Of a DNA stretch of 56,788 nucleotides, positions 1 to 56,788 are shown in pieces. Numbering within the stretch: the stretch's first letter is position 1; each line of letters opens with the position of its first letter. Source of the DNA: Actinomycetota bacterium (GTDB taxonomy: Bacteria; Actinomycetota; Actinomycetes; S36-B12). The notes beneath the pieces were generated by a model. It saw only the letters and a list, made by a program, of their open reading frames with translations, had not been told where the DNA came from and did no database searches. Location: the NCBI GenBank assembly GCA_009700485.1, contig WLLZ01000001.1, positions 1-56,788 on the forward strand, in the 5' to 3' direction. The translations under genes were made by a program, and so were the position numbers.

Positions 1-234
1 GTCCAAATAATTGACGTCGAGCACATCACTGAGCATCTCTACACAAAAGGTCAGCCAGATCCCGATCTTGTCATCCGAACATCAGGTGAACAAAGGCTTT
101 CTGGATTTCTCCTCTGGCAAAGTGCGCACTCGGAGTTTTACTTCTGCGAGGCCTATTGGCCTGATTTTCGGCACGTTGACTTCCTGCGCGCCCTGCGCGC
201 CTATGCCGATCGGCAGCGCCGGTTCGGCGTTTAG
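1..234 (+). CDS. uppS: cis-prenyltransferase (undecaprenyl/isoprenyl diphosphate synthase), C-terminal part only; gene begins upstream of the window
   Basis: Frame 1 is open from base 1 to TAG 232-234 and reads ...[71 protein letters not shown] and WPDF are conserved C-terminal motifs of this family. Edge-truncated, so absent from the ORF track. Confidence 0.8.
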
Positions 235-349
235 TTACCGGCGTGTCACCGCGCTGTGTCGCCTTTGTCCCTTTAGCGTCAGACTCGCGGGTTCGCAAGC
301 CGCGGACCCGTTTCCGCGCCAGGCCGCTTGCGGCCGCACAGGAGGCTTC

Positions 350-1663
350 GTGACCTCACCAAAGTCCAGCCCCGCTCGCCGCACTTATGTCCTTGATACT
401 TCAGTTTTATTGTCTGACCCCCGAGCGATGTTGCGTTTTGATGAGCATGACGTTGTCATACCGGTGGTGGTGATCATCGAGCTTGAGGCAAAACGCAGCC
501 ACCCAGAACTTGGTTACTTCGCGCGTAACGCACTTCGGCTACTCGATGACCTTCGCATTTCACATGGTCGACTCGATGCCCCGATGTCGGTTGGTGATTT
601 GGGCGGCACCTTGCGGGTCGAGCTCAACCACATTGATACTTCGGTACTGCCGACCGGTTTCCAACTAGGTGATAACGACACTCGCATTTTGGCAGTGGCG
701 CGTAGTTTGTCCAATGAAGGTAATGATGTTGTCCTTGTCAGCAAGGACCTTCCAATGCGGGTAAAGGCCTCAGCTGTTGGTCTGATGGCCGAGGAGTATC
801 GCGCGGAGTTGGTTGTTGAGACCGGCTTCACCGGAATGGCCGAGATTGACGTGGCAGCCACAGACATCGATCAACTTTATGAAGATTCAGTTATTGATCT
901 TGATGTAGCGCGCGACTTGGCTTGCCATACGGGTTTGGTGTTGATCTCTGACCGTGGTAGTGCACTTGGCCGCGTTACCGCAGATAAGCGCGTTCGCCTC
1001 GTTCGTGGTGATCGCGAAGCTTTCGGCTTACATGGGCGTAGCGCTGAGCAGCGCATAGCCTTGGATCTATTGCTTGATCCAGACATTGGGATCATCTCCT
1101 TGGGCGGGCGAGCCGGCACCGGTAAGAGTGCTTTGGCACTATGTGCCGGGCTCGAGGCGGTACTTGAGCGCCGTCAGCATCGAAAAGTCATCGTGTTCCG
1201 GCCGCTATTTGCAGTGGGCGGCCAAGAGCTTGGCTACCTACCGGGTAATGAGCAGGAGAAAATGTCACCTTGGGGGCAAGCGGTCTTTGACACCTTGGGC
1301 GCTGTGACCACCCAGGAAGTCGTGGAAGAGATTGTCGATCGAGGCATGCTTGAAGTCTTACCGCTAACCCATATCCGTGGTCGGTCGCTTCATGATGCTT
1401 TCGTGATTGTTGACGAAGCCCAATCCCTTGAGCGAAATGTGCTGTTGACCGTGCTTTCTCGGATAGGGCGTGATAGTCGGGTCATTCTCACTCACGATGT
1501 TGCGCAGCGCGACAACTTGCGGGTAGGTCGCCACGATGGGGTGGTTGCGGTTGTCGAGAAACTTAAGGGGCATCCACTATTTGCGCATGTGACTTTGACG
1601 AGGTCCGAGCGTTCACCAATAGCGGCTCTGGTTACCGAAATGCTCGAGAGTATTGACCTTTAA
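350..1663 (+). CDS. phoH2: PhoH-like ATPase with N-terminal PIN domain (PhoH2 type)
   Basis: ORF 11..1663 trimmed to GTG 350, preceded by GGAGG at 341-345. N-terminal PIN-like YVLDTSVLL...[12 protein letters not shown], Walker A GRAGTGKS and a VIVDEAQS box. Confidence 0.9.
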
Positions 1664-1699
1664 ATTGCTGTGAGCTCTGGTGCCCGGCTCAAGTACGCG

Positions 1700-1930
1700 G
1701 ATGCGGGCGGGGTGCCCAGTTGTGAGACCGCTCCGCCAGGGGGCGGTCACGGGGATAATCCGGTAGCTGGGTTGTGGTTATCAGTGTGATCCCCGTCACT
1801 CGCCTCACTGGCTGCACACCGGAAGCACGTGGAAGATTCACACCTATGACCGTTTTGCCCCTATTTAGGGGTGAGATCTACCACCTCGGGTGAACGTGAC
1901 AGTTTGGCGATCACAGGGCACGGTAGAGCC
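1700..1930 (+). promoter_or_regulatory. candidate ydaO-type (c-di-AMP) riboswitch in the 5' leader of the Rpf-like gene
   Basis: The ~300-nt untranslated leader carries blocks resembling the ydaO consensus as I remember it: GCGGGGUGCCCA (1707-1718), CACGGGGAUAAUCCGG (1748-1763), CUCGGGUGAACGUGACAG (1885-1902). This motif is typically upstream of actinobacterial cell-wall hydrolase/rpf genes. Not folded or scored. Confidence 0.35.
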
Positions 1931-1959
1931 TAGACATTGGTTATCGAACTGATCGGCGG

Positions 1960-2514
1960 GTGAATATGCGAGGGAACAGGATCGGTGTGCTGGGAGTTGC
2001 AGTGGCGATGACGCTCGCACTCTTGGTTTCCGGGCCCGTAGCAATGGCCGCAGATGCGCCAACAGGTGACGGCCAGGATCAACCAGCATCTTCAGACCGC
2101 GAGCGGATCGAGTTGGCTTTAGCGCGAGGCGATTTCAAGGCCGCAGATCGTCACGGCTTAATCGTCAGTCTGTATCAGGGCAAATGGTTCATGCCCAAAC
2201 GCGAGAAGGTGCGTCGATGCATCGTAAAACGTGAGAGTGGCGCTAACTACCGGGCCGTCAGCGCCGGCGGCCGCTACCGCGGCGCGTACCAGATGAGTAG
2301 GCGTCTAGCTGTTGGCGCGTCGTGGATGATGCAGCGCGAAGTCCGCAAAGGACTTGGTGCCGAGGCCGAGAAAATTGTTATCGCCTTACGAAAGAAGCCC
2401 ACCCAGCAGTGGAACCGTTACTGGCAAGATCGAGCTTTTTGGACCATCTGGCGCCACGGTAAGGGCAAGAGCCACTGGCGCGGAGGCGCCCATGGTTGCA
2501 TGAATCGCCGGTAA
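1960..2514 (+). CDS. secreted transglycosylase-like (Rpf/SLT-like) protein
   Basis: Signal-peptide-like N-terminus (RIGVLGVAVAMTLALLVSGPVAMAADAP). CIVKRESGANYRAVSAGGRYRGAYQM resembles the catalytic-Glu region of Rpf-type transglycosylase domains. Start is GTG 1960 or ATG 1966. Confidence 0.6.
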   Translation: MNMRGNRIGVLGVAVAMTLALLVSGPVAMAADAPTGDGQDQPASSDRERIELALARGDFKAADRHGLIVSLYQGKWFMPKREKVRRCIVKRESGANYRAVSAGGRYRGAYQMSRRLAVGASWMMQREVRKGLGAEAEKIVIALRKKPTQQWNRYWQDRAFWTIWRHGKGKSHWRGGAHGCMNRR

Positions 2515-4176
2515 TTACTTCGGGGGCCCGACCGGGATACGCGCCGAAATGGGCCGCATGGTCTCGGCGAAGAAGTCATTACCTTTATCGTCGACAACAA
2601 CAAAGGCGGGGAAGTCAACAACCTCGATCCGCCAAACGGCTTCCATGCCGAGCTCAGGGAAGTCGAGTACTTCAACTTTGGTGATGTTGTCCTGTGCTAG
2701 GCGCGCGGCCGGCCCACCAATTGACCCGAGATAAAACCCTCCGTTGGCCTTGCAGGCTTCGGTAACGGCTTTACTTCTATTGCCCTTCGCAAGCATGACG
2801 AATGAGCCACCGGCTTTCTGGAAAAGGTCGACATACCCATCCATGCGGCCGGCAGTTGTTGGCCCGAATGAACCCGACGCGTAGCCTTCGGGAGTCTTTG
2901 CTGGACCCGCGTAGTAGACCGCGTGATTCCTGAAATAGTCAGGCAGTGGTTCGCCGCGATCAAGCATTGATTTAATTCGTGCGTGTGCTAAATCGCGCGC
3001 CACAATCAAGGAGCCGGTGAGCGATACCCGAGTTTTGACCGGGAGTGCATGTAGTTGCGCCCGTAACTCATCCATTGGCACATCAAGATTAATTCGCACG
3101 ACTTCGTTGTCGAGCGCCTTCTCCTCGATTTCTGGTAGGTAATGCGCTGGCTCACGTTCAAGTTCCTCAAGGAACACCCCTTCGGGGGTAATCTTTGCCA
3201 ATGCTTGGCGATCAGCTGAACAGGAAACAGCAATTGCGACCGGGCACGAAGCTCCATGTCGGGGCAGACGAATAACTCTGACGTCGTGACAGAAATACTT
3301 ACCGCCGAATTGCGCCCCGATCCCGAACTCCTGGGTCATCTTCCAGATCTCCTGCTCCATCGCAAGATCACGGAAACCATGGCCGGTAGGTGAACCGTGG
3401 ACGGGCAGGGAGTCGTAGTAGCGGGCGCTCGCATACTTCGCGGTCTTGACCGCAAACTCTGCGCTAGTGCCACCGACAACAACCGCCAGGTGATACGGCG
3501 GGCAGGCGGCGGTGCCGATACTGCGGAGTTTCTCATCGAGGAAAGTTGCAAAGGACTCTGGATTTAATAAGGCGGCCGTTTCTTGATACAGAAAACTCTT
3601 ATTCGCGCTACCGCCACCTTTGGCCATGAAAAGAAACTCGTAGGAGGTTTCGTGGCCGGCATGATCATTTGCATAAATCTCGATTTGGGCGGGGAGATTG
3701 TTTCCCGTATTGCGTTCCTCCCACATGGTTATTGGCGCCAGTTGGGAGTAACGCAAGTTCAGTTTTTGGAAAGCGTCGAAGATGCCAGCCGAGATGTTCT
3801 CGGCATCCTCCCCGGTGGTCCACACGTTTTTACCGCGCTTACCCATGACAATCGCGGTGCCGGTGTCCTGGCACATTGGTAGTACTCCGCCGGCTGCAAT
3901 ATTTGCATTTTTGAGGAGATCCAAGGCGACGAAACGGTCATTGGGACTGGCTTCCGGGTCCTTCAAAATCGACGCAAGTTGCTCGAGGTGCCCGGGGCGG
4001 AGCAGGTGCGAAATATCCTTTATGGCTTCAAACGCCAGGAGTCGAAGGGCCCCAGGCTCAACTTGCAAGAAGGTACGACCGTCGGCCGACACCGTAGAAA
4101 CACCCTCAGGCGTAATGAGCCGGTATTTGGTGGTGTCCTCGCCGATGGGCAAGAGGTCTTGGTACTGAAAGTCCAT
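2515..4176 (-). CDS. class I (Fe-S, fused alpha/beta) fumarate hydratase
   Basis: ORF 2515..4515 trimmed to ATG at 4176 ([20 protein letters not shown]...). Contains ...[20 protein letters not shown]... typical of FumA-type enzymes. The start lies 5 nt after the glpX stop; the upstream 113 codons overlap glpX and look spurious. Confidence 0.9.
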
Positions 4177-4180
4177 GCCC

Positions 4181-5182
4181 TCAGCGTAGACCTGCGCTCC
4201 TTGGAGGTTTGGGGTGCTCACACTGTAATTCGCGGATGGTGCCGCTCTTGCTGCGCATGACGATCGAGTGGGTGGTCGGGCCGTCTGGGCCGAAGTGGAC
4301 GCCGCGGAGTAGATCCCCATCAGTGATGCCCGTTGCGCAGAAGAAGATGTTGTCTCCGGTGACCAGATCATCGGTTGTAAGTACCCGGTCAAGATCGTGG
4401 CCGGCATCAAGGGCATTGCGGCGCTCAGCGTCATCGCGCGGCCAAAGGCGAGCCTGAATTGTGCCGCCGAGGCAAGCCATTGCGCAGGCCGCGATGATTC
4501 CTTCGGGAGTGCCACCTATCCCGGCGAGCAGATCAACACCGGTACCTGGTCGCGCGGCCATAATGGCGCCGGCTACGTCGCCGTCGGTAATGAATTTGAT
4601 TCGGGCACCCGCCTTGCGGACATCGTCCACCAGTTTATCGTGCCTCGGGCGATCAAGTATGCAAACGGTCAAGTCTGCGACGCTCTCACCTTTGCGCTTT
4701 GCTAACTGTTCTAGGTTCCAGGCGATGGGAGCGGTGATGTCGATTACATCGCCGCATTGGGGGCCGACCACGAGCTTGTCCATATAGAAGACTGCACTTG
4801 GGTCAAACATGGCCCCGCGCTCTGCCACGGCGATAACCGCGATGGCATTGGGCATCCCTTTAGCCGCCAAAGTGGTGCCATCGATTGGGTCAACCGCAAC
4901 ATCGGCTTCAGGGCCGGTGCCATCGCCCACGCGCTCACCGTTGAAAAGCATCGGGGCATCATCTTTTTCACCTTCTCCGATGACGACGACGCCGTTCATC
5001 GACACACTTCCGATCAAGGAGCGCATAGCGTTCACGGCTGCGGCGTCGGCGCCATTTTTATCTCCTCGACCGACCCACCTGGCGGCGGCTATAGCCGCCG
5101 TCTCGGTAACGCGCACCAATTCCAATGCAAGGTTGCGGTCAGGTACTTCGCCGCCAGTTACCAAGGGGCTCGGACCTCTCAT
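4181..5182 (-). CDS. glpX: class II fructose-1,6-bisphosphatase
   Basis: [40 protein letters not shown]...[14 protein letters not shown] matches GlpX. ATG 5182 has GGAG 6 nt upstream; the alternative is GTG 5194. Confidence 0.9.
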
Positions 5183-5257
5183 TTTGGGCTCCACGCGGTG
5201 AGCCTAGCGGTTTGGCACGGTGCGTTCGCGCCTTAAGTGTGAATGCAGCATCATTAA

Positions 5258-5806
5258 GTGGTGACCACCCCTAAGCCAACCGGACGACCCACTGCACGGA
5301 TGCGCCAAACCGTGGGAGACATGGTTCGGTCGATGGGTTTGGTGCTGGCCCTGATCGCGGTAATTTTGCTGGTAACCCTCCGGCCGCAACCGGATGCGGT
5401 CAAATTGGTGGACCCGACCCAGGTGCTAATCGCCGCCAGGGCACTGGCGCCCTTTACGGTCGAGATTCCCGAGGGCCTAGCGGGTTATCAGGTGACCAGT
5501 GCGAGGTGGCAGGAGACTTCGGCGTCGGATGGTGATCTAGTACTGCACCTCGGTTACGTGACCCCGGGTACTGAGTATGTGCAGTTTAGCCAATCTGCAG
5601 CTGACAACCTGAAATTCATTGATGAGCAAACATCCGGTGGAATTGCGACTGATCAACTCACGCTGGCCGGCCAGACCTGGCAGCATTACGAATCCCCTGA
5701 ACGTCGGTCATTGGTTCGCACGGTAAACGGGGTAACCACGGTAATCAGTGGCACCGCCACCCAAGGCGAACTTGAGCGAGTTGCGAGCTCGTTGACCGCT
5801 GGCTAG
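5258..5806 (+). CDS. DUF4245-like membrane-anchored protein
   Basis: Single N-terminal TM segment (MGLVLALIAVILLVTL) plus a conserved domain. Sits divergent from glpX, as in other actinobacteria. Confidence 0.7.
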   Translation: MVTTPKPTGRPTARMRQTVGDMVRSMGLVLALIAVILLVTLRPQPDAVKLVDPTQVLIAARALAPFTVEIPEGLAGYQVTSARWQETSASDGDLVLHLGYVTPGTEYVQFSQSAADNLKFIDEQTSGGIATDQLTLAGQTWQHYESPERRSLVRTVNGVTTVISGTATQGELERVASSLTAG

Positions 5807-6015
5807 TCGGGAGCCTTCGCTTGTTCGAGTCGGGCGCGAGTGGTGTCGAGCCAGCCTTGACACACAGCTGCCAGCGCTTCGCCGCGTTCCCAGAGTGCTA
5901 ATGACTCTTCCAGGGTGAGCCCCCCGGCCTCGAGTTGCTGCACGATCTTCGCGAGTTCATCACGTGAGGCTTCAAAACTTGGGATTTGGCCTTCACCTTG
6001 TTTTTTTGCGGTCAT
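5803..6015 (-). CDS. xseB: exodeoxyribonuclease VII small subunit
   Basis: 70-aa protein with FEASRDELAKIVQQLEAGGLTLEESLALWERGEALA. Overlaps the xseA stop by 4 nt. Confidence 0.9.
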   Translation of the reverse strand: MTAKKQGEGQIPSFEASRDELAKIVQQLEAGGLTLEESLALWERGEALAAVCQGWLDTTRARLEQAKAPD

Positions 6016-7160
6016 CGGGTCTCCTTAATTCGGGTCGCGGCGAAGCGCCCCTTGGCTAAGCGGATGTCGACGATTTGCTCGTCCTTTACTTGCGATTCAT
6101 CACGAACAATCGAACCGTCACCGGCAAGGACGATTGCGTACCCACGATCAAGGGTTGCCGCTGGGGATAGTGAACGAACCTGTGCGGCGAGGTGCGCTAC
6201 CTGAGCTGCCGATCGTTCAACGATATGGCTAATCACCGTGGTCATCCGGCGGCGGTGGTCGCGAATTTGCGTCGCTTCGCGTTCGAAATGATTTGCCACC
6301 GACACTCTTGCGCGATTGCGCAGCCCATTAACTATCGACTCCTGCTCAACGAGTGAGGGCACTACCCGTTTGGCGGCATCGGTTGGGGTTGATGCGCGGA
6401 GGTCTGAGACGAAATCCAAGAGTGGAGCGTCTTGCTCGTGGCCGATGGCACTGACAATTGGGGTGCGGCAATCGCTGACCGCTCGAACCAAGCTCTCATT
6501 GCTAAATGGGAGTAGGTCTTCGACGCTGCCGCCGCCGCGAGTGATGATGATTACGTCAACCTCTGCAACTGCCTCAAGTTCTTGTAGAGCGCCGATCACC
6601 TCGGGTACGCATTGCATACCTTGCACCGCGACTTCGCGAATCTCGAATTCGATACCGGGCCAACGTTCTGAGGCGTTAACCGTGACATCGTGCATCGCGG
6701 CGCTTCCGCGTCCGCAAATTAGTCCAATTTTACGGGGCAGGAACGGCAGCGGTTGCTTCCGCTCCGCTGCGAACAGCCCCTCGGCGGCGAGCATGGCGCG
6801 CAGGCGCTCGAGTTGGGCGAGGAGGTCTCCGATCCCGACGGCGCGAATTTGTTTGGCGCGAAACTGCAAGCTGCCCTTGCCGGTGTAGTACTCCGGCTGC
6901 GCGAACACGATTATCCGTTGCCCGGCTGCTACCGGTGGCTCCACCGCCCCGAGTACTTTCGCGTCGGCCACGATGGTGATCGACATCTCGACGTCGGGGT
7001 CGCGCAATGTCAAATAGAACTGCCGGGCGCCAGGGCGCGGGCGGTACTCGGCGACCTGGCCATCGATCCAGATCGCGCCTAGGCGCCCAACCCACTCAGC
7101 AACCGCCCGCGAGACAGTGCGGACCGCCGCCGGTTCCTCCGGGGTGGTCTGAAGTGCCAT
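6012..7160 (-). CDS. xseA: exodeoxyribonuclease VII large subunit
   Basis: N-terminal OB-fold region followed by the ...IGLICGRGSAAMHDV...IIITRGGGSVEDLLPFSNE... signature. Confidence 0.9.
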   Translation of the reverse strand: MALQTTPEEPAAVRTVSRAVAEWVGRLGAIWIDGQVAEYRPRPGARQFYLTLRDPDVEMSITIVADAKVLGAVEPPVAAGQRIIVFAQPEYYTGKGSLQFRAKQIRAVGIGDLLAQLERLRAMLAAEGLFAAERKQPLPFLPRKIGLICGRGSAAMHDVTVNASERWPGIEFEIREVAVQGMQCVPEVIGALQELEAVAEVDVIIITRGGGSVEDLLPFSNESLVRAVSDCRTPIVSAIGHEQDAPLLDFVSDLRASTPTDAAKRVVPSLVEQESIVNGLRNRARVSVANHFEREATQIRDHRRRMTTVISHIVERSAAQVAHLAAQVRSLSPAATLDRGYAIVLAGDGSIVRDESQVKDEQIVDIRLAKGRFAATRIKETR

Positions 7161-7221
7161 TTGGCCTCCTTTGCCAGCAGCAGCCTAAGCAGGGTTAGCC
7201 GCGGCCTCGTACGATGGAGGG

Positions 7222-8193
7222 GTGGATAACCCGACGAAGAAGATTCTGCTGGCGTCCCCACGCGGCTATTGCGCCGGTGTCGACCGCGCGGTGGTGACCG
7301 TCGAAAAGGCGCTTGAACTCTACGGACCCCCGGTTTATGTGCGTAAGGAGATCGTTCACAACAAGCATGTTGTCCAAGATCTTCAAGGGCGCGGTGCCAT
7401 CTTCGTTGATGAGTTGGATGAAGTGCCCGAGGGCTCGACCGTGGTTTTCTCGGCGCACGGGGTAGCACCGAGTGTGCATGTAGAAGCCGCTGAGCGGGAT
7501 TTGAAAGCCATTGATGCCACCTGCCCACTAGTTACAAAGGTGCATGCCGAAGTCAAGCGGTTCGCCAACGAAGGTTTTCAAATCCTGTTAGTCGGACACA
7601 ATGATCACGAGGAGGTCGTAGGTACGGCCGGTGAAGCCCCTGACGTCATCACGGTGGTGCAAGACGCGAACGAGGCAGCCACTGTCGAGGTGGCCGATTC
7701 ATCCAAGTTGATCTGGCTTTCGCAAACAACATTATCCGTTGACGAAGCCATGGCGACCGTCGACGTTTTGAAGTCAAGGTTTCCGAATTTACTTAGCCCA
7801 CCGAGTGACGATATTTGCTACGCCACTCAAAATCGCCAGCTAGCCGTAAAAGCTATGGCTGAACAATGTGATGTTGTCATTGTTGTTGGATCTGTGAACT
7901 CTTCGAATTCAGTGCGCCTCGTCGAGGTCGCCTTGGATGCAGGTGCCAAGAATTCGTATCGGGTTGATGATGCGTCTGAGTTGCAGGAGGAGTGGTTCAC
8001 CGCAACAAGTACCGTCGGAGTTACCAGCGGTGCTTCGGTACCTGAGCAACTGGTGGAAGAAGTGCTGGCCTGGCTGGCCGAACGCGGGTATGGGTCGGTT
8101 GAAGTAGTGAAAACCGCCGAAGAGACTTTGATCTTCTCGTTGCCGCCGGAGTTGCGTCGCGATATTAAAGCGGCTCAGCAAGCAAAAGCCTGA
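7222..8193 (+). CDS. ispH: 4-hydroxy-3-methylbut-2-enyl diphosphate reductase
   Basis: [17 protein letters not shown]...VHNKHVV...SAHGV...[10 protein letters not shown] motifs. GTG start directly after GGAGG. Confidence 0.92.
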
Positions 8194-8201
8194 TAGATAA
8201 A

Positions 8202-8981
8202 TCAGCGGCGCTGTGCGCGCACGATCACTATGGCCAGGGCTAGCAGGGTCGAGACAATAACCCAGAGCCAGTTATCAGCCAGGGTGAAGAACACCGTTAC
8301 GCCGCGGCCGATGAGCGCGCCTCCGGTGATGGTGACACCGATTTGGCCAATGGTGATTGCAGCGATGAAGAATGCAATCGGCGGTGCGATCACGGCGACG
8401 GCTAGATCACCGGTGCGGACGGTCAATGCTGCAAATGCACTTGAGATCAGCAGACCCAGCCCGGTAACCAAACCAAGGCCGGCGCCACCGACGAATATAT
8501 CGATGACGCTGAATAGCAAGGTCGCCCCGATGACCACCGCGTAAACACCGACCGGCCGAAGCCCGCGAGCACGTGGTGCGGAATCTGAATTGCGGAAACT
8601 GCGGCGGGCTTTACTCCCGTTCGGTTCATCGAGCACTTTGACGGCAGGTGATTGCGCGTCGGGAGTTATCGCAATGACAACTGGTGCCACGCGGCTGGAG
8701 GTGGGTGGTAGCAGCCCGGCAAGGGGTGCGGGTGCATTCGAAATCTGCGGTACCTCACTGCTGCTGACCTGCAGGGTGCGCAACTTGGACACTTGATCTG
8801 TACCAAGTGCCACAATCGCCACCGCCGAACTCTCGGACCGGTTGGTGCGAAACAGTCGGCCGGTGTCAACGGGCTCACGGCTTTGGGCCGGTGGGGTAAC
8901 CGGTGCCGACGGCACGCTTTCAACCGGTCGGAACAAGGCGCGGTAAGCCTCGTCCTCGGCTGGGTTCATGTCGTCGCTCAC
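8202..8981 (-). CDS. hypothetical membrane protein (Pro/Ser-rich N-terminus, multi-TM C-terminus; DUF6542-like, tentative)
   Basis: About 4 hydrophobic segments in the C-terminal half. Starts 14 nt after the rmuC stop on the same strand. No enzyme motifs recognised. Confidence 0.55.
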   Translation of the reverse strand: MSDDMNPAEDEAYRALFRPVESVPSAPVTPPAQSREPVDTGRLFRTNRSESSAVAIVALGTDQVSKLRTLQVSSSEVPQISNAPAPLAGLLPPTSSRVAPVVIAITPDAQSPAVKVLDEPNGSKARRSFRNSDSAPRARGLRPVGVYAVVIGATLLFSVIDIFVGGAGLGLVTGLGLLISSAFAALTVRTGDLAVAVIAPPIAFFIAAITIGQIGVTITGGALIGRGVTVFFTLADNWLWVIVSTLLALAIVIVRAQRR

Positions 8982-8994
8982 GGATGTACGGTAC

Positions 8995-10113
8995 TCAACT
9001 AGCCAGGTGATTTGCGGTTACCGGGTCGCCGATGAACTCGCGCGCCGTTAACGCGCGTGCTTGCTGGGTGATGGTGGCGACTTCAGGGAGGTCGTCATCG
9101 CTTACCCCATACTCATTAAAGGCTCTGGCGGTGACCAGTACGCGGGTTTCGAGTGAAGCCACGGCCTTGTTGTAGTGCCCGACCGCGGAGTCAAGGGCGT
9201 TGCCAACTTTGGCGAAATGCTGGGCCAAAGTGCTGATGCGCGAATGGAGGTCGCGGCCGAGCCGGGAGATTTCCTCGGCATTTTTGGCCAGCCGCTCTTG
9301 GCGCCAGGTCAGTGCAACGGTGCGCATGAGCGCGAACATCGTGGTTGGTGTGGCCGGCACGATATCGCGACTGAAGGCATAATCCAGGAGATCGGGGCGC
9401 ATCTGTAAAGCTATTTCAAAGAGTGACTCCGATGGGAGAAACAGGACCACGAACTCCACGTTCTGTGGCACGTGCCGGCGGTAATCCTTGCCATGGAGTG
9501 AGTCGATGTGGCGGATTACGTCAGCGGCATGCTGGCGCAGGTGCTGTTCAACAGCGGCCTCATCGGTTGCCTGTTCCGCTTCGAGGAATGCGGCAAGGGG
9601 CACTTTGGCGTCGACGACGATAGTGCGATCACCAGCAAGCCGAATTACCATGTCGGGGCGTAGCGCTCCTTCGTCTCCTTGGTGGGTTGACTGCTCATCG
9701 AAGTCAACTCTTTCGAGCATCCCCGCGGCTTCGACAAGGCGCCGCAACTGCATTTCACCCCAGCGCCCACGCGCGCCGGTGCGGCCTAGTACGGAAGCGA
9801 GCCGCGAGGCTTCGCGCCGCACCTCCTCGGTTGAGCGTTGCAGCGTCAGCACGTGCTGGCTTAGTTGTGTAGTGAGTTCAGTGCGCAGGGCGACTTGGCC
9901 GGTAGTGGCTTGTAGTTCTTGCCGTGCGACCTGTTCGGCGAGGGCCCCTAACGAGGCGGTGACCGGGGCCAGAGCCGACTGCCATTCGGCGGGGGCTGGG
10001 CCCGAGCGCCGAGCCATGCGGCCAGCTGCTGCGGCACCAACGGCAATGCCAAGGGCGAGGATGAGCCCGATGGTGATGATGACTGCTGCGAGTGCGGGAA
10101 GTGAGTTAGTCAT
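8995..10113 (-). CDS. rmuC: DNA recombination protein RmuC
   Basis: N-terminal TM segment, long coiled-coil-like region, and C-terminal VVDAKVPLAAF...VVLFLPSESLF nuclease-like region typical of RmuC. Confidence 0.85.
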   Translation of the reverse strand: MTNSLPALAAVIITIGLILALGIAVGAAAAGRMARRSGPAPAEWQSALAPVTASLGALAEQVARQELQATTGQVALRTELTTQLSQHVLTLQRSTEEVRREASRLASVLGRTGARGRWGEMQLRRLVEAAGMLERVDFDEQSTHQGDEGALRPDMVIRLAGDRTIVVDAKVPLAAFLEAEQATDEAAVEQHLRQHAADVIRHIDSLHGKDYRRHVPQNVEFVVLFLPSESLFEIALQMRPDLLDYAFSRDIVPATPTTMFALMRTVALTWRQERLAKNAEEISRLGRDLHSRISTLAQHFAKVGNALDSAVGHYNKAVASLETRVLVTARAFNEYGVSDDDLPEVATITQQARALTAREFIGDPVTANHLAS

Positions 10114-10187
10114 AAATTAAGGGTCCCAGCAGGGTCTGACATTCCATGGTTTCGACACCGTGCCACGCGCTTTTTAGCCGATTTTCT

Positions 10188-10208
10188 GGGGCCATGGGCC
10201 ATGGCCCC
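10188..10208. promoter_or_regulatory. perfect 10-1-10 palindrome in the rmuC/ychF divergent intergenic region
   Basis: GGGGCCATGG g CCATGGCCCC read directly from the sequence. Possible operator or hairpin; function unknown. Confidence 0.3.
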
Positions 10209-10235
10209 GGTGCCCGGCGCATAGGGTGACCGACT

Positions 10236-11309
10236 GTGGCTTTAACTATTGGCATCGTCGGACTCCCAAATGTTGGCAAATCGACGCTCTTCAACGCGCT
10301 GACCAAAAACGACGTGCTGGCCGCCAACTACCCGTTCGCGACCATTGAGCCGAACACGGGTGTCGTGGGTGTACCCGATCCGCGCCTTGGCGTCCTCGCC
10401 AAGATCTTCGGCTCTGAACGCGAGTTGCCAGCAGCCGTGACTTTCGTCGACATCGCCGGCATCGTCAAAGGAGCGAGTGAAGGCGCTGGCCTCGGCAACA
10501 AGTTCCTGGCCAATATCCGCGAGTCAGAAGCTATCTGCCAGGTGCTCCGGGCATTTCACGACGATGATGTGGTGCACGTCGAAGGTCGGGTGTCTCCCGA
10601 AGAGGATATGGAGACCATCAATACCGAATTAATCTTGGCTGATATACAAACACTCGACAAAGCCATCCCGCGGTTGGAAAAAGAAGCCCGTACCGATAAA
10701 TCGAAAGCAGCCAATCTTGCTGCCGCTCAAGAGGCGCGGGCACTACTGGATGGCGGCACCACCATTTTTGCATCGGGTATCGATAGCGCGCCGCTGCGCG
10801 AGTTGTTCTTGCTGACCGCTAAGCCATTTCTTTACGTAATAAATGTTGATGAAGAAGAACTTGCCGATGTTGATTTTCAGCAAAGGATGCGTGACCTAGT
10901 TGCGCCAGCGGAGGCCGTCTTCCTTGACGCCAAGCTCGAAGCAGAACTTGTTGAACTGCCAGATGATGAAGCACTTGAGTTGTTGCAGTCTGTCGGTCAG
11001 GTTGAATCAGGATTACATGCGTTAGCGCGCGTAGGGTTTGCCACCTTGGGTCTGCAGACTTACCTGACCGCCGGACCGAAAGAAGCCCGCGCCTGGACGA
11101 TCCCGGTGGGTGCAACAGCGCCAGAAGCAGCAGGCGTGATCCACACCGACTTCCAGAAGGGCTTCATCAAGGCTGAAGTTGTCTCCTTCGATGACCTAGT
11201 GGCAACTGGTTCTATGTCTGAAGCCAAGGCGAAAGGCAAAGTCCGCATCGAAGGCAAGGAATATGTCATGGCCGATGGTGACGTGGTCGAGTTTCGCTTC
11301 AATGTCTAG
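10236..11309 (+). CDS. ychF: redox-regulated ribosome-binding ATPase YchF
   Basis: GIVGLPNVGKSTLFNALT G1 motif, ...DIAGIVKGAS..., and C-terminal TGS-like ...AWTIPVGATAPEAAGVIHTDFQKGFIKAEV. Confidence 0.95.
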   Translation: MALTIGIVGLPNVGKSTLFNALTKNDVLAANYPFATIEPNTGVVGVPDPRLGVLAKIFGSERELPAAVTFVDIAGIVKGASEGAGLGNKFLANIRESEAICQVLRAFHDDDVVHVEGRVSPEEDMETINTELILADIQTLDKAIPRLEKEARTDKSKAANLAAAQEARALLDGGTTIFASGIDSAPLRELFLLTAKPFLYVINVDEEELADVDFQQRMRDLVAPAEAVFLDAKLEAELVELPDDEALELLQSVGQVESGLHALARVGFATLGLQTYLTAGPKEARAWTIPVGATAPEAAGVIHTDFQKGFIKAEVVSFDDLVATGSMSEAKAKGKVRIEGKEYVMADGDVVEFRFNV

Positions 11310-11723
11310 CCCGACGTCACGGTTGCACGGAGTGACTGTCCTCGTTGATGACTATGACGAGGCGATAGCGCACTTCGTCGGTGATCTGGGATTCCACCTC
11401 GTCGAGGACACGAACTTGGGAGGCGGAAAGCGCTGGGTCCGGGTCGCACCGGATCCCGAAGGCGGACCTGCGCTGCTACTGGCCGTTGCGTCGACTGCTG
11501 AGCAGCGCGCCGCCATCGGCAGGCAGGTGGACGCGTTGGCTTCTTTCTTCACACGACCGACTTCGCGGCTCAGCACGCCCGCCTTGTGTAGCGCGGCGTC
11601 CGCATGACCGAAGAGCCTCGCGTCGAGGCCTACGGCACCGTGGTCGTGTTTGAAGACCGCTATGGCAACCGCTGGGATCTCATCCAACCTGTCGGCGGTC
11701 ATGGCGGTCATGGCGGTCGGTGA
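11302..11723 (+). pseudogene. VOC/glyoxalase-family gene, disrupted by a frameshift plus an in-frame stop
   Basis: MSSPTSRLHGVTVLVDDYDEAIAHFVGDLGFHLVEDTNLGGGKRWVRVAP... is sensible up to about 11520. The sensible reading (..AGGRVGFFLHTTDFAAQHARLV*RGVRMTEEPRVEAYGTVVVFEDRYGNRWDLIQP..) then continues in another frame and contains TAG at 11589-11591. The ATG overlaps the ychF stop (ATGTCTAG). Confidence 0.7.
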
Positions 11724-11889
11724 CGCGACGTCGTCGAGTTCTACGGATGTCAGATTGACTTCAGATTCTTCAAAGCCTAATTACGTGAAAATTTCTGCAC
11801 TAGTTCGGCAAGCAACCGGCCCCGGACCAACAGCGGTCAGGGGCCAGCAACAAGATTTAAACACCCCCACCTAGTGGCGGGGAACGGGG

Positions 11890-12072
11890 CTACTCTTCAT
11901 TACCCTCAAAGCACAGGTAGGGTGCAACGAGATAATTGCCTGACCAGGGGTTTGCAGAGGGGCCTAGGGTGCCGCCGATACAGGCCGCACCGGGCCGTAC
12001 CCAACCAACACCGAGTGCGAGCCGATCGGTTGGCGCTGAGCTAACTGGGGTAGCAATATCAATATTCGGCAT
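11890..12072 (-). CDS. small peptide, paralog A (60 aa from the ATG), unknown family
   Basis: MPNIDIATPVSSAPTDRLALGVGWVRPGAACIGGTLGPSANPWSGNYLVAPYLCFEGNEE. GGAG lies 6 nt before the ATG (the track uses an upstream TTG at 12084). Hairpin at 11818-11845 downstream in the transcribed sense. Confidence 0.6.
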   Translation of the reverse strand: MPNIDIATPVSSAPTDRLALGVGWVRPGAACIGGTLGPSANPWSGNYLVAPYLCFEGNEE

Positions 12073-12263
12073 CGAGTGCTCCAATCATTGGCCGGGCGAA
12101 TACCCAAACGGGCGCGATCTTCAACGTTACGTCACAAAACGTCAAACACCTACGGTTTGAAGAAACTTTCTACAACGGCTGAACAAACAACTGACCCCCA
12201 ACCAACATCGGTCAGGGGCCAGCAACAGGGTTTAAACACCCCACCTAACGGTAGGAAACGGTG

Positions 12264-12428
12264 CTACTCTTCATTACCCTCAAAGCAAATAGAAGGCATG
12301 TGGGGTGCCCACGAGGGGTTTAGGGTGCCGCCGATACCGGCCGCACCGGGCCGTACCCAACCAACACCTAGTGCGAGCCGATCGGTTGGCGCTGAGCTAA
12401 CTGGGGTAGCAATATCAATATTCGGCAT
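12264..12428 (-). CDS. small peptide, paralog B (54 aa), unknown family; not in the ORF track
   Basis: Hand translation: MPNIDIATPVSSAPTDRLALGVGWVRPGAAGIGGTLNPSWAPHMPSICFEGNEE, stop TAG (plus-strand cta 12264-12266). Same leader and SD as paralog A. Hairpin CTGACC..GGTCAG (12191-12215) followed by a T-rich run in the transcribed sense. Confidence 0.6.
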   Translation of the reverse strand: MPNIDIATPVSSAPTDRLALGVGWVRPGAAGIGGTLNPSWAPHMPSICFEGNEE

Positions 12429-12591
12429 CGAGTGCTCCAATCATTGGCCGGGCGAATACCCAAACGGGCACCGACTAATAATGGTAAATCACTGCTGCCA
12501 AAAAACCAGTGCCCGAGTGAAACTTTCTCCGCAGCCCGCTCTGTCATGGAGATGGTGAAACCACAACTACAGGACTCCGAATCGCCGCCAA

Positions 12592-12620
12592 TTGACTTTA
12601 GTTGGGTTTTCAACTATATT
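12592..12620 (+). promoter_or_regulatory. near-consensus sigma-70-type promoter upstream of the DoxX gene
   Basis: TTGACT (12592-12597), 17-nt spacer, TATATT (12615-12620) in a locally AT-rich patch. TTTCAACTA is repeated at 12608-12616 and 12629-12637. Confidence 0.45.
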
Positions 12621-12748
12621 CGTATAACTTTCAACTAGCCGCTGATCGTCGAGGAAGACCCATCGGTAATCTGTGACCACCCGTTGGCTTCCCTTTTGAT
12701 AACGAGCAGTGGTTGAGTTTCCACCAACTACTAGCTGAAGAGGTATCA

Positions 12749-13099
12749 GTGAACATCGCACTCATCGTCCTTACCGCCCTTCTTGGTTTGATCGGGGCTT
12801 TCTCGGCATTTGGGAAGTACTCAGGTAACGCCAAAACAGTCGAGATGCTGGGCGGTCTTGGCCTCGATAATCGCCAGATCCGCTTGCTGGGAACGATCGA
12901 AATATTCGGCGCATTGGGCCTGCTAGTTGGTATCTGGCTCCCAATATTGGGCCTACTCGCCGCTATTGGCTTCGTTCTTTATTTCTTGGGAGCAGCCATC
13001 GCGCACCTGCGCGCGAAGCAATCAGGTAAGGAAATGGCCCCGGCCTTGGTGCTACTGGTGCTATCGATAATCGTGGTGCTCCTTCAGCTCACCCGTTAG
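12749..13099 (+). CDS. DoxX-family membrane protein
   Basis: Four hydrophobic segments (VNIALIVLTALLGLIGAFSAF...IEIFGALGLLVGIW...LAAIGFVLYFLGAAIAHL...). GTG 12749 is preceded by GAAGAGG; the track ORF begins at TTG 12713. Confidence 0.75.
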   Translation: MNIALIVLTALLGLIGAFSAFGKYSGNAKTVEMLGGLGLDNRQIRLLGTIEIFGALGLLVGIWLPILGLLAAIGFVLYFLGAAIAHLRAKQSGKEMAPALVLLVLSIIVVLLQLTR

Positions 13100-13121
13100 G
13101 CAGCAAAGGACCCATCGCTGC

Positions 13122-13190
13122 TGAATGCGCGCGTTTTAGTCGTTAAATCACCGGAATTCGGTTTTTTAACGACTAAAACGCGCGCATTCA
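13122..13190 (+). terminator. very long perfect hairpin (26-bp stem, 17-nt loop) after the DoxX gene
   Basis: tGAATGCGCGCGTTTTAGTCGTTAAA (13122-13147) pairs perfectly with TTTAACGACTAAAACGCGCGCATTCa (13165-13190). No U-tail follows on the plus strand. The terminator role is inferred from position only. Confidence 0.5.
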
Positions 13191-13246
13191 CGCGGTTGCT
13201 CAATGTCAGCGTTTTCACTGATCGGCCCTGCACCACATAGGCTGCC

Positions 13247-15115
13247 GTGGTGACCCTCCGCGAAGATCTTCGAAATGTTGCCATTATTGCCCACGTTGAC
13301 CACGGTAAAACCACCTTGGTGGACGCCATGCTTTGGCAATCGGGGGCCTTTCGCGAGAACCAGGACGTCAACGACCGAGTCATGGATTCCATGGATCTCG
13401 AGCGCGAAAAGGGCATCACGATCTTGGCGAAGAACACCTCGGTGCACTACACGGGCCCCGGGGCTCCTGAGGGCGGTGTCACCTTCAACATCATCGATAC
13501 CCCCGGCCACGCCGACTTCGGCGGTGAGGTCGAGCGCGGTCTAGAGATGGTCGATGGCGTAGTGCTGCTCGTGGATGCATCTGAAGGCCCGCTGCCACAG
13601 ACCCGCTTCGTGCTGCGCAAGGCGCTGCAGAAGAACCTGCCTGTTGTCCTAGTAATCAACAAAGTTGACCGCCCCGACTCCCGCATTAGCGAAGTTGTTG
13701 ACGAAACTTACGAACTGTTCTTGGACCTAGATGCCACGGAGAAGCAAATTGACTTCCCGATTGTCTACACCAGCGCCAAGGCCGGCCGCGCATCACTGAC
13801 GCGCACCGCTGACGGCGGCATGCCCGAGGAAGAAAACCTCGAGCCGCTGTTCACGACATTACTCAAGACGGTACCGGCGCCCTCATATGACGAGGCCAAG
13901 CCTTTGCAAGCGCACGTCACCAACCTTGATGCCTCGCCTTACCTCGGGCGCCTTGCACTTTGTCGCGTGCACCAGGGCTACATCAAAAAGGGCCAGCAGG
14001 TGGCCTGGATGAAGGCCGATGGCACCGTCGAACGTGCCAAGGTTGTTGAACTACTCATCACCAAGGCCCTAACCCGGGTGCCCGCTGAGAGCGCAGGCCC
14101 CGGTGACATCATCGCGGTTGCCGGCATCCCAGAGATCACCATCGGCGAGACCCTCGCTGATATCGATAATCCGGTAGCGCTTCCGGTGATCACCGTTGAT
14201 GAGCCGTCCATCTCGATGACATTCGGCATCAACACTGCACCCCTCGCGGGCAAGAGCGGCAAGAAGCTCACCGCCAGCATGGTTAAGGCGCGGCTGGAGC
14301 AAGAGCTCGTCGGCAATGTGTCGATCCGGATGAACCAGACCGAGCGCCCCGACACCTGGGAGATCCAAGGCCGCGGTGAACTCCAGTTGGCGATCCTCGT
14401 TGAGATGATGCGCCGGGAGGACTTCGAGCTCACCGTCGGTAAGCCGCAGGTCGTTACGCGCATCATTGACGGCAAAATCAATGAGCCGATGGAGCGCCTG
14501 AGCGTCGACATCCCCGAGGACTACCTCGGCGTCGTGACCCAACTAATGGCGCTGCGCAAGGGCCGAATGGAGCAGATGGTCAACCACGGCACCGGCTGGG
14601 TCCGCATGGACTACATCGTCCCGGCCCGTGGCCTGATCGGCTTTCGCACCGAGTTCCTCACTGAGACTCGCGGAACCGGCCTATTGCACCACGTCTTCGA
14701 GCGCTACGAGCCCTGGCATGGCGAGCTGCGCACCCGCCCGACCGGCTCACTCGTGGCCGACCGCACCGGCCCAACGACCGGCTTTGCATTGGCGAACCTC
14801 CAAGATCGCGGCACCATGTTCGTCGGTCCTGGCACCGAGGTATACGAAGGCATGATCGTCGGCGAGAATTCAAGGTCTGATGACATGGACGTCAACCCGA
14901 CCAAGGAGAAAAAACTCACCAATATGCGCCAGTCGTCCGGCGATATTTTGGTTCCACTCATCCCTCATAAGCAGCTTTCACTAGAGCAGGCCCTCGAATT
15001 CTGCCGCGAGGACGAATGCGTCGAGGTGACCCCGGCAACGGTACGGATCCGCAAGGTGCTCTTGATGGCCGCTGACCGTTCAAAGGCGGGGCGCAAGCCC
15101 AAAGCGCAGTCATAG
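13247..15115 (+). CDS. typA: translational GTPase TypA/BipA
   Basis: [31 protein letters not shown] and NKVDR G-motifs, with EF-G-like domain order. Confidence 0.95.
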
Positions 15116-15137
15116 TAGCTCGCTCTTTGGCACAACT

Positions 15138-15158
15138 AGGTCACAATCTGACCTTTTT
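15138..15158 (+). terminator. weak intrinsic terminator candidate after typA
   Basis: AGGTCA caatc TGACCT followed by TTTTT. The stem is only 6 bp. Confidence 0.35.
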
Positions 15159-15257
15159 GCCTCCTATGGGCTTGCCGAATTGTTACTGAAGAGTAACCTC
15201 TGAGGAGGGCTTTAGCCACGTGCTTGGGCCAAAAAACGGGGGTGGGGGGGTGTTTTA

Positions 15258-16241
15258 GTGGCCAAGGCGGCATTGATCGAAAGCCCTGCCGCCTTGACCG
15301 GCAGTGAAGTTGCCAGCCGCTCACTACGGCAGATTGTGTGGACGCGCCTGCGCCGCGATAAATTGGCCATGGTCTGTTTGTTCATCTTGATCGCCCTGTA
15401 TTTAATAGCAATTTTTGCTCCAGTAATCTGCGGACTACTCGGCGTTGACCCATACTCATTCGACAAAGAATCAATCAGTGATAGCGGCGGCGGCCCGGTC
15501 GGCACCTGGGGCGGCATCAGCACCGAACACCCGCTCGGAGTTGAGTGGGGTACCGGGCGCGATATTTTCGCGCAATTGCTTTACGGCCTGCGAATATCGC
15601 TACTGATTGCAACCACCGCGACCATTCTCACCGTCTTCTTTGGCACAGTACTCGGAATCATCTCCGGTTACGCCGGTGGCAAGACCGATGCCGTCATCGG
15701 GCGCACCATGGATCTCATTCTTGCCTTCCCGTTCCTGCTCATCATCTTGGCAATGTCGGGAGTGTTGACCCAGCGTCTAACAGCCCTTGGAGTTCCCGAT
15801 GGCAACCCATCGCGAATCACCTACTTAATCATCGTATTAAGTATTTTTGGTTGGCCTTATCTGGCACGTATTGTGCGCGGGCAAGTCTTGAGTGTGCGAG
15901 AACGTGAATTCGTTGAAGCCTCGATCGCGATGGGGGCTAGCCGCTACCGCATCTTATTTAAGGAAATCCTGCCAAATCTATGGGCACCGATTCTCGTCTA
16001 CGCCACGTTGACATTGCCAACTTATGTTGGCACCGAGGCGGCTTTGTCTTTCTTGGGAGTCGGAGTGCTGCCGCCGGACACTTCATTCGGTGGCATGTTG
16101 GGCAACTCGGTCAGCTACTTCAGCGTGGTTCCGTCCTATTTATTCATTCCAGGCGTGGTCCTGGTGGTTCTTGTTGTCACTTTTAATCTCGTCGGGGACG
16201 CTGTCCGCGACGCCCTAGATCCCCGCGCCGGACGGGTGTGA
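15258..16241 (+). CDS. peptide ABC transporter permease (OppC/DppC-like)
   Basis: Six TM-type hydrophobic segments and an EAA-loop-like EASIAMGASRYRILFKEILPN. Confidence 0.85.
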   Translation: MAKAALIESPAALTGSEVASRSLRQIVWTRLRRDKLAMVCLFILIALYLIAIFAPVICGLLGVDPYSFDKESISDSGGGPVGTWGGISTEHPLGVEWGTGRDIFAQLLYGLRISLLIATTATILTVFFGTVLGIISGYAGGKTDAVIGRTMDLILAFPFLLIILAMSGVLTQRLTALGVPDGNPSRITYLIIVLSIFGWPYLARIVRGQVLSVREREFVEASIAMGASRYRILFKEILPNLWAPILVYATLTLPTYVGTEAALSFLGVGVLPPDTSFGGMLGNSVSYFSVVPSYLFIPGVVLVVLVVTFNLVGDAVRDALDPRAGRV

Positions 16242-16317
16242 GCCAAATGCCCACGCTTTCGGTACGTAAGAAGATCGGTAACGTGGCTGCCATTGGGCCA
16301 TTGGGATCCGATGTCGT

Positions 16318-16337
16318 GGACCAAGGCAACTTGGTCC
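16318..16337 (+). other. 8-bp perfect stem-loop between the permease and binding-protein genes
   Basis: GGACCAAG gcaa CTTGGTCC, preceded by the tandem CCATTGGG CCATTGGG (16290-16305). Confidence 0.4.
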
Positions 16338-16355
16338 GATTTATTGGGAGGAATT

Positions 16356-18107
16356 ATGGGCAAGGCTAATAAAGGCCTGCGCTTAGCGGCGGTCGGTGCA
16401 GTTGCTGCACTTGCACTTGCCGCCTGCGGCGGGGGCAGTAGTTCAAGTTCGAGCGCATCAGGGGGCGCAGAGCCAACAAAGGGCGGCACCCTTTACTACC
16501 TGACAAATGCCGAGCAGTTCGATCAAATCGATCCGCAACGCATCTACACGGGTGAGGATCTGGCCTTCTTCAATGGCACGATTTACCGCACCCTGACCGC
16601 TTACAAGTTCTCAGCCGATCCCACAGAAGGCACATCGATAGTGGGTGATCTTGCAACTGACACCGGCACTGTGACAAATGGTGGTAAGACTTGGGCGTTC
16701 ACCATTCGCGACGGCGCTACCTTCCAAGATGGCTCACCCGTTACTTGCGCTGACGTTGCCTACGGCACCTCACGTACGTTCGCAACCGATGTCATCACCG
16801 GCGGACCGACCTATGCCATCTCGATGCTTGACATCCCAACATTGGAAGATGGTTCTTCGGCGTATAAAGGCCCGTACACGGGTGAGGGCCAAGACCTATT
16901 CGATAAGGCCGTTACCTGCTCGGCCGATGGCAAGACCATCACGTTCAATCTCAGCCGACCGGTACCGGACTTCAACTACACGGTGACCCTTACCGCCTTC
17001 GCACCAGTACCCAAGGCATCAGATACTGGTGAAAAGTACGGCGATGCTCCAGTGTCATCGGGGCCATACAAGATTGAGTCTAATAAGAACGGCAAGGGTG
17101 GCAAGATGGTTTTGGTCCGCAACGATAAGTGGGATCCAGCCAGCGATGACTACCGCAAGGCTTACCCAGATACTTGGGAAGTTGACTACGGCCTTGATGT
17201 AAAAGTAATTGATCAACGCCTAATCACCAGTTCTGGAAATGACGCCACGGCGCTTGCCCTTGGCGTTGAGCCAGAGCAACTGGGCGTTATCTATAAGAGC
17301 CCAACCGAGGTCAATCCGGAGTTCGCGGGCCGGGCGATCAGTGAACTCGATCCATATGTTCGCTACCTTGCGATCAATACTGCGAAGGTGCCGAACCTTA
17401 AGATCCGCCAGGCAATAGCGGTGGCCCTTGATCGTGACGCGCTGCGGAAGAATGCCGGTGGCGATTTCGCCGGTGACTACGCCGATGGCGTCATCAAGCC
17501 GAACATGGGTGTTGACTACGCGCCAACTGGCATGTGGGAAACCTTACTCGGCGAGAAGGTTGCAGACGGAGGTAATCCGGAGCTGGCGAAGAAGCTGATC
17601 GCCGAATCCGGTGAAGCTGCACCGACGATCACCTTCGATTACCCGCAGTCGCCAACTGCTGACAAGGCAGCAGCGATTGTGGTGGACTCACTCGGCAAGG
17701 CAGGCATTACCGTCAAGCCAAACCCGATTGAGCCAGGTCAGTATTACGGCGTGGTCTTCGACCCGGAGAAAGCGCATGAATTGATCAACGCAGGTTGGGG
17801 TCCTGACTGGCCGAACGCATCGACCATCATCCCTGAGCTGTTCACGCCAACTGGCGGTTTCAACCTGTCGCAGTACGACAATGCGGAGTTCAACGCCGCT
17901 GTCGAGGCCGCAAAGATTGAGCCTGACCGGGCAAAGCAGGCCAAGATGTGGCAGGACCTCAACGCCAAGGCTATGGCCGACGTCGTTGTGATCCCGACCC
18001 GCTTTGGTCGTGAGCAGCGCCTTGTTGGTAAGCAGATCGGCCCCGTGTACTTATGGCCGGCCTACGGCTCCTGGCCGTATGGCGAGATGTACGCGGCTCA
18101 GCAGTAG
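16356..18107 (+). CDS. peptide ABC transporter substrate-binding lipoprotein (family 5, OppA/DppA-like)
   Basis: ATG 16356 follows GGGAGG. Lipobox LALAACGGGSSSS. Length and layout fit SBP family 5. Confidence 0.85.
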   Translation: MGKANKGLRLAAVGAVAALALAACGGGSSSSSSASGGAEPTKGGTLYYLTNAEQFDQIDPQRIYTGEDLAFFNGTIYRTLTAYKFSADPTEGTSIVGDLATDTGTVTNGGKTWAFTIRDGATFQDGSPVTCADVAYGTSRTFATDVITGGPTYAISMLDIPTLEDGSSAYKGPYTGEGQDLFDKAVTCSADGKTITFNLSRPVPDFNYTVTLTAFAPVPKASDTGEKYGDAPVSSGPYKIESNKNGKGGKMVLVRNDKWDPASDDYRKAYPDTWEVDYGLDVKVIDQRLITSSGNDATALALGVEPEQLGVIYKSPTEVNPEFAGRAISELDPYVRYLAINTAKVPNLKIRQAIAVALDRDALRKNAGGDFAGDYADGVIKPNMGVDYAPTGMWETLLGEKVADGGNPELAKKLIAESGEAAPTITFDYPQSPTADKAAAIVVDSLGKAGITVKPNPIEPGQYYGVVFDPEKAHELINAGWGPDWPNASTIIPELFTPTGGFNLSQYDNAEFNAAVEAAKIEPDRAKQAKMWQDLNAKAMADVVVIPTRFGREQRLVGKQIGPVYLWPAYGSWPYGEMYAAQQ

Positions 18108-18114
18108 TTGAATT

Positions 18115-18143
18115 GGTGGGCGGGTGCGCAGCACCCGCCCACC
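18115..18143 (+). terminator. GC-rich 13-bp perfect hairpin directly after the binding-protein gene (terminator, attenuator or mRNA stabiliser)
   Basis: GGTGGGCGGGTGC gca GCACCCGCCCACC, with no U-tail. Confidence 0.5.
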
Positions 18144-18209
18144 AACACTGTCTTAGTGAAGTTTTTCGTCTCGCGTAAGCAGCCACCAAACCGATAGGAT
18201 TTGAAGTTC

Positions 18210-19202
18210 ATGAGTGCGTATGTAGTACGGCGAGTGATCAGCATGATCATCTTGCTGCTGCTGCTCACCCTCGTAGTTTTTATACTTTTTAGCTTGCTCC
18301 CTGCTGACCCGGCGCGCCTTACTTGCGGCAAAGGCTGCACACCGGAGGTGCTGGAAGCAAATAGACATAAACTCGGTCTCGATTTGCCAGTAATTCAGCA
18401 GTACTGGGAGTTCATGAAGGGATTGTTTGTCGGCCGCATTTATGCAGCTGACTCACCTGACCCGGTGGTATGCAACGCCCCGTGCCTGGGCTACTCCTTC
18501 AAGCGTGGTGAGGAAGTCCTGGTACTCATCAAAGATCGCTTGCCGGCAACAATCTGGCTGGCTCTTGGGGCTTTCATATTGTGGTTGGCGGCAGGTATTT
18601 CGCTTGGAATTTATGCTGCGCTGCGCCGAGGTAGGTGGCAGGACAAAACCGTGATGGGTATTTCGCTGGCGGGGTATTCGCTGCCCTCATTCTTCTTGGG
18701 ATTGATGGCGATATTTTTCATCGTGATTCGGCTCCAACTTTTGCCGTACCCAGCTTATGTGTCACCTTTTGAAAATCCAATACAGTTTTTTCAAACGATG
18801 CTGTTGCCGTGGATTGTGCTCGCGATTCTTTATGCGGCTTTCTACATGCGGTTGACTCGAAATCAGATGCTTGAAGTTCTAGGTGAGGATTATATTCGCA
18901 CCGCCCGGGCCAAGGGCTTGCCCGAACGTGTTGTTATTAGAAAGCATGCTCTGCGCGCAGGGCTAACCCCAATTGTTACCGCGGCGGGGCTTGATCTAGC
19001 GGGTTTACTCGGTGGTGCGATCATCACCGAAAGTATTTTCAGCTTGCCCGGCCTTGGGTCACTTGCTGTCAACTCGGTCAATGATGCTGATCTGCCGGTA
19101 ATCGTTGGCATCACCTTGGTTACGGCAACCTTCATCATTGTCGCCAATCTCGTCGTAGATTTACTTTATGCGGTAATAGACCCGAGGGTCAGGTTGGTGT
19201 GA
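18210..19202 (+). CDS. peptide ABC transporter permease (OppB/DppB-like)
   Basis: MSAYVVRRVISMIILL... typical DppB N-terminus and ...EDYIRTARAKGLPERVVIRKHALR EAA loop. Alternative start is TTG 18201. Confidence 0.85.
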   Translation: MSAYVVRRVISMIILLLLLTLVVFILFSLLPADPARLTCGKGCTPEVLEANRHKLGLDLPVIQQYWEFMKGLFVGRIYAADSPDPVVCNAPCLGYSFKRGEEVLVLIKDRLPATIWLALGAFILWLAAGISLGIYAALRRGRWQDKTVMGISLAGYSLPSFFLGLMAIFFIVIRLQLLPYPAYVSPFENPIQFFQTMLLPWIVLAILYAAFYMRLTRNQMLEVLGEDYIRTARAKGLPERVVIRKHALRAGLTPIVTAAGLDLAGLLGGAIITESIFSLPGLGSLAVNSVNDADLPVIVGITLVTATFIIVANLVVDLLYAVIDPRVRLV

Positions 19203-20257
19203 TGGCCGAAAAAGCGAATCCACAGCGAGCCTTCTTAGAAGTCTCAGATCTTTCGGTGCAGTTCCCGACCGAAGACGGCATTGTGCGAGCCGTTGATGGG
19301 GTGAGTTTCGCGATTGAACGCGGTAAAACGCTGGCTATCGTGGGGGAGTCTGGGTCAGGCAAAAGTGTTACGGCGCAAGCTGTAATGGGCCTTATCAACA
19401 AACGTAATGCCGACGTCAGTGGCGAAGTGATTTTTGACGGTGAAGACCTCGTCGCGATGCCAGAAGAGGGGCTGCGCAAGTTGCGCGGCAATAAGATGGC
19501 GATGATCTTCCAAGACCCAATGTCTAGCCTGCATCCGTTTTATCGAATTGGCGATCAATTGACCGAAGCGGTCAACGCCCATGAAAAAGTATCGAAGGCG
19601 AGTGCACGTGATCGCGCCATTGAGATGCTGCATAAGGTTGGTATCCCAGCCCCGGCTAAGCGCTTTGACGACTACCCCCACCAGTTCTCGGGCGGGATGC
19701 GCCAGCGGGTAATGATAGCCATGGCGTTAATCAACTCTCCATCCCTGCTTATTGCCGACGAACCAACAACTGCGCTGGATGTCACGGTGCAGGCGCAGAT
19801 CATCGAGCTTATTTCCCAGTTGCAGCGTGAGTTCGATACGGCTGTCATTCTCATCACCCACGATCTGGGAATTGTCGCTCATGTGGCAGACGAAGTGGCC
19901 GTTATGTATGGGGCACGCGTAGTTGAATCGGGCAGCGTTGACGATATTTTCTATCACCCGCAGATGCCTTATACGCTCGGACTGCTGGCCTCGATACCGC
20001 GCTTGAATCAGGTTCATGGTGATCGCCTTGATCCGATACCCGGTAACCCGCCATCACCACTTCGATTGCCCGCTGGCTGTGTATTTAATCCCAGGTGCGG
20101 ATATCAGGATCGAGTTACCGGCGACTTGTGCCAAACCCAGCGGCCGGCACTTGAAAGTGTCGGGGCCGGGCACCGAGTGCGCTGCCATCTGCCGGCCACC
20201 GAACGGCAAGCCGTAGCCGAATTAGTGCTTAGTGCGCTTGGGAGGTCAAGTGCATGA
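19202..20257 (+). CDS. peptide ABC transporter ATP-binding protein (OppD-like)
   Basis: Walker A GESGSGKS, signature FSGGMRQR, Walker [13 protein letters not shown]. Its TGATG junction overlaps the permease stop. Confidence 0.9.
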
Positions 20258-21426
20258 GTAATCTCATTGGGCCGGTAATCTCTGCGGAAGCAGCTCTGCG
20301 GGTAACCGATCTGCGAACCTACTTCCCGGTGCGCTCCAAAGGCCTATTTCCCAAGACGGTCGGCCAGGTGAAGGCGGTTGACGGGGTTAGTTTCTCGGTT
20401 CAACCGGGGCAGACTTTGGGTTTGGTCGGTGAGAGCGGGTGCGGTAAATCTACGACCGGGCGCAGTGTTTTGCGTTTGGTAGAACCAACAAGTGGTCGCA
20501 TTGAGTTCGATGGCCTCGATGTTACTGAAATGTCGAGCAAAGAAATGGTGCCGATCCGCCGTAAGGCTGCGATGATATTTCAAGATCCTTACAACGCACT
20601 TAATCCAAGGCACACGGTCGGCGCCATCATCGGTGCTCCATTCGCGGTTCAGGGTGTAAAGCCCCCAGGTGGAGTTCGAAAAGCTGTTCAAGAATTGATG
20701 GAGCGAGTTGGGCTGAACCCTGAGCACTACAACAGGTATCCGGCAGAATTTTCAGGGGGCCAGCGGCAGCGCATAGGTATTGCGCGAGCAGTAGCGCTGA
20801 AGCCTAAATTCATCGTCTGCGATGAGCCGGTATCGGCCCTCGATGTATCGATTCAGGCTCAGGTAATCAACCTACTTCGTGACCTACAGGATGATTTTGG
20901 TATCGCGTACTTGTTCATCGCCCATGATCTTGCGGTAGTTCGCCAAATCTCACATCACGTTGCCGTGATGTATTTGGGGCAGGTAATGGAACTTGCAACA
21001 CGTGAAGATCTTTACTCGAGGCCACTGCACCCGTACACCCATGCCCTACTTTCGGCTATTCCGATCCCGGACCCACGCGCGCAAAGGCAACGTGAGCACA
21101 TCATGTTGTCGGGTGACTTACCGAGTCCGGCAGCACCTCCCCTCGGATGTGTATTTCACACCAGGTGTTTTCAGGCCCAAGATATTTGCGCGGTCGAGAA
21201 ACCCGAAATAATTGAGTTTGAGCCGGGCCACAAAGTAGCGTGCCATTTCCCGATCGTGGAGTTCTTGGGCACCGCACCCATAACCGGACCAGACCCGGGA
21301 TTAACGAAACAAACTGGCGCAGCAGGTGAAGATCGCGGGTCGAATGATTTAATCCGCGAAATCGGCACCGACTACGGGGCGGCCCCAAATACCCCGATTG
21401 ACCCGGGCCCGGCAATTTGGAGATGA
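20254..21426 (+). CDS. peptide ABC transporter ATP-binding protein (OppF-like)
   Basis: Walker A GESGCGKST, signature FSGGQRQR, Walker B FIVCDEPVSALD. ATGA overlap with the preceding gene. Confidence 0.9.
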   Translation: MSNLIGPVISAEAALRVTDLRTYFPVRSKGLFPKTVGQVKAVDGVSFSVQPGQTLGLVGESGCGKSTTGRSVLRLVEPTSGRIEFDGLDVTEMSSKEMVPIRRKAAMIFQDPYNALNPRHTVGAIIGAPFAVQGVKPPGGVRKAVQELMERVGLNPEHYNRYPAEFSGGQRQRIGIARAVALKPKFIVCDEPVSALDVSIQAQVINLLRDLQDDFGIAYLFIAHDLAVVRQISHHVAVMYLGQVMELATREDLYSRPLHPYTHALLSAIPIPDPRAQRQREHIMLSGDLPSPAAPPLGCVFHTRCFQAQDICAVEKPEIIEFEPGHKVACHFPIVEFLGTAPITGPDPGLTKQTGAAGEDRGSNDLIREIGTDYGAAPNTPIDPGPAIWR

Positions 21427-23519
21427 GTTCGAAAGAAGTCGACTTCGGCATTCAGTAAATTCTCGGCTACGACCTCCTGGGGTGTCATGTGGGTGACACC
21501 ACTTAACGGCAGCACTGAATGTATTTTGCCGGCGGCAAGTAGCGCACTGGAAAACTGCAAGGTGTGCGCGACGAGCACATTGTCATCGGCCAAGCCATGG
21601 ATTAGCAGTAGTGGCCGTTGCAGTTTTTCGGCCCGCGTTAATAATGATGATTGGTCATAAACCTCAGGCGATTCATTTGGATCCCCAAGGTAGCGCTCGG
21701 TGTAGGCGGTGTCATAAAGCCGCCATTCGGTCACCGGTGCCCCGGCAACGGCACAGTGGAAAATATCTGGGCGTTCTAGTACGGCGAGGGCGGCCAAGTA
21801 ACCGCCAAATGACCAGCCAACGATGCCGACCCGGTGAAGATCCAGATCCGGTAGCCGGCCCCCAAGCACGTGGAGGGCGCTTACCTGATCAGCCAAGATC
21901 CCCATCGCTAAATCTTGTTTGATCAAGCGCTCCCAAGCCGGCCCGCGCCCTGGTGTGCCGCGCCCGTCGACAACGACAACCGCAAAACCTTGGTCAGCCA
22001 ACCATTGATCGGATGCGTGAGCGCCGGCGATATGGGTAACCATCTGAGCGTGGGGCCCGCCATATGGCGACATGATCACCGGGAGCTTTTGTGAGCCAGG
22101 TACGTGACCGGTGGGCCAGAACACGCAGGTGCGCAATTGTGTTGCGCCAACCGAGCTGAAGTTCGTTTTAATGGTGACGTTCGGGGTTTGCGCATGCGAG
22201 CTAATTTGGTGCACGCCCGAAGAGTGTACGACATTGAAGCTGACGCGCGGTGAAATTGAGTTAGCTGTCGCCAGGACAAAGGTGGAACCGTCGGCTACGG
22301 CACTATTCCAACTTTCACCCGAGGTAAGGGCGGTTGCGGTGCCGTCATTATTGATTTGGTATAGATGCTGTTCCATCGGATCAGGTGAGGCAAGTACAAG
22401 TAACCCTTCGACGGAAGAGTCGACAACTCCATTCACCTGCAACCCGGCTGGCGAGTTGAAAACCCCGTCACGGGTTACGCGGTTTGTATCAGTCGTTGCA
22501 TCAGAAACAATTTCAATAAGTGCCCCATCAGTGGCAAAAAAGGGCAGCTCGCCATAGACATCAATCCACGCTGGGTCAGTACGTACCGCTATTTCAAGTA
22601 GTTGGCCATTTGTGATGTCAATTCGATTGATGCTCGCGGTTCTCTGGTCACGGGTAAGTACAAACATCACGGTGCCTGCGTCGGATGAATTAACCGTTGC
22701 TAAATATGGGTATTTGGCCAAGTCCCAGATTAATTGCTTACGCGCTCCAGTAAGGGGGATAAGCCAGAGTTCGACGATCGGGTTGGCCTCGCCGGCCGCG
22801 GGGTAACGGTGGGCAACCGGCTCATTAGCTGGTTGGGCGGGGTCACTTATCCAGCGGATACCTACGGGTGCATTGTCTGTGCGTTCAACAATTAGCCCGG
22901 AGCTATCAGCTAGCCACCAATACCCGCGCAGTCGATCGAGCTCTTCGGCTGCAATGAAGTCGGCCAAGCCCCACGTTTCAGTGTCACTTGTGGATTCACA
23001 AAGCAGTTGCGGCTGCGCGTCCAGCTTGTGGGCATCTATTACCCAAAGGCAGCCATCAACGACGAAGGCAACATGTTGTCCGTCCGGGCTTACTCGTGGA
23101 TCGATGACAGCCCCCGGGGTGGTCAACTCTCTGGTGTGAACGGTGCTGCCGAGCACACTCACATAGGCAATACCCGAGATTGCAAAAGTAATTACAGTTC
23201 CGGATTTATCCGTGGTGAAGTGCGTAATACCTGAAGTGACTTCGCGCATGCGCTCGCGTCGTGCCAGCTCGGCAGCTGGGAGCTTGCCGGTCGTCAGTAA
23301 AGCGGCCGCATCAACCAAGCACTCCTCAAGGGGTGGCTGCATGCTCAGATCAAGATGCCAAAGACTGCCGGCCGGATCAATCCCGCTGCTACTGCGGATA
23401 AAGAGCACGCGCTGACCAACGACTTTCAAGCCGCGGGGTCTGCCAAGCTGGAACCCTCGGGTACGCGCCTTTTGTCTTGGGAAGGATTCAGATGAAGTCA
23501 CCTGCGCATCGTGCCGCAT
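21372..23519 (-). CDS. S9-family serine peptidase (dipeptidyl aminopeptidase / prolyl oligopeptidase type)
   Basis: N-terminal beta-propeller-like region and C-terminal hydrolase with nucleophile elbow GWSFGGYLA and ...LLIHGLADDNV.... Its 3' end overlaps the oppF-like gene by 55 nt. Confidence 0.85.
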   Translation of the reverse strand: MRHDAQVTSSESFPRQKARTRGFQLGRPRGLKVVGQRVLFIRSSSGIDPAGSLWHLDLSMQPPLEECLVDAAALLTTGKLPAAELARRERMREVTSGITHFTTDKSGTVITFAISGIAYVSVLGSTVHTRELTTPGAVIDPRVSPDGQHVAFVVDGCLWVIDAHKLDAQPQLLCESTSDTETWGLADFIAAEELDRLRGYWWLADSSGLIVERTDNAPVGIRWISDPAQPANEPVAHRYPAAGEANPIVELWLIPLTGARKQLIWDLAKYPYLATVNSSDAGTVMFVLTRDQRTASINRIDITNGQLLEIAVRTDPAWIDVYGELPFFATDGALIEIVSDATTDTNRVTRDGVFNSPAGLQVNGVVDSSVEGLLVLASPDPMEQHLYQINNDGTATALTSGESWNSAVADGSTFVLATANSISPRVSFNVVHSSGVHQISSHAQTPNVTIKTNFSSVGATQLRTCVFWPTGHVPGSQKLPVIMSPYGGPHAQMVTHIAGAHASDQWLADQGFAVVVVDGRGTPGRGPAWERLIKQDLAMGILADQVSALHVLGGRLPDLDLHRVGIVGWSFGGYLAALAVLERPDIFHCAVAGAPVTEWRLYDTAYTERYLGDPNESPEVYDQSSLLTRAEKLQRPLLLIHGLADDNVLVAHTLQFSSALLAAGKIHSVLPLSGVTHMTPQEVVAENLLNAEVDFFRTHLQIAGPGSIGVFGAAP

Positions 23520-23545
23520 CGGGTATGGGCCACTAATCTTTGGGC

Positions 23546-24427
23546 ATGAGTAGACGCTTAATGCTGGTCCACGCCCATCCAGATGACGAGACCATCGGCA
23601 CCGGGGTGACCATGGCCAAATACGTGGCAGCGGGTGCCGAAGTCACCTTGGTTACCTGCACTTTGGGTGAGGAGGGTGAGATCTTGTTGGAGGAGTTCGC
23701 CCACTTGGCGGCCGACCAGGACGACTTATTAGGGGCTCATCGGCAAACTGAGCTCGGTGCCGCGATGGATGAGCTTGGAGTAACTGATTGGCGGCTCCTT
23801 GGGGGCCCCGGGCGCTTTCGTGATTCGGGCATGGTGGGCACCGCGAGCAATGACAACCCCGACTGCTTTTGGCGCACCGACTTATTGGTCTCGGCAACAG
23901 AACTGGTGCGCGTAATCCGCGAGGTGCGGCCACAAGTAGTTGTTACCTATGACGACTTTGGCGGCTACGGCCACCCAGATCACATCCAGGCGCATCGCGT
24001 TACGCATTACGCGGTCATGCTGGCCGCCAGTTCGACTTTTGATCCAGAGCTTGGAGCGCCCTGGCAGGTAACCAAGGTTTATTGGACGGCATTCCCGAAG
24101 AGTGTTATTCGGGCCGGTATCGAGGCGATGCAGGCGGCCGGTTCTGAACACGGTGACTCGGAGTTTGCTGCTATGGACCCGGATGACATCCCGTTCGCCT
24201 GTGATGACGATTTAGTCACCACGATGATTGTCGCCCCAGAGTTCTTGCCGGCCAAGATGGCGGCACTGCGCGCCCATGGCACCCAGGTTGATGTCAGCGG
24301 GGGTTTCTTCGCCCTCGCTGACAATGTCGGCGCCGAAGCTTTCGGGACTGAGTACTACAGGCTGGCCATGGGCCCGACGCCGTCCTCCCAGCCCGAAACC
24401 GACCTATTTGCGGGTATCACTACGTGA
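23546..24427 (+). CDS. mshB: GlcNAc-Ins deacetylase (mycothiol biosynthesis), LmbE family
   Basis: LMLVHAHPDDETIGTG and ...GGYGHPDHIQAHRV motifs, followed by the small membrane gene usually found after mshB. Could instead be the paralogous Mca amidase. Confidence 0.8.
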   Translation: MSRRLMLVHAHPDDETIGTGVTMAKYVAAGAEVTLVTCTLGEEGEILLEEFAHLAADQDDLLGAHRQTELGAAMDELGVTDWRLLGGPGRFRDSGMVGTASNDNPDCFWRTDLLVSATELVRVIREVRPQVVVTYDDFGGYGHPDHIQAHRVTHYAVMLAASSTFDPELGAPWQVTKVYWTAFPKSVIRAGIEAMQAAGSEHGDSEFAAMDPDDIPFACDDDLVTTMIVAPEFLPAKMAALRAHGTQVDVSGGFFALADNVGAEAFGTEYYRLAMGPTPSSQPETDLFAGITT

Positions 24428-24804
24428 CCCGGGCGCTCCTGCTCGCCGGACTTTTCCTGGTCGGTGTCGCTGTAGGGCTATTGGGCGCATTCGTGCAGGC
24501 GGCTAGGTGGGTCACCGCATGGCCTTGGGGGCAGTTGGTTATCCCGTGGGGGCTGGTCATGGTGCTAATACTCCTTTTAGCCCTGATAAGGGGTGGGGCT
24601 TGGCTGGTGCGTAGTCGATTCGGAGCCTGGGCGCTGCTCGTGGGGTGGTTAATGGGCACCATCGTGATGTCCACGCAGTCACGATCAGGTGACCTTGCGC
24701 TCTTGGGCGGGCCCCGGCAATGGGCCTATTTAATTGGTGGGGTCATTTTGGGATCCGCGGCTGCGACTTTCTCGGTTACCGAATCAGGGTCACGCCTACC
24801 TTGA
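24424..24804 (+). CDS. small integral membrane protein (DUF6113-like)
   Basis: Four hydrophobic segments. GTGA overlap with mshB. Confidence 0.6.
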   Translation: MTRALLLAGLFLVGVAVGLLGAFVQAARWVTAWPWGQLVIPWGLVMVLILLLALIRGGAWLVRSRFGAWALLVGWLMGTIVMSTQSRSGDLALLGGPRQWAYLIGGVILGSAAATFSVTESGSRLP

Positions 24805-24881
24805 TTTCTTGTAACTTTCGCTTACCATCAAGGTCACATCCACTCTGCATTACAAACTTGGGTCGGTAAGGGGTTGCCCGC

Positions 24882-26696
24882 GTGGCTGAGCATGAGCGTC
24901 AGGCTTCAGCCTGGCAGGCCTCGCGTCGGGCCTTATTCATCATCATGGGCACCGTGGTTGCCGTAGCCGCCCTTTATCTGGGCGCCATCGTGCTCGCCGG
25001 CGATGGATTTCGCTCCGGCACCACTGTCGGAGGCGTTGATATCAGCGGTCTAAGCAATCCCGAAGCAATAGATAAACTCAATTCAACAATCGGTGCGGTG
25101 GCCCGCAAGCCACTAAGAGTGCGCACTGTTGACCACCTTTTCGTCATTGACCCGCAAGCCGCGGGGCTGAAATTTGATGCTGAGGCCACAATCGCTCAGG
25201 CCACCGGGCGCACCTGGAACCCGATCACACTCATCAGCGATTTCATGACCCAACGCGAGCTCGAGCCGATCACCTCAATTGACCAAAGTGCCTTGGATGA
25301 CCAACTCGCTGGGGTCGCAACCGCAATTGATCAACCCGCGGTCGAGCCCACCTTGATAATGATTCAGCGCAAGCCGGTGTTGACTCCGGGTGTCGATGGT
25401 TTGGCACTTGACCAAACCGCGACCGGCGACGCCATGAAAGTCGCTTTCATGCAAAAGCGCGAGCCGATTACCGCGGTGTTGGCAGATGTACCACCGGCGG
25501 TGTCGGAGGCCGTGGCGCTGCAAGCAAAAGCCCTAGCGCGCACCGCGATAGCTAATCCAGTCAACGTTACGGCGGGTGTCATAACCGCGACCATTGATTC
25601 GGCCGACATTGCTGATGCCTTAACTTTCACCCAAGAAGGTGGCCAACTCGTGCCGATTCTTGACGGCGCGATTTTACATAAATCAATTGCCGGCGATCTC
25701 GAGGCTGTTGAGACCCCTGGCCGTGATGCCACCTTCGAAATCGTTCGAAGGCAGCCGGTAGTGGTGCCATCACAGGTCGGTGCCGGTATCTCGGACGATG
25801 AGTTAGCACTGCAGGTAGCCACGGTAATTGGTAATCAACCACCGGACCGATCCGTTTCCGTATCGATGGGCACTAGGGATCCAATGCTGACAACCGAGCA
25901 AGCGCAGCAGCTCGGTATCACCCAGAAGATCTCAAGCTTTACACAGCAGTTTCCATATGCTGCCTATCGCGTGCAAAATATTGGAGAAGCTGCCCGTCGC
26001 ATTGATGGAACTTTGCTCATGCCGGGTGAAACTTTTTCAATGAACGACACCATCAAGGAGCGAACTGTCGCAAATGGCTACACCGTTGGTTTCGTGATCG
26101 GCGCAGGCGGAGTTTTCGCCGAAGAACTTGGTGGCGGTGTGTCGGCGGCGACAACAACAATGTGGACCGCGGCGTTTTTCGCGGGCATGGAACGCACATT
26201 CACGCAAGCTCACTCAATCTACATCTCCAGATATCAAAATGGCCTCGAGGCCACCGTTGCCTGGGGGAGTTTCGATATGAAGTTCACCAACGACACCCCG
26301 AATGCAGTTTTCATCACCACGAAGATGACTAACACCTCAATGAATGCGACTTTTTGGGGTACCCCAACATACGACGAAGTCAAGGCGGAGTTTGGGCCAA
26401 GGCACGATATTCGCCCGTATCCGACCATCTACGACAAGTCTAAGAAGTGTCTTGGGCAAGGTGGTATGGAAGGTTTCATAATCGATGTTGACCGGGTTTT
26501 CTACAAGGATGGCGCAGAGGTAAATCGCGAGACCATCACGACAAACTACCGCGCTTCCCCGAAAGTTATCTGCGGCAAGAACCCTGATAAGGATCCAGCA
26601 AAGCCGATAAAACCTAGTAAGCCTGGTGCCACTCCGAGTGTGTCACCTTCACCGGCACCCTCGGGCGATCAGGCTGCGCCGGCGCCCCAGAGCTAG
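24882..26696 (+). CDS. VanW-domain protein with N-terminal membrane anchor and Pro-rich C-terminal tail
   Basis: ...RIDGTLLMPGETFSMNDTIKERTVANGYTVGFVI...SIYISRYQNGLEATVAWGSFDMKFTND... matches the VanW core. Confidence 0.8.
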   Translation: MAEHERQASAWQASRRALFIIMGTVVAVAALYLGAIVLAGDGFRSGTTVGGVDISGLSNPEAIDKLNSTIGAVARKPLRVRTVDHLFVIDPQAAGLKFDAEATIAQATGRTWNPITLISDFMTQRELEPITSIDQSALDDQLAGVATAIDQPAVEPTLIMIQRKPVLTPGVDGLALDQTATGDAMKVAFMQKREPITAVLADVPPAVSEAVALQAKALARTAIANPVNVTAGVITATIDSADIADALTFTQEGGQLVPILDGAILHKSIAGDLEAVETPGRDATFEIVRRQPVVVPSQVGAGISDDELALQVATVIGNQPPDRSVSVSMGTRDPMLTTEQAQQLGITQKISSFTQQFPYAAYRVQNIGEAARRIDGTLLMPGETFSMNDTIKERTVANGYTVGFVIGAGGVFAEELGGGVSAATTTMWTAAFFAGMERTFTQAHSIYISRYQNGLEATVAWGSFDMKFTNDTPNAVFITTKMTNTSMNATFWGTPTYDEVKAEFGPRHDIRPYPTIYDKSKKCLGQGGMEGFIIDVDRVFYKDGAEVNRETITTNYRASPKVICGKNPDKDPAKPIKPSKPGATPSVSPSPAPSGDQAAPAPQS

Positions 26697-26722
26697 CTGA
26701 GCCGCTAGGTGGCACGGCGCCA

Positions 26723-28132
26723 TTAACCAATCTGTTGGCCGTCGGCGGTGTCAACAACTACCACACCGAGTTCGGCTAACGCGTCGCGCAACCGATCACT
26801 GCCTGACCAGTCCTTGTTGGCGCGCGCAGCTACTCGTTCGGCAAGTAGCCCCTCGACTTCGAGTGAGGCAGGTGCCGGGGGCCGGCCGACATCGCGGGTG
26901 AGATCTAGGCCGAAAAGTCGATCAACGCGTGCGAAAGTCTCAAATTTAGCGCCGTCACTTAAATTGGTATCGCGCTCGACCGCGCGCAGTTGCTGCAGAG
27001 CAAGGGGTGTGTCTAGGTCTTCGTTGAAAGCCTCGACAATCAACCGCACCGCATCAGTCGCTAAAGGTGCTGAGGGAGAATTCGCCCACTGCGCAACGCG
27101 GGCTCGCCACCTGGTCAGGGTGGTTTGCGCACCTTCGATAACTTCCCAGGTGAGGTTCATCTGCTGGCGATATCGATGCTGCAGGAAGGCGAGTCGTAAA
27201 CTAAGTGGATCCAGCCCACGCGCGGCTAAATCGCTAACGAGCACTACATTGCCAGTGGATTTACTCATCTTGCGGCCTTCGAATAACAGGTGCTCGGCGT
27301 GCACCCAGTGGCGAACTACTTCATGCCCGGTGATCGCGTTACTTTGCGCCCGCTCATCTTCATGATGGGGGAATCGCAGATCTATACCGCCGGTATGGAT
27401 ATCAATCTCGTTACCGAGGATGTCCAGGCTCATGGCACTGCATTCGGTGTGCCAGCCGGGGAAGCCAACCCCCCATGGCGTCTGCCACACCAGTTGAGTT
27501 CGAGTAGGTCCGGATTTCTTCCAAAGCGCCCAGTCCGCATGGAAACGCTTAGCTGGATCAACCTCGCTGGTGAAGCGATGCCCGGGTCGGAGTTGATCAA
27601 GTTTGTTTCCACTCAATTCGCCGTAGGTGGAGAAAGTACGAGCATCGAAGAACACCGATCCGTCAGTGCCGATGTAGGCGTTGTTGCTTTCGATCAGTTT
27701 GCTGATTAGTTCGATCATCAAGTCAATTGATTCACTAGCACGCGGGTATGCGTTCGCGGGATAAATATTGAGTGCGGCCAAATCAGCGTGGAATCTGTCT
27801 TCATAGTGGCGCGCAACGGCCAGGGCGCCTTTACCTTCGGTAGCCGCCTGTTGAAGTACGCGATCCTCGGTATCAGCTTGGCCTTCATCCACTCCACCCA
27901 ACCCGGTGTCATCGGCCATGTGGCCGACGTCAGTGATGTTCTGGACCAGGCGAACTTGGACCTTGCTGAACTCGGCGGTCCGGCGAATTAGGTCGGTAAG
28001 CAAAAAGGTACGCATATTGCCTACGTGGGCATCGCGGTAGACCGTGGGCCCGCAGGCATATATTCGCAGCAACCCGGGCGAAGCAGAGACGATCGGGACA
28101 ACCGCGCGTTGCATAGTGTCGTATAGGCGCAC
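26723..28132 (-). CDS. cysS: cysteine--tRNA ligase
   Basis: [17 protein letters not shown] (HxGN variant of HIGH, as in many CysRS), NITDVGHM and KMSKSTGN. At 469 aa it has the C-terminal extension expected of CysRS rather than the shorter MshC. Confidence 0.75.
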
Positions 28133-28258
28133 AAACCCTCCTTCGCTTAGCCTATGGCGACCCGAGGGGATCCGCGCGACGTTTACCGTGGTGGTTGTGT
28201 AAGTTAGCCTCGTCCAGCAAGAACCGCAGGTATTTTTATTCAGCTCTCGGAGGCTCTG

Positions 28259-28585
28259 GTGACCTACACCATCGCATTTCCATGCGTGGATCTCAAAGAC
28301 AATGCATGCATCGAGGAATGCCCGGTTGACTGCATCTACGAAGGTGGCCGGATGCTCTACATCCAGCCCGACGAGTGCGTTGACTGTGGCGCCTGCGAAC
28401 CGGTCTGCCCGGTCGAAGCAATCTTTTATGAGGACGATGTCCCCGAGGAGTGGAAGGAGTACACCGCGGCGAATGCGGAGTTCTTCGTCGACTTGGGTTC
28501 ACCCGGTGGCGCCGCCAAGCTCGGTCCGCAGGACTTTGATGCACCGCTGATAGCTAGCGTGCCGCCACAGGTACACGAGCACTGA
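28259..28585 (+). CDS. fdxA: 7Fe-type ferredoxin
   Basis: VTYTIAFPCVDLKDNACIEECPVDCIYEG...CVDCGACEPVCPVEAI cysteine pattern. Confidence 0.9.
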   Translation: MTYTIAFPCVDLKDNACIEECPVDCIYEGGRMLYIQPDECVDCGACEPVCPVEAIFYEDDVPEEWKEYTAANAEFFVDLGSPGGAAKLGPQDFDAPLIASVPPQVHEH

Positions 28586-28605
28586 GCGTTTCACCGGCCG
28601 ACCGC

Positions 28606-29676
28606 TTGCCGGAGTTTCCCTGGGATGTTCTCGCACCTTTTGCGGCTCGAGCCGCGCAGCATCCAAAAGGGGCGGTGGATTTATCGGTCGGTACACCCGT
28701 TGACCCAACTCCAGCGGTGATCCAGGCAGCGCTGGTAGCCGCGGCAAATGCGCCGGGGTATGCAACGACCGCTGGCTCGCCGGCGGTTCGAGAAGCCGCC
28801 GCCGGCTGGATTGAGCGCCGCTTGGGCGCACACGTATTGGCGAATGCGGTGTTACCCGCTATCGGCTCGAAAGAACTGGTGGCCTGGCTCCCCACGTTAC
28901 TCGGCTTGGGCCCAAAAGATCGCGTAGTAATCCCAAAGATCGCCTACCCAACCTACGCCGTCGGCGCGGCCCTCGTGGGCGCTGAAATCATCGCTACCGA
29001 TCGCCCGGAAGAAGTTGCGGCGCCCTCCTTGATCTGGATCAACACCCCGAGTAACCCAACTGGAGAAGTGCTTTCAACCACCAGAATGGCCGAAATTGTT
29101 GCCTATGGGCGTTCAGTGTCGGCCTTGGTTGTCAGCGATGAGTGCTATCTCGAGCTGGGCTGGGACGTCGACCCGGTCTCGGTCTTGCATCCGGGTGTTT
29201 CGGGTGCAGATCACTCCGGGGTGCTGGGGTTGTTCTCCCTTTCAAAACGCTCGAACCTCGCGGGGTACCGGTTTGGTTTCGCGGCCGGCGACCCAGAGGT
29301 GGTTACGCGATTGCTTGCGGTGCGCAAGCACCTCGGGATGATGGTGCCGGCACCAATCCAAGCGGCCGCGGTTGCCGCACTTGACGATGATGCCCACGTT
29401 GCCGAGCAGCGCCGGCGCTATGCCGAGCGGCGCCAGCTCATTTGGGCTGCCTTGGTTCAAGCCGGGTTCACGATCGACCACAGCGAGGCTGGGCTCTATC
29501 TATGGGTAACGCGCCGTGAGCCTTGCTGGAAGAGTGTTAGCTGGTTCGCTGATCGCGGCATCATCGTTACTCCTGGTGACTTTTATGGTGCCGCTGGCGC
29601 CGACCATGTGCGGGTAGCGTTGACGGCAACCGATGCCGATATTGCGCAATTTGTTCAGCGTCTTAGTGCCTCGTGA
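28606..29676 (+). CDS. dapC: class I/II aminotransferase, succinyldiaminopimelate transaminase (DapC) type
   Basis: LPEFPWDVLA...DLSVGTPVDP N-terminus and PLP-lysine region FSLSKRSNLAGYRFGF. Sits next to the ferredoxin, as in other actinobacteria. TTG start is uncertain. Confidence 0.8.
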   Translation: MPEFPWDVLAPFAARAAQHPKGAVDLSVGTPVDPTPAVIQAALVAAANAPGYATTAGSPAVREAAAGWIERRLGAHVLANAVLPAIGSKELVAWLPTLLGLGPKDRVVIPKIAYPTYAVGAALVGAEIIATDRPEEVAAPSLIWINTPSNPTGEVLSTTRMAEIVAYGRSVSALVVSDECYLELGWDVDPVSVLHPGVSGADHSGVLGLFSLSKRSNLAGYRFGFAAGDPEVVTRLLAVRKHLGMMVPAPIQAAAVAALDDDAHVAEQRRRYAERRQLIWAALVQAGFTIDHSEAGLYLWVTRREPCWKSVSWFADRGIIVTPGDFYGAAGADHVRVALTATDADIAQFVQRLSAS

Positions 29677-29754
29677 CTCATGCCACCAGCAAGGTTTGGA
29701 GGCGGGGTCTTGGAGTGGCTCCGGCATCGGTATTCTCAGGCTCAGGAGGATTAA

Positions 29755-31038
29755 GTGGCTGACGCCGTGTTGAAGTATTCAGGTGGAGAACTACCGCTCA
29801 CCGAGGTTCCCGCATCTGTTGGTGCCAGTGGTTTTAATATCGCCCCGCTGCTGGCCACCACCGGCAATGTCACCCTTGATCACGGTTTCGTCAATACCGC
29901 AGCGTGCTCATCCGCAATTACCTACATCGACGGTGACGCTGGCATTTTGCGCTACCGCGGATACCCGATCGAACAACTTGCTGAGCAGTCCAGTTTCTTG
30001 GAGACCTCGTACCTTCTCATCTACGGGTACCTGCCATCGCAGCCTGAACTTGACGATTTCAAGACCAAAATCCGCAAGCACACAATGCTGCATGAAGAGT
30101 TGCGCCAGTTCTTTGACGGCTTTCCGCGTGATGCACATCCGATGCCGGTACTTTCCTCGGCAGTATCGGCTCTCTCGACTTTCTACCAAGACTCACTCGA
30201 TCCCTTTGATCCGGAGCAGGTCGAAATCTCAACCATTCGATTGCTGGCAAAGGTGCCAACCATCGCGGCCTACGCATACAAGAAGTCCATCGGCCAGCCT
30301 TTCTTGTACCCGGATAACTCACTTGGCTTTGTTGACAATTTCTTGCGCATGACATTTGGGCTTCCGGCCGAGGATTACGAAGTTAACCCGATTATTTCCA
30401 GTGCGCTCAACCAATTGTTCCTATTGCACGCTGACCATGAGCAGAACTGCTCAACCTCGACGGTCCGATTGGTCGGTTCGTCACACGCCAATATGTTCGC
30501 TTCGGTATCAGCCGGCATCAACGCGCTTTTTGGCCCACTTCACGGTGGCGCAAACCAGGCCGTACTTGAAATGCTGGAGAAAATCCACGCATCCGGTGGC
30601 GGCGTGAACACTTTCATCCGCCAAGTCAAGGATCGCCAAGATGGGGTCAAGCTCATGGGCTTTGGCCACCGGGTCTACAAGAGTTACGACCCGCGCGCGG
30701 CCATCGTAAAGAAGACGGCATATGAAGTATTCGAGGCAATGAACGTCAGTGATCCATTACTCGACATTGCGCTGCGACTTGAAGAAGTTGCCTTAGCCGA
30801 CGAATTCTTCATCTCGCACAAGCTCTACCCCAATGTCGATTTCTACACGGGCCTGATCTATAAGGCAATGGGCTTCCCGCCGCGAATGTTCACCGTCTTG
30901 TTCGCGCTCGGCCGGTTGCCCGGGTGGATTGCCCAGTGGCGCGAGATGATCGAGGATCCCGCGACGAAGATCGGGCGTCCGCGCCAGGTTTACACCGGTG
31001 AAGACCTGCGTGACTATGCGCCGATGGGCACCCGCTAG
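29755..31038 (+). CDS. gltA: citrate synthase
   Basis: ...LLHADHEQNCSTSTVR..., GPLHGGAN and MGFGHRVYKSYDPRA signatures. Confidence 0.93.
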   Translation: MADAVLKYSGGELPLTEVPASVGASGFNIAPLLATTGNVTLDHGFVNTAACSSAITYIDGDAGILRYRGYPIEQLAEQSSFLETSYLLIYGYLPSQPELDDFKTKIRKHTMLHEELRQFFDGFPRDAHPMPVLSSAVSALSTFYQDSLDPFDPEQVEISTIRLLAKVPTIAAYAYKKSIGQPFLYPDNSLGFVDNFLRMTFGLPAEDYEVNPIISSALNQLFLLHADHEQNCSTSTVRLVGSSHANMFASVSAGINALFGPLHGGANQAVLEMLEKIHASGGGVNTFIRQVKDRQDGVKLMGFGHRVYKSYDPRAAIVKKTAYEVFEAMNVSDPLLDIALRLEEVALADEFFISHKLYPNVDFYTGLIYKAMGFPPRMFTVLFALGRLPGWIAQWREMIEDPATKIGRPRQVYTGEDLRDYAPMGTR

Positions 31039-31268
31039 CCCAATTCGAGACGCAGTGCGCCAGGGAAAAGTCGCGGTTCCGCCGGCCTAGACCAAAACCC
31101 TCAGCCAGTGGCGATTGATCTTGGGCGGATAGCGAAAGCCCGTTTTGGCGGCTTGCGCGCCCGTAAATCCGGTTGTCTCAGGGGTTTTATGGCTGCGCAC
31201 GCCGGACGGTTTTACCAACGGCGCGCTGGACCGATACCGTGGGGCAGGTGAGTGGAGTTGCACACCCG

Positions 31269-31874
31269 ATGGGGCCGGAGCCCCCGTGGGTTTATTGGCT
31301 CCGCCGGGCAATTATCCTCCTCGCCGTTCTAACCTTGCTGGTTGGCGTTTTCTGGCTCGTTACGGGCCGCGGGTCATCAAGAACCGGTTCAACTCCGGTG
31401 GCGGTGTCACCGTCGGCTGCGGCAACGGCAAACTCCGCCGCTTCACCCACTTCAACGGCTTCGCCTGAACCGGCAACACCGACTGACTGCCTAGATAGCG
31501 CAATTGTGGTCGAAGCGAGTACCGATTCCAGCAAATATGTTGTTGGTGAAGCCCCGCAACTCACGTTGACCATTGGCAATATCGGCGAGGTTTCATGTCT
31601 GCGTGATGTTGGGCCCAAGGCTAATGAGCTGGAGATCACTTCCGGCGGGTATCACGTGTGGTCGAGCGATGACTGCAATGCGAGCAATAAGAGCAAGATT
31701 GCGGTGCTAAAGCCGGGCGAGAAAGTTGCATCAAGTATTACCTGGGACGGCCAAACCACCCAAAAGGGCTGCCCGAGTGACGGTAAAGCAGCAAAACAGG
31801 GGCGTTATGATCTCATCGCACGAAATGTTGACGTCAAGAGCGAAAAAGCCAAGTTCACACTGAGCAAGAAGTAA
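31269..31874 (+). CDS. membrane-anchored secreted protein with a Cys-containing beta-rich domain (DUF4232/LpqE-like, tentative)
   Basis: ATG 31269 gives MGPEPPWVYWLRRAIILLAVLTLLVGVFWLV (TM anchor). An Ala/Ser/Thr/Pro linker follows, then a domain with four Cys (C..SC....C....GC). Confidence 0.6.
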   Translation: MGPEPPWVYWLRRAIILLAVLTLLVGVFWLVTGRGSSRTGSTPVAVSPSAAATANSAASPTSTASPEPATPTDCLDSAIVVEASTDSSKYVVGEAPQLTLTIGNIGEVSCLRDVGPKANELEITSGGYHVWSSDDCNASNKSKIAVLKPGEKVASSITWDGQTTQKGCPSDGKAAKQGRYDLIARNVDVKSEKAKFTLSKK

Positions 31875-31896
31875 TGGATCGGTACCGGAGGCAAGG

Positions 31897-32118
31897 ATGA
31901 ACAGCGGTTTATCTAAGTTGTCTTATCGATCAACGGATAGCGTGCTCTCGGCGTATTCAAAAAATTCGGCTCTTAGTATTGGCTCAATCGGATCAGTCTT
32001 GTCAATAGGCTCAATCGGATCCGCGGTTTCGCTGCTTTCGGTAGGGTCATTTGCGAGCGTTGCGTCACTACTTTCGGGGGCCTCGAAATTTGCAATTATG
32101 AAGTGGCGCGCGAGCTAA
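31897..32118 (+). CDS. 73-aa protein made of 21 consecutive X-X-Ser triplets; unknown family
   Basis: GGAGG at 31887-31891 lies 5 nt before the ATG. Ser occupies every third residue from position 3 to 63, with no out-of-register Ser in that span. Both AGY and TCN Ser codons are used. More A/T-ending codons than its neighbours. Its stop overlaps the radA stop. Confidence 0.55.
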   Translation: MNSGLSKLSYRSTDSVLSAYSKNSALSIGSIGSVLSIGSIGSAVSLLSVGSFASVASLLSGASKFAIMKWRAS

Positions 32119-33497
32119 CTCTTTGGTGCGCCCGCAAGTTTGCGCGCCACCGCGAGTGCCTCACTTAGCGAGGCAACTTCGTGCCCGCGAATATCAGGCG
32201 CATTCAAATCACTTTTTGCACCTCGGGGGATAATCGCATCGGTAAAACCAAGTCGCGCCGCTTCGGCCAGCCGGCGGGTCAGGGCCGTAACTTTACGAAC
32301 ATCGCCGGAGAGTCCGACCTCACCGATCGCAATTAGGCCGCTTGGAAGGGCAATATCGTTAACGCTACTGGCGATTGCAAGTGCGATAGCCAGGTCGGTA
32401 GCAGGTTCAAGTAGGCGCACTCCGCCCACCGTTGCCACGAAGCAATCTGAAGTCGCAAGTTTCAGGCCGGCGCGCCGCTCAAGTACGCCCAACATCATGG
32501 CAATACGCGCCGAGTCAAGGCCACTGGTTACTCGACGGGGCTGCGGCGAACTAGAAGGAGCGATAAGTGCTTGCACTTCGGTGACAAGTGGGCGGCGACC
32601 TTCAACCGTGACGGTTACACAGGTGCCGGGCGCGGGTTCATGGCGATCACCGAGGAATAAGCCGCTCGGATCGGCGAGCCCGATGATGCCATCGTCAACA
32701 AGTTCAAAGCACCCGATTTCATCGGCGGGCCCGAAACGATTTTTAACGGCGCGCACTAAACGCAAGGTACTGTGCCTGTCGCCCTCAAAGTAGAGCACAA
32801 CATCAACAAGGTGTTCAAGGGCACGGGGTCCGGCAACACTTCCGTCCTTTGTTACATGCCCGACAATTATCGCGGTCATGCCTCTGGATTTTGCGGTTGC
32901 GATAACTGAGGCGGCGACTTCTCGCACTTGGGTAACTCCACCAGCAGCGCCGTCGATCTCGGCACTCGCGATGGTTTGCACCGAGTCAAGGATCATCAAA
33001 CTGGGTGCGAGCGCCTCAACGTGACCGAGCACGCTACCTAAGTCGGTCTCCGCGGCCAGATATAGACCGTCGGCAAGTGCCCCTATGCGTTCGGCGCGCA
33101 TGCGCACTTGCGCGGTGGACTCCTCACCGGTTACGTAGAGAGTCAAGTTACCGGCTTCGGACCAACGTGAGGCGACGTCAAGTAGCAGAGTTGACTTTCC
33201 GACACCGGGTTCACCGGCTAACAAGATCACCGCGCCGGGTACCAGCCCACCACCCAAGACCCGATCGAATTCACTAATACCGGTAGCGGTGGCTTCTGCT
33301 GCAGTGAGATCTACGGAGCCAATGGGTAGTGCGGGCGTGCTGGCTTTGGCGGCCGTGGTACCTCGAGTTCGAGTGGCACCTATTTCATCAACGGTGCCCC
33401 AAGCTTGGCACTCACCGCATCGTCCGGCCCATTTAACGCTGGTCCAGCCGCAATCACTACAACGGTAAGAGGGAGTTTTTGGTGCGGTGCGGGCCAC
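32115..33497 (-). CDS. radA: DNA repair protein RadA
   Basis: Zn ribbon CSDCGWTSVKWAGRCGECQAWGT, Walker A GEPGVGKST, KNRFGP motif and a Lon-like C-terminal domain. Confidence 0.95.
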   Translation of the reverse strand: MARTAPKTPSYRCSDCGWTSVKWAGRCGECQAWGTVDEIGATRTRGTTAAKASTPALPIGSVDLTAAEATATGISEFDRVLGGGLVPGAVILLAGEPGVGKSTLLLDVASRWSEAGNLTLYVTGEESTAQVRMRAERIGALADGLYLAAETDLGSVLGHVEALAPSLMILDSVQTIASAEIDGAAGGVTQVREVAASVIATAKSRGMTAIIVGHVTKDGSVAGPRALEHLVDVVLYFEGDRHSTLRLVRAVKNRFGPADEIGCFELVDDGIIGLADPSGLFLGDRHEPAPGTCVTVTVEGRRPLVTEVQALIAPSSSPQPRRVTSGLDSARIAMMLGVLERRAGLKLATSDCFVATVGGVRLLEPATDLAIALAIASSVNDIALPSGLIAIGEVGLSGDVRKVTALTRRLAEAARLGFTDAIIPRGAKSDLNAPDIRGHEVASLSEALAVARKLAGAPKS

Positions 33498-33509
33498 GGC
33501 GGTGGTGAT

Positions 33510-34277
33510 CTAGGAAGTGACGGGCGGGTCGGCCGGGTGCGGGGTCAGGCCGGTGGTGTCGGTAATCGTTAACAGCAGTTTTTCGCGGGCTGCGCAAAGA
33601 CGCGCCAACTCTGAGTAGGCCGGTAGGCCGATAAGCGCCACGATTTCATCACGCGATGATAGGTAGACAGCCTCGGTACCAACATGGGCTTCGGTATTGC
33701 TGCTGCAGTACCAATCCAGATCGTGTCCACCGGCCCCCCACCCGCGGCGGTCATATTCACCAAGTACAACAACAACGCGCTCGACTTCGTCCTCGTATTT
33801 GCGGTTTTCGTAGGTCCGGCGAAGGGGCAACTGCCAACACACCTCTGGCTTGGTCTCGACGAAGGAGATGCCCTCGCGAGCCGCGAGGTGGTGCAGCGCG
33901 CAGCCGTACCCGCCTTCAAAGTCCTTTTGGTTGTGGAAGATGCAGGCACCGTTATGAACCGCTGTTTTGCGGGCCCCATCCTCTTTTTCGACCCAGCCTT
34001 TTTTCTTCCCGATATTGATGTTCTGCCATAGGTCGCCATCAAGTTTCTCGACCCAGCGAGCCACCCGCTTCTCATCCTTCTTCTCGGAGAAATGGGCTCC
34101 GAGCGTGCAGCACCCGGCATCTGGGGCATCCGCGTAGATACCTTTGCAGCCGCGGCCGAAAATACAGGTCCAGCGCGAGGTCAACCAGGTTAGGTCGGCG
34201 CGGATTAGCTGGTCGTCGTCAGCAGGATCAACAAACTCGACCCACTGACGTGGAAAATCTAGGGAAACTTCAGGCAT
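33510..34277 (-). CDS. conserved Cys-rich hypothetical protein (possible metal/Fe-S binding)
   Basis: ORF trimmed to ATG 34277 (MPEVSLDFPRQWVEFVD...). Cys clusters: WTCIFGRGCKG...GCCTLGAHF...GACIFHN...GYGCALHH...VCWQLP. Family not identified. Confidence 0.6.
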   Translation of the reverse strand: MPEVSLDFPRQWVEFVDPADDDQLIRADLTWLTSRWTCIFGRGCKGIYADAPDAGCCTLGAHFSEKKDEKRVARWVEKLDGDLWQNINIGKKKGWVEKEDGARKTAVHNGACIFHNQKDFEGGYGCALHHLAAREGISFVETKPEVCWQLPLRRTYENRKYEDEVERVVVVLGEYDRRGWGAGGHDLDWYCSSNTEAHVGTEAVYLSSRDEIVALIGLPAYSELARLCAAREKLLLTITDTTGLTPHPADPPVTS

Positions 34278-34362
34278 GCAGCACACTCTAGGGGGGTGTG
34301 CATAAGGGGGCGCGCCCACGTCCATGTGCGTGATCGGTGCTGGCTGCCGGTACGGTCTCCCT

Positions 34363-35292
34363 ATGCGGCTGGGCGTACTAGACATCGGGTCAAACACGGT
34401 GCACCTGTTACTTGTTGACGCTCATTACGGGGCAGCACCGATCCCGGCTTCAAAGCTAAAAATGCCGCTTCGATTGGCTGAGCATCTGACCCCTGACGGG
34501 CGCATCGATGACTTGGCGGTTGATGAGCTAATTGGGTTCATTCGCGAGGGTCAACAATTGTCCGAAGATAAAGGTGCCACCGAGGTAATGGTGTTTGCAA
34601 CATCGGCCATCCGAGAGGCCGGCAATGGCGAAGATGTGCTGCGCCGGGTACACGATGCCACGGGGGTTTCAATCGATGTTTTAACCGGTGAATCAGAGGC
34701 GCGCATGACATTCCTCGCGGTGCGCCGCTGGTTTGGTTGGTCAACCGGACGCTTACTCGTAGTCGATATCGGCGGTGGGTCCCTTGAACTAGCTTCGGGC
34801 GTGGACGAAGAACCAGACGTTGCCGTGTCTTTGCCACTCGGTGCCGGCCGCATGACTCGCGCGCACTTGGTCGGAGACCCTCCAACTTCGGATTCAATAC
34901 GTGATCTACGTCGACATGTGCGTGCTGAAATTGCATCGGTCACCGGGCGCATCTTGCGGGCCGGGGAGCCCAGCATTGCGGTGGCCACCTCAAAGACATT
35001 TAGGCAATTGGCGCGCATCGCTGGCTCAGCGCCTTCAACCGACGGCATGTATGCCCGTCGCGCCTTAAGTGTTACCGATCTTCAGTCATTGGTGAATAAA
35101 TTGAGCGGCTTGACCGCGGCTGAACGCGCCAAACTGCCAGGAGTCTCGTCGGGGCGCGCGGGCCAGTTGGTCGCGGGTGCCGTGGTTGCTGAAGCCGTCA
35201 TGGATTTACTCGATATTAAAGAGTTGGTGATTTGCCCATGGGCCTTGCGGGAGGGCGTAATTCTTCACCGCATGGATCGCCTACCCACATGA
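34363..35292 (+). CDS. Ppx/GppA-family phosphatase
   Basis: [20 protein letters not shown] and ...[18 protein letters not shown]-fold motifs. Start trimmed to ATG 34363. Confidence 0.85.
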
Positions 35293-37607
35293 CGATGGTC
35301 GCTTCGGGGTTGACGAGCGCTGAGGTAGCTGAGCGGGTGGCTGCGGGTCGGGTAAACCATTCACCTGATGCAAACAGCCGAAGTATCAGCGACATCATCA
35401 AGGCCAACACATTTACTTGGTTCAACGGTCTGATCGGGATCATGTGGGTAGTAATGCTGATGATTGCGCCTATTCAGGATTCGCTCTTTGGTTTCGTGAT
35501 TGTCGCTAATACCGGGATCGGCATTATTCAGGAGTATCGGGCATCCCGTGCCCTAGCGAAGCTGGCGGTTATTGGCGAAGCGAAGCCAGTTGTGCGGCGT
35601 GACGGTAATGATATTGCTGTCAGCGCACACGACGTAGTACTCGATGACGTCATCGTTTTGAAGACCGGTGATCAACTAGTTGTTGATGGCGTCGTCCTCC
35701 ATGCCGATGGACTTGAAATTGACGAGAGCCTGCTTACCGGTGAGGCTGACCCGGTTGATATGCAAATCGACGCTCAGGCGATGTCTGGGTCTTTCGTGGT
35801 TGCCGGTTCAGGTCTGTATCGAGCCACGCGTGTTGGCCGTGACTCATTCGCTGCCGGATTAACCGAGCAGGCCAAGAAGTTTCACCAAACTAACTCTGAG
35901 CTTCGTGACTCGATCAACAGGTTCATCCGGCTCCTGTCGTACCTGCTCCTACCGGTTGGGCTGTTGCTGTTCTTCTCGCAGTGGCTGCGCGCTGACCTGC
36001 CAATTAAAGAAGTCTTGCGCGGCACTATTGCGGGCGTCGTGACCATGGTGCCTGAAGGTCTGGTGCTCCTTACCAGCATCGCGATGGCTGTCGCGGTCAT
36101 CCGGCTCGCCGCGAAGAAAGTGCTAGTCCAGGATCTTCCGGCGGTGGAGGTGCTAGCGCGGGTTGACACTATTTGCGTTGATAAGACGGGCACACTTACC
36201 GAGCCCGGTATGCAAGTGCGCGAAGTGCTGTCGTTGAGCGAAAACGTGAATATCGGTGAGGCGCTGGGTGCTTTGGCGGCTGTCGAATCCAGCCCAAATC
36301 CGACGCTACAGGCGATTGGTGCGCGTTACCCCAACCCGTCTTGGGCTGTTCAAACAAGTGTGCCTTTCTCAAGCTCTCGAAAATGGTCAGCCGCGACGTT
36401 TGCGGACCATGGGTCGTGGGTTGTTGGTGCTCCTGAAATGCTGCTTGCCGATGGTGACCCAGTTCGAAGCCGGGCTGACGCCATTGCGGGCGATGGCGCA
36501 CGGGTACTGCTACTAGGTACCAGCGACGTAAACCCAGATGCTGAACGTGGCCCAGGCCGTATCAACCCGGTGGCACTCGTAGTTATTGATCAAACCTTGC
36601 GTCCGGATGCCGCTGAAACTGTTGCCTATTTCCTCGAGCAAGATGTTCGAGTCAAGGTTATTTCAGGCGACAATGCGGCAACTGTTGGCGCAATTTCGGC
36701 GCAAGCCGGAGTCCCAGGCGCTGAAAACCCTGTTGATGCCCGCACGTTGCCGGAAGATACGGCCGATATCGCGAAGGTGCTGGAGACAGCTTCAGTATTC
36801 GGTCGCGTGACACCAACTCAGAAGCAATCTATGGTTGATGCATTGCACCTTCAAGGCTGCACGGTGGCGATGACCGGTGATGGCGTTAACGATGTGCTGG
36901 CGCTCAAGAGTGCCGATCTTGGCATTGCGATGGGCTCAGGCTCTGGGGCCACTCGCGCCGTCGCTCAACTAGTGCTCCTGGACGATAAGTGGTCGGTGAT
37001 GCCAAGTGTGGTGGCTGAGGGCCGGCGCGTATTAGGCAATATAGAACGAGTTGCTGATGTGTTCTTAACTAAGTCGTTCTACGCAATCTTCATTTCCATT
37101 GCCACCGGAGTATTCGCCGTTGCTTTCCCATTCTTGCCCAGACATATTTCACTACTCGGCGCACTGACGATTGGTATACCGGGCTTCTTCTTGGCCTTGA
37201 TGCCAAACACCGAGCGCTTTCGCCCCGGGTTCTTCAAGCGGGTATTGGTTTTCTCGGCACCGGCCGGAGCCATCGCGGCGCTGGCCGCTTTTACCAGTTA
37301 TGGTCTGGCTTTAAATATTGGCGAGCCGTTATCCAGCGCGCAGTCAGCGGCGACCGTAACACTATTCATCGTCGCCACGGCGGTCTTAATACAAAGTGCT
37401 AGACCGCTGAATCTAATTCGAATTGGGATTGTTGCCCTAATGATTTTACTGTTTCTAGGGGTACTCTTTGTGCCATTTTTCTCGAAACTATTTGCGCTGT
37501 CTCTTGGCCCAGAGCGCTACAGTCTTGTAGCAATTGTGGTTGGACTCGTCGGTGCCGGATGTATTTGGGTGATGACAATCATCACCGATAGGTGGCGTCG
37601 GGAGTGA
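35289..37607 (+). CDS. cation-transporting P-type ATPase (P2/CtpE-like)
   Basis: TGEADP, phosphorylation motif [10 protein letters not shown] and hinge [26 protein letters not shown] overlap with the ppx-family gene. Confidence 0.88.
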
Positions 37608-38383
37608 TTCCACTTATCGGCTTATCTACCTCGTCCGTTTATCCAGAAACCACAGCCGCCGCTTTTGAAATTGCCTCTTCACTTGGCTACGACGGCGTCG
37701 AAGTCATGGTTGGCACTGATTCAATAAGTCAAGATGTTGATGTACTGGCGGCTTTGGTCGATCACTATCAATTGCCGGTGCTTTCAATACATGCCCCTTG
37801 CCTGCTGGTAACTCAGCGAGTGTGGGGCACCGATTCATGGGCTAAATTGCGCAGGGCACAAGCCGTGGCTGAGCTACTCGGCGCGTCAACGGTGGTGGTG
37901 CACCCACCATTTAGGTGGCAGCGTGAGTACGCGCGTACTTTCGTGGGCGGGCTGGAGGCCATGCGTAGTGAGACCGCCGTGCAATTTGCGGTAGAGAACA
38001 TGTTCCCGTGGCGTGCGGTTTCGCAAAGGTTGCCAGCCTATTCACCGGGCTGGGATATCCGCGACGAGGATTACCCGCACACGACACTTGATCTATCGCA
38101 TACGTCGGTTTCCGGAAGCGATGCGCTGCAATTCGCTCGCGATCTTGGTGATCGGCTCAGCCATCTGCACCTAGCCGATGGCAGTGGCTCGGCACGCGAT
38201 GAGCATTTGGTTCCTGGGCGCGGTAGCCAACCTGCTGGTGCCGTACTCAGCCACTTAGCTACAACCGGGTTCGCTGGCTCGGTCATCGTCGAAGTAAGTA
38301 CTCGGGGTGCGGGGTCACGTGAAATTCGCGAGATTGATCTAATCGAGGCCCTGGCCTTTGCCAGGTTGCACCTGCGGCTTTAA
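37604..38383 (+). CDS. sugar phosphate isomerase/epimerase (xylose-isomerase-like TIM barrel)
   Basis: ...GYDGVEV...LSIHAP...VVVHPP...ENM...DLSH...HLAD... pattern. GTGA overlap with the ATPase stop. Confidence 0.75.
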
Positions 38384-38468
38384 CACTTTTACTGATCGCG
38401 CCTTAAGGCGCCACTGCGTTGCCGAAAATTGCGCAGGCGGGCAATTCATAGTCGGCGCTCGGCCCTGA

Positions 38469-38654
38469 ACCTGCTCGAACCGTCGCGGCTGGGCCCGGTA
38501 CCTGCTCGAACCGTCATGGCTGGACCTTGTACCTGCTCGAACCGTCGCGGCTGGGCCCGGTACCTGCTCGAACCGTAGCGGCTGGGCCCGCTACCTGCTC
38601 GAACCGTCATGGCTGGACCTTGTACCTGCTCGAACCGTCATTTATTGACGGTTT
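38469..38654. repeat. six head-to-tail 31-bp direct repeats
   Basis: Units start at 38469, 38500, 38531, 38562, 38593 and 38624. The conserved half is ACCTGCTCGAACCGT. The variable half alternates between CGCGGCTGGGCCCGGT and CATGGCTGGACCTTGT, in the order A B A A' B then partial. Confidence 0.95.
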
Positions 38655-38673
38655 TTTGACGGTTTCAGCAGGT
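38633..38673. promoter_or_regulatory. candidate operator: perfect 8-5-8 palindrome plus an extra inverted copy of the repeat core
   Basis: AACCGTCA tttat TGACGGTT (38633-38653). This is followed by TGACGGTTTCAGCAGGT (38657-38673), the reverse complement of the repeat core with 2 mismatches. Lies about 55-95 nt upstream of the TetR ATG. Confidence 0.5.
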
Positions 38674-38726
38674 TGAAGAATCGGGCACTTGCTGAGCGGC
38701 GGTCAGCACCGGTGCCCGGTACGGTG

Positions 38727-39335
38727 ATGGGCATGGCTGAGCCTGACTTCACCTCATCGATTTTGGGCGCTGCTCGGGCGGTACTGGGCGCTCGAGGCTA
38801 TGCCAACACCACCATCAAGACGGTGGCTGCCTCGGCCGGAGTGGCCCCAGGGGTTGTTCGATCGCTGTACGCCAACAAGGAGCAATTACTGGCAGCGGCT
38901 ATCAGGGTGCCATTTGATCCGTCCGGCAGCATCCCTAAATTAATTGCTCCGGGTCTTGATGGCATGGGTGAGCGCTTGGTGCGCCTAACCTTGCAACTTA
39001 GTGGCGATGAGAAAGTGCGCAAGGACGCCACCAATTTGGTGCAGTCGGCACGCGAGTCTGCCGGAGTTGAGCAGCTGCGAGTTCTAACCGACTACCTGCA
39101 GGCCACCTTGCTTGATCGGGTGGTCGGGGCAATTGGCGTTCCAGATGCGCGCATGCGCGGCGCTTTAATTACCGCGTACTTAGCCGGGGTGGCTGCGACA
39201 CGATCGATATTGAACGTGGAGCCACTTGCTTCAGCCACTGACGAGCTTGTAGTGGCACTTGTTGCACCCACTATCCAACGACTACTCGACCCAACACAGC
39301 CACTTGCTGCCAAGGATGCAGCCGGGCAGCCATAA
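38727..39335 (+). CDS. TetR-family transcriptional regulator
   Basis: N-terminal HTH ILGAARAVLGARGYANTTIKTVAASAGVAPGVVRSLYANKEQLL. Start is uncertain (TTG 38673, GTG 38724, ATG 38727 or ATG 38733). Confidence 0.8.
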   Translation: MGMAEPDFTSSILGAARAVLGARGYANTTIKTVAASAGVAPGVVRSLYANKEQLLAAAIRVPFDPSGSIPKLIAPGLDGMGERLVRLTLQLSGDEKVRKDATNLVQSARESAGVEQLRVLTDYLQATLLDRVVGAIGVPDARMRGALITAYLAGVAATRSILNVEPLASATDELVVALVAPTIQRLLDPTQPLAAKDAAGQP

Positions 39336-39344
39336 GGTCATCGG

Positions 39345-40253
39345 GTGCCAATAGTTCGCAGTATCTTCGAGCAGATTGCCAAGAACGATGCCCTCGGGGC
39401 GTTCATAGCAGGTACGCCGGTTGGCCGCGAGTTCGTGCACCGGGTTGCCGGGGGTGAGCAAGTTGAAGATGTAATTGAAGCAGCACAACAGTTGGCCGAC
39501 TCTGGACGTCTTATTAGTTTGGAGCGTGCGGTCCGCGGCGACATCGAAGAGTCAGAGAGCACCTTGGTCTTTGCCGACTACGCAATGGCCGTGAGCGCGC
39601 TAGCTTCAACATCGTTAGCTCGCATCTCCGAGGTGGCAATTCTCCCGGAGTTCATACTTGGTGGACGTTCCAGAGTCGCGCCGCTGAGGCAATTGTGCGC
39701 ACAGGCGCAGGCCAGTCAAGTAGGTGTGATGATCGGGATGGGTCCCGCTGATTTGGTTGATGAGACGATTGATCTAGTTGGTGGATTACGCTCGGATGGC
39801 TTCGACGTTGGAGTGACGTTGCAGTCAGTGCTAAGACGTACCGAAATAGATTGCGAAACCTTCGGGGGTCGGGTGCGCCTTGTTAAAGGGGCACATAGCT
39901 CTGGCTCACTTGATCGATTCGGCCCGGCGATAGAAGTGGACAAGTCGTATATCCGCTGCGCCAAAGCCCTGTTGAGAGCAAATGCTGAATCTGGTTTTGC
40001 CACCCATGACCCCCGCCTAATTGAGATCATCCAGACGGTCGCCGCTCGGCTTCATCATGAAAAAGGCAGTTACGAGTTCGCCATGTATTACGGCCGCAGT
40101 TCGGGGTTGCAGCAGCGGTTGGTCGACGCGGGTGAGGCGGTTCGGGTGTATATCCCGTTCGGCCCGCAGTGGTTCGGCCGCCTCGTGGGAGGCTTGGCCG
40201 AAAGACCGTCCGGTTTACTCCCGGCGATCAGGTCGCTGCTGCCAGGTGCCTGA
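39345..40253 (+). CDS. proline dehydrogenase
   Basis: ...VRLVKGAH..., ...GFATHDPRLI... and C-terminal VRVYIPFGPQWFGRLVGGLAERP typical of monofunctional PRODH. Confidence 0.8.
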   Translation: MPIVRSIFEQIAKNDALGAFIAGTPVGREFVHRVAGGEQVEDVIEAAQQLADSGRLISLERAVRGDIEESESTLVFADYAMAVSALASTSLARISEVAILPEFILGGRSRVAPLRQLCAQAQASQVGVMIGMGPADLVDETIDLVGGLRSDGFDVGVTLQSVLRRTEIDCETFGGRVRLVKGAHSSGSLDRFGPAIEVDKSYIRCAKALLRANAESGFATHDPRLIEIIQTVAARLHHEKGSYEFAMYYGRSSGLQQRLVDAGEAVRVYIPFGPQWFGRLVGGLAERPSGLLPAIRSLLPGA

Positions 40254-40278
40254 TAACCGTTTATCGAAAGGAAATGAC

Positions 40279-41076
40279 GTGACACGAATCGCGGTCCTTG
40301 GCGGCGGGGTGATGGGCGAGGCGCTAATCGTCGGCCTACAGCACCAAATGAACCCCTCTCCGATTATCGTGGTGGCCGAAAAACGACCGGATCGGTCGGC
40401 TGAGCTCATTGACCGGTTTGGTGTGACGATTGCGGCTCCGGCTGACGCCGTAATTGATGCCGACGTGGTAATCATCGTGGTTAAGCCGCAGGACATCCGC
40501 GCGGTAGTAAATGAGATTGCAACTGGCGTGGCCGACGGCGCCTTGGTTATTTCCATCGCTGCCGGCATCACTACTTCGTCAATTGAAGAAGTAATCCCGC
40601 AAGCTAATGTGGTGCGGGCAATGCCAAATACGCCGGCGCGAATTGAACTTGGGGTCACCGGGATTAGTGCAGGCGCCAATTGCGCTGCATCGGCCGCGAC
40701 CCAAGCTGCGGGGTTACTGGCATCAGTTGGCACCGTCATTTTGGTGCCCGAAGATTTACAAGATGCAATTACCGCAGTTTCCGGCAGTGGCCCGGCATAT
40801 GTTTTCTATTTAGCTGAGGCCCTGATGGCTGGTGCGCTGGAGGTGGGGCTAAGTGCGAAAGATGCTCGAACCGCGGTGGTGCACACCCTGCTCGGCGCAG
40901 CCCACCTACTTGAGGTAAGCCACGAAGAGCCAGCGGTGCTGCGCGGCAAGGTCACCTCACCCGGTGGCACCACCGCGGCGGCCATAGCGGTGTTGCAAGA
41001 GCATGAGGTCCTGGACACTTTCGTTGCGGCGATCAAAGCCGCACGGGATCGAAGCCAGGAGTTAGCTAGATCGTGA
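40279..41076 (+). CDS. proC: pyrroline-5-carboxylate reductase
   Basis: ORF trimmed to GTG 40279 (VTRIAVLGGGVMGEAL, Rossmann motif). Also ...VRAMPNTPA... and ...VTSPGGTT... motifs. Confidence 0.9.
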   Translation: MTRIAVLGGGVMGEALIVGLQHQMNPSPIIVVAEKRPDRSAELIDRFGVTIAAPADAVIDADVVIIVVKPQDIRAVVNEIATGVADGALVISIAAGITTSSIEEVIPQANVVRAMPNTPARIELGVTGISAGANCAASAATQAAGLLASVGTVILVPEDLQDAITAVSGSGPAYVFYLAEALMAGALEVGLSAKDARTAVVHTLLGAAHLLEVSHEEPAVLRGKVTSPGGTTAAAIAVLQEHEVLDTFVAAIKAARDRSQELARS

Positions 41077-41375
41077 GCAGGCGGTTAGCGGTGGTCAGGT
41101 GGGTCGCGGTCGGTGGGGGAGGCTAATAGTGGCGAGATCACCTGCCGCGGGCCTGGCCCCAACTAATTACCAAAGCCAGCGGCCACCGAGTGGATCCGTA
41201 GGCTGAACTCCCAAAGGTGGGTCCTAATGGTGGATTAGGGCACCCCGTAGCCCAATTCTTTAGCAATTTGGCAAACCACCTTTCCCTGTGGCCCCGGGTG
41301 CCACTAGTGTTCGGTCTCTGATCACGCATCGGCAGGGGAGCCGAAGCGGACTGCCTGCAGAAAGTTCGGTGCCAA

Positions 41376-41582
41376 ATGACCAGTAACGTCGAGCGCGGCT
41401 TTGCCGAGGTTCGCTTCCTGACAGTTGCCGAGGTTGCCTCGGTAATGCGGGTCTCCAAGATGACTGTTTATCGATTGGTGCACGGCGGTGAGCTGCCCGC
41501 GGTCCGCGTTGGCCGCTCCTTCCGGGTGCCAGAGCAGGCCGTCCACGACTACCTTCGGGACTCCTTCGTGGAGACCGCCTGA
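41376..41582 (+). CDS. small MerR/excisionase-type HTH DNA-binding protein (BldC-like)
   Basis: FLTVAEVASVMRVSKMTVYRLVHGGELPAVRVGRSFRVPEQAVHDYL. Conserved position between proC and bS22. Confidence 0.85.
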   Translation: MTSNVERGFAEVRFLTVAEVASVMRVSKMTVYRLVHGGELPAVRVGRSFRVPEQAVHDYLRDSFVETA

Positions 41583-41612
41583 GGCCCCAGATAGGCTGCA
41601 TGTTGCTAGTGC

Positions 41613-41642
41613 GCGTTCCTGGAATTCCTGAACGCATTTTTT
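41613..41642 (+). terminator. intrinsic terminator between the HTH gene and the bS22 gene
   Basis: GCGTTC ctGGAATTCCt GAACGC followed by ATTTTTT. Confidence 0.6.
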
Positions 41643-41666
41643 GAATGACGAACGCGAGGATTTTTC

Positions 41667-41765
41667 ATGGGCTCAGTGATAAAGAAGCGCCGCAAGCGGA
41701 TGGCAAAGAAGAAGCACCGCAAACTGCTGCGCCGTACCCGAGTTCAGCGGCGCAACAAGGGCTAG
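41667..41765 (+). CDS. 30S ribosomal protein bS22 (actinobacterial, 32 aa)
   Basis: Hand translation [32 protein letters not shown], the highly conserved bS22 sequence. Below the ORF-track cutoff. Confidence 0.9.
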
Positions 41766-41814
41766 TCAGGAACCGGTAACGAGTCACCGTGATCAGCAAG
41801 CTAGGGGGTCGGTC

Positions 41815-42774
41815 ATGGGGCGCATAGTCCTAGTCACCGGTGTCTCGCGTTATCTCGGTGGGCAAATTGCCCGAATCCTCGCTAAGGATCCGAGTATTGA
41901 TCAGGTAATCGGTGTTGACGTAATACCGCCGAAAGTTAAGTTGTCGCAGATGCAGTTCGTCCGCGCCGATATCCGAAACCCAGTTATTGCCAAGGTCCTT
42001 GGCGAGGCCGGCGTCGACACCGTTGTCCACATGGGGGTGATTGCTACCCCGAGGCAGGCCGGTGGTCGGGCGACCATGAAAGAAATCAACGTCATCGGCA
42101 CGATGCAGTTACTCGCGGCCTGTCAGCGCACCCCTAGTGTCAAGGCATTAGTTGTGAAGTCGTCAGCTTCGGTATACGGAAGTGGGCCAAAGGACCCAGC
42201 GATGTTCACCGAAGAGATGCAGCCTCGGCATACCCCGCGGTCAGGGTGGGCGAAAGACTCGGTTGAGGTGGAGGGATTCGTACGCGGTTTTGCGCGCCGA
42301 CGGCCAGATGTGGCTGTCACCACTTTGCGGTTCGCGAACATCATTGGCCCTGGTATCGATACGGCGATGACAACCTATTTTTCGCTACCGGTGATACCGA
42401 CGGTGTTGGGGTTTGATGCTCGGTTGCAATTCATTCATGAAGATGACGGCCTTGAGTTCATTAAGCGTGCAGTGTTGGGTAGTTATGCCGGGACTTTCAA
42501 TGTCGCGGGCAGCGGCATTTTGATGCTGTCTCAGGCGATCCGTCGAACCGGTCACAAACGCGTTTCACTTCCGGAGTTTTTGTTCATGCCGGTTGGTCGC
42601 AGCATTAGCAGTGCTGGGCTAATTGATTTCACCACCGAACAGGTGCGTTACTTGACTTTTGGCAGGGTACTTGACACCTCCCTTGCCCAAACGACTTTTG
42701 GACACACTCCGATGTATTCAACTCCGCAAGCATTCGCGAGTTTTCTAGCTCGACGCGAGGTATCCGTTGCCTAA
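41815..42774 (+). CDS. NAD-dependent epimerase/dehydratase family protein
   Basis: N-terminal VLVTGVSRYLGGQIA Rossmann motif and SDR-extended layout (..SSASVYG..). Confidence 0.8.
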   Translation: MGRIVLVTGVSRYLGGQIARILAKDPSIDQVIGVDVIPPKVKLSQMQFVRADIRNPVIAKVLGEAGVDTVVHMGVIATPRQAGGRATMKEINVIGTMQLLAACQRTPSVKALVVKSSASVYGSGPKDPAMFTEEMQPRHTPRSGWAKDSVEVEGFVRGFARRRPDVAVTTLRFANIIGPGIDTAMTTYFSLPVIPTVLGFDARLQFIHEDDGLEFIKRAVLGSYAGTFNVAGSGILMLSQAIRRTGHKRVSLPEFLFMPVGRSISSAGLIDFTTEQVRYLTFGRVLDTSLAQTTFGHTPMYSTPQAFASFLARREVSVA

Positions 42775-43678
42775 CGCAAAAATAATCCCGATTCACGGAG
42801 ACGACCCGATCGTCCCGCGCCTTGTTGCAGACCTTGAGCCAGATGTAATGGCGCGACTAATGGAGTTCTGGGAATTCGTGCAGCGAAGGCTCGCCGGAGA
42901 TTATTCAGTTGACGATTTTGGTTTTGATCCTGAGTTCAACGACAAGGTACTGATGGCCTTGGTACGCCCGCTATACAAATCTTGGTTTCGCGTTGAAGCG
43001 TCTGGCCTCGAAAATGTACCGGACCAAACCGGGGCATTGGTGGTGGCGAATCATTCCGGTGTTATCGCCTTTGATGCGGTTATGACACAACTGGCACTCC
43101 TAGATGAGCATCCCGCCCATCGCCACCTACGCATGCTCGGATCAGACCTCGTGTTCCAGAGCCCGTTCCTGGGTGAGATCGCCCGAAAGGCAGGTCACAC
43201 CTTGGCCTGCCATCCCGATGCGGAGCGCCTATTAGGTGATGGCGAGATTGTGGGCGTGTGGCCGGAGGGCTACAAGGGCATTGGCAAACCATTTGCTGAA
43301 CGCTACAAACTGCAGCGTTTCGGCCGCGGCGGTTTTGTGGCAGCGGCACTTCGTACGAAGACCCCAATCATTCCGACCGCCATTGTGGGCGCCGAAGAAA
43401 CGTACCCGATGATCGCGAATGCGACCGTAGTTGCTCGGCTACTTGGTTTGCCGTACTTCCCGATTACACCGACTTTCCCACTACTTGGCCCACTTGGATT
43501 GATCCCACTGCCGAGTAAGTGGTTCATTCACTTTGGTGAACCAATTCACACCGACCAATTTCCAGAAAATGCTGCTGACGACCCGATGCTGGTATTTGAC
43601 TTGACCGATCAGGTTCGCGAGCAAATTCAGCAGACTCTTTATCGACTCCTGATGCAGCGCACTTCGGTGTTCGGCTAG
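42767..43678 (+). CDS. lysophospholipid/glycerol-3-phosphate acyltransferase-family protein
   Basis: VVANHSGVIAFD (HX-type acyltransferase block) and ...VGVWPEGYKG.... TTG start is uncertain. Confidence 0.7.
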   Translation: MPNAKIIPIHGDDPIVPRLVADLEPDVMARLMEFWEFVQRRLAGDYSVDDFGFDPEFNDKVLMALVRPLYKSWFRVEASGLENVPDQTGALVVANHSGVIAFDAVMTQLALLDEHPAHRHLRMLGSDLVFQSPFLGEIARKAGHTLACHPDAERLLGDGEIVGVWPEGYKGIGKPFAERYKLQRFGRGGFVAAALRTKTPIIPTAIVGAEETYPMIANATVVARLLGLPYFPITPTFPLLGPLGLIPLPSKWFIHFGEPIHTDQFPENAADDPMLVFDLTDQVREQIQQTLYRLLMQRTSVFG

Positions 43679-44571
43679 CGCTTGCGCCGGCCTATTGCGT
43701 AACCGATGGCCAAGCCGAACGCAATGCCACCCGCCACTGACAAACCTGGTGCTGAGTACTCCTTGATCTGCGCGCGCCGGCGAAAATCCCGTATCACCCA
43801 ATTATTTTCGCGAGCATGTGCCCGCAGGGTTGAGTCAGGATTAACAGCGACGGGATTGCCCACGGCTGAAAGCATTGGAATGTCATTTGATGAATCCGAG
43901 TATGCGGAGCAGGCGCTGAGGTCTAGGCCTTCGCGGGCCGCGAGAGATCTGATGGCTTCAGATTTTGCCAGGCCGTGCAGCGGGGGCCCGTTTAGCCGGC
44001 CGGTGTATATCCCGTTCTTGACTTCCGAAACCGTGCCTAGTGCACCGGTAAGGCCTAAACGTCGCGCCACCATGGTTGCCAGTTCAACCGGGGTCGCGGT
44101 TACCAGCCAGACTTGCTGCCCAGCATCAAGATGGGCTTGGGCTAGCGCCAGGGACCCGGGGATGAGTTTGTCGACCATGCTCTCGTCGAAGATCGCTTCG
44201 CCGAAAGCATTTAGTTCTTCGACACTTCGTCCTTGCACGAACGAGAGCGCGGCCTCGGTAACCGAAGCTATATCTTCGAGATCCTCGGACCCGCTGACCA
44301 CAAACTTCACTTGCTTGACGGCGAAGCCAGCGATCTCCGGCATCGTGAAATATTTGCGTTTAGCTAAGCCGACGGCAAAGTGGAACACACTCGCCCCGCG
44401 GATGATCGTGTTATCGAGATCGAAGAAGGCAGCGCTGTGCGCCTGCCCGTGCGGGCTAGACGACTCCTTCCCCGCTTTAGCCGATGCCTCGCCGGCACGG
44501 CGATATGCCGAGAGCACATCTAGGTTTCCGGTTTGGGTCGTGGGCGCTGCGGGCAGATCCGGTGCCGTCAT
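43675..44571 (-). CDS. HAD-IB family hydrolase (SerB-like) with C-terminal TM segment
   Basis: Trimmed to ATG 44571. DxDxT motif FFDLDNTII and ...AYSDSSNDIPML.... The upstream part of the track ORF overlaps the divergent ligase gene. Confidence 0.8.
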   Translation of the reverse strand: MTAPDLPAAPTTQTGNLDVLSAYRRAGEASAKAGKESSSPHGQAHSAAFFDLDNTIIRGASVFHFAVGLAKRKYFTMPEIAGFAVKQVKFVVSGSEDLEDIASVTEAALSFVQGRSVEELNAFGEAIFDESMVDKLIPGSLALAQAHLDAGQQVWLVTATPVELATMVARRLGLTGALGTVSEVKNGIYTGRLNGPPLHGLAKSEAIRSLAAREGLDLSACSAYSDSSNDIPMLSAVGNPVAVNPDSTLRAHARENNWVIRDFRRRAQIKEYSAPGLSVAGGIAFGLAIGYAIGRRKR

Positions 44572-44627
44572 AGGCTGAGCGTACCTAGGGGAGCGGCTCC
44601 TGCACAGGCATGGAGGGAGGAGTTGGC

Positions 44628-46151
44628 ATGACACCGAACTCCAACGTGGCTGAATTTGTCCGAAATTCGGCACGCAATTACCCAACCCAAGTTGCCGTCA
44701 TTGATGCAGATCGGATCTTGACTTGGGCAGAACTTGATGCGCAGATTGACGCATTCGCGTGCGGTCTAATACAGCGCGGTTTGCACGCGGGTGAACGAGT
44801 AGCTGGTCTTCTTGGTAACTCAGCTGATTTTGTCGTTGCATATTTCGGTATCTTGCGCGCCGGCCTTGTTGCTGTTCCACTCAACCCGGCCTACACGGCG
44901 CCGGAGATCGCGCTACTAATAGCTGATTCGGGTGCGCGACTCTTGCTCGTAGACGAAGGCACTTCGGCTACCGCCAACGCGGCAACGGCGTCACTTGCGG
45001 CCTGCGAAGTGATTGTCTTGGGAAGCAAACCCTGGCTGGAAATCCTCGAAACTGGTTCGCAACTGGTACTCGCCGAGCAAGTCACCCCGACGAATTCACT
45101 AGCCCTTCTGCTTTTTACCGCAGGCACGAGTGGGCGCCCAAAGGGGGCAATGCTCACCCACGGCGCCCTACGTGCGAATGTCGAGATGATTAGGTCATTG
45201 CAGGATCCACCCGCGGTGCAGCACAGTGATGTAGTACTGCTAGTACTGCCAATGTTCCACGTTTACGGGCTCAATGCCGCACTTGGCTTAGCTGCATCGG
45301 CCGGGGCAACTTGCGTAGTACTAGATCGCTTTGACCCGGTCGGTAGCCTTGAAGTCATCACTAAGCACGGGGTCACTACCGTCGCTGGTGCACCCGGCAT
45401 GTATCAGGCCTGGTGTCGGGTACCCGCTGCCCGCGAAGCCCTTGCCGGGGTTCGACTATTCACCAGCGGTGGTTCACCGTTGCCACCTCGAGTATTTGAA
45501 GAGTTTGCCGCGACCATCGGCCAAGAAATCTTTGAAGGCTATGGCATGACCGAAACTGCCCCGGTCGTCGCGACAACTTTGGTCTCGGGCGTGCCCAAGC
45601 CCGGTTCAGTTGGTCGGCCGTTGCCCGGGGTGCAGGTGCGCTTGGTACATGATGAAGGTTCTGACTCTGGGTCCGACGCCGAAGAAGGGGATCCGGGTGA
45701 GATGTGGGTTCGAGGTTCATCGGTATTTAGTGGCTATTGGCCAGATGGGGTTGGCGGGTCCGACGCTGACGGCTGGTTCCGTTCCGGTGACATCGCATTC
45801 TTCGACGCGGATGGGGACCTACATATTGTTGATCGCCGACGTGAAGTGATTTTGGTTAGTGGCTTCAATGTTTATCCACGTGAAATCGAAGTTGCCATTG
45901 ATTCGATGGATGCGGTAGCCGAAGTTGCCGTGATCGGGGTGCCGGATGACGCGACCGGCGAGGCAGTTACGGCGCTCGTGGTTGCAGTGCCGGGTGTGAC
46001 ACTTTCGGTGGGAGATGTGGCTGCGTATTGCGCCGAGCGGCTGGCGCGGTTTAAGTGTCCATCGGTGATTCGAATTGTCGATGCGCTGCCACACTCAGCA
46101 ACCGGCAAGGTGGCTAAAGGCCGACTTCGTGAGGTTTATGGAGATGAGTGA
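44628..46151 (+). CDS. AMP-dependent acyl-CoA synthetase/ligase
   Basis: AMP-binding motif LLFTAGTSGRPKGAMLTH, plus ...GYGMTETAP... and ...GWFRSGDIAFFDADG.... ATG 44628 is preceded by GGAGGGAGG. Confidence 0.88.
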   Translation: MTPNSNVAEFVRNSARNYPTQVAVIDADRILTWAELDAQIDAFACGLIQRGLHAGERVAGLLGNSADFVVAYFGILRAGLVAVPLNPAYTAPEIALLIADSGARLLLVDEGTSATANAATASLAACEVIVLGSKPWLEILETGSQLVLAEQVTPTNSLALLLFTAGTSGRPKGAMLTHGALRANVEMIRSLQDPPAVQHSDVVLLVLPMFHVYGLNAALGLAASAGATCVVLDRFDPVGSLEVITKHGVTTVAGAPGMYQAWCRVPAAREALAGVRLFTSGGSPLPPRVFEEFAATIGQEIFEGYGMTETAPVVATTLVSGVPKPGSVGRPLPGVQVRLVHDEGSDSGSDAEEGDPGEMWVRGSSVFSGYWPDGVGGSDADGWFRSGDIAFFDADGDLHIVDRRREVILVSGFNVYPREIEVAIDSMDAVAEVAVIGVPDDATGEAVTALVVAVPGVTLSVGDVAAYCAERLARFKCPSVIRIVDALPHSATGKVAKGRLREVYGDE

Positions 46152-46172
46152 CAAGTGCTCACTTGACCCTTC

Positions 46173-46406
46173 ATGAACGTCACAATTGTCGGCAAGCCGG
46201 GCTGTCACCTTTGTGATGAGGCCCGGGTAATCGTTGAGCAGGTGTGCGCGGAGACCGGTGCGACCTGGGATGAAGTGTCAGTGTTGGAGGATGTCGCCCT
46301 CTTTGATTCTTATTGGGAGAAGATCCCGGTGCTGCTCATTGATGGAGCTGTTCACGATTTCTGGAGAGTAGATCCGGAACGGTTGCGCAGAGCCCTATCC
46401 CGATAA
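46173..46406 (+). CDS. glutaredoxin-like small protein
   Basis: VTIVGKPGCHLCDEA CxxC motif in a 77-aa protein. Confidence 0.8.
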   Translation: MNVTIVGKPGCHLCDEARVIVEQVCAETGATWDEVSVLEDVALFDSYWEKIPVLLIDGAVHDFWRVDPERLRRALSR

Positions 46407-46504
46407 TCGGACGCGAGCGTCCGCTCAACTTTGTGAAGTCGGGAACTAACGCCTAACCTTAGGGCACCTCGTCGAATGCGGCGGGGCTTCCCAGCAGGAG
46501 CAAC

Positions 46505-47215
46505 ATGTCAATCTCCCTCGGCAAAGGTCGGCCCCGTGAGGCCGGTCGTGGTATTCCAGATGCCACGGTAGCCCGGCTACCGGTTTACCACCGCGTGTTG
46601 GTTTCCCTCAGCGAGGCCGGGGTGCAGACGGTTTCCTCCGAGGCACTGGCTGCTAAATGCGGGGTTAGCTCGGCTAAATTTCGCAAAGACCTTTCATATT
46701 TAGGCTCGTACGGAACCCGTGGGGTTGGCTACGACGTCTCGTATTTGACCTACCACATCAGCCGTGAGTTGGGCTCCGCGCAGCCTTGGGGCGTGGTAAT
46801 CGTGGGCATTGGCAATTTAGGTCGGGCGTTGATTTCCTATCGGGGATTTACTTCACGTGGTTTTGCCATCGTGGGCCTAGTCGATAATCATCCTGACGTA
46901 GTAGGCGAAAGCATCACACTTAGTGAGCTCGGCAATCTCGTAGCATTGAAAGTTCGCCCCCTCGTCGAACTCGAGACCATCGTGGGCGCGACCAAAGCCC
47001 AAATCGGGGTGATTGCCACGCCGGCGGATTGTGCCCAAGGGGTATGTGAACGACTCGTTGCCTCCGGGATTCGCAGCATCTTGAATTTCGCGCCTGTGGT
47101 CCTTGAGGTCCCCAACGGAGTTGAAGTACGCAAAGTTGATCTCGCGGTTGAATTGCAGATCCTCGCATTCCACGAGCAACGTCGTGGCTATGAGCCGGAG
47201 GCGATGAACGCATGA
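46505..47215 (+). CDS. rex: redox-sensing transcriptional repressor Rex
   Basis: IPDATVARLPVYHRVL winged-helix N-terminus and NAD(H) Rossmann motif VVIVGIGNLGRAL. Confidence 0.92.
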   Translation: MSISLGKGRPREAGRGIPDATVARLPVYHRVLVSLSEAGVQTVSSEALAAKCGVSSAKFRKDLSYLGSYGTRGVGYDVSYLTYHISRELGSAQPWGVVIVGIGNLGRALISYRGFTSRGFAIVGLVDNHPDVVGESITLSELGNLVALKVRPLVELETIVGATKAQIGVIATPADCAQGVCERLVASGIRSILNFAPVVLEVPNGVEVRKVDLAVELQILAFHEQRRGYEPEAMNA

Positions 47216-48885
47216 CCAAGCCAAAGAATCCAGTAATACCAAATGAGCCAATCAGTATCAGCCCAGGAGACATTGTGAATACGACTACCAAGGCCCGTAA
47301 AAAGGTGAGCCTCGGTTCGGTAGCGCTTGTCGCAGCTGGCCCGGGTGATCCGGAGTTGCTGACCCTTCGCTCGGCAGCACTTCTGCGCGATGCTGAAGTC
47401 GTCATTGTTGATACTGAAGCGATTGACATAGCTAACGCCCACTCAAATGCCGGTGCCGAAATCATCATCGCGGTTGATCAAGAAGGTGCGCCCCTAGATC
47501 AGGTGGAGCGGGCCAAATTAATCGTGAATGCTGCGCGAGATGGCAAGCGCACCGTACGACTCATCGCTGGCGACCCGGTCGTCGACGGCACGTTACTTCA
47601 TGAGGCGGCGGCGCTACGTAAAGCCAAGGTGCCTTTTGAGGTTGCCCCGGGAGTCAGCGAAGTTACCGGAATCCCGGCTTATGCCGGATTTGGATTAACC
47701 GGTGGCCGCACTCGGCAATTTCGCGTGGTCGACGCTGACGATGCCGACTTGGATTGGGCTGACCTTGTCAACCCGCGCATCACCTTGGTGGTACTCAATG
47801 GCGCAGACAAAGTTGCTGAAATTGCAGCGATGCTGGTGCAGGCCGGTGCCGATCCGCAGACTCATATCGCGGTAACCCGAAGGGGCACCACGGTTGATCA
47901 GCGAACAATTGCCAGCACTTTGTCCGAGATTGGCAATATCTCAAAACTGATGAAACTCGCTGGTGTTGGCATCGTGGTCGTCGGCGATGTCGTGGCACAG
48001 CGCGAGAAATTGGATTGGTTCGAGGTTAAGTCGCTTTTTGGCTGGCGTGTGTTGATCCCACGTACCCAAGACACCACCGGTTCGATCATGTCGCTGCTGC
48101 GCGGGCATGGGGCGGTACCCATGGAGGTGCCGACGATTTCGGTCGAGCCGCCGCGGACCCCGCAGCAAATTGACCGGGCAATCCACGGCCTAGTTTCCGG
48201 TCGTTACGAGTGGATTGGTTTTACTTCGGTAAACGCGGTACGAGCTATCCGCGAAAAACTAGATGAGTACGGCCTTGATGCGCGGTCGTTCGCGGGCCTG
48301 AAAGTAGCGGCGGTTGGTGACAGCACGGTGGCCTCGCTAATCGAATTCGGCGTACGCCCGGATTTAGTCCCGGTTGGCGACCAGTCAACCAGGGCTTTGC
48401 TTGAAGACTGGCCGATATACGACTCATTGACCGATCCAATTAACCGGGTCTTCCTGCCCCGCGCCGATATTGCAACCGACACTTTGGCTGCTGGTTTGGC
48501 TGAACTTGGCTGGGAGGTCGAAGACATCACGGCTTATCGCACCGTGCGGGCAGCACCACCGCCCGCCGAGGTGCGCGAAGCCATCAAGACCGGTGGTTTC
48601 GACGCCGTCCTATTTACCTCTAGCAGCACGGTGCGCAACCTCGTTGGCATCGCGGGCAAGCCACATCACACCACAATCGTGGCGTGCATCGGCCCGCAGA
48701 CCGCTAAGGCTGCGCAGGAGCACGGCCTGCGAGTTGACGTACTCGCCGGCACCAGCACCTTGCACGGGTTGGTCGCGGCGGTTGCGGCTCATGGAGAGGT
48801 TCTGCGCCAAGCGGCTCTCGAATCCGGTGAAGGCAGTTGGCGCCCGAGTCGGCGTCGCACCGCTGCACGCCGCAAAGTCACGTAA
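47212..48885 (+). CDS. hemD: fused uroporphyrinogen-III C-methyltransferase-like / uroporphyrinogen-III synthase
   Basis: N-terminal domain with VAAGPGDPELLTLRS and GDPVVDG. C-terminal HemD-type domain (..LIPRTQD...GFTSVNAVRA...LFTSSSTVRN..). ATGA overlap with the rex stop. Confidence 0.85.
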   Translation: MTKPKNPVIPNEPISISPGDIVNTTTKARKKVSLGSVALVAAGPGDPELLTLRSAALLRDAEVVIVDTEAIDIANAHSNAGAEIIIAVDQEGAPLDQVERAKLIVNAARDGKRTVRLIAGDPVVDGTLLHEAAALRKAKVPFEVAPGVSEVTGIPAYAGFGLTGGRTRQFRVVDADDADLDWADLVNPRITLVVLNGADKVAEIAAMLVQAGADPQTHIAVTRRGTTVDQRTIASTLSEIGNISKLMKLAGVGIVVVGDVVAQREKLDWFEVKSLFGWRVLIPRTQDTTGSIMSLLRGHGAVPMEVPTISVEPPRTPQQIDRAIHGLVSGRYEWIGFTSVNAVRAIREKLDEYGLDARSFAGLKVAAVGDSTVASLIEFGVRPDLVPVGDQSTRALLEDWPIYDSLTDPINRVFLPRADIATDTLAAGLAELGWEVEDITAYRTVRAAPPPAEVREAIKTGGFDAVLFTSSSTVRNLVGIAGKPHHTTIVACIGPQTAKAAQEHGLRVDVLAGTSTLHGLVAAVAAHGEVLRQAALESGEGSWRPSRRRTAARRKVT

Positions 48886-48891
48886 CTTAGA

Positions 48892-49548
48892 GTGGCTCGT
48901 ATGAGTGGTGATGAGCGAACTGTTGTACATCTGCTCCGGCATGGCGAGGTATTCAACCCAGACGGTGTCCTCTATGGCCGCCTTCCAGGTTATGTCCTTT
49001 CTGATCTTGGGCAGGTGATGGCAACGCGTGCGGCAGCGGCCTTGGCCAACAACGACGTTACCGCTGTTATCGCATCGCCGATGGAGCGGGCTCAGCAAAC
49101 CGCGCAGCCCATTGCGGCAAAGCACGGATTAACTATTCAAACCGAGCCATTGCTGATTGAAGCTGACAATATCTTTGAGGGTCAGCGGGTTAGCGTCGGT
49201 GACGGAGTGTTGAAACAGCCAAAGACGTGGCGCCACCTCTGGAACCCATTTCGTCCATCCTGGGGTGAGCCATATGACGAAGTGGCCTCGCGAATGACGG
49301 CTGCGGTTCATGCGGCACGTGATCAAGTTCGCGGCCACGAAGCGGTTTTGGTCAGCCATCAATTGCCTATTTGGGTGGCACGCCTAGCTGCCGAAGACCG
49401 CCGGCTTTGGCATGACCCGCGTAGCCGGCAGTGCACACTTGCTTCACTAACTTCGTTGACGTATGAAAATGACGACCTGGTAGCAATCACCTATACCGAG
49501 CCCTCACGTGATCTTCTGGCGAAGGCCAGCAAGGTCGCCGGCGCATAG
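48892..49548 (+). CDS. histidine phosphatase family protein (phosphoglycerate-mutase-like)
   Basis: VVHLLRHGEV RHG motif and ...VLVSHQLPI.... Start is GTG 48892 or ATG 48901. Confidence 0.8.
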   Translation: MARMSGDERTVVHLLRHGEVFNPDGVLYGRLPGYVLSDLGQVMATRAAAALANNDVTAVIASPMERAQQTAQPIAAKHGLTIQTEPLLIEADNIFEGQRVSVGDGVLKQPKTWRHLWNPFRPSWGEPYDEVASRMTAAVHAARDQVRGHEAVLVSHQLPIWVARLAAEDRRLWHDPRSRQCTLASLTSLTYENDDLVAITYTEPSRDLLAKASKVAGA

Positions 49549-49553
49549 CTGCC

Positions 49554-50147
49554 ATGATGCACCGCAGCATTCTCCGATTAGTGTTGCCGCTCATCGCCGG
49601 AAGCACGCTGTTCTTAATCACCGCATGCGGTAGTGGCGAGCCGGCTTCACCCGCCGGAGTTGATGCCGGGTTCGTGGCCGGCGATGGTTCGATCGTGGTT
49701 TTGCCCGTAGCTGGGCGGCAGCCAGCACCTGCACTTATCGGCCCCACCCTTGAGGGCGGCACTTTTGACCTGGGCATGGTTAAAGGTCAGGTGGTAGTAC
49801 TAAATGTTTGGGCGTCCTGGTGTGCACCATGTCGAGCCGAAGCCCCGGCCCTCGAAGCTGCCTGGTTGAAGTTTGCTGGCAAAGATGTTCAATTCATCGG
49901 GCTCAATACCCGGGATTCACCGAAGTCTGCAGAGGCATTCGTCAATCGGTTCAAGGTGACGTATCCCAGCCTCATCGACACCGATGGGCAATTGCAATTG
50001 TTGTTTCGCGACACCTTGCCACCGCAAGCAATTCCGTCGACCCTGATCATCGATAGGCAAGGCCGAGTGGCGGCGCGCGCGCTCGGCACGGTAAGTGAGT
50101 CATCCCTTCGCGCCCTGATCGAGCCACTCTTGGAAGAGCAGCCGTGA
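49554..50147 (+). CDS. resA: TlpA/ResA-type thiol-disulfide oxidoreductase lipoprotein
   Basis: Lipobox LITACGSG and thioredoxin CxxC motif WASWCAPC. Confidence 0.85.
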   Translation: MMHRSILRLVLPLIAGSTLFLITACGSGEPASPAGVDAGFVAGDGSIVVLPVAGRQPAPALIGPTLEGGTFDLGMVKGQVVVLNVWASWCAPCRAEAPALEAAWLKFAGKDVQFIGLNTRDSPKSAEAFVNRFKVTYPSLIDTDGQLQLLFRDTLPPQAIPSTLIIDRQGRVAARALGTVSESSLRALIEPLLEEQP

Positions 50148-50881
50148 TCGGTGACCTGATGGCGAGTGGGTCTCTCCTATTTGCTTTTCCGGTGGCCTTT
50201 GCCGCGGGCCTTATAGCGTTCCTTAGCCCCTGCGTGCTGCCTTTGGCCCCCGGGTACGTGTCGTATATGACCGGCTTGACCGGGGCCGAACTGGCCGATG
50301 GACGCAAGAGTCGCATGCTGCTGGGCAGTGTGCTTTTCGTGCTCGGCTTTAGTGTGGTTTTTGTTTCCTTTGGAGCATTCTTCGGCGGCGTAGGTTCGGT
50401 CCTCCTGCAATATCAAGATGTCATTACCCGGGTGCTTGGGGTTGTGGTCATCATCATGGGGCTGGCTTTTATGGGTTTGATCCCAGGGTTACAACGCGAG
50501 TGGCGTATTCACCGACTGCCAAACTGGGGGGTTGCTGGTGCACCCATCCTTGGGGTGTTGTTCGGTTTGGGCTGGACCCCATGTATAGGTCCAACCCTCG
50601 CTGCAGTGCAGACCCTCGCCTTCACCGAAGCCAGCGCCCTGCGCGGCGCCTTGCTTTCATTTGTCTACTGCCTTGGCCTCGGGGTGCCTTTCGTTTTACT
50701 CGCTGTGCTGTTCAACCGAACCGCTCGCGGACTGGCTTGGGTCAAAGGTCACTACTTGTTGGTGATGCGTATCGGTGGGGGCATGTTAGTTATTGTCGGG
50801 GTGCTTCTGGTGACAGGAGCCTGGACAGATTTCACGATTTGGCTCCGCACTTCGGTACCAACTTTTGAGACGGTGCTCTAG
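50144..50881 (+). CDS. ccdA: cytochrome c biogenesis thiol-reductant transporter CcdA
   Basis: Six TM segments with conserved Cys in FLSPCVLPL and GWTPCIGP. Confidence 0.88.
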   Translation: MIGDLMASGSLLFAFPVAFAAGLIAFLSPCVLPLAPGYVSYMTGLTGAELADGRKSRMLLGSVLFVLGFSVVFVSFGAFFGGVGSVLLQYQDVITRVLGVVVIIMGLAFMGLIPGLQREWRIHRLPNWGVAGAPILGVLFGLGWTPCIGPTLAAVQTLAFTEASALRGALLSFVYCLGLGVPFVLLAVLFNRTARGLAWVKGHYLLVMRIGGGMLVIVGVLLVTGAWTDFTIWLRTSVPTFETVL

Positions 50882-52441
50882 ATGTCCAAACAGGCACCGA
50901 CCCTGCCACCCATGGGCGCACTTGGATTCCTTCGATTTACCTGGCGCCAGTTAACCAGCATGAAGACCGCTTTGATTTTGCTATTTTTGCTGGCAATCGC
51001 AAGCGTGCCGGGGTCAATATTTCCGCAGCGAGGTAATAACCCGTTGCGAGTTAACGAGTGGATTGCTGACAGCCAAACCTTTGGACCCGTCTTCGATGCA
51101 TTTGGATTTTTCGATGTTTATTCCTCGCCATGGTTCGCGGCTGTGTATTTACTGCTTTTTATCTCGCTGATTGGTTGTGTATTACCTCGGACGAAGGTGC
51201 ATTGGCGAGCCATGTTTGCCCCCCCGCCTCCGGCGCCACGCAATCTACTTCGACTGCCAGAGTCGATGTCATTTGAAGTCAGCGCTCCCGCCGATGAAGT
51301 TTTAGCGCGCGGCCGTAAGTATTTATCAGGTAGACGCTGGCGCCTGCTGGTAGCCGAAAACTCCGTAGCAGCCGAAAAGGGCTATCTGCGCGAGACTGGA
51401 AACCTGCTGTTCCATTTCTCGCTAATCTTGATTTTAGTTGCCATCGCCCTTGGCGGTCTTTTTGGCTGGAAAGGCAATGTCATCGTTCGCACGGGGCAAG
51501 GGTTTTCCAATACTTTGACCCAATATGACGCTTGGGGCGGTGGGCGATTCACCGGGGCATCGCGGTTGTCACCGTTTGCGTTCACCCTCGATAAGTTCAA
51601 TGTTGAATTCGATCGGAGTGAGGCCCAGCGGGGTTCTCCGAAACTATTCGAAGCTGATGTGACCTATCGCGGCTCACCGGGCGCCGCTGCTGAGAATGCT
51701 CGCATCGAAGTTAATATTCCGCTTGAGATCGATGGTGCAAAAGTCTTTTTGGTCGGTCACGGTTATGCACCGCATTTTGTAGTACGAGATGCGGGTGGTG
51801 AAATAACATTTGACGACACCGTCGTCTTCTTGCCGCAGGATGGCAATTTTACGTCTACCGGAGTGGTAAAAATCCCGGATTCGGACCCGCGGTTGGGTTT
51901 CCAGGGTATTTTCGTACCAACCGCAGCGTCAAATAACTTGCGTGGACCGATTTCGACATTCCCTGGCCCGGATGATCCTGCCGTTTTCATGTCGGCGTGG
52001 CGCGGCGATTTGGGGCTAGATAATGGTGCACCGCAAAGTGTGTACCGACTAGATACCGCGGCCATGGAGCAGATCGGAATCGTGGCTTTACGCCAAGGTC
52101 AAACTTGGACCCTTCCCGATGGTTCGGGGTCTATTGCCTTCACTGGCTTTGAGCGTTGGGCGTCATTTCAGATCGCATACGATCCGGGCAAGGAGGTTGC
52201 CTTACTTGGAGCTGTGCTGGCAATCAGCGGCTTACTATTGTCACTATTCATTCGTAGACGTCGAGTTTGGATCACTGCGACGACCAATTCCGAAGGCGTT
52301 ACTGTGGTGCACCTTGCAGGGTTGGCGCGCATTGAATCTGCTGATCTGCCCGGTGAACTAGAGTTGATTCGCGGTGCCGTCAGTGATTTACCGGACACCG
52401 CGTCGGCAACATCTACTAACGAAACTAGGGAGCAAAAGTGA
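50882..52441 (+). CDS. resB: cytochrome c biogenesis protein ResB/Ccs1
   Basis: N-terminal FLRFTWRQLTSMKTALILLFLLAIASVPGSIFPQR is typical of ResB. Large extracytoplasmic domain and a C-terminal TM segment. Confidence 0.88.
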   Translation: MSKQAPTLPPMGALGFLRFTWRQLTSMKTALILLFLLAIASVPGSIFPQRGNNPLRVNEWIADSQTFGPVFDAFGFFDVYSSPWFAAVYLLLFISLIGCVLPRTKVHWRAMFAPPPPAPRNLLRLPESMSFEVSAPADEVLARGRKYLSGRRWRLLVAENSVAAEKGYLRETGNLLFHFSLILILVAIALGGLFGWKGNVIVRTGQGFSNTLTQYDAWGGGRFTGASRLSPFAFTLDKFNVEFDRSEAQRGSPKLFEADVTYRGSPGAAAENARIEVNIPLEIDGAKVFLVGHGYAPHFVVRDAGGEITFDDTVVFLPQDGNFTSTGVVKIPDSDPRLGFQGIFVPTAASNNLRGPISTFPGPDDPAVFMSAWRGDLGLDNGAPQSVYRLDTAAMEQIGIVALRQGQTWTLPDGSGSIAFTGFERWASFQIAYDPGKEVALLGAVLAISGLLLSLFIRRRRVWITATTNSEGVTVVHLAGLARIESADLPGELELIRGAVSDLPDTASATSTNETREQK

Positions 52442-53406
52442 GTTCGACGCAATTGGCCGCGGCGAGCAACGCAGCGGTATACGCCTCAATGGTTACCTTA
52501 ACTTTTGCAATGGTGTCCTTTGCGATTTCATTTGCCTCTGGCCGGCGCCGAGTCGCTGTAGTGGCACCTGCGCCGGTCGAAATAAATTCGTCAGGTAGCA
52601 CGGCCGTGTTAACCAAGTCGGCGGTGTTAACGACGTCGGCCGGAGGCGCGCCGCCCGATGACCAAACCGGTAGACGTTCGGCAAATATCGGTATGTCCTT
52701 AACGTGGTTGGGTTTCGTGTTGCTGCTCGCTGGAGTGGTGTTGCGCGGAGTGTGGGCGGGACGAGTGCCATGGGGAAACATGTACGAATTCTCGATCACC
52801 GCAGCATTGGGAATTCTCGGAGTGTTTTTACTTATTTCACTACGCCGAGACGTGCGCTGGCTCGGCCTTTTTATTGTTATCCCAGCGCTGTTGACCTTGG
52901 GCCTAGCGGTGACGGTGCTTTACACCGAGGCGGCTCAATTGGTGCCTGCGTTGAAGTCCTATTGGCTGATCATTCACGTGTCGGCGGCGATCATCTGCTC
53001 GGGCGCATTCACGCTGGCGGCTGCCACCGCTGGGCTGGCATTGGTCCAATCACGAGCAGAGCGGCGCGGTAAGTCTGGCCTTGCGCGGGTGCCTTCGGCT
53101 GAAAAACTGCGTACTTTGACTTATCGAATACTCGCATTCGCGTTTCCGCTCTGGACTTTTGCGGTAGTCGCTGGAGCCATCTGGGCGGAAAATGCGTGGG
53201 GCCGGTATTGGGGGTGGGATCCAAAGGAGACTTGGGCATTTATCACTTGGGTTATCTACGCTGCATATTTGCACGCCCGCTCAACGGTTGGCTGGCGCGG
53301 AGACCGGGCCTCCTGGGTTGCTATCGCGGGCTGGGCGGCCTTCATCATTAACTATTTCGGGGTGAACATCTTTATTAACAGCTTGCACTCGTACTCAGGG
53401 GTTTAG
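52438..53406 (+). CDS. ccsB: cytochrome c biogenesis protein CcsB/ResC (System II heme handling)
   Basis: Trp-rich WWD motif WGRYWGWDPKETWAFITW. GTGA overlap with resB. Confidence 0.9.
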   Translation: MSSTQLAAASNAAVYASMVTLTFAMVSFAISFASGRRRVAVVAPAPVEINSSGSTAVLTKSAVLTTSAGGAPPDDQTGRRSANIGMSLTWLGFVLLLAGVVLRGVWAGRVPWGNMYEFSITAALGILGVFLLISLRRDVRWLGLFIVIPALLTLGLAVTVLYTEAAQLVPALKSYWLIIHVSAAIICSGAFTLAAATAGLALVQSRAERRGKSGLARVPSAEKLRTLTYRILAFAFPLWTFAVVAGAIWAENAWGRYWGWDPKETWAFITWVIYAAYLHARSTVGWRGDRASWVAIAGWAAFIINYFGVNIFINSLHSYSGV

Positions 53407-53430
53407 GTCTAAGTCGCACTTAGGCAGGCA

Positions 53431-53733
53431 TTAAGCCTCGCCGCGGCGCTCGCGCATGCGTCGGCGCCACGCCTCTTCGTCAAGGCCCTTTAAGAATTTG
53501 GGGTCATCATCTGGGGCAATTGGCCCACGGCGCCGAAATAAGCCACCGGAAGCAGGTCGCGGACGGCCCAGGAAGAACCACAAGATCCCACCGATTAACG
53601 GAATGAGCACCACCAGTGCCAACCAGAGCATCTTTGGCAGGGTGCGGGCTTCAAGCCGTGGGGTGCGCAGCACATCAATGATGAATGAGATGTACATCGC
53701 GACGAGAACCAAAACTCCAAGGACCCGCAGCAT
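53431..53733 (-). CDS. small membrane protein with PLD-N-terminal-like (PLDc_N) domain
   Basis: Trimmed to ATG 53733 (GGAGG 7 nt upstream). MLRVLGVLVLVAMYISFIIDVLRT...KMLWLALVVLIPLIGGILWFFLGRP. Confidence 0.7.
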   Translation of the reverse strand: MLRVLGVLVLVAMYISFIIDVLRTPRLEARTLPKMLWLALVVLIPLIGGILWFFLGRPRPASGGLFRRRGPIAPDDDPKFLKGLDEEAWRRRMRERRGEA

Positions 53734-53863
53734 GAGCACACCTCCCAGTTCATCGTAATTCAAGGATTCAGGTAATGGTTTATAGAAATAATAACGCTTG
53801 CCCACGCATATTAACGAACACCCGTGGCATTCGCCAGCCGCGGTCTCGGGTTAGAGCCACCGG

Positions 53864-54229
53864 GTGCCGTACTCTGTTAACGTGAGAACATCGGGGTGGG
53901 CGGTTATTCGCTTCACCGTACTTCGATTGTTGCTCTTTGGATTCGTGTGGCTGCTTATTCAATTAACCACCCCACTTCGGGGCCTGCTGGCCGCCGTGGT
54001 TGCGCTGCTGATCTCCGGGGTCATAAGCGTGGCTGTGCTTGATCGGCAGCGCGCTGCAATGGGCGCAGTTTTATCCGGCTTCTTCGGCCGGATTAATGCT
54101 CGCATCGATGCATCAACACGCGCAGAAGACGAAGCAGACGATACCCAGAGATTAAGCGAGCAACTAGGCCGGAGGCTAGGCGAGGGCGATCAAGATACCC
54201 AAGCCGAGACCGTAGAAAAGAACGAGTAA
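53864..54229 (+). CDS. DUF4229-like small membrane protein
   Basis: Two TM segments (IRFTVLRLLLFGFVWLLIQL / LLAAVVALLISGVISVAVL) followed by an acidic tail. Alternative start is GTG 53882. Confidence 0.6.
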   Translation: MPYSVNVRTSGWAVIRFTVLRLLLFGFVWLLIQLTTPLRGLLAAVVALLISGVISVAVLDRQRAAMGAVLSGFFGRINARIDASTRAEDEADDTQRLSEQLGRRLGEGDQDTQAETVEKNE

Positions 54230-55045
54230 TCCAGTCTGCTTCAGCGCCGGGATCAGCGCCGGCCCGGTTGCGCCACTAAGAATCAAGCGAATCGGTGCAA
54301 TGAGCAAGATGACAAGCGCTAAGAGAACCAGCCAAGAGGTAAGTGCCGCAGTGATCAGCGTCGTGATTGCTGTGGTGATGATGCACGCAACATAAAGTGT
54401 GCGGGTGCGCTGGTCGCCAATTCGAACTGCGAGTGTGTTCTTGCCGGCTTGCTGGTCACTTGGTAGATCGCGCAGGTTATTGGTGACAAGAACTGCGCAG
54501 GCAAGTGTGCCGACACCTATGGAGGCGATAAACGCCGCGAGGGTAATCGTGCCCGCCTGCACGTAGCAGGTTCCTACCACGGGCACCAGGCCGAAAAAGA
54601 TAAGGACGAACACCTCGCCAAGACCGTGGTAGCCGTATGGTTTTGGGCCACCGGTATAAAGCCAGGCGGCGCTCACGCAGGCAAGGCCAACGAGAAGCAG
54701 CCACCATGCTTGGGTAGCGATCACCAGTGCCAGCCCGGCAAGGCACGCGATGCCGAACGCAATAAGAGCGGCTAGGCGAACACTTCTAGGGCTGGCCATA
54801 CCCTGACCTACCAGCCGAACCGGGCCAACGCGATTGTTATCCGTGCCGCGGATTCCATCGCTGTAGTCATTCGCAAAGTTGACACCAATTTGCAGGGCTA
54901 ATGCGACCAATAACGCCAAACAGGCACGGCCAATTCGCAGCGAGTCAGCATTGATGGCTAGGCCGGTTCCGACAACCACCGGTGCGATTGCCGCGGGTAA
55001 AGTGCGCGGACGCGATCCTTCGACCCATTGTCCTAGCGTTGCCAT
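54176..55045 (-). CDS. menA: 1,4-dihydroxy-2-naphthoate polyprenyltransferase
   Basis: UbiA-family NDYSDGIRGTD motif in a multi-TM protein. Confidence 0.9.
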   Translation of the reverse strand: MATLGQWVEGSRPRTLPAAIAPVVVGTGLAINADSLRIGRACLALLVALALQIGVNFANDYSDGIRGTDNNRVGPVRLVGQGMASPRSVRLAALIAFGIACLAGLALVIATQAWWLLLVGLACVSAAWLYTGGPKPYGYHGLGEVFVLIFFGLVPVVGTCYVQAGTITLAAFIASIGVGTLACAVLVTNNLRDLPSDQQAGKNTLAVRIGDQRTRTLYVACIITTAITTLITAALTSWLVLLALVILLIAPIRLILSGATGPALIPALKQTGLLVLFYGLGLGILIALA

Positions 55046-56241
55046 GGAAGCCTTCCCGATTGCGTTGCGATCATGCTGATTACTTCGCGATCAATTTTGC
55101 CATTTGGCAACATTGGCAGCTCGGTTTGAACGATGACATGACAAGGTACCGCTGCCGGCCCAAGTCGTTGTTGCACGATCGCTTTTACGACGGCTTCAAT
55201 TGTTGAGGTCGAAGAGGTCTCGACCGCGGCGACAATCGAAGTTTCGTCACTAGGGCCCGCCATGGGTAGCACCAACACGGCTGTCACCTCAGGAATATCG
55301 CTGATCACCTTTTCGACCGCACCAGCTGAAACGTTCACGCCATTGATATTTATCACGTCGTCAGCGCGTCCTAGGATCGTTACGAACCCGTCGGCATCGA
55401 CGCTGCCATGGTCACTGGTGATAAACCCGGCGGCGGTGAAGTGCAGTTTGGTCAATTTCGGTTCAAGCCGGTAACCGGTTGCCAACATAGGCCCGCTGAT
55501 TACCAAGGTGCTGGAGGATTCCGAATAATTTTCTACCTTCACTCCGCGCAGCGGGCGACCGTCAAAAACGCAGCCACCAGATGTCTCAGTCATGCCGTAC
55601 GAGGTCACCAGGTGAACTTGGTTGTCCTGGGCGCTAGCGCGGGTGCTGGCTGCCAAAGGTCCAGCGCCGATCAGAACCAGCGCACAAGCTTGTAGTGCAG
55701 CGACACCTACGTCGTCAGCAAGCAGGCGGCGAAGCTGGGCAGCGACCAGTGAAACGTGGATTTGGGCTCCGCTTGCTCTTTCTACAGCGTCTGCGAAAAC
55801 TGCTGACGTAAATGGCTGCGCACCACCAAGGCTAGCGACCGCAATTGGATCTCTCCCACTTGCTAGTGCACGTACGGCGACATTAAATCCACCCATCGAA
55901 TGCAATGGAAGCGTTGCAATCCACTGGGCGTTGGCACCGTTCACCACGTTGTCCAGCGCGGTTAGCCCGGCCGCCGTGAGCAGCACGCCTTTAGGCTGAC
56001 CCATTGAGCCGGAAGTGGCCAACACCACCGCGACCTCGTCAGATTCAAGGGGCTGGCTTACGTCATCGGGTAAACTCGCAGCACGTAATCGACCGACGTA
56101 CTCGGTAGAGATGGTCGAACTAACCATTGGCAGGGGGGTAATTGCCGGGCCGACTCCAGTGAGAGCCATGCGCAATGGGTCCAGCAACGCTGTGAGGCCA
56201 GCGGGGCCCGGTGGCACTAGAACTGAAGTCAATGGACGCAT
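55033..56241 (-). CDS. menE: o-succinylbenzoate--CoA ligase
   Basis: AMP-binding motif [18 protein letters not shown] and [10 protein letters not shown]. Trimmed to ATG 56241 because the longer track ORF would run through the divergent menB start. Alternative start is at 56280. Confidence 0.8.
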
Positions 56242-56278
56242 CGCACCGAGCGTAGGACCTCGCGATAGCGTTCCCGAC

Positions 56279-56788
56279 ATGGATACCCGAACCAGATACT
56301 TATTGCCCCCGGTAGTACCTGCTGGTTCACCGGCATTATCCGACCCCTCGTACTCGTCGATTAATCCCGGCTGCGAGTGGCGGCAGATCGGTGAGTACCG
56401 AGATATTCGGCTTGAGGTTTCGACGGGCGAAGACGTCGGTATCGCCAAAATAACAATCAACAGGCCAGAGAAGCGCAATGCGTTTAGACCGCCGACCCTC
56501 TTCGAGCTCAGTGATGCACTTAATTACGCACGTGATGACGATTCAATCGGCGTTATCATCTTGACCGGGCAGGGCGACTGGGCATTTTGCTCCGGTGGAG
56601 ATCAGATCATTCGCGGTAATGATGGCTACATCGGCGACGATGAAGTCGCCAAGCGCGGTGTTGGTCGGTTAAATGTCCTGGATCTCCAGGTCCAAATTCG
56701 CCGCACACCGAAGCCGGTTATTGCCATGGTCGCCGGTTACGCCATTGGTGGCGGACATGTGCTGCACGTGGTTTGTGATTTGACCATA
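56279..56788 (+). CDS. menB: 1,4-dihydroxy-2-naphthoyl-CoA synthase, N-terminal 170 codons; continues past the window end
   Basis: Hand translation is open to the last base: ...[27 protein letters not shown]...[16 protein letters not shown]...[25 protein letters not shown] (crotonase/MenB signature). Absent from the ORF track because no stop lies within the window. Confidence 0.88.

Follow-up and report, generated by a model that had tools for sequence, protein, structure and literature searches.

Tandem hypervariable peptide genes at the ychF–typA locus of an actinobacterial genome: probable cyanobactin-type precursors processed in trans

Two short genes, A and B, lie in tandem on the minus strand at the ychF–typA locus of the window, the whole 56,788-nt stretch of DNA analysed here. 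ORF A (12072..11890) encodes 60 aa and ORF B (12428..12264) 54 aa; sequence, ORF and repeat analysis reproduced the coordinates, strand and peptide sequences that a preliminary description had given for both. Their parts are as follows.

11890..12072, minus strand: putative precursor gene A, 60 aa plus stop (from the sequence, ORFs and CFEGNEE pattern)
12072..11956, minus strand: leader of A, M1–S39
11955..11911, minus strand: predicted core of A, ANPWSGNYLVAPYLC
11910..11893, minus strand: follower of A, FEGNEE, with the stop codon at 11892..11890
12264..12428, minus strand: putative precursor gene B, 54 aa plus stop (from the sequence, ORFs and CFEGNEE pattern)
12428..12312, minus strand: leader of B
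12311..12285, minus strand: predicted core of B, WAPHMPSIC
12284..12267, minus strand: follower of B, FEGNEE, with the stop codon at 12266..12264
12073..12113, minus strand: conserved 41-nt 5′ UTR of A, with a GGAG Shine-Dalgarno sequence 6 nt before the ATG
12429..12469, minus strand: conserved 41-nt 5′ UTR of B, the same sequence as that of A (from repeats and upstream comparison)
11787..11889, minus strand: 3′ region of A, two G+C-rich hairpins, a putative terminator or transcript-stabilising element (from repeats D2 and D3 and folding)
12162..12263, minus strand: 3′ region of B, a pair of hairpins with a T-rich run after the second (terminator-like site 12223..12190)
12470..12600, minus strand: unique region 5′ of B, presumed promoter, unrelated to the region 5′ of A
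12114..12161, minus strand: unique spacer 5′ of A, which may act as a promoter

Over the 41-nt 5′ block and codons 1–36 the two copies differ at only 2 nt (CTC/CTA at Leu20 and TGT/GGT at residue 31), and their seven final codons and stop are the same, exactly as previously described; direct repeat D1 covers 157 nt at 97% identity. A degenerate CFEGNEE pattern occurs exactly twice in the 56.8-kb window, where 0 occurrences were expected. Similarity begins sharply 41 nt 5′ of the ATG and the sequences farther upstream are unrelated, in agreement with the earlier statement that the upstream regions are not homologous. The 3′ flanks are homologous too, over stretches of 81 nt (79% identity) and 49 nt (88%), so the repeated unit is a cassette of approximately 310–330 nt. 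Each copy had been credited with one downstream hairpin; hairpins are indeed present, but they number two per cassette (−45.5 kcal/mol, z −3.7 for A; −36.6 kcal/mol, z −2.9 for B). A sigma-70 scan returned no minus-strand promoter for A or B. The neighbours are, as had been noted, a DoxX_2 gene and a decayed glyoxalase/VOC gene, the latter split in the window and intact in one variant contig. Exact peptide A was found on seven metagenome contigs, and a homologue, P0001, carries nearly the same core behind a diverged leader; B is annotated as a 54-aa gene on contigs L081–L084 and is missing from haplotype L085.

The preliminary description had argued for translation, with an RNA-level function as one alternative. 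In copies from relatives anchored by nucleotide sequence only, the leader-to-tail distance was 0 mod 3 in 139/142 (p = 7e-62), with in-frame distances spanning 13 lengths, and 135/142 had no internal stop. Leader variation was concentrated at third codon positions (entropy 0.33, 0.30 and 0.69 at positions 1, 2 and 3), with a pooled pN/pS of 0.39. The claim of translation is borne out by these results; the lack of a kept reading frame or of a synonymous bias among homologues had been named among the findings that would speak against it. Between species-level MAGs the same cores are kept despite leaders just 82–88% identical in nucleotides; the consensus GGAGcAc.AaATG holds throughout the family, as does a conserved stretch of ~95 nt 3′ of the genes.

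A non-coding repeat or small RNA (an sRNA, or a REP- or MITE-like element) with an incidental ORF would also account for a cassette that is a dispersed, multi-copy repeat, breaks assemblies, lies in many copies at contig ends, and has conserved UTR and 3′ hairpins. Against this, nearly every copy is in frame, the variation is periodic over 3 nt, and copies are linked to a peptide-maturation cluster (see below). Folding of the 5′ block is no stronger than that of shuffled controls (z = +0.54), and Rfam gave no match at the gathering threshold over the whole window and, at E ≤ 10 over positions 11400–12900, nothing credible, a chance-level snoRNA match being the only one within the cassettes. 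An RNA function for the 150-nt block is rejected because of the frame and codon evidence and because the 5′ block shows no excess folding, and the non-coding reading as a whole is extremely improbable. Judged from this pattern of conservation, A and B are coding genes and not RNA elements.

The family to which they belong is large. Some 1000 candidate protein clusters were found for it, and 194 parsed peptides contained 170 distinct cores, mostly of 8–16 aa. The final core residue was Cys in 191/194, as in both window copies, and Pro in 2/194; a FEGNEE follower was present in 158/194, and NPS preceded the core in 143/194. Freshwater actinobacterial MAGs hold 13–32 copies each, in arrays of roughly ten that are frequently at contig ends, and CAMDKJ01, the nearest relative of the window (95–98% identity in ychF and typA), holds at least 27. 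Copy number and core variability, both suggested earlier as features to seek among homologues, are high. The 80 loci all belong to MAGs with Actinomycetota, Nanopelagicales, acSTL or acI in their titles, three being mislabelled Bifidobacterium breve. GC content is ~57%. Peptides A and B had no match in Pfam or NCBIfam at E ≤ 10, a search in which homology to curated precursor families, the PatE type included, was not detectable. At E ≤ 0.001 an exhaustive profile search gave 60 representatives, almost all of them short peptides; as these carry no annotation, a link to known families cannot be shown from them. The precursor family is both large and undescribed, having no Pfam, NCBIfam or Rfam match.

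Cassettes recombine. The single copy in haplotype L085 consists of B's upstream region joined to A's core and downstream sequence, with 100% identity, so that the presumed promoter of B would drive the A core. Gene conversion or recombination, the other alternative raised earlier, is partly borne out, as a process that affects the leader block: the conserved 5′ UTR–leader block probably serves as a substrate for homologous recombination, through which cassettes would be gained, lost and reshuffled. A diversity-generating retroelement was also considered, and was dropped because the variation is of the wrong kind (cores differ in length, are unalignable and show no adenine-specific substitution pattern) and no reverse transcriptase occurred among the neighbour families scanned. 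Genes that recur next to the large arrays have housekeeping roles: abhydrolase, TetR, DEAD helicase, MiaE, NUDIX, acyl-CoA dehydrogenase and T2SSE.

On three contigs (L030, L050 and L093) family members whose leader is that of the window copies are directly adjoined by one conserved gene cluster, comprising PatA-type and PatG-type proteases, a YcaO heterocyclase that includes a leader-binding domain, an azoline oxidase (ThcOx) and an MFS exporter of the DHA2 efflux type, and in some cases a sulfotransferase–PqqD fusion. Assignments on L093 exceed curated cut-offs: the PatA-type protease (L093:3139–5067) scored 726 bits and the PatG-type protease (L093:5636–7669) 454 bits against TIGR03895 (cut-off 421), while the 755-aa YcaO protein (L093:12033–14297) reached 252 bits with TIGR03604 (cut-off 219), and its leader-binding domain reached 87 bits with TIGR03882 (cut-off 37). 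The SagB/ThcOx dehydrogenase scored 109 bits (cut-off 78). Beside family members in related genomes, the PatA-type N-terminal protease is a subtilisin that carries a DUF domain at its C-terminus; that of L050 (9465–11522) matches the structures of PatA (4H6V, 1.6e-84) and of the PatG DUF (4UVQ, 1.2e-81). The G-type protease matches the PatG macrocyclase domains 4H6X and 4AKS at ~1e-58, has Peptidase_S8, PatG_D and PatG_C domains with catalytic D/H/S residues present, and shares the G-clade motifs IIHCAFCxPxQT and WCxPA with cyanobacterial PatG homologues.

It had been stated that no maturase or exporter is adjacent to A and B. This is true of the window, in which tblastn found no cluster genes, and is explained by the position of the cluster in related genomes, where it sits elsewhere, next to other family members. 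One MAG, WLNQ01, has both the syntenic ychF–typA precursor locus (L010) and the cluster (L050). Binning could wrongly place a cluster and precursors in one MAG; adjacency on a single contig is independent of binning. Of the co-occurring enzymes that had been proposed as worth seeking, YcaO was found beside relatives, and no radical SAM or P450 gene was found among recurrent array neighbours. Diverged relatives beside the cluster (L090 and L091) have two cores per precursor, separated by the linkers FDAEAS, SDVNPS and FDADAASPA, which can be read as putative RSIII plus RSII; the corresponding PatE linker is AYDGVEPS.

The order of parts in the predicted peptides (leader, an RSII-like NPS, a hypervariable core ending in Cys, an RSIII-like FEGNEE) matches that of cyanobactin E-peptides. 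The leader/core/follower mosaic noted earlier as typical of RiPP precursors is confirmed, and can now be assigned to the cyanobactin type. We consider A and B to be translated cyanobactin-type RiPP precursor (‘E’) peptides, with a probability of roughly 0.85; since the cluster would be encoded elsewhere in the genome, they would be processed in trans. The near-invariant leader, particularly SSAP(T/S)DRLALGVGWVRPG, would be bound by the RRE domain of the fused YcaO cyclodehydratase. YcaO would convert at least the invariant last core Cys to thiazoline, which the ThcOx/SagB-type FMN dehydrogenase could oxidise to thiazole. The PatA-type subtilisin would cut after the (N/G)PS motif, in the RSII role, and the PatG-type subtilisin between the heterocyclised Cys and FEGNEE, in the RSIII role. 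The freed core (for the window, ANPWSGNYLVAPYL-Thz and WAPHMPSI-Thz) would be cyclised N-to-C or kept linear, may be sulfated, and would leave through the MFS pump. With dozens of cassettes per genome carrying different cores, one enzyme set could yield a combinatorial library.

The window copies might instead be functionless orphan relics in a genome that lost, or never had, the cluster, alike only through recent duplication or gene conversion. The window lacks cluster genes, the locus is polymorphic in copy number and adjoins a decaying VOC gene, and certain family members are visibly decayed, their tails lost (for example ...AGCIYGG and ...FVRQCGM). A and B, however, both retain ATG, Shine-Dalgarno sequence, open frame, Cys-FEGNEE and terminator hairpins, and A's core is conserved in P0001 despite the divergence of its leader. 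Across 12 MAGs ~95% of copies keep the frame and contain no internal stop, as relics would not be expected to do, and this explanation appears unlikely.

Membership of another RiPP class, such as a prochlorosin-like lanthipeptide library or a radical-SAM crosslinked peptide, would make adjacency to the cluster coincidental. Cys, Ser, Thr and Gly abound in the cores, and the spread of many precursors through the genome resembles that of prochlorosins. Against this, family members adjoin this one cluster on three independent contigs and diverged relatives adjoin it on two others, the Cys-F(E/D) junction, which is invariant, suits a PatG-type site, and no LanM/LanB/LanC, radical-SAM or P450 gene is found among the recurrent array neighbours; we regard such a class as very improbable. 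A Nif11/NHLP-type leader and a LanM synthetase were not found (no family match, and no Lan enzyme in recurrent neighbours), and a conserved Ser39–Cys lanthionine ring, or any lanthipeptide system, was rejected, no Lan enzymes having been found and array neighbours being housekeeping genes.

Cyanobactins are defined by their biosynthesis (PMC12639078, PMC4663559) and have been treated as a cyanobacterial speciality (PMC4603692, PMC4663559). Among the papers searched, none joined ‘cyanobactin’ to Nanopelagicales terms or to ‘outside cyanobacteria’, and the sole one to pair Nanopelagicales with RiPP is a retracted marine metagenomics paper. The closest parallel is the cyanothecamide (thc) system of Cyanothece PCC 7425, with which the actinobacterial system shares PatA- and PatG-type subtilisins with PatG_D and PatG_C, a fused YcaO that includes a leader-binding domain, a stand-alone azoline oxidase of the ThcOx type, and several precursor genes whose hypervariable cores lie between conserved recognition sequences and end in a single Cys (VLYKDQC and KLGDSYC in thc; PMC4663559). 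It differs in that its hosts are freshwater Actinomycetota rather than cyanobacteria, its leader has no detectable homology to the PatE/ThcE families, its G-type protease lacks the capping helices, its precursor genes run to tens in each genome, most of them at a distance from the cluster, and some of its clusters add the sulfotransferase–PqqD fusion.

With the patellamide/trunkamide systems it shares ‘substrate evolution’, in which hypervariable core cassettes are swapped between near-identical flanking DNA, and the placing of a core between RSII and RSIII (there G(L/V)E(A/P)S and AYDG(E)). The two cores per precursor of L090 and L091 also recall PatE, whereas the window's family has one. Unlike in those systems, the oxidase is separate from the G protease, a scan of cluster proteins detected no PatF-type prenyltransferase domain, and RSII is NPS and RSIII FEGNEE, the latter nearer to the FAGDDAE of PagG than to the AYDGE of PatG (bioRxiv 10.1101/2020.03.17.996157). 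As in TOMM/LAP pathways, a YcaO cyclodehydratase (TIGR03604) and a SagB-family dehydrogenase (TIGR03605) would act on Cys of a leader-guided precursor; TOMM/LAP clusters other than those of cyanobactins have no PatA/PatG-type proteases (PMC4603692), whereas both are encoded here, above the curated cut-off. The likeness to prochlorosins is at the genome level only: a planktonic oligotroph has many dispersed precursors, for which a single promiscuous set of enzymes presumably suffices, but with azole formation and subtilisin cleavage in place of LanM dehydration and cyclisation. Prochlorosins are the class II lanthipeptide libraries of marine picocyanobacteria (ProcM/ProcA), in which dozens of dispersed precursors combine a conserved leader with hypervariable cores.

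Whether the products are cyclic turns on the G-type protease. In MAFFT alignments the capping-helix insertion (PatG Pro579–Val605) was absent from all the actinobacterial G-type proteases aligned (act_G_L050, P0145 and P0153), whereas the PatG-type homologues from cyanobacteria (P0168, P0171 and P0175–P0177) have it, and the phmmer alignment to 4H6X is split around chain residues 64–98. As the PatG cap is reported to bind RSIII and to shield the acyl-enzyme from water (PMC10043927; bioRxiv 10.1101/2020.03.17.996157), its absence makes macrocyclisation doubtful. The same pathway might then end in linear products, the cap-less protease only hydrolysing off the follower to leave C-terminal thiazole or thiazoline acids, akin to linear cyanobactins such as the aeruginosamides, which are known (PMC4663559), or to linear azol(in)e peptides. 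Yet the protease retains the G-clade motifs IIHCAFCHPSQTG and ENWCxPA, the acidic RSIII-like follower is strictly conserved, and P1 is Cys or Pro, as macrocyclases require. Known linear cyanobactins, moreover, have 3–5 residues and bear N-prenyl and C-methyl groups put on by a dedicated enzyme (PMC4663559), whereas no prenyl- or methyltransferase domain was found in the cluster proteins scanned. Linear products are a serious contender, at somewhat less than even odds.

If cyanobactin-type processing is correct, the pathway would be extended to another phylum, one numerically important in lakes, and the repeat family that breaks assemblies of these MAGs would be explained, together with hundreds of unnamed ‘hypothetical protein’ entries that have no Pfam or NCBIfam model. 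A broader proposal, to which we give slightly better than an even chance, is that abundant freshwater planktonic Actinobacteria keep a cyanobactin-type library of prochlorosin scale, with tens of cassettes in each genome and hundreds of different cores across public data, its cassettes shuffled through the UTR–leader block and all served by one cap-less-PatG cluster, by way of either a new cyclisation mechanism or long linear peptides with C-terminal azoles, possibly sulfated. A small sample that already holds at least 170 distinct cores, with 13–32 genes per MAG, would represent a natural library of a scale otherwise known mainly from prochlorosins, and would raise the ecological question of why lake Actinobacteria invest in hypervariable secreted peptides. 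Promiscuous cyanobactin enzymes are valued for building cyclic-peptide libraries. A natural PatG-clade protease without a cap would allow a direct test of the need for the cap in macrocyclisation, and the sulfotransferase–RRE fusion may represent a new RiPP tailoring step. Between the two protease genes the cluster also encodes an uncharacterised protein of 119–131 aa, which, speculatively, could supply the missing function.

The two small-peptide cassettes lie in tandem between the ychF and typA blocks. Reading of the sequence from 11500 to 12800, together with the ORF list and a repeat finder, reproduced both ORFs with the peptides of the preliminary description:

12072..11890, minus strand: ORF A, 60 aa
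12428..12264, minus strand: ORF B, 54 aa

Over a 41-nt 5′ block and codons 1–36 the copies differed at two bases (CTC/CTA at Leu20, TGT/GGT at residue 31) and their final seven codons plus stop were identical, both as first described; a back-translated CFEGNEE pattern had two exact matches in the window against none expected by chance. Homology began sharply 41 nt upstream of the ATG, beyond which A and B were unrelated, in line with the earlier finding of non-homologous upstream regions. The 3′ flanks were also homologous (79–88%, repeat finder), and where one hairpin downstream of each copy had been noted, two were present (folding z-scores −3.7 and −2.9); what is repeated is thus a whole expression cassette, some 310–330 nt long. 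The VOC/glyoxalase gene adjoining cassette A (11263-11723, plus strand) was split into 114-aa and 39-aa ORFs, as in related contigs L082–L085, and unbroken in L081 (154 aa, PF00903); this has the appearance of a frameshift that is polymorphic in the population. A 32-nt inverted repeat situated between DoxX and typA (13122-13190; 94% complementary, 5-nt loop) makes a hairpin of great strength, which might terminate transcription in both directions or serve as a regulatory element for typA.

That the cassettes might be an RNA or repeat element rather than a gene, with an RNA-level function for the ~150-nt shared block, had been raised earlier; an Rfam search gave no family matches for the cassettes. 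With copies anchored by nucleotide motifs alone, no ORF being required, the distance between leader and tail anchors was a multiple of 3 in 139/142 (p = 7e-62), with 13 different in-frame lengths represented (90–129 nt), and 135 of the 142 had no internal stop. Leader variation was mostly at third positions (entropy by codon position 0.33/0.30/0.69; pooled pN/pS 0.39), a pattern read with the caveat that these copies were picked by protein motif. The same cores, for example GYCDVPSPACAAFC and SELAAGGYCDPNSC, were kept across species-level MAGs whose leaders were only 82–88% nucleotide-identical, so cores are under selection and not random filler. Frame, codon pattern and core conservation together show a coding gene family and effectively exclude the RNA or repeat reading. 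The preliminary description had favoured translation and looked to relatives for a conserved frame and a synonymous bias; both were there.

Pfam and NCBIfam searches with the window peptides gave no match, in line with its finding no family for them. Of 998 candidates from a protein search, the top 120 all had E <= 8e-17; nearly all of these 120 were 53–63 aa, the few longer ones having N-terminal extensions, and none had a Pfam domain or a name other than ‘hypothetical protein’. An alignment showed a near-invariant N-terminal 39 residues (MPNIDIATPVSSAPTDRLALGVGWVRPGVAGIGGTLNPS), a hypervariable stretch and an invariant CFEGNEE. At the sequence level the leader constitutes a new family: an exhaustive profile search yielded 60 representatives (50% identity), short peptides with few exceptions, and no curated family was matched. 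The proposed search for copy number and core variability found multi-copy arrays with hypervariable cores in freshwater MAGs: when one genome per species was scanned, 116 stretches were confirmed, spread over some twelve MAGs of planktonic freshwater Actinomycetota. Many of them formed tandem arrays of around ten copies, and counts per MAG reached at least 32, 27, 25, 19, 15 and 13. Many stretches were at contig ends, which suggests that precursor repeats break assemblies. Integrase (rve-type, IS element) ORFs or fragments occurred within or beside arrays (L025 8610-9840; L003 2738-3160; L037 15311-16582), and rearrangement of the arrays may owe something to mobile elements. The MAGs CAMDKJ01, CAMBQX01 and CAMAVT01 (L001, L003, L006 and other loci), titled ‘Bifidobacterium breve’ in public records, are evidently mislabelled, being freshwater, ~57% GC and of actinobacterial plankton gene content.

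Each precursor comprises a leader, G-T-L-N-P-S, a hypervariable core with an invariant final Cys, and FEGNEE. G-T-L-N-P-S resembles the PatA cleavage site of cyanobactin precursors, G(L/V)E(A/P)S. Known cyanobactin followers include AYDGE (PatG) and FAGDDAE (PagG) (bioRxiv 10.1101/2020.03.17.996157). The suggested likeness to a cyanobactin E-peptide was taken as a lead only, then tested by genomic context. Among 194 parsed peptides there were 170 distinct cores, mostly of 8–16 residues and poor in Lys, Glu and Asp, ending in Cys (191/194) or Pro (2/194), the P1 residues that cyanobactin macrocyclases accept; these statistics fit the cyanobactin reading. Arrays of diverged precursors lay beside the same core enzymes on two contigs from more distant relatives:

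L090 6046-7458, minus strand: diverged precursor array
L091 5609-7584, minus strand: diverged precursor array

Their precursors have the leader motif (A/S)A(P/A)(V/I)DRL(A/T/N)L and mark a wider superfamily; the G protease of both contigs is about 59–60% identical. In several precursors a linker, for instance FDAEAS, SDVNPS or FDADAASPA, connects a pair of cores, an arrangement shared with multi-cassette PatE, where cores are joined through RSIII+RSII (the recognition sequences after and before the core); the linkers thus mark core start and end independently.

When ORFs around all family copies were clustered, recurrent neighbours were mostly housekeeping genes. In L030 and L050, two tandem protease paralogues with Peptidase_S8, PatG_D and PatG_C domains stood directly beside a precursor, and the full cluster was conserved in L030, L050, L092 and L093, flanked in L093 by five family precursors.

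Gene order of the biosynthetic cluster in related genomes
1: one or more precursor genes
2: A-type protease (TIGR03895, 726 bits, cut-off 421; PatA 4H6V at 1.6e-84)
3: protein of 119-128 aa, no family match (L050 11723-12106; L093 5268-5624)
4: G-type protease (TIGR03895, 454 bits, cut-off 421; PatG macrocyclase domains 4H6X and 4AKS at about 1e-58)
5: ThcOx/SagB dehydrogenase
6: 264-aa protein, no family match
7: sulfotransferase (PF00685) fused to a PqqD/RRE-like domain (L050 17252-18487; L092 15134-16354; L093 10782-12026)
8: 755-aa YcaO with leader-binding domain (TIGR03604, 252 bits, cut-off 219; TIGR03882, 87 bits, cut-off 37)
9: DHA2 MFS efflux protein

With L090 (9597-9992) included, a conserved 119-131-aa protein was always encoded between the two protease genes, the position of patB and patC in the pat cluster. 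The sulfotransferase fusion, missing from the diverged clusters of L090 and L091, suggests leader-guided sulfation of the peptide, an unreported tailoring step; we know of no description of it for cyanobactins. On L092 (1-21599) the whole cluster and a two-component regulator pair lay between rpoB-rpoC and rpsL-rpsG; flanks on L050, L090 and L091 differed.

No cluster gene was found by tblastn in the 56.8-kb window, agreeing with the earlier remark that no maturase or exporter is adjacent, and of the maturation genes then proposed for checking, YcaO and peptidase genes adjoin family members on other contigs. Precursors are dispersed in the genome, hence the want of neighbouring enzymes at this locus. 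The ychF–typA site carries family members, in varying copy number, in many related MAGs (L007, L010, L035, L037, L042, L055, L056), and the window's two cores matched none recovered there. MAG WLNQ01 holds both the syntenic site (L010) and the cluster (L050); CAMDKJ01, the closest species-level relative (ychF 98%, typA 95% identical), has at least 27 copies. The original reading as multi-copy RiPP precursors with leader, core and follower is supported, and we put at about 0.85 the probability that the window element is two trans-encoded cyanobactin-type precursor genes of a large, previously unannotated actinobacterial family.

The window pair had the highest leader identity among same-locus pairs (98.1% over 36 codons, against typically about 85–87%), with unalignable cores and 3′ flanks only 79–88% identical. 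A population variant, L085, had one copy (L085 2300-3235 against window 11601-12891), in which B's unique upstream region passes, through the common leader block, into A's core and the sequence beyond it (100% identity); one homologous exchange inside the identical UTR–leader block would produce it. Cassette number is thus polymorphic in natural populations. Since A's core also recurred in P0001, a homologous protein, behind a more diverged leader, homogenisation acts locally on leaders, and cores are either retained or exchanged, matching the ‘substrate evolution’ described for pat and tru cassettes. Gene conversion, offered earlier as an alternative, holds in part, as a mechanism acting on this block.

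Cyanobactins are described as cyanobacterial (PMC4603692, PMC4663559), whereas these hosts are Actinomycetota, and a literature search found no paper tying cyanobactins to Nanopelagicales-type bacteria. The G-type protease has G-clade motifs and lacks the capping-helix insertion, present in all aligned cyanobacterial PatG homologues and reported to bind RSIII and exclude water (PMC10043927; bioRxiv 10.1101/2020.03.17.996157). Macrocyclisation is consequently unproven, and the same pathway yielding a linear product is a serious contender, at somewhat under even odds. These putative cyanobactin-type precursors are of high interest to RiPP biochemists and to the microbial ecology of fresh waters, an interest tempered by the cluster's absence from the window. 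Precursors are far more numerous and dispersed than the ‘up to 10 per cluster’ given for cyanobactins (PMC4663559), and in both respects the family is comparable to the prochlorosins.
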